Shown here: positions 1 through 22,757 of the stretch, one piece after another
How the letters are laid out: each line of letters begins with the position of its first letter
Position numbering within the stretch: the first letter of the stretch is position 1
The notes under the pieces: generated by a model
Database searches by the model: none
The model's input: only the letters and a program-made list of their open reading frames with translations
What the model was told of the DNA's origin: nothing
Translations under genes and position numbers: made by a program
Assembly (NCBI GenBank): GCA_050633245.1
Contig: JBOEGD010000046.1
Location: 1 to 22,757 of the forward strand
DNA length: 22,757 bases
Direction: 5' to 3'
Origin: Calditrichia bacterium
GTDB taxonomy: Bacteria > Calditrichota > Calditrichia > RBG-13-44-9 > J075

Positions 1-52
1 GCTCGTCGGGCTCATAACCCGAAGGTCGCAGGTTCAAATCCTGCCCCCGCTA
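1..52 (+). tRNA. tRNA-fMet (initiator, anticodon CAT), 5'-truncated by the window edge; CCA not encoded
   Basis: GCTCGTCGGGCTCATAACCCGAAGGTCGCAGGTTCAAATCCTGCCCCCGCTA. Anticodon stem TCGGG/CCCGA has the three consecutive G-C pairs of initiator tRNA, loop CTCATAA, T-loop TTCAAAT. Followed by CAA rather than CCA. Confidence 0.96.
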
Positions 53-79
53 CAAGAGAAGGCATTTGCCGGATCATTT

Positions 80-110
80 AAATGCAGCCACTTGGCTGCA
101 TTTGCTTTTT
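80..110 (+). terminator. Probable intrinsic terminator after tRNA-fMet
   Basis: Stem AAATGCAGCC (80-89) / GGCTGCATTT (94-103), loop ACTT, followed by GCTTTTT. Confidence 0.6.
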
Positions 111-354
111 AAATCCCTCTGATCATTCAATGCCTTAAATTCTTTGACCACACTTACCTTTTGCTCTATTGCCACTAACTTGTTTTGTCGCTTGTGTTGC
201 ATTGATTTTGTGCTTCAATACTTTTATCTTTATTGAGTATCCGCTGAGAACCGCAACAGATATTGTTCTACCTTTACAATAGGCTTGAATAGTATTGTGC
301 AATGATACTCAAATGATGAATGCTCTCAATAAAACCAAACCTGTGGAATATAAT

Positions 355-1527
355 ATGAACAATAAACGATCAGTAAATTTCGTAGCGTTTGCTATAACCG
401 TTATGGTAATGGCCAGCATAGGCTTTGCTCAGACACCATCAGGCAACGAGGTAAGTTCAATGGAAAACAGATATTTTAAACTGGACTTCTCAGACAGTTC
501 TTATGATATGTCTGATATTGAAAATCAGTTTTTTACCACCTACCCGCACGATGACCCTACACAAGGTGATATTGTGTATGATAGAGTAAAGTGGGTTAAC
601 AAGGATATGTTTAAACTGGTGAACGGCGATGGCCTTTATTTATACATCAAGGACAGAAATGATGGCAAAAGTTTTGATTCCTTTCGCCTTACCTCGAAGT
701 CTTTTTATAATATAAATGAAGAAAATAAACGCCTGCTGTTTGTGTTTAAAGGACAACTACCTTCTGCGAAAGGCATTTGGCCTGCATGGTGGCTTAATGG
801 CAGTGTTCAGGATGAATGGACCTACGAAAAAAACGGGCGTGTAGACGAAGATGCAGATTTGGACAAGTTCTCGGGGAAGGGACGTTTTTACAATACGCGT
901 ACGGCTGTTAACTCCACGGATTGGCCCAGCTCTGGTGAAATTGATATCATTGAAACCATTAATGGCGTAAAGGTAGTTCACAATACGATTCATACCTGTC
1001 CGCAAATGTGTGATTCTGAATGGAATAGTGATGGCCAGATAATCAATTGCGCGAACTCAAACTCACTCGACCCCAATCCCGGCTGTAGTGGTAAACCGTA
1101 TACGGTGGATTCTGTTGAAGGAACCTTCGCCTGCCTTTGGGAGAACAAAAAATTGACGTTCTATTATTGGGCGCCCAAAGAAAATGTAAGGGAGGATGGC
1201 GGTCCGTTAAGCGCTAAACCAACGCCGGATAAATGGACGGGTGATAATTTGAAGAATCAGGTTCGGTTGCTGGAAACCGATACCGAATGCGACAATGCTC
1301 GGCATCAGGAGTGGCAGTGTACCAATTGTGAAGGGAATAACACCTGCAACTTTAGAAATATGAAAATGATCTTTAACATAACTCTGTGTGGAAGCTGGGC
1401 CGGCAATAAGTTTGATGAGACGAAAGAGGCATGGCAAAATTGTAAGTCCTACATCGTCGGTGAAGGCAAAAAAGATATTGATAACCAGTTTATAAAAATC
1501 GAGTACCTATCGGTAAGCACATATTGA
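355..1527 (+). CDS. Secreted glycoside hydrolase family 16 (laminarinase/mixed-linkage beta-glucanase-like, fungal Lam16A-type)
   Basis: GH16 motifs GIWPAWWL and WPSSGEIDIIE (ExDxxE at 937-954), plus C-terminal FNITLCGSWAG. The ORF is open from 295; ATG 355 is preferred because it gives a clean signal peptide MNNKRSVNFVAFAITVMVMASIGFA/Q. Confidence 0.85.
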   Translation: MNNKRSVNFVAFAITVMVMASIGFAQTPSGNEVSSMENRYFKLDFSDSSYDMSDIENQFFTTYPHDDPTQGDIVYDRVKWVNKDMFKLVNGDGLYLYIKDRNDGKSFDSFRLTSKSFYNINEENKRLLFVFKGQLPSAKGIWPAWWLNGSVQDEWTYEKNGRVDEDADLDKFSGKGRFYNTRTAVNSTDWPSSGEIDIIETINGVKVVHNTIHTCPQMCDSEWNSDGQIINCANSNSLDPNPGCSGKPYTVDSVEGTFACLWENKKLTFYYWAPKENVREDGGPLSAKPTPDKWTGDNLKNQVRLLETDTECDNARHQEWQCTNCEGNNTCNFRNMKMIFNITLCGSWAGNKFDETKEAWQNCKSYIVGEGKKDIDNQFIKIEYLSVSTY

Positions 1528-1808
1528 TGTTGTTCTTTTACAAGATAATTGATAAAGGCTGTACAAAATTTGGTATGTATGCTGAGAAGAAAAATCGCTA
1601 TGAATTACAAAGCTCCGTAAGACAGCCAATTTTGAATTGCCGAGAAGGTAAACCCGGCGGTTCGAAAGAATCATGTTTTTTACAAGAAACACTTGCATGG
1701 AGATCAATGAGATATTAAACTTGCCTTCCACTTTGCTGGTAGCTGTACTCTGCATTAAGATGATCTGGCTGGTGGGGCCGAGTTGAAGTAATATCTTTAC
1801 TTGTGCAT

Positions 1809-1882
1809 GGCGGCATAGCTCAGTTGGTTAGAGCAGTGGAATCATAATCCACGTGTCCGGGGTTCGAATCCCTGTGCCGCCA
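1809..1882 (+). tRNA. tRNA with CAT anticodon, most likely elongator tRNA-Met; CCA not encoded
   Basis: Full cloverleaf: acceptor GGCGGCA/TGCCGCC, D arm GCTC/GAGC, anticodon arm GTGGA-ATCATAA-TCCAC, T arm CGGGG-TTCGAAT-CCCTG, discriminator A. G2:C71 and C3:G70 favour Met over Ile2. Confidence 0.93.
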
Positions 1883-1911
1883 CAATTTTTTCCTTTCCCC
1901 TCCAACTTTAT

Positions 1912-3297
1912 ATGAAGCAATCTCTCAAACATGCTTTCCTAAGATTCCTTAAACAACATTCGCTTGTACAAAAAAATCAACGACTGCTTCTTGCTATCAG
2001 TGGTGGTCTGGATTCTATGGTGCTTTTGGCGCTTTTTCAGGAATGGCAGCGCATGTTACAGCTGGATTTGCACATTCTGCACGTGAATCATCAATTACGT
2101 GGAGCGGAATCGGATGCAGATGAGGCATTTGTTGCACAAATTGCTAAAGATTCAAACCTTTCTTTTCATTCCCTCAAACGCGATGTACAGAAACTTGCGG
2201 ACGAGCAAAGGCTGAGCCTTGAGGAAGCGGGGCGGCAGGCGCGGTTGGAATTTTTCACCGAACGGCATCATGCACTAAATGCCGACGCGGTTGCCACAGC
2301 TCATCATTTGGATGATCAGGCCGAGACGGTTTTGATGCACCTCTTTAGTGGAACCGGGCTCGATGGACTTGCCGGCATTCGGCTTAAGCGCGATATTTTG
2401 ATCCGCCCACTGCTTTTTGCCTCCCGGGATGCTATTTCAACTTTTGCAAAACAGAACGATTTGCGATGGCGAGAAGATGAATCGAATAAAAATCTGCGTT
2501 TTGTACGTAACCGCATCCGCCAATTAATCATCCCATATATTCAGCAGCACGCCGGAAATTTTAGTCGTGAAGCACTTTTGCGCTCCGGATTAACGCTGCA
2601 GGAGTGGTTGGATGCCACTGATAGCGTGCTTGAAGAGGCAAAAGAAAAGCTGGTTTTTGACGGGATCGAAAATAAAATTCGACTTGAAATGGGAAGCTAT
2701 CGGGAGTATTTTTCGAGGAATCGTCTGAGGCTGTTAGAATATTGTGTGAATCTGATTGCAGAACGTCCGCATCAACTGTCATACAACACTTTTGAAAGCT
2801 TCACAAGCTGGCTGGATAATCCCACTGGAAGGCGATTTTGGCTCACGAAGCAAATCTCTGCGATGGTGCGCTCCGGAGATCTGATTATTGCAGGACCTGT
2901 CTTACAGCAGGAGTTACACGAGGAACTATTGCCAGATAAACGCTATGAATTTCTTCCTCCTGGAATCGCGGTTGAGGTCTGGAAGGAAAGTAGATCAACG
3001 ACTGCTCTTCCCGACGGCAAATTGCTTGAACGGCTGGATGGAGAACATATTTCTTTCCCCTTAATTCTACGCACTTGGAAAGCGGATGATCGTTTTCAAC
3101 CACTTGGGCTGGCATTTGAGAAAAAGATTAAAGACTTTTTATCTGAAGGGAATAAGCGCTTCCTTCCAAAAGAAAAGAGCCTGGTCTTGTTGAACGGGGT
3201 GGATATAATCGCCGTTCTCGGTGAACGAATCAGCGAGCGCTATAAAGTAACCAATAAAACAACCCAAATTATTAACGTTAGAACCGAGCGGCTATGA
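1912..3297 (+). CDS. tilS: tRNA(Ile)-lysidine synthetase
   Basis: PP-loop SGGLDS, HVNHQLRG, AHHLDDQAET, RPLL, DESN and RNRIR motifs, plus a TilS C-terminal domain. Canonical tilS-hpt-ftsH order. Confidence 0.96.
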   Translation: MKQSLKHAFLRFLKQHSLVQKNQRLLLAISGGLDSMVLLALFQEWQRMLQLDLHILHVNHQLRGAESDADEAFVAQIAKDSNLSFHSLKRDVQKLADEQRLSLEEAGRQARLEFFTERHHALNADAVATAHHLDDQAETVLMHLFSGTGLDGLAGIRLKRDILIRPLLFASRDAISTFAKQNDLRWREDESNKNLRFVRNRIRQLIIPYIQQHAGNFSREALLRSGLTLQEWLDATDSVLEEAKEKLVFDGIENKIRLEMGSYREYFSRNRLRLLEYCVNLIAERPHQLSYNTFESFTSWLDNPTGRRFWLTKQISAMVRSGDLIIAGPVLQQELHEELLPDKRYEFLPPGIAVEVWKESRSTTALPDGKLLERLDGEHISFPLILRTWKADDRFQPLGLAFEKKIKDFLSEGNKRFLPKEKSLVLLNGVDIIAVLGERISERYKVTNKTTQIINVRTERL

Positions 3298-3842
3298 AGA
3301 CCGAACCAACGCTAAAAATTGATGACCTTGAATTTGAAGTACTTATTTCAGAAGACGAAGTAAAAAAGCGAGTTGCCGACCTGGCTGCGGAATTGTCCCG
3401 TGAATATGCCGGTAAAGCACCTATCTTTGTAGGCGTGCTAAATGGCGCCGTACTTTTTTTAACCGATTTGATAAAAGAACTATCAATCGATTGTGAAATC
3501 GACTTTATTAAGATCTCCAGCTACGGAAATGAGCGCGTGTCTTCCGGGCAAATTACCATGATAAAAGATTTTAGTGCAGACCTGCACGGCCGCGATGTAA
3601 TTGTCGTTGAAGATATTGTCGACTCTGGCCTGTCTGTGCAGTATATGATGCGTCGGATTAAAAGCATGAAACCTGCGTCGCTAAAATTTGTATCATTATT
3701 AATGAAGAAGGGCACGCTGAAGGTCGATCTTAGTATCGACTATGTGGGCTTTGAGATAGATGATAAGTTTGTCGTTGGCTATGGCCTCGACTATAAACAG
3801 CTAAAGAGAAATACCAAAGCAATCTATCAACTGAAAAAATAA
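3294..3842 (+). CDS. hpt: Hypoxanthine phosphoribosyltransferase
   Basis: PRPP-binding motif VIVVEDIVDSG, ISSYG and FVVGYGLDY. ATGA overlap with the tilS stop. Confidence 0.96.
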   Translation: MKTEPTLKIDDLEFEVLISEDEVKKRVADLAAELSREYAGKAPIFVGVLNGAVLFLTDLIKELSIDCEIDFIKISSYGNERVSSGQITMIKDFSADLHGRDVIVVEDIVDSGLSVQYMMRRIKSMKPASLKFVSLLMKKGTLKVDLSIDYVGFEIDDKFVVGYGLDYKQLKRNTKAIYQLKK

Positions 3843-3867
3843 CAATCATATAGATGGTGGTGTACAC

Positions 3868-5922
3868 ATGAGTGATGACAATGGCTTTAACAAAAATCGT
3901 CCTCCCAATAATAATGATGACAATGGGAAGAATGATGATTTTCAGTGGAAGAAAGGCTCCAGAGGTATCCTGTTTTGGGTAGCTCTTTTTCTGCTAATTG
4001 CGCTTTTTGCCACGCTTTACCCCCCAACGGATAACAGTCAGAAGGAAATCCCCTTCAGTCAGTACATGGAATTTCTGGAAAATAATGAAATCCATTCCGG
4101 TGAGGTAAGCGTTCGTGAAGACATTAAAGAGTTTATTGGTCAGTTAAAAGAAGACAAGGCCGAAGAACTTGCCAACGGTAAAACGGTTTACTACAACAAG
4201 TTTAAAACGATTCTGCCATATGTAGACAAGGATATGCTGGCAATGTGGGAAGAAAAGCAGGTCGACATTAAATTTGTGCAGGGCTCCCTTGAATGGCTGG
4301 AAGTCTTTGGACAATTTTTGCCTTGGCTGCTTCTCCTTGGAATATGGATTTTTATCTTCCGCAGGATGCAGGGTGGTGGCGGCGGAAAGAACATTTTCTC
4401 CTTCGGTAAGAGCAAAGCTCGCATGCTGATGGAAAATGAAACCCGCGTAACATTTAGCGATGTTGCCGGCTGCGACGAAGCGAAAGAAGAGCTGAAGGAA
4501 ATTATTGAGTTTTTGAAGAATCCAAGCAAGTTTAGCAAGCTTGGCGGTAAAATTCCAAAAGGTGCGCTTTTGTTAGGTCCTCCCGGAACCGGAAAAACCT
4601 TACTGGCGCGTGCCGTTGCCGGTGAAGCCGGTGTTCCATTCTTTTCGATGAGTGGCGCCGACTTTGTTGAAATGTTTGTTGGTGTTGGCGCAAGTCGCGT
4701 TCGTGATCTGTTCGACCAGGGACGAAAAAATGCCCCCTGTATCATTTTTATCGACGAAATTGATGCCGTTGGAAGACAGCGTGGTGCCGGTTTAGGCGGT
4801 GGGCATGATGAGCGCGAGCAGACGTTAAACGCGCTGCTGGTTGAAATGGATGGTTTCGATACTCAGGAAGGCGTAATAATTGTTGCCGCTACCAACCGTC
4901 CCGATGTATTGGATGCCGCACTGCTGCGTCCCGGTCGTTTCGACCGTCAGATTGTTGTCGACCGCCCGGATGTGCGCGGACGTGAAGGCATTCTGAAAGT
5001 ACATACCAAGAAAATCCCGCTCGATAGCAATGTCGACTTAACCGTTATTGCCAAAGGAACGCCCGGCCTGGCCGGTGCCGAACTTGCGAATCTGGTAAAT
5101 GAGGCCGCTTTGTTTGCCGCACGCACAGATCGCGATAAGGTGACGATGGAAGATTTTGAGACGGCTAAAGATAAAATTATGATGGGCATGGAGCGCAAAA
5201 GCCTGATTATGACGGAAGATGAGCGCAAAAGCACCGCTTATCACGAAGCCGGACATGCTCTGGTTGGTAAGCTGATCCCCGGATCCGATCCGGTGCATAA
5301 GGTAACGATCATTCCGCGTGGTCGCGCTCTGGGCGTAACCCATTACCTTCCGACAGATGAAAACTATACAATGTCTAAACAGTATATCGAAACGCGCCTT
5401 TGTATGTTGATGGGAGGCCGTGTTGCAGAAAAGCTGATTTTTGACCATTACACAACCGGTGCTGGAAACGATATCGAACGGGCAACTGAACTCGCTCGTC
5501 GTATGGTTACCGAATGGGGAATGAGTGATAAACTCGGCCCGCTGGCTTTTGGTAAAAAGGACGAGGAAATTTTCCTCGGACGCGAAATAGCAACGCACCG
5601 CGATTTCAGTGAGAAAACTGCTCAGGAAATCGACGCTGAGATTCGTGCGGTTATTAGCAAAGCTGAAAAACGCACAACCAAGCTTTTGACTGATAATCTC
5701 GAGGCATTGCACTTAATCTCGCAATCGCTGTTGGAACGTGAAATTTTAGATGGCGAAGAGATTGATAAGCTGATGAAAGGCGAAACGCTGCCGGCTAAAG
5801 AGAAAGGCCGTCGTTATGCCACGTTCGGAGGGAAAGATAAAAATGGTGCCGCAGCACCTGCTCCGGAAGGTGAAGATACCGATGTTGCTGAAGCCGAACC
5901 AGGTGAGGACGATAAAGAGTAG
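3868..5922 (+). CDS. ftsH: ATP-dependent zinc metalloprotease FtsH
   Basis: Two N-terminal TM segments, Walker A GPPGTGKT, Walker [31 protein letters not shown] and zinc motif HEAGH. Confidence 0.98.
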
Positions 5923-5948
5923 GCCTCCGGTTGTGAAACTATAGTCTC

Positions 5949-5989
5949 GAACAGCCCCGTATCGCTTGATGCGGGGCTGTTCTTTTTTT
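5949..5989 (+). terminator. Rho-independent terminator after ftsH
   Basis: GAACAGCCCCGTATC-GCTT-GATGCGGGGCTGTTC stem-loop followed by T7. Confidence 0.88.
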
Positions 5990-6213
5990 GCGAAATAGAA
6001 GTACAAACCAATGGTTTTGGCAAGATTATTCTATTACTTTTTAAAGCTATCTTCTACGATGCTGACAATTAGCGTAGAACAACGCATTGTAGCATAAAAA
6101 AAACTGCACTGAAAGCTGTGCGATAGCTCGCTAAATTGCTTTTTTGCGAGCGTACGCTTGACAATACATAAACGATATTTGGTTAAAATGCTTTCCGCAG
6201 GTTTGGAAACGAT

Positions 6214-6720
6214 ATGGATCATGAAAAGATAAAGCGTGGCGTTGAACTTTTGCTGGAAGGCATTGGTGAAGATCTCCAGCGACCAGGATTACAGGAAACG
6301 CCCGAACGAGTAGCCGGCATGTACGCAGATATCTTTGCCGGTTTGCATGCTACGCCCCACTTAAAAAGCGTCTTTTCAGAAGAGTCAACCGGTGAAAGTG
6401 TTGTCCATCTTCGCCGTATCGATTTTTATTCCATCTGCGAGCATCATTTATTGCCTTTCTTCGGCACCATCGATATCTCTTATCGCCCTACGACAAAAAT
6501 TGCCGGGTTCTCTTCTTTTTCCCGGCTCGTCGATGATTTGGCTCGACGCCCGCAAATTCAGGAGCGTCTAACCAGCCAGATAGCCGACATAATTATGACT
6601 GAACTGGAACCTGCTGCCGTGCGTGTGGTTAGTAAAGCCACACAGCTTTGCACCTGTATGCGCGGCAGTCATCGCAAACGAATGCAGACAATTTGCGAGA
6701 CATCTCGCGGACAGATTTAA
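6214..6720 (+). CDS. folE: GTP cyclohydrolase I (FolE family), short and divergent
   Basis: Motifs GLQETPERVA, SICEHHLLPFFG, RRPQIQERLT and LCTCMRG. Lies between ftsH and folP. Confidence 0.85.
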   Translation: MDHEKIKRGVELLLEGIGEDLQRPGLQETPERVAGMYADIFAGLHATPHLKSVFSEESTGESVVHLRRIDFYSICEHHLLPFFGTIDISYRPTTKIAGFSSFSRLVDDLARRPQIQERLTSQIADIIMTELEPAAVRVVSKATQLCTCMRGSHRKRMQTICETSRGQI

Positions 6721-6732
6721 ACGGACTTTCCC

Positions 6733-8367
6733 ATGATCGAAGTGTATAATTATCTTTCTGGCAATGTACCTGGCGGGCTCGCTCTATACATCCTGCTGGT
6801 GCTGTTGATTTTTACAGTCTTGAATTCTATCTCCAAAAAGAATGATCTGTTTACGCCAGAACGTTCACGACAATTCTTCTTTTGGATATGGATACTGATG
6901 ACCGCCGGCTACATGTTTTGGTGGATGTCGAATCCTCCGGAAGGTAAAATGTATCGTTATGCTGTTATTGTTCAACCAAATGAGAGTGATGAAGAGCTCA
7001 ATTGGTTATCCAACTATCTACAAGAAGCGTTTTCTGAGGGTATGACTCCGTTTCGCGACCGAAATGAGGTGAACTTTCGACAGCGCTGGGCTGGCACAGG
7101 CGGAATGAAAGTCGCCCCGCAACATGCCTTTTGGGACAGTCTGATGAACCGCTTGCCGGCATATACCTATGCCTTTATTTCCGTCGATCGTCAGAACGGC
7201 AAGCCGATGCTTTCAATAAAACGCTATGATGACGGTGAGGCAAAGCCGACGGCAGAAACTGTCCTTGAGCTAAACTCCGTCGATCCGCGTGGCGCTATAA
7301 AGAGCGTGGAGAATCTGCTCGGTGAACCATTCATTGCTCGCAAGCAAGCCAACCTTCCGAACCCTGCAATTCGAGAGCTTACTAAAGTACGCCATTTATT
7401 CTACCTGGGTGACTATGCTGCCAGTGGCAAACTTGCTGCGAAACTGTTCAATAAAATGCCACAAGATCCGGAAGTGCAAAAATGGCATTATTACAACGAG
7501 ATTAAACGTGCCGGAACGTTGAAAGAAGGACAGGAAGCTACCCGAACGAATGAACTTGACCAGCGAAAGTTGCCCTGGCAAAGACTTCTGCACAATTCGC
7601 GAGCTGTACTAATTCGCATGGTTCAGGAAAATCTGAAAGACGATATCGATGATGACTATCTCATCGCCATGACGGCAGAAAGCTTTATGCTGGATGAATA
7701 TTATGCCGATGCCGAGGAGTTCCTGGAAATTGGACATGGTGTAAATCCGCTTAGTCTGGATATTCTATTACCGTTGTCGCGTTTGCACTATACCCGCTAT
7801 CGCGATCTTGGATTTGCAAATGAGACTGCAATTCTGCGCCGTATTCTGGAAATATCTCCCTTCCATGAATCGACGCTCGAACGCTTTGCAGAAAATCTAC
7901 TGCCTCGTGTAAATCTTGAAACGGCTACCGGAGAAGAGCTGCGCGATCGTTTATTAAAGGCATTGCGTCTTAACCCGGAATCAAGCCGTACTTGGGTTCT
8001 TCAGGGGAAGTTTGACAATGCAATCCAGAATTACGACGGCGCGCTATACGCTTTTAACAAAGCAGATTCTCTCTCTCCCGGAGATGGCGTATTGAAATAT
8101 AATCATGGTGTCGCACTGTTTCGGCTGGAGAGATTTGATGAAGCTGCCGATTATTTTACAGAGGCTGTTAAGTTAAATGATTATCTCGATGCGCATTTGT
8201 ATCTCGGTGCGATTTACGAACAGCGTGGCGAATATGAAAAGGCTTTGGAGCGTTTTCGCTATCGCGTTGCCAATAAGGGCGGTGAAGAAGATGTTTATGT
8301 GCGCGAGGCAATGCAGGGCATACGCAACTGTCTGGAAAAGTTAAATATCTCAATTCCTGGCACTTAA
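6733..8367 (+). CDS. Membrane-anchored tetratricopeptide repeat protein, function unknown
   Basis: Two N-terminal hydrophobic segments and C-terminal TPR-like repeats (YNHGVALFRLERFDEAADYFTEAVKLN; AHLYLGAIYEQRGEYEKALERF). Confidence 0.8.
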   Translation: MIEVYNYLSGNVPGGLALYILLVLLIFTVLNSISKKNDLFTPERSRQFFFWIWILMTAGYMFWWMSNPPEGKMYRYAVIVQPNESDEELNWLSNYLQEAFSEGMTPFRDRNEVNFRQRWAGTGGMKVAPQHAFWDSLMNRLPAYTYAFISVDRQNGKPMLSIKRYDDGEAKPTAETVLELNSVDPRGAIKSVENLLGEPFIARKQANLPNPAIRELTKVRHLFYLGDYAASGKLAAKLFNKMPQDPEVQKWHYYNEIKRAGTLKEGQEATRTNELDQRKLPWQRLLHNSRAVLIRMVQENLKDDIDDDYLIAMTAESFMLDEYYADAEEFLEIGHGVNPLSLDILLPLSRLHYTRYRDLGFANETAILRRILEISPFHESTLERFAENLLPRVNLETATGEELRDRLLKALRLNPESSRTWVLQGKFDNAIQNYDGALYAFNKADSLSPGDGVLKYNHGVALFRLERFDEAADYFTEAVKLNDYLDAHLYLGAIYEQRGEYEKALERFRYRVANKGGEEDVYVREAMQGIRNCLEKLNISIPGT

Positions 8368-8370
8368 TTT

Positions 8371-9525
8371 ATGCTGAGATTGTTAAAGAGCTTAAATAAA
8401 CGCGATGCGCTGGAAGAGTTGGCTGCTGTTGGTCTTTCACGTCCCTCAGACCAGCAAATTGCTCTGCTCGTAAACGAAGAGGCGCTTTGCTTCGACAGCT
8501 CTTTTGTTGAGGTGAAGATGATTGCCTCAGACCATCAACTCCCTGGAACCTGGCTGGGAGATGGAAGCAGTGGCTGGATTGTTGCAAAAGCCGGACGACT
8601 TGATTCCTGGCTGCATACGTTAAAAACGACGCTTCCGACTGACTCGCGTCTAAGAACTCTTGTTGCAGCCTCACTCGATGCACTTGCACAGACGGCGTGG
8701 CGATTCGAAACCTGTAATCAGGTGCTCGATTTGACCCACACGCAGATAATGGGCATACTGAATATTACGCCGGATTCGTTTAGCGACGGTGGCCTTTTTA
8801 TCAATAGCGACCAAGCCTATGCACAGGGAATGCGTATGCTTGAAGAGGGGGCAGATATTTTGGACATCGGCGGAGAGTCGACGCGTCCTGGTGCGGAAGA
8901 TATTTCTCTGGAAGATGAATGGAAACGCATTGAGCCTGTTATCAAACGTCTGTCGCGTGAAACATGTTTGCTCTCAGTTGATACGTATAAATCCGAAATT
9001 GCCCGTCGAGCGCTCTGCGAAGGTGTTCATATTGTAAACGACATTAGTGGGCTTACGTTCGACAACGATATGCCGAAAGTGTTGCGCGAATGGAACGTGC
9101 CGGTAATTCTGATGCACCTTCAGGGAACGCCGCGCGATATGCAGAGGCAGCCTCATTACGATCATTTGATGGCAGAGCTGACAAGTAGCTTAATGGCACG
9201 CTGTAATGCTGCTGAGGCTGCTGGTCTAACCAAAATTATTATCGACCCCGGAATTGGATTTGGCAAACGTCTGGAAGACAATTACGAGATCATTCGCCGT
9301 CTGGACGAACTGCGTGTTTTGGGAAAGCCTATTCTTCTTGGAACGTCGCGAAAGTCTTTTATCGGCAATTATTTGAATGTTGAAACTGCTCATCGGCTAC
9401 CCGGAACAATTGCCAGCAATTTATTCGGCGTGCTGAAAGGCGCAGCTATCTTACGAGTGCATGATGTGTGGGAGGCTAAACAAAGCCTCGATATCTGGCA
9501 AGCCATCCATGAAAATAAAGCCTGA
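8371..9525 (+). CDS. folP: Dihydropteroate synthase with an N-terminal extension
   Basis: IMGILNITPDSFSDGG, DIGGESTRPG, SVDTYK, IIDPGIGFGK, SRKSF and ILRVHDV motifs. Confidence 0.96.
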   Translation: MLRLLKSLNKRDALEELAAVGLSRPSDQQIALLVNEEALCFDSSFVEVKMIASDHQLPGTWLGDGSSGWIVAKAGRLDSWLHTLKTTLPTDSRLRTLVAASLDALAQTAWRFETCNQVLDLTHTQIMGILNITPDSFSDGGLFINSDQAYAQGMRMLEEGADILDIGGESTRPGAEDISLEDEWKRIEPVIKRLSRETCLLSVDTYKSEIARRALCEGVHIVNDISGLTFDNDMPKVLREWNVPVILMHLQGTPRDMQRQPHYDHLMAELTSSLMARCNAAEAAGLTKIIIDPGIGFGKRLEDNYEIIRRLDELRVLGKPILLGTSRKSFIGNYLNVETAHRLPGTIASNLFGVLKGAAILRVHDVWEAKQSLDIWQAIHENKA

Positions 9526-9560
9526 GGAAAAACCTCAGGTTTCGAAAAAAATGGTTTATT

Positions 9561-10373
9561 ATGCTGTTTCGCTTTGGTTTTCTTACAATTACGGTTTTTG
9601 ACCTGCTCGATATTACGCTGGTAGCATTCGTCTTTTATAAATTCTATCAGTTTATTCGCGGTAGCGTCGCAGCTCGAATGATTATCGGTCTGCTTATTAT
9701 CTTTGTCTTTTCTATACTGGCCGATCTTACCAACCTAAGTGGTGTTTCGTGGATATTCTCCAATCTGAAAACCATTTGGGTTATCGCATTCGTAATTATA
9801 TTTCAACCAGAGTTCAGGCGACTTCTGCTCTACATGGGGCAAAATCCCATTATCCAGCGTTTTGTAAGCGTCGAGCAGCCGAAATTTATCGAAGAGGTTG
9901 TCGGAGCTGCTGTCGATCTTTCGCACAAGAATTTTGGGGCACTTATTGTGTTGCTGCAGGAGACTGGAATAAAAGGAATTGTTGAAACCGGTTTGGATTT
10001 GAATGCAGAAGTGAGTCGACCACTATTGATGTCAATTTTTAATCCACGCTCTCCACTTCACGATGGTGCGGTCGTAGTTCAGTCCGATATTATTCTGGCC
10101 GCAAAATGCCAATTACCATTGACGCAAAACCCCGAGATTGATCATACGTATGGTATGAGACATCGTGCTGCTTTGGGGCTCTCTGAACAGACAGACTCGC
10201 TGGTGCTGGTTGTGAGTGAGGAGACCGGACATATCTCGATTGCTGAAAATGGACAAATTGACCGTAATTTATCGGAAGAGGAAGTCTTGGCGCGACTCAA
10301 TAAGACGTTTACCATGGCGCAGCGTAAGAAGTTTTCCTTTGCCGATTTTTTACATCGCAATGAATATGAATAA
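9561..10373 (+). CDS. cdaA: Membrane diadenylate cyclase CdaA (c-di-AMP synthase)
   Basis: Three N-terminal TM helices, FQPEFRR, and the DAC catalytic motifs PLHDGA and GMRHRAA, plus VVSEETG. Confidence 0.94.
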   Translation: MLFRFGFLTITVFDLLDITLVAFVFYKFYQFIRGSVAARMIIGLLIIFVFSILADLTNLSGVSWIFSNLKTIWVIAFVIIFQPEFRRLLLYMGQNPIIQRFVSVEQPKFIEEVVGAAVDLSHKNFGALIVLLQETGIKGIVETGLDLNAEVSRPLLMSIFNPRSPLHDGAVVVQSDIILAAKCQLPLTQNPEIDHTYGMRHRAALGLSEQTDSLVLVVSEETGHISIAENGQIDRNLSEEEVLARLNKTFTMAQRKKFSFADFLHRNEYE

Positions 10374-10517
10374 TGAATATCAGACGCATGTTTTTCTCTC
10401 GATGGCCAATATCGGGGATATAAGATTATTTTTTATGCTTTTGTGTCGATAAACAATAGTTTTCGCGCAGACTCCAGTTAACTTTTTATTCCACGGATTA
10501 AAAGAAGTAAAACCACG

Positions 10518-13500
10518 ATGAACTATAGAATGCACTATTTCTTTCTACTGTTATGTTCTTTGCTTGCAACATCTTTGCTGCAAATCGCTGCACAGTCCTC
10601 AGACAATCAATCTTTTTATCGCGTCACGTCACAAAGCTCTTCAGGGTTAACTATCGTTTTTGAATTCGATGAACCTGAAATGCAGCCCATTGCCGGTTTG
10701 GAGCAGGCATGGAGTGTGCAACTTTCGGGGTTAAAGCAAAATCACAATTCCGGTGATCCATTGCTGCCTGTTGTCGGCCTTCCGTTGGCTCTTCCTGAAG
10801 GACGCTCACGTATCAGCGTTGCAGTTCAAGAGGTAAAAGACTATCCCGGGCATTTCCCGCTTCTTTTTGTGGATGAATCTGCCAGCGCTGTTGAATCATC
10901 AACGCAAGTTAAGCCAGAGCGGTTTACTTCCCTTTTTCCGCAGGAATTTTGTCAGCTTCACGATCTTGGTATTATGCGGGATAATCGTCTGGGCTCGCTG
11001 CAGGTCTATCCAATTCAGGTAACCGCATCTGGTATGAAGTTTTATAAGCGCTTTGAAGTTCGTATTCAGTTTGAGCGGGCTCAAACCGGAAGCGCATCAC
11101 TCTCCGCTGCAGACACCAGAATGTTTAGTGATCTGGTTGTAAACAGCTCACAGCTTGGTTACAGCGTTGTAGAGACTCCTCAGCAGAACTATAAATCTTC
11201 CGCCCCACGCTTTATGAACTCGCAGGTGGGAAGTCGCTATCGCTTAATTGTGGATGAAGATGGTTTGTATCGGGTTACCGGTGAAGACTTGGAAGATGCG
11301 GGTGTTCGCCTCAGTGATATTCATACCGCTACGATGCGGTTGTCAAACCGCGATCAGGATGTTGCCTTCTACTTGTTTGGCGATCAGGATGGAAGCTTCG
11401 ATGAAGTGGATTTTTTTGAATTCTGGGGAGAGCGCAACGAAAAGAGCTTTCTGGAATCCTATCCCGATCAGTATTCCGATCCATTTAGCGATGAAAATGT
11501 TTACTGGCTTGAATGGGGCGTTGCGCCGGGTAATCGAATGGTAGAGGAAAATGGTAGCCTTACAGCCATTGTGCCGGGTGAATACAATCCTGCATTTAAC
11601 TACCGTCATACGACTCACCAAGAGAAAAACGAGTTTTTTGAGCGCTTCGGCAAAAGTCATCAGGAAACGCTCTCGCTTACGCGAGACAATTGGTTTTTCG
11701 ACAGCGGTATAAAAGCTGTTGGAAAGCGCGCTTATCCGTTTCAGCTTGAGCATCCCGATAATTCCTCGTTTAATAATGTTGTTGTAGAGGCGATGTTGGC
11801 TGGAAAATCTTTTGGCGCTGAGTTTAATGATGGAAATCCCTCTACTGATGACCGCGTCCCGCACAATGTGCAGCTTTGGCTCAACAATGGGTACGTAGGG
11901 AACGGGCCGAATAACTGGTTTAGTCAGGACACCGCACGTATTAGCAATGCTTCCTCATCGACGCTGCGCAATTCGGATTTGATTCATGGAACAAATGTGT
12001 TGGAGGTGCAGCTTCCCGAGCTTCCGGATATTACCATTCTTGTTAACGGTCAGACTGTTCCCAGTAAAGGCACAGATATTGTATTGTTAAACTGGTTTCA
12101 GATTACATACGATCGCCTGTATCGTGCGGAAAATAACATCGTTGAGTTTACGCGACCATCGTTTATCCCATTCCCGGACACGGATATTTTTCGCTTTGAA
12201 ATTGAAGGTTTTCGTAGGCCTGATGTCGAAATCTATAAAAAAGGTATTAGTCGTATCGTCAATTTCAAAATCGACCAGCGTATTACCGGCGATAGACTTG
12301 AACATGACATTACCTTTCAGGATGAAGTTGTAACGGATGACATTGAATATGTCGCGCTGACGCCTGAAATGAAAAAGAAGCCATTGCGAATCGAATTGGA
12401 TCGTCCTTATGATGAAGAAAACCCGAACTTAACCTTACGAGATGCTGCCAATGCAGCTGAGTATGTGATTTTAACTAATAATCGCTTTCGCAGCGCTGCA
12501 CAAGAACTGCTGGACTATCGACAGAGTCAGGGGATTATTGGGAAGATTGTTGCCGTTCAGGATATCTACGATGAATTCAACTCCGGCATTAAATCTCCGC
12601 TGGCAATTCGTGAATTTTTGCGTTACGCCTTTTTTAATTGGCAGCGTTCGCCCCGCCTGAAATATGTGGCGCTTCTTGGAGATGCCACTTTCGATTACAA
12701 GACAAAAGATGAGCTTGAGGGCGATTTTGTTCCAACCTATTTTTATCAGACCGACCTGTTTGGGGCTTCAGCGTCAGATTATCCCTATGCACTGATTGCA
12801 GGCGAAGATGAGCTGCCTGATTTAGCCATTGGTCGCATACCAGCCAACACCAACAGTGATATTCAGGGCTTCGTTTCCAAGCTGATTGAATACGATCAGG
12901 CTGAAGTAACAACGCCATGGCAAAGCCAGGCGCTATACATAAGCGGTAACGATCGCGCAACCTACGAACTTGAAAACCGATTTGGGCAGCAGTTCCCGGC
13001 ATTTCGCACTCAAAACTCACGCGTTATTTCTACGTTGATGCCAAAACATCTTTCCGGTGCACGGCTTAATACTGTACGGGATGAAACACTGCCGCTAAAC
13101 GAGTTTGATCCGAACTTTGGTACGCGTACCAGTCTGGTCGACCGTTGGAATGACGGTTTAATATTTATCAATTTTATGGGACACGGTGGTGGCGGTATTT
13201 GGGCCGATGACAACCTGCTCGATATTCCTGACGTAGAGCTGCTGAACAACAAAGGACGCTATCCTTTTGTGACGAGTATGACGTGTTTTACTGGTTCTTA
13301 CGAGAATCCTTCTACCGATGGCCTTGCAGAAAAACTGGTATTGGCACCTGATAAGGGAGCCATTGCCGTTCTTGCCTCTTCCGGATTAGGATATCTACAT
13401 AACGATTATACCATGCTCTGGTTTATAGGACAGTTTCTCTTTAGCGGTTCCAGAACGCTCGGTGAAAGTATGTTACTGGGAAAGACGCAGTACTGGAATA

Positions 13501-15638
13501 ATGGTGGTTATAATGTGAACGGTCGCGTTTACGGAACACCTGGCTACTCGGCTGTACGCCGGGAAATGGTGTATCAATATAACTTTATCGGCGACCCGCT
13601 GACGCGCTTTCGCTGGACCCCGAAAGACCTTTCCGTGCAGATTAACAATGCAACGCCGCAGCGTGGTGAAGTTGTTGACGTTACGGTTAACTCATCGTTT
13701 TTTGGTGCGGAAGGATATATCGAGCTTGTTGATCGAGATTTTAATATCGTCGATCGTCAGCCGGTGTTTGGCGCCGGACAAACCGTTACGTTAAATATGA
13801 CAATCCCGGATGACTTCCCTGAAGGAACAGGACTTTTCCGTGTCTATTTAGCCGATGGAACGGTTTCCGCCGGTGGTTCAGTTTCAATTGGCGTGAATTA
13901 CGGGGTCATCAACGATCTTACCATTAGCCCGGATGCACCTCGCGTAGATGACTCTGTAAAAGTACGTATTAATGCAGTTGATGTGAACGGACTGAATCGG
14001 GTCTATGTCATCACGGAAAATAATGTTGATTCTCTGTTCGCGGTTGCCGATCCACTTGAGCCGGACGTTTATATTGCTACATTGCCGCCGACCTTTCGTT
14101 TAAAAACCGTCTTTTTTAATGTGTATCTGGAAAATAATACCGGTAATGTCAGCGTATTCAGTAACCAAAGCTATATTGTTACTGATCAGCGGGCTGATGT
14201 CTTTTTTGCGAATCAATCCCTTGGCTTCTTCGGCGATCGTAGAGCAAAACTGCGTGTCGGATTAGAAAACTCTGCCGGCGCGGGTGCTGATAATCAAATT
14301 GTGGTAAACGTTCAGGCTTATGACGGCATTCAGAATTACACAAATAATGTGTCGTTTGCAAATGCGAGCACCGTTTTAAGCAGTCTGGATAGTACATCTG
14401 TTTCTCTTGATTTTACCCTGCCACTCGACCGCCCTGCTTATGACTTATTGCTGAAGGCGACAGTGTCGGAGAATGAAGATGTAATCGACTTTAATGCAAC
14501 TAATGACACGCTTCGACAGACGATTGCGCCGCTTATCTATAATGTGAGTCCGTCCGCAGGCTTGGATACGATTGTTCTGCGTTCGCGTTTTCGCACCAGC
14601 TTTGCTCCATCCGGGATTAGCGACTCGAGTGCCGTGCGCATTGCAGTTCGAGAAATTGATGCGCCTGCAAATCAGACCGGTCTGATGCCCATCTCGCTTC
14701 TGCAGCAGGGGGAATTTAATGCCTTGGATGTGGAATTGTTAAACCCGGACGCACAGCTAACGATTCCCTACACAATCGAAATCACCTTAAACGAGTCGCT
14801 GATAGATACGAATGAGTTTAACCTGCAGGATGTTAGACTCTACGAGAAGCGTAGTGGAAGTGCCCCCTGGACGTTTGTTAATTCAATATTTGATGCCACT
14901 ACCCGACGACTGACGGCTCAGAGCTCGCGGAGCAGTAGTTTTGCGATTTTCTTTAGTGATGATTTGCAGCCGCCGACTATCGAACTGACCGCAGATGGTA
15001 GACCACTTCGCGAGAGTGGGTTAGTTGGTAGCACACCTTCGCTTTATTTGGTGCTGCAGGATGCCAGCGGTATAGATACTCAAAAAGATCGCGTCGAAAT
15101 TCTATTGGATGAACAACCCTTTCCCGAAGATAAACTCTTTATCCCGGACTCAGTGGCGCGCAATGATATTGTGGGATTCACGCTGTTTCCCGAGCTTAAC
15201 CGTGGGACGCATGATCTCGCAATTCGAGTTCAGGATGTGAATGGAATCAGCGCCGAGTCTACATTTAAACTACAGGTGCAGGAAGACTTTGATTTGAAGG
15301 TCTACGGAAACTATCCGAATCCATTCGTAGACGAAACCATATTTTCCTACTTCGTCGAATTAAATGACGATCTGGATAAGTTTGAAATTCGCATTTATAC
15401 TATCAGTGGCCGCCGTATAAAAACGATAAGCTCAGATGAAAATAACCCACTCGATGCGCTCGATGGAGGTGCACGGCGTAAAGGATATAACGAGCTGGTT
15501 TGGGATGGCACGGATGATGATCTGCAGGAAGTGGCGTATGGCGTTTACTTTGCTGTGGTTCGCGCGACGTATGAGGGCGAAACTATTGAAAAGACGCTGA
15601 AAGTCGCAAAAGTCCAGGTCGAGAACCCTGGCAATTAG
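10518..15638 (+). CDS. Large secreted C25-family (gingipain/PorU-like) cysteine peptidase with C-terminal T9SS type A CTD/FlgD-Ig-like domain
   Basis: Signal peptide and propeptide-like N-terminus. PorU-like segments (GLYRVTGEDL, DIYDEFNSG, YVALLGDA, PDLAIGRIP). Catalytic dyad GHG (His889, 13182) and MTC (Cys923, 13284). C-terminal NYPNPF...IRIYTISGRRIKTI...WDGTD...GVYF...KVAKV. Confidence 0.88.
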   Translation: MNYRMHYFFLLLCSLLATSLLQIAAQSSDNQSFYRVTSQSSSGLTIVFEFDEPEMQPIAGLEQAWSVQLSGLKQNHNSGDPLLPVVGLPLALPEGRSRISVAVQEVKDYPGHFPLLFVDESASAVESSTQVKPERFTSLFPQEFCQLHDLGIMRDNRLGSLQVYPIQVTASGMKFYKRFEVRIQFERAQTGSASLSAADTRMFSDLVVNSSQLGYSVVETPQQNYKSSAPRFMNSQVGSRYRLIVDEDGLYRVTGEDLEDAGVRLSDIHTATMRLSNRDQDVAFYLFGDQDGSFDEVDFFEFWGERNEKSFLESYPDQYSDPFSDENVYWLEWGVAPGNRMVEENGSLTAIVPGEYNPAFNYRHTTHQEKNEFFERFGKSHQETLSLTRDNWFFDSGIKAVGKRAYPFQLEHPDNSSFNNVVVEAMLAGKSFGAEFNDGNPSTDDRVPHNVQLWLNNGYVGNGPNNWFSQDTARISNASSSTLRNSDLIHGTNVLEVQLPELPDITILVNGQTVPSKGTDIVLLNWFQITYDRLYRAENNIVEFTRPSFIPFPDTDIFRFEIEGFRRPDVEIYKKGISRIVNFKIDQRITGDRLEHDITFQDEVVTDDIEYVALTPEMKKKPLRIELDRPYDEENPNLTLRDAANAAEYVILTNNRFRSAAQELLDYRQSQGIIGKIVAVQDIYDEFNSGIKSPLAIREFLRYAFFNWQRSPRLKYVALLGDATFDYKTKDELEGDFVPTYFYQTDLFGASASDYPYALIAGEDELPDLAIGRIPANTNSDIQGFVSKLIEYDQAEVTTPWQSQALYISGNDRATYELENRFGQQFPAFRTQNSRVISTLMPKHLSGARLNTVRDETLPLNEFDPNFGTRTSLVDRWNDGLIFINFMGHGGGGIWADDNLLDIPDVELLNNKGRYPFVTSMTCFTGSYENPSTDGLAEKLVLAPDKGAIAVLASSGLGYLHNDYTMLWFIGQFLFSGSRTLGESMLLGKTQYWNNGGYNVNGRVYGTPGYSAVRREMVYQYNFIGDPLTRFRWTPKDLSVQINNATPQRGEVVDVTVNSSFFGAEGYIELVDRDFNIVDRQPVFGAGQTVTLNMTIPDDFPEGTGLFRVYLADGTVSAGGSVSIGVNYGVINDLTISPDAPRVDDSVKVRINAVDVNGLNRVYVITENNVDSLFAVADPLEPDVYIATLPPTFRLKTVFFNVYLENNTGNVSVFSNQSYIVTDQRADVFFANQSLGFFGDRRAKLRVGLENSAGAGADNQIVVNVQAYDGIQNYTNNVSFANASTVLSSLDSTSVSLDFTLPLDRPAYDLLLKATVSENEDVIDFNATNDTLRQTIAPLIYNVSPSAGLDTIVLRSRFRTSFAPSGISDSSAVRIAVREIDAPANQTGLMPISLLQQGEFNALDVELLNPDAQLTIPYTIEITLNESLIDTNEFNLQDVRLYEKRSGSAPWTFVNSIFDATTRRLTAQSSRSSSFAIFFSDDLQPPTIELTADGRPLRESGLVGSTPSLYLVLQDASGIDTQKDRVEILLDEQPFPEDKLFIPDSVARNDIVGFTLFPELNRGTHDLAIRVQDVNGISAESTFKLQVQEDFDLKVYGNYPNPFVDETIFSYFVELNDDLDKFEIRIYTISGRRIKTISSDENNPLDALDGGARRKGYNELVWDGTDDDLQEVAYGVYFAVVRATYEGETIEKTLKVAKVQVENPGN

Positions 15639-15680
15639 GCGAGAACTTCGCGCGACTGAAAGTGAATAATTGAGGCTTTT

Positions 15681-16733
15681 ATGAAAACGCAGGTAAAAAT
15701 TAGTCTGGTCCTTTCTCTTGTAGTAGCTGTTTGCATGCAGCTTACTGCACAGGGCACCAAATATGGTGGCTCTTTTCTGGAGCTAAGCGTTGGGGCCAGA
15801 AGCATGGCAATGGGCGATGCGTACGCTTCGGTTGCTAATGACGGGTCGGCATTCTATTGGAATCCGGCTGGGGCGGCAAATATTTTACGAACCGATGTAT
15901 CAGGAATGTATGCCTCGCTATTCAAGTCTCTGGTAAATCACTATCATCTCGGTGTGACCAAGCCGGTTTATGGCCAAGGTTCGGTCTCATTGAATTGGGT
16001 GAACGTCTCAGTTGATGACATTCCTCGCTACTGGTCCGACTTACTGAACGATCCGACCTCTTCATACGATCGGCGCGTAGCGGAAAGTACCGGTGGTGGG
16101 AACTGGGAGCAGAATGTTTTAGCAGATTCAGCATCCGGATTTAGCAATAGTAGTGAAGATGCGTTCATTATTACGCTCGCCAAGCAGAATAAAATAGATA
16201 TTGATTTTGGCTGGCAATATTTTGTGATGCCAATAACTATTCCAATTGGACTTAATGTTAAATTGCTTAGGCAATCTTTATTTAGTCAAAAAAGCTCAGG
16301 TATAGGTTTTGACCTTGGAACCATGCTGAGATTCGGTCTGGATGACCTCTTTGACGATAACCGGCTAGGGAAAGTCGCACTAGGAGTAACGGTCAAAGAC
16401 ATCTGGAACACCAAGCTGACATGGGACACCGACTCCCGCCACTTCGATCGAATTAAGCGAAGCTGGCTGGTTGGAGGTTCTTACCACCAGCCGTTTTCCC
16501 GCCTCAATGGTGAATTGTTACTGGCTTATACCCTCAAACGTACGGATCGCACCACAAACCATATCGGTTTAGAGTATTTATACTACAACCGTTTGGCTAC
16601 GCGTTTTGGTCTCACAAATAAAAAATTTACGGCAGGCGTTGGTTTTAGAGTGTCTCTGTTTCAATTTGACTATGCTTTCAGATCGCATGATCTGGGAGGC
16701 AGTCATCGTATTAACACCTCTATTACGCTATAG
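15681..16733 (+). CDS. PorV/PorQ-family (FadL-like) outer-membrane beta-barrel protein
   Basis: Signal peptide, the family N-terminal motif FLELSVGARSMAMGDAYASVANDGSAFYWNPAG, amphipathic beta-strands ending FDYAF...HRINTSITL. Directly follows the PorU-like gene. Confidence 0.82.
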   Translation: MKTQVKISLVLSLVVAVCMQLTAQGTKYGGSFLELSVGARSMAMGDAYASVANDGSAFYWNPAGAANILRTDVSGMYASLFKSLVNHYHLGVTKPVYGQGSVSLNWVNVSVDDIPRYWSDLLNDPTSSYDRRVAESTGGGNWEQNVLADSASGFSNSSEDAFIITLAKQNKIDIDFGWQYFVMPITIPIGLNVKLLRQSLFSQKSSGIGFDLGTMLRFGLDDLFDDNRLGKVALGVTVKDIWNTKLTWDTDSRHFDRIKRSWLVGGSYHQPFSRLNGELLLAYTLKRTDRTTNHIGLEYLYYNRLATRFGLTNKKFTAGVGFRVSLFQFDYAFRSHDLGGSHRINTSITL

Positions 16734-16742
16734 GAGGTTCTC

Positions 16743-17525
16743 ATAGCGATATCACCAAAACAGCTCCTGCTAATCTTTGCCCTCCTGTGCACTTCATGCG
16801 AAAAAAGTGTTTCAACTTCAATGTCGGCACCGGAGAGGGTGCAATTGCTTCCTAAGCTTTCCGACACATTAGAAGTCGCAACGGGTTTAGAGCAGGGAAT
16901 CGATGCGGAAAACCCCGCTGAGGTTGTTCCCGGAAATGAGACCATGAATGGCATCTCATTGCAGTGGGAACGTCTTTCCGGCGAGGTCGAGGAGTATCAG
17001 ATTTTTCGCAGAGCAGATAATCCGGACGGCAACTTTCTGCAAGTTGGTTCTGTCTTTCCAAGTCGAACGGAAGCCGATACAACCTTCCTGGACAGAGACT
17101 CGCTGGATGTCGATAGAAGTTATTACTATTCTGTTCGAGCAGTGAATCCCGAAGGATTGGCCGGAGAGCTTGCAGAACCAGACTTCTATACGCTGATGCC
17201 AAAACCGGCATTGCGCTATCCTGTAGTTGAAGCTCAGCAGTATAACGCTTTCTTTCAGTGGGAACTCGATGGTTTTGTCGAAACATACTTCATTTTTCGC
17301 CTTGAAAAACTCGGCGTACGGAAATATGTGCCGCTGGTCGCTTTTATGCGAGATATAACAGGTAATATTCAGTCAGAACAGCAGTGGACATTACAGCAAC
17401 TTACACAAGACAGTTCATATGTTTTATCTGCTGGCAGCTATCGCTGGAGAATTGACGTGAGACGATTGAATGATATTCGACGGGGCGCGGAGAGTAACTG
17501 GGGTTATTTTCGGGTAATACCCTGA
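16743..17525 (+). CDS. Putative lipoprotein with fibronectin type III-like domains; probable non-canonical ATA start
   Basis: In-frame extension upstream of ATG 16821 gives IAISPKQLLLIFALLCTS-C-EK (lipoprotein-like signal), with SD GGAGG at 16733-16737. Fn3 pattern ISLQW...YQIFRR...FLD...YYYSVRAVN. Coding status is confident; the start is less so. Confidence 0.72.
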   Translation: MAISPKQLLLIFALLCTSCEKSVSTSMSAPERVQLLPKLSDTLEVATGLEQGIDAENPAEVVPGNETMNGISLQWERLSGEVEEYQIFRRADNPDGNFLQVGSVFPSRTEADTTFLDRDSLDVDRSYYYSVRAVNPEGLAGELAEPDFYTLMPKPALRYPVVEAQQYNAFFQWELDGFVETYFIFRLEKLGVRKYVPLVAFMRDITGNIQSEQQWTLQQLTQDSSYVLSAGSYRWRIDVRRLNDIRRGAESNWGYFRVIP

Positions 17526-17806
17526 TTTTATTCTCAAAATTAAAGGCTAAAGTAAATTGAATACTTGCTTTATCCAGTGAAAGTAGACTAAATTCGTGGT
17601 TTCGGAATATTATTCTAAATTTATTAAAGCAATTGCTAAACTTCAGGTGTCAGTAGGCCGATTTATTCTTTATTCGAAAAGAAGCATATACAAGAATTGA
17701 TTTGTAGCGTCACTTGAAAATACTGGAATTCAACTGGAAAACGGATGTTGTTAGATACGGACGAGTCATACTCTGACAAGTAGACTCAAGTGATGTTAGG
17801 TAATTG

Positions 17807-18283
17807 ATGAAAAGAAGTACTTTGTTCTCATTATTAATTTTGTGTCTGATGACTGTGATGGTTGCGGGACAGGATAATCGTGATATTAACCCGGCTCAGT
17901 ATACCGATCAACCAGCGCAGTATATCTTAGGAAATAACGATGTTCTTTTAATTAGCGTGAATTTGTGGGGTCATGTTTTGAAGCCGGGGATTTACAGCGT
18001 TCCAAGCTCCTTTGGAATCGTTGACTTGCTTTCCTCCGCAGGAGGCCCCCTTAAGTCTGCCCGTCTTAACGACGTGCGGATCATTCGAAAAAATCAGGAA
18101 GTAATTACCGTGAACATTGAAGAATTCATCAAGACAGGCAATCAATCGCTGCTTGTGAACCTTCAGCCGGGAGATGTAATAGTAGTATCCGGCAGTATCT
18201 CCGACATTTTTGGTCGTATCGTAGGATTTATGCGTGATATGGCAATTATCGTAAATGTGATACTGTTGGCTTCGCGACTCTAG
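17807..18283 (+). CDS. Exported SLBB-domain protein (minimal Wza/OPX-like polysaccharide export family)
   Basis: Signal peptide. YILGNNDVLLISVNLWGHVLKPGIY...LLSSAGG...VRIIR...LQPGDVIVV matches the SLBB/OPX pattern, with a hydrophobic/amphipathic C-terminal helix. ATG 17807 is chosen over TTG 17804. Confidence 0.75.
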   Translation: MKRSTLFSLLILCLMTVMVAGQDNRDINPAQYTDQPAQYILGNNDVLLISVNLWGHVLKPGIYSVPSSFGIVDLLSSAGGPLKSARLNDVRIIRKNQEVITVNIEEFIKTGNQSLLVNLQPGDVIVVSGSISDIFGRIVGFMRDMAIIVNVILLASRL

Positions 18284-18374
18284 AACTTGTGTAAATTAAA
18301 ACGAAAAAACGAATAAAACGTGGACTAAATGAACCAGTTTTTTCTAAATCGCTTAAACATGCGGGAGGTCACCC

Positions 18375-19535
18375 ATGTCTAAAGGTTTCAATGCAGTACT
18401 GATGTTTTTTATCATGCTGCCGTGCTTGCTGTTCGGCTCTGGCTATGGAAGTAAGAGCCTGCTCTATGTCCAAACAGCCTCCACTCTTAAGCCCCAGCGT
18501 CTTGATCTGGGAACAAATATGCGCTTCTTTACCAAAGTTGGAGACTTTCTTGGTGGTCAAAAGCCAGCGAACTTCGCCCAGGTCAATTACTGGGATGTTC
18601 AGGGAAATGTCGGATTCAGCTATGGGTTGATAGAGCATTTTGATATCTCAGCTCTCCTAAGAATTTATCAGGACGTGCATTATCAGGGCCCTAATTTTGT
18701 CAACAATCGTGAATATAATTTCCCCGATGATCTTTGGCTCAGTCTGAAGGCTGGCTCATTCGGTTCCGGGAAAATGCAGTTTGGTGTGATGGCTCAAACC
18801 CGTCTGCCGCTCGGTGATGTTCACAACTACGCTTTTGAGCAGTATTCTGCTGGCGGTGTTGAATTGGTATTCCGCGGGTTGTTCTCGTATTATAACGATC
18901 CGTTTATCAATGAGCGTGATTTTAGTCTGCACGCAAATGTTGGATTCCATTACTATAACGATACTGGTAAAGAAATCTATAACGACATCACTTTGGCAAA
19001 CGCAGTAACTGCTCCAAGCAATTCCGGCTCGATCGAATACGGTGCGGCATTTACATATCCCACTGAATTGTTCGACCTGAATCTGGAGCTCTGGGGTAAT
19101 ACGTTTACCTCTGAACCGGATACGTTTGCTTTCAGTCGTGAGAGCTGGCTATATATTACGCCGTCTATCTCGTACAAGCCGAAGTGGCGATACAGCTTCG
19201 ATCTTGGAATGGACATTCGCCTGTCTTCCGATGAAGACACATCCACTCCATTAGCATCATTTGATGGTCGTGATCTGGATCTTCCGAACTATCCCAGCTG
19301 GAAGATGACGCTCGGATTGAACGTTATTCTGAACTCCGGAAAAGATAAGTTCCGTGGTGGATTCGATTCCAAGGGCAACGTTAAGGAGAAAGTCGACTTC
19401 TACGAACGTTTGTTACAGGAACGCGAGAAGACACGCTCTATCGAAGAAGAGTTGCGCAGATTGAAGCGCGAGCGTGAGCAAGCAGAGAAAGAGCTTGAAG
19501 AACTTAGGCAGCTGCTTGAAGAAGAAGGTCGCTAG
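18375..19535 (+). CDS. Putative outer-membrane beta-barrel protein with a C-terminal coiled coil
   Basis: SD GGAGG, signal peptide, many aromatic/Gly-rich amphipathic strands, and a highly charged helical tail (ERLLQEREKTRSIEEELRRLKREREQAEKELEELRQLLEEE). Confidence 0.7.
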   Translation: MSKGFNAVLMFFIMLPCLLFGSGYGSKSLLYVQTASTLKPQRLDLGTNMRFFTKVGDFLGGQKPANFAQVNYWDVQGNVGFSYGLIEHFDISALLRIYQDVHYQGPNFVNNREYNFPDDLWLSLKAGSFGSGKMQFGVMAQTRLPLGDVHNYAFEQYSAGGVELVFRGLFSYYNDPFINERDFSLHANVGFHYYNDTGKEIYNDITLANAVTAPSNSGSIEYGAAFTYPTELFDLNLELWGNTFTSEPDTFAFSRESWLYITPSISYKPKWRYSFDLGMDIRLSSDEDTSTPLASFDGRDLDLPNYPSWKMTLGLNVILNSGKDKFRGGFDSKGNVKEKVDFYERLLQEREKTRSIEEELRRLKREREQAEKELEELRQLLEEEGR

Positions 19536-19555
19536 TATCTGACTCCCGCAAGTTT

Positions 19556-19587
19556 AAAATCCCCCGGATTCCGGGGGATTTTTTTTT
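19556..19587 (+). terminator. Rho-independent terminator
   Basis: AAAATCCCCCGGA-T-TCCGGGGGATTTT inverted repeat running into T9. Confidence 0.88.
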
Positions 19588-19636
19588 CTGCATGACAACC
19601 GTATATTAAACAACACTATTTTTGTGGAGGTATGCG

Positions 19637-20032
19637 TTGTCCCTGACTGAAAAAGAAATTATCAGCTTGCTGAAGCAAACTCAAAAAGAAGCACTTGCAC
19701 TGTATTCCAACTTTCGGGTAGCAGCTGTTCTGCTTACTGCGGATGAAGACGTGTTTACCGGAATAAATATTGAAAGTAGTTCTTACGGACTCACGATCTG
19801 CGCCGAACGTGTGGCAATGTTCAAGGCTTTGAGCGAAGGAGAAAGAGACTTTCGCAAGATCTATATTCTGGCAGATATGAAGACGCCCTGTCCGCCCTGC
19901 GGAGCCTGTCGACAAATTCTGATGGACTTTGCACCCGATATTGAAGTGGTGATGGTTGCAGCCAATGACAGTATTCTGCGGATGACATTAAAAGAACTTC
20001 TCCCCCATGCCTTCGACGGTTCTCAACTCTGA
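19637..20032 (+). CDS. cdd: Cytidine deaminase (homotetrameric type)
   Basis: YSNFRVAA, GINIESSSYGLTICAER and PCGACRQ zinc motifs. TTG 19637 is chosen because GGAGG (19626-19630) lies 6 nt upstream. Confidence 0.93.
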   Translation: MSLTEKEIISLLKQTQKEALALYSNFRVAAVLLTADEDVFTGINIESSSYGLTICAERVAMFKALSEGERDFRKIYILADMKTPCPPCGACRQILMDFAPDIEVVMVAANDSILRMTLKELLPHAFDGSQL

Positions 20033-20148
20033 ACCTCCTAAAAAACGACCTATATTTTTTTTCGCTGGAATGCTGCTTTGCTATATGTTTTATTTAGCAG
20101 ATAGTTTGAATTTTCGCCTCTGTTTATACACGACTGAATGAGAATGAT

Positions 20149-21660
20149 ATGGCAAAAAAAGCAAAAACCGCAATTAATCCTACCCGTGAAGTAAACTATG
20201 CCGAATGGTATCAGCAGGTTGTAAAAGCCGCTGACCTTGCCGAGAATTCGCCGGTGCGCGGATGCATGGTTATCAAACCCTGGGGATATAGCCTTTGGGA
20301 AAATATGCAGCAAGTGCTGGATAAGATGTTTAAAGATACCGGCCATAAAAATGCCTACTTCCCACTGTTTATTCCGAAGTCATTCCTCGAAAAGGAAGCC
20401 GAACATGTTGAGGGCTTCGCCAAGGAGTGTGCAGTGGTTACCCATCATCGCCTTGAAGACGATGGCAATGGTGGACTTAAGCCAGCCGGTCCGTTGGAGG
20501 AACCACTCATTATACGGCCGACATCCGAAACCATTATTGGAGAGATGTTTGCCAAATGGATCCAGTCCTACCGCGATTTGCCGCTGTTGATTAATCAATG
20601 GGCAAATGTTGTACGTTGGGAGTTGCGCACACGCCTGTTTTTGCGCACTGCGGAATTCCTCTGGCAGGAAGGGCATACTGCACATGCATCAGCTGAAGAA
20701 GCGGAAGCAGAAACCCGACTGATGCTGGATACGTACGCGACATTTGCAGAAGACTATATGGCTCTTCCGGTAATTAAAGGCGAAAAAACCGCTGGAGAGC
20801 GCTTTCCGGGAGCCGTGCGCACCTACTGTATTGAAGGAATGATGCAGGACGGAAAAGCACTCCAAGCCGGTACGTCGCATTTCCTCGGACAAAACTTTGC
20901 GAAAGCTTCCAATATTAAGTTCTTGAATAAAACCGGCGAAGAGGAATTTGCCTATACCACCTCGTGGGGAGTTTCAACTCGCCTGATCGGCGCACTTGTA
21001 ATGGCCCATAGTGATGATGACGGAATGGTAATTCCGCCGAAACTCGCACCGGCTCATGTCGTTATTTTGCCGATTATACACGATGAAGAACAGCGCGATT
21101 CTATTCTCGATTATTGCGATATCCTTGCTAAAGATCTTAAGCAGCTTAGCTATGCCGGGCGTAACCTGGAAATCGAAGTTGATTATCGCGAAGGACGTGG
21201 CGGTCAAAAATTCTGGTCGTGGGTTAAAAAAGGCGTTCCGGTTCGCATCGAGGTAGGACAGCGTGAAATTGACGCCGGAATGCTTGCAGTTGGTAGACGC
21301 GATAAGGAACATCGAGAGCGTAATAATATTTCGCGTGAAGATTTACTAAGCTCAATTGTAGAAACGCTCGATGATATGCAGGAAGCGATTCGTGTAAAAG
21401 CACAGAACTTTCGTGATGAACGCATCGTAAAAATAGATGATCGTAAGGAATTTTATACGTACTTTAAATCTAAGTCTGAACGCCCGCCCGGATTTGCTTT
21501 AAGCCACTGGGACGGTACAGAAGAGACAGAAGAAAAGATAAAAGCAGATCTTGGAGTTACTATTCGCTGTATTCCCTGGACAGATAGCCCGGAGGAAGGA
21601 ACATGCGTAATTACCGGAAAGCCCAGTAAACAACGCGTAATTTTTGCGAAAGCATATTGA
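20149..21660 (+). CDS. proS: Proline--tRNA ligase, archaeal/eukaryotic type
   Basis: KEAEHVEGFAKE, IRPTSET, FLRTAEFLWQEGHT, ALQAGTSHFLGQNF, TSWGVSTRLIG and C-terminal FAKAY. No INS editing domain. Confidence 0.97.
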   Translation: MAKKAKTAINPTREVNYAEWYQQVVKAADLAENSPVRGCMVIKPWGYSLWENMQQVLDKMFKDTGHKNAYFPLFIPKSFLEKEAEHVEGFAKECAVVTHHRLEDDGNGGLKPAGPLEEPLIIRPTSETIIGEMFAKWIQSYRDLPLLINQWANVVRWELRTRLFLRTAEFLWQEGHTAHASAEEAEAETRLMLDTYATFAEDYMALPVIKGEKTAGERFPGAVRTYCIEGMMQDGKALQAGTSHFLGQNFAKASNIKFLNKTGEEEFAYTTSWGVSTRLIGALVMAHSDDDGMVIPPKLAPAHVVILPIIHDEEQRDSILDYCDILAKDLKQLSYAGRNLEIEVDYREGRGGQKFWSWVKKGVPVRIEVGQREIDAGMLAVGRRDKEHRERNNISREDLLSSIVETLDDMQEAIRVKAQNFRDERIVKIDDRKEFYTYFKSKSERPPGFALSHWDGTEETEEKIKADLGVTIRCIPWTDSPEEGTCVITGKPSKQRVIFAKAY

Positions 21661-21704
21661 TATTGTACCAAAGAGTCGCCCAAAATAATAGATTGGATTC
21701 GTGA

Positions 21705-22406
21705 ATGTATAGTAGTTCGCCCGGAATGAATATTACCCCGGCAATAAAAAATATTATCCTGACATGTGTTGCGGTATTCTTTTTTCAGTCAACGCTTGCA
21801 AGTTCTTTGAATGAAACGCTCAGCTTTCTGATGCCGGAGAACTCGGCATGGTATTATGGAAATGTCTTTGAGATGATCTTTGGTGTGTTGCCAAACTTGT
21901 TTATGAATAGCTTTTTCGTGTGGCAACCTTTCACCTACATGTGGCTGCACGGTGATTTTTGGCATATCTTCTTCAATCTGATTATTGTCTGGATGTTTGG
22001 TAGTGAGCTGGAGCGTCAGTGGGGGACGCGTGAATTTTGGAGATATTACCTTTTTACGGGAATAGCTGCCGGTGTAACAATTCTGGTGTGGAATGGTTTT
22101 TTTGCTCCAAATATACCAACGATTGGCGCGTCGGGTGCGGTATTCGGATTGCTTGCAGCCTATGCACTTTTTTATCCGGACAATTACATCTATTTTTGGT
22201 TCTTTCTACCAATCAAAACTAAATACTTCGTCGCACTGATTGCCGTATTTGAGTTTTTCTCTATTTCTGCAGCAGATGGTGTATCACATATTGGGCATAT
22301 TGGTGGACTCATTGCCGGCTATTTTTACATTCGCCATAAGTATAAACGCGAAGGTATTGGCCGAACCTTCTTTCAGGATTTCTTTAAAAAAAAAGGCCAT
22401 TTTTAG
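21705..22406 (+). CDS. Rhomboid family intramembrane serine protease (zero-frame product, 233 aa)
   Basis: WQPFTYMWLHGDFWHIFFN, catalytic GASG, C-terminal HIGHIGG (catalytic His), multiple TM helices. Confidence 0.93.
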   Translation: MYSSSPGMNITPAIKNIILTCVAVFFFQSTLASSLNETLSFLMPENSAWYYGNVFEMIFGVLPNLFMNSFFVWQPFTYMWLHGDFWHIFFNLIIVWMFGSELERQWGTREFWRYYLFTGIAAGVTILVWNGFFAPNIPTIGASGAVFGLLAAYALFYPDNYIYFWFFLPIKTKYFVALIAVFEFFSISAADGVSHIGHIGGLIAGYFYIRHKYKREGIGRTFFQDFFKKKGHF

Positions 22407-22681
22407 GCTCCAAACCTCCTTCCTCTTCGCCATTTAGTAAATTTGAGCTGCCGAAGCTGGGTCGCTCAGACAAATCCAAGAAGTCCAAAGAAATATCATT
22501 AGACGATCTCCTTGATAAAATTAGCAAGAAGGGGATGGGGTCGTTGACTGCTGAAGAGCGTGACATATTGAAAAAGGAAGCGGATAAACTGAACGGAAAT
22601 CGACCAGATTATCGGATATCCGATAGCGATGACCCGGAGGGGGAAGATGGTGGAATGGAAGAACCGAGGGATAAGAACTAG
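22388..22681 (+). other. -1 frame continuation of the rhomboid gene encoding a DUF6576-like soluble C-terminal domain
   Basis: Open frame from just after TAA 22385-22387 to TAG 22679-22681: KKRPFLGSKPPSSSPFSKFELPKLGRSDKSKKSKEISLDDLLDKISKKGMGSLTAEERDILKKEADKLNGNRPDYRISDSDDPEGEDGGMEEPRDKN. The LDKISxxGxxSLTxEE motif typifies rhomboid C-terminal tails. No ATG/GTG/TTG precedes the motif. Confidence 0.8.
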
Positions 22682-22712
22682 AGAAGCGAAACCAGATTAC
22701 TGCCACATTTTG

Positions 22713-22757
22713 ATATAAAAAAAGCCTCCGGGAATTTCCCGGAGGCTTTTTTTATAT
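22713..22757. terminator. Bidirectional Rho-independent terminator
   Basis: Perfect 22-bp inverted repeat ATATAAAAAAAGCCTCCGGGAA-T-TTCCCGGAGGCTTTTTTTATAT with A7/T7 flanks. Confidence 0.88.

Follow-up and report, generated by a model that had tools for sequence, protein, structure and literature searches.

A rhomboid protease gene from a Calditrichia bacterium with a DUF6576 tail in the -1 frame behind an A9 tract: a probable conserved recoding site

The window analysed here, a stretch of 22,757 nucleotides from a Calditrichia bacterium (assembly GCA_050633245.1, contig JBOEGD010000046.1), contains a rhomboid protease gene that stops three codons after a run of nine A residues and is followed in the -1 frame by the coding sequence of a further domain (Table 1). 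Is this a gene broken by mutation or assembly, or is the tail reached by recoding at the A run? At the junction the zero frame reads TTT AAA AAA AAA GGC CAT TTT TAG, and the short form ends on FFKKKGHF. An alternative start of the rhomboid ORF at ATG 21726 is possible; the closest homologue, P0003, starts there. The -1 frame is open from 22388 and, translated from 22394 to the TAG at 22679-22681, yields 95 residues arranged as a basic and Ser/Pro-rich linker, DUF6576 and an acidic end. Any change of frame must fall within the 16 nt in which both frames are open, because they are open together nowhere else. One added A would join 230 residues of the rhomboid to the 95 residues of the tail in a protein of 325 aa. 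The slippery heptamer A_AAA_AAA at 22388-22394 is in phase with the zero frame and fits the X_XXY_YYZ pattern. A first-pass annotation had described the A9 tract, the zero-frame stop, the TAA in the -1 frame, the tail end, the AGGA, the overlap, the in-frame heptamer and the 325-aa fusion upon insertion of one A, and all of these hold on re-reading of the sequence.

Table 1. Features of the two-frame rhomboid locus (positions in the window)
Feature	Position	Strand	Remarks
Rhomboid zero-frame ORF, short isoform P0002, 233 aa	21705..22406	+	ends 3 codons past A9
SD-like AGGA	22375..22378	+	9 nt upstream of slippery heptamer; putative stimulator of a -1 ribosomal shift
TAA shutting the -1 (tail) frame just ahead of the A run	22385..22387	+	tail frame reads ...SGFL* then KKRPFL
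A9 tract, zero-frame codons AAA AAA AAA (KKK), putative slippage site	22386..22394	+	sequence read
Overlap of both open frames, 16 nt, nowhere else	22388..22403	+	sequence read
Tail coding region, -1 frame, 95 aa (P0001)	22394..22681	+	translation, Pfam, codon usage
Zero-frame stop TAG	22404..22406	+	sequence read
DUF6576 core, residues 26-61 of P0001	22469..22576	+	Pfam PF20216
48-aa ORF P0125, ATG start inside DUF6576	22535..22681	+	reported by gene callers
Intrinsic terminator, hairpin of ~21 pairs between A7 and T7	22713..22757	+	fold -32.6 kcal/mol, z -7.6

The tail is genuinely coding, since its DUF6576 match lies above the Pfam cut-off (36.5 bits versus 27.3, E 5.2e-9, profile positions 10-43 of 47) and its codon-usage log-likelihood amounts to +18.0 over 90 codons, compared with -32 and -64 for the other two frames. 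The DUF6576-like identity proposed earlier from the letters alone is thereby borne out. For comparison, the real frames of the window reach 24.0 +/- 6.3 and the rhomboid ORF 18.3 on the same measure. The stop-triplet frequency of the window gives an open frame of 98 codons a probability of about 0.011. AlphaFold2, supplied with an 80-aa query and a 26-sequence alignment, predicts helices at residues 21-31 and 38-52 with a block-mean pLDDT of 78-84 over residues 21-50 and of 64 overall; given its small size and low certainty, this two-helix model (mean pLDDT 64) does not lend itself to a fold comparison, and the sequence profile of the tail matched nothing in the PDB below E 0.24. DUF6576 also occurs in free-standing proteins anchored by a single membrane helix (P0222, P0235, P0237), and because of this our guess would be that it serves as a regulatory or oligomerisation module.

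The protease part appears complete without the tail. P0002 matches Pfam Rhomboid (PF01694) over residues 72-209 with 108.6 bits versus a cut-off of 22.6 (E 4e-31), and S143 in GASGA, H198, H82, H87 and N91 are invariant columns in an alignment of 36 sequences. The catalytic Ser (GxSG), the His and the HxxxN of helix 2 all precede residue 230 and lie upstream of the zero-frame stop. The nearest solved structure is that of GlpG from Haemophilus influenzae (2nr9, E 4.5e-5). The NCBIfam equivalogs remain below their cut-offs, with 35.7 bits versus 84 for rhombosortase and 19.6 versus 335 and 17.9 versus 250 for GlpG. Judged by these matches, the protein is a rhomboid, yet in neither the GlpG nor the rhombosortase named subfamily.

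It could be supposed that an ancestral fusion lost one A, either recently or during assembly, and that either a remnant of a tail is now decaying or the real gene is a plain 325-aa fusion. Homopolymers are classic sites of indel errors and mutation, many other phyla have in-frame fusions of DUF6576 to rhomboids (in 28 of 80 loci and 31 of 117 tree rows, see below), and with the codon usage of the window (AAA 203, AAG 125) the chance that KKK is written AAA AAA AAA is about 24% in any case. The A9 tract is the sole homopolymer of at least nine residues and the sole AAA AAA AAA triple in the 16 long ORFs of the window; per window, about 0.13 A runs of at least nine would be expected. The remaining 15 ORFs, including those with A7 or T7 runs, are intact, so the assembly is not prone to frameshifts, and the absence of any other broken gene in the window speaks against an artefact.

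A lost A is also difficult to reconcile with the relatives of the protein. Among the best 120 of 4434 rhomboid matches, the 76 closest full-length homologues (43-80% identity) are all short forms, and none of the 76 is an in-frame fusion. They end on a basic cluster plus zero to five residues, with FFKKK plus one to four residues in 38 of the 76. Going by these sequences, an end of this kind is normal for the clade, and the zero-frame end of the window gene, FFKKKGHF, conforms to it. In a tree of 117 rows the window protein and P0003 (100*) are nested in a short-form clan of 21 rows (99*), whereas the in-frame fused forms (31 of the 117 rows) and those with other C-termini all fall beyond a 98* branch from this clan. 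The first-pass annotation had named continuous in-frame fusion of the close orthologues as the observation that would contradict recoding. What we found is the opposite: a count of zero fusions in 76 and, as set out in the following, a tail that no fewer than four further sources likewise keep out of frame.

In three of these sources the tail is present as a separate small ORF that is 75-96% identical to the tail in the window: P0122 (50 aa, jgi source, 3631-bp contig) matches it in 46/50 columns, P0126 (52 aa, gem source) in 36/48 and P0127 (44 aa, lgn source, 1300-bp contig) likewise in 36/48. Over the core 29 residues, 25-28 are identical to the window, and the differences in length between the four tails correspond to whole codons, i.e. 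to in-frame indels only. P0122 and P0127 begin at the Met equivalent to the window's ATG 22535, while P0126 begins eight residues ahead of it with a DKISKKG that is identical to the window at 7/7 positions. The same gene-calling pipeline gave the 48-aa ORF P0125 in the window itself, which is an annotation by-product of the split gene. An ORF of this kind can be called only if tail and rhomboid are in different frames. Any assignment of P0122, P0126 and P0127 to individual rhomboids is presumptive. Taken by its sequence, the tail appears to be under selection.

The fourth source reaches much deeper. P0124 is an ORF of 80 aa that is 42% identical to the window tail over 78 aligned residues (tblastn E 3e-15). 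By tblastn, residues 4-69 of 80 are placed wholly in the tail frame of the window, including the stretch upstream of the A run, and the sequence LDDLLDKI, located upstream of the internal Met, is shared at 8/8 positions. P0033 is a short rhomboid with 48% identity to that of the window. When the frame one base downstream of the first 20 codons of P0124 is compared with the C-terminus of P0033, the two fit at 19/19 positions, stop included; in 300 shuffles the mean maximum was 8.0 and the highest value 12, and P0124 was the only one of 126 small ORFs scanned that passed. We infer that P0124 is a -1-frame ORF lying over the 3' end of the gene for P0033. The alternative that P0124 is an in-frame fusion carrying the junction was rejected, because tblastn puts all of it in the tail frame of the window and the overlap test fits P0033. 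If the pairing is correct, the A9 tract would be conserved: 24 of 24 joint back-translations of P0124 and P0033 then hold A9 with GGCCA directly behind it, just like the window, and a purine-rich GGGA would occupy the spacing of the window's AGGA. A profile search for small ORFs with 26 tails yielded 175 matches at E up to 10. The best 120 of these 175 were inspected and are mostly fragments of in-frame fusions from short contigs or proteins combining a membrane helix with DUF6576; neither these 120 matches nor the overlap test on 126 ORFs revealed a further hidden tail besides P0124.

In all five tail-bearing sources (the window, P0122, P0126, P0127 and P0124) the tail is thus out of frame. 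The first-pass annotation had considered an assembly error an equally real possibility. Both such an error and a recent mutation have become unlikely, given that independent assemblies show the split again, with tail identities of 96%, about 80% and 40-49%. In these assemblies the tails are intact, their cores are conserved and indels comprise whole codons only, while a neutral remnant would not be expected to outlast a divergence that has left the rhomboid domain 48-80% identical. Together with the missing fused members among the best 120 of 4434 matches, this renders a broken gene or artefact improbable in our view. The same data bear on phase variation, in which replication slippage would switch cells between an A9 genotype producing the short form only and an A10 genotype producing the fusion, with both genotypes present in a population. 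Homopolymers of this length are described as hypermutable in replication and transcription (PMC1088944, PMC3711429), a single extra A restores the fusion, and a tail under selection is what regularly used ON variants would lead one to expect. Fused, i.e. ON, alleles were found in none of the 76 short forms of the protein collection (among the best 120 of 4434 matches), however, and in none of the five tail-bearing sources. Furthermore, a rhomboid with a cytoplasmic tail does not resemble a surface antigen or a restriction-modification gene, and slippage at the RNA level would happen on the same tract regardless. We regard phase variation as just as improbable as the broken gene.

The tail might also be translated independently, with initiation at ATG 22535 or at a non-canonical codon or through re-initiation behind the TAG, and act as a cytoplasmic DUF6576 peptide in its own right. 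This is how gene callers list P0125, P0122, P0126 and P0127; free-standing DUF6576 proteins with a membrane helix of their own exist, as mentioned above for P0222, P0235 and P0237, and in the lineage of P0124 no stop separates the tail frame from an NTG codon upstream, which could allow independent initiation. In the window, however, independent initiation further upstream is excluded because a TAA directly ahead of the A run shuts the -1 frame, and the 47 codons that precede 22535 in this frame are devoid of ATG, GTG and TTG. ATG 22535 corresponds to Met 48 and resides within the Pfam domain (residues 26-61), so that a product starting there would be deprived of the LDDLLDKISKKG half, which is conserved in P0126 and P0124. 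In addition, the GG-rich stretch that abuts this ATG is too close for typical ribosome-binding spacing. Among the explanations weighed here we consider a separate small protein the least probable.

Tail-less relatives and in-frame fusions provide further clues. From the at least 600 stretches returned by a genome scan for DNA of relatives, the best 80 were retained. Six of these 80 loci are named Calditrichia, Calditrichaceae, Caldithrix or Calditrichota, the closest being 47% identical, and the split arrangement is present in none of the 80. Loci L001 (nearest P0008, clan A), L002 and L003 carry no tail in any frame. Their basic clusters are encoded by aag cgg cag, cgc cgc cgc and aag aaa aag, respectively, without an A run, and an AGGA-like SD motif is absent from all three. 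In these sequences loss of the tail appears to go along with loss of the A tract. As the tail-less relatives retain the same short C-terminus, the short form is sufficient for some function and the tail dispensable in several lineages. In-frame fusions of rhomboid and DUF6576 are encoded in 28 of the 80 fetched loci. The earlier statement that this motif is normally fused to rhomboids consequently applies to other phyla and fails for the clade of the window, with its zero in 76. The fusions occur in Ignavibacteria, Zixibacteria, Chlorobi, Spirochaetota and some Calditrichota (e.g. L004 and L027) and share with the window gene the same domains, their order and the basic linker; they differ in their continuous frame, a length of 250-330 aa, another juxtamembrane sequence and their position beyond the 98* branch. 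Among the matches listed, the rhomboid domain of the window is 39-51% identical to in-frame fusions with a Pfam-detectable tail.

The terminator hairpin in Table 1, which none of 200 shuffles matched in folding, is the first after the rhomboid start and is located 3' of the tail end, and there is no intrinsic terminator between the zero-frame stop and the tail end. The first-pass annotation had placed the terminator only beyond the end of the -1 frame, and this proved correct. A simple terminator scan reported no site after 22134; it also overlooked the hairpin at 22713-22757. A downstream hairpin or pseudoknot 5-9 nt past the slip site was not found: the 86-nt fold has a z of -0.26 (80 of 200 shuffles are as good), the 201-nt fold has a z of +0.60, and the sole stable local hairpin downstream begins 47 nt past the slip site. 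Rfam did not report a frameshift element at the slip site, all matches being sub-threshold and located in the region of the terminator hairpin. The AGGA upstream is a 4-mer within Gln-Asp codons, Asp being common at this place in the family, and the anti-SD sequence of the host lies outside the window.

Taken together, our observations make it likely that this cellular gene undergoes conserved recoding at the A run, through RNA polymerase slippage and/or a -1 ribosomal shift. The comparative evidence, i.e. no fusion among 76 homologues and tails out of frame elsewhere, favours the leading idea of the first-pass annotation, a short protease made along with a long form bearing a cytoplasmic tail. 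Standard decoding would yield a catalytically complete six-helix rhomboid of 233 aa, the last residues of which, FFKKKGHF, would barely reach into the cytoplasm. Part of the expression would move to the -1 frame within the 16-nt overlap, and this shift would add a 95-residue extension consisting of linker, two-helix DUF6576 domain and acidic end, resulting in the 325-aa isoform. Six-helix rhomboids such as GlpG have an N-in/C-in topology, and by analogy the tail would be cytoplasmic. As no downstream RNA stimulator was found, RNA polymerase slippage is at least as likely as a ribosomal shift of the dnaX type. If recoding takes place, we moderately favour polymerase slippage on A9 as the route, one extra A in the mRNA joining the frames. 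Slipping of the ribosome by -1 at the in-phase A_AAA_AAA, perhaps aided by the AGGA, may contribute or provide an alternative; both routes would yield the same protein. Translation of the tail through the A run, a polymerase or ribosome event as the cause of the shift and the ratio of the two isoforms are deductions from this arrangement.

Slippage is on record for runs of nine A. In dnaX of Thermus thermophilus, slippage on an A9 tract is reported to account for about 50% altered product, and runs of 9A/9T are described as selected against in many genomes (PMC1088944). As in the window, the A9 is situated late in a cellular non-mobile gene, and mRNAs with variable numbers of A lead to two proteins with a shared N-terminal body and different C-termini (PMC1088944). 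The protein family differs, the templated frame of the Thermus gene gives the long and slippage the short product, whereas in the window the templated form is short and slippage would add a domain, and the window is known from sequence alone. Other dnaX genes are described as two ORFs joined at A7-A10 tracts, and A_AAA_AAA is listed among the consensus slippery heptamers (PMC3711429). Both A_AAA_AAG and A_AAA_AAA are given as slippery motifs (PMC3711429, PMC5009743), the latter being less shift-prone in E. coli (PMC5009743). By analogy, the closest match in architecture is tssM of Citrobacter rodentium and Yersinia pseudotuberculosis, a membrane-protein gene described as 'prematurely interrupted' right after a poly-A tract. 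In tssM, an A11 tract gives rise to two functional TssM length variants, the short one templated and the long one made by slippage; the C-terminal domain is regained through transcriptional frameshifting, and both variants are reported to be made and needed (PMC4256274). The tssM case departs from the window in having A11 instead of A9, in having been established by experiment and in its periplasmic extension, where that of the window would be cytoplasmic. E. coli dnaX and elements of the IS3/IS911 type resemble the window in a heptamer that is rich in A and in phase, in a -1 frame that carries an extra domain and in an SD-like sequence, putative in the window, about 10 nt upstream; in the IS3 type the zero-frame stop likewise follows soon after the slip site. 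The window is unlike E. coli dnaX and IS3 in featuring A_AAA_AAA rather than A_AAA_AAG, in that no downstream hairpin or pseudoknot was found and in that the gene is not part of a mobile element.

A more far-reaching and tentative reading is that recoding is ancient and clade-wide across the clan of Calditrichota rhomboids. A -1-frame R-P reading is possible in 29 of the 71 short forms with a three-residue basic cluster, including nearly all members of the window's clan. The zero-frame residues after KKK vary, with D or G followed by H, R, L or P; such changes are radical in the zero frame and can be synonymous in the -1 frame (AGA/AGG then CCN). It is conceivable, with the same reserve, that the last two to three zero-frame codons and the stop are the shadow of a conserved stretch of the -1 frame, Arg-Pro-[Phe/Leu]-[Leu/Val], that leads into a DUF6576 tail hidden behind it. 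If this were true, many 'short' rhomboids in metagenome-assembled genomes would encode two isoforms, the ratio of which would be set by RNA polymerase slippage on an A9 kept by selection, and lineages that lost the tail would have lost the tract too.

In the literature we found no link between rhomboids and programmed frameshifting or transcriptional slippage, and no match for DUF6576. The word 'rhomboid' is absent from the main text of PMC3711429, whose supplementary cluster tables could still list such a cluster, and from the first 300,000 characters of PMC5009743. Current pipelines annotate a short protease and an orphan ORF of 44-80 aa, which would leave the long isoform invisible in databases. 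To our knowledge, conserved recoding in ordinary bacterial genes, i.e. outside phages and insertion sequences, has very few known examples, among them prfB, dnaX and tssM. A rhomboid protease produced in two isoforms from a single gene would be a new case of recoding, in a barely studied phylum. The window offers a handle on DUF6576, a domain without known function, and a presence of this domain that may be tuned at the RNA level suggests that it could regulate the protease or its partners.

The zero-frame product P0002 is a rhomboid domain protein according to Pfam (E 4e-31), falls outside the GlpG and rhombosortase equivalogs of NCBIfam and has H. influenzae GlpG as its closest solved structure. 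An alignment of 36 homologues shows no variation at catalytic Ser143 and His198 or at the helix-2 His/Asn, all of which lie upstream of the A9 tract. The sequence read in the -1 frame, P0001, is assigned to DUF6576 (Pfam, E 5.2e-9, 36.5 bits versus a cut-off of 27.3), and its codon usage is that of a real gene, with an LLR of +18.0 over 90 codons (genuine frames 24.0 +/- 6.3) versus -32 and -64 for the other two frames of the tail region. AlphaFold2 predicts two helices for the DUF6576 core with moderate confidence; a sequence profile run against the PDB found no solved relative of the tail. The tail should be located in the cytoplasm because six-helix rhomboids keep both ends there, as established for GlpG.

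When the window sequence was re-read, all coordinates of the first-pass annotation proved exact. The A9 tract is the sole homopolymer of at least nine nucleotides and the sole AAA AAA AAA triple among the window's ORFs; from codon usage alone, the chance of KKK being encoded by A9 is about 1/4 in the window. Apart from this run, no homopolymer inside the ORFs exceeds seven, the remaining long ones being intergenic. The two candidate ATG starts of the rhomboid ORF are 7 codons apart, and the closest homologue, P0003, starts where the second lies.

Features of the window, with the split rhomboid gene and its surroundings
Feature	Position	Strand	Remark
A8 homopolymer	6096-6103		intergenic
CdaA-type diadenylate cyclase	9561-10373	+	DAC plus CdaA N-terminal membrane domain; immediately 3' of folP
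1706-aa ORF	10518-15638	+	Peptidase_C25 (gingipain-type) domain, E 3.9e-87, plus propeptide
T9 homopolymer	19579-19587		intergenic
Rhomboid ORF (P0002)	21705-22406	+	233 aa; candidate ATGs at 21705 and 21726; zero-frame end TTT AAA AAA AAA GGC CAT TTT TAG
TAA closing the -1 frame	22385-22387	+	frame open after TAA up to TAG 22679-22681
A9 tract	22386-22394	+	inside the end of the rhomboid ORF
Only stretch with both frames open	22388-22403	+	16 nt, made mostly of A9
-1-frame tail (P0001)	from 22394 to TAG 22679-22681	+	95 residues
Intrinsic terminator hairpin, very strong	22713-22757	+	folding, z -7.6; first terminator after the rhomboid start, beyond the tail

The short C-terminus is shared by the closest relatives. 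Our homologue search with P0002 admitted proteins of 128-408 aa, a range in which a 325-aa fusion would not have been missed, and yielded 4434 matches, the best 120 of which were listed. The top 79 of these 120 (self included) measure 154-242 aa at 43-80% identity, and several are named as proteins of Calditrichia or Calditrichota MAGs. None of the 79 carries DUF6576, and the in-frame fusions among close orthologues that the first-pass annotation had named as evidence against a programmed split are thus missing from this set. All short homologues in it finish in the basic cluster plus 0-5 residues, the last one mostly aromatic (for example FFKKKGRF, FFKKKDRW, FFKKKGPF, LFRKRGPF and FFKKKW), half of them in FFKKK plus 1-4 residues, and the C-terminus FFKKKGHF is identical in P0033 and the window's rhomboid. 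In-frame DUF6576 fusions (249-281 aa, 39-51% identity) start at rank 81 of the best 120 of 4434. In a quick IQ-TREE analysis of the rhomboid core with 117 of the 120 sequences (two shorter than 195 aa and one without the HxGG motif were left out), one branch (support 98) sets apart all fused forms and forms with other C-termini, and the window's rhomboid pairs with P0003 (support 100) within a clan of 21 short forms (support 99) that also contains P0033 and P0008. Given the clade-wide short ends and this tree, the zero-frame stop does not appear to be a lesion peculiar to the window's genome.

A full HMMER pass with the 95-aa tail against 1.84 billion representatives gave three matches (P0122, P0123 and P0124), and a word-indexed search queried with 80 aa of the tail retained four of six candidates: P0125 (48 aa), the window's own tail ORF, P0122 (50 aa, listed as 96% identical to the window's tail; source jgi, 3631-bp contig), P0126 (52 aa; source gem) and P0127 (44 aa; source lgn, 1300-bp contig). 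P0122 and P0127 begin at the same internal Met as P0125, and P0126 begins eight residues upstream with residues that are also the window's. Such a small tail ORF is called only if the tail is out of frame with the preceding gene, as in the window. P0122, P0126 and P0127 agree with the window's tail in 46/50, 36/48 and 36/48 columns, respectively, and in 25-28 of the 29 residues of its core; length differences are all whole codons and all in the acidic end. Whole-codon indels combined with a conserved core bear the signature of purifying selection on the tail frame. Among rhomboid clusters, just the window's own and that of P0003 (80%) are similar enough as partners, and we infer pairing with one or the other. 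That the tail is translated independently of the protease is very improbable: TAA closes its frame, a start codon is lacking (the window's tail frame has no ATG, GTG or TTG upstream of 22535, which is already within the Pfam DUF6576 match), and residues upstream of the internal Met are conserved.

Further context for DUF6576 is provided by P0123, an unrelated-looking protein of 274 aa without a rhomboid part and with DUF6576-like stretches near residues 124 and 241. P0222, P0235 and P0237 are free-standing 80-aa proteins with one hydrophobic N-terminal helix and DUF6576, encoded on contigs that reach 25 kb (P0237 on six contigs); the domain thus occurs with a membrane anchor even where no protease is attached.

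The resemblance of its N-terminus to the FF..FFKK end of the rhomboid at first suggested that P0124 (80 aa) is an in-frame fusion. This was rejected, as tblastn sets its residues 4-69 at 22358-22591 of the window, all in the tail frame, even ahead of the A run, where that frame reads WPNLLSGFL, stop, KKRPFL. Shifted one base downstream, the first 20 codons of P0124 could encode the C-terminus of P0033 with its stop codon, fitting at 19/19 positions; P0033 is a short rhomboid that shares 48% identity with that of the window. In 300 peptide shuffles the maximum averaged 8.0 and never exceeded 12, the opposite shift gave 12 positions, and the same scan over 126 small ORFs found a fit in P0124 only. 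All 24 nucleotide strings that solve both frames jointly contain A9 followed by GGCCA, like the window. We infer that P0124 and P0033 belong to one locus, so this lineage would have the window's layout, i.e. the rhomboid in frame 0, a stop three codons past KKK and the DUF6576 tail in frame -1; if the pairing holds, it very probably also has the A9 tract. Both its rhomboid and its tail share only about half of their residues with those of the window. The sole difference in layout is a synonymous TTC for TTT ahead of the run, which abolishes the tail-frame TAA, and gene callers can therefore extend P0124 upstream.

The best 80 loci of at least 600 stretches from a genome-contig scan were examined as DNA, the closest among the matches listed being 47% identical to the window's rhomboid. 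The split layout occurs in none of the 80; in 28 of them, Calditrichota loci L004 and L027 included, the DUF6576 tail is in frame with the rhomboid. L001 (end FFKRQDRW, basic cluster codons aag cgg cag), L002 (FFRRRGPF, cgc cgc cgc) and L003 (FFKKKGNF, aag aaa aag) are short forms without DUF6576 downstream in any frame, and three tails used as tblastn queries (E up to 1) retrieved just a 20-residue shadow match in L002. At these three loci the A run is absent where the tail is absent, and such lineages show that the short form is able to stand alone. L001 is nearest to P0008 from the window's clan, L002 and L003 to P0066 and P0056, respectively, from the other short clade. Past the basic cluster of L002 (1620-1690), the -1 frame reads R-P-L-L-R and then stops, with the same Arg-Pro-Leu-Leu entry as P0124; this could be the remnant of a lost tail or a mere shadow of zero-frame G-P-F. 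In L005 (1620-2190), from a Calditrichia MAG, the rhomboid diverges from all homologues right after ...DGIAH, upstream of the catalytic His motif, and continues as unrelated sequence, which suggests a break or rearrangement of the gene at this point.

Phase variation at the A9 tract is improbable, a fused allele being found in 0/76 short-clade members (best 120 of 4434) and 0/5 tail-bearing sources. There is likewise little likelihood of a recent lesion or an assembly error, the latter put on a par with recoding in the first-pass annotation: the split recurs elsewhere and the tails are conserved. The window is an ordinary chromosomal stretch, and its other genes (tilS-like, hpt, ftsH, folE, folP, cdaA, the C25 peptidase gene, a deaminase gene and proS) are all intact and on the forward strand; frameshifts are therefore not widespread in this assembly. 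The CdaA gene resides within a housekeeping block with the tilS-like gene, hpt, ftsH, folE, a TPR protein gene and folP, and the C25 peptidase gene is followed by ORFs without Pfam match and by fn3- and SLBB-domain ORFs. The terminator hairpin, missed by a simple terminator scan and detected by RNA folding, is perfect with ~21 pairs, has A7 to its left and T7 to its right, and could terminate transcripts arriving from either side; only 4 nt of the window follow it.

Recoding at the A9 tract is the best explanation of the split gene because the tail is under selection, has no initiation of its own in the window and shares with the protease frame only the short, A-rich overlap. It would join both frames into a 325-aa product, either through one extra A added to the mRNA by RNA polymerase or, with identical outcome, through slippage of the ribosome into the -1 frame on the in-phase A_AAA_AAA. 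We lean moderately towards transcription because the uninterrupted run exceeds what a ribosomal heptamer needs, because slippage is documented for runs of nine A, which are also selected against (PMC1088944), because the pure run seems kept with the tail and broken where the tail is lost, because neither a downstream stimulatory structure (folding) nor an Rfam element was found at the site, and because E. coli ribosomes shift less readily on A_AAA_AAA than on A_AAA_AAG (PMC5009743). A dnaX-like ribosomal route stays open owing to AGGA 9 nt upstream of the heptamer and a similar purine-rich motif deduced for the P0033/P0124 stretch. The putative architecture, with a short templated and a long slipped form, is most similar to that of tssM from Citrobacter rodentium (PMC4256274).

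The mechanism would be of a known kind, while the rhomboid gene family and the phylum would be new for such recoding; a literature search that covered the main text of the GeneTack study revealed no link between rhomboids or DUF6576 and recoding. An ancient, clade-wide dual-frame design is conceivable, though we consider it rather doubtful. Of 71 short forms, 29 could have an Arg-Pro entry in the -1 frame. If the design is clade-wide, the zero-frame variation past KKK (D/G, then H/R/L/P) would reflect synonymous changes in a conserved Arg-Pro entry into the tail.
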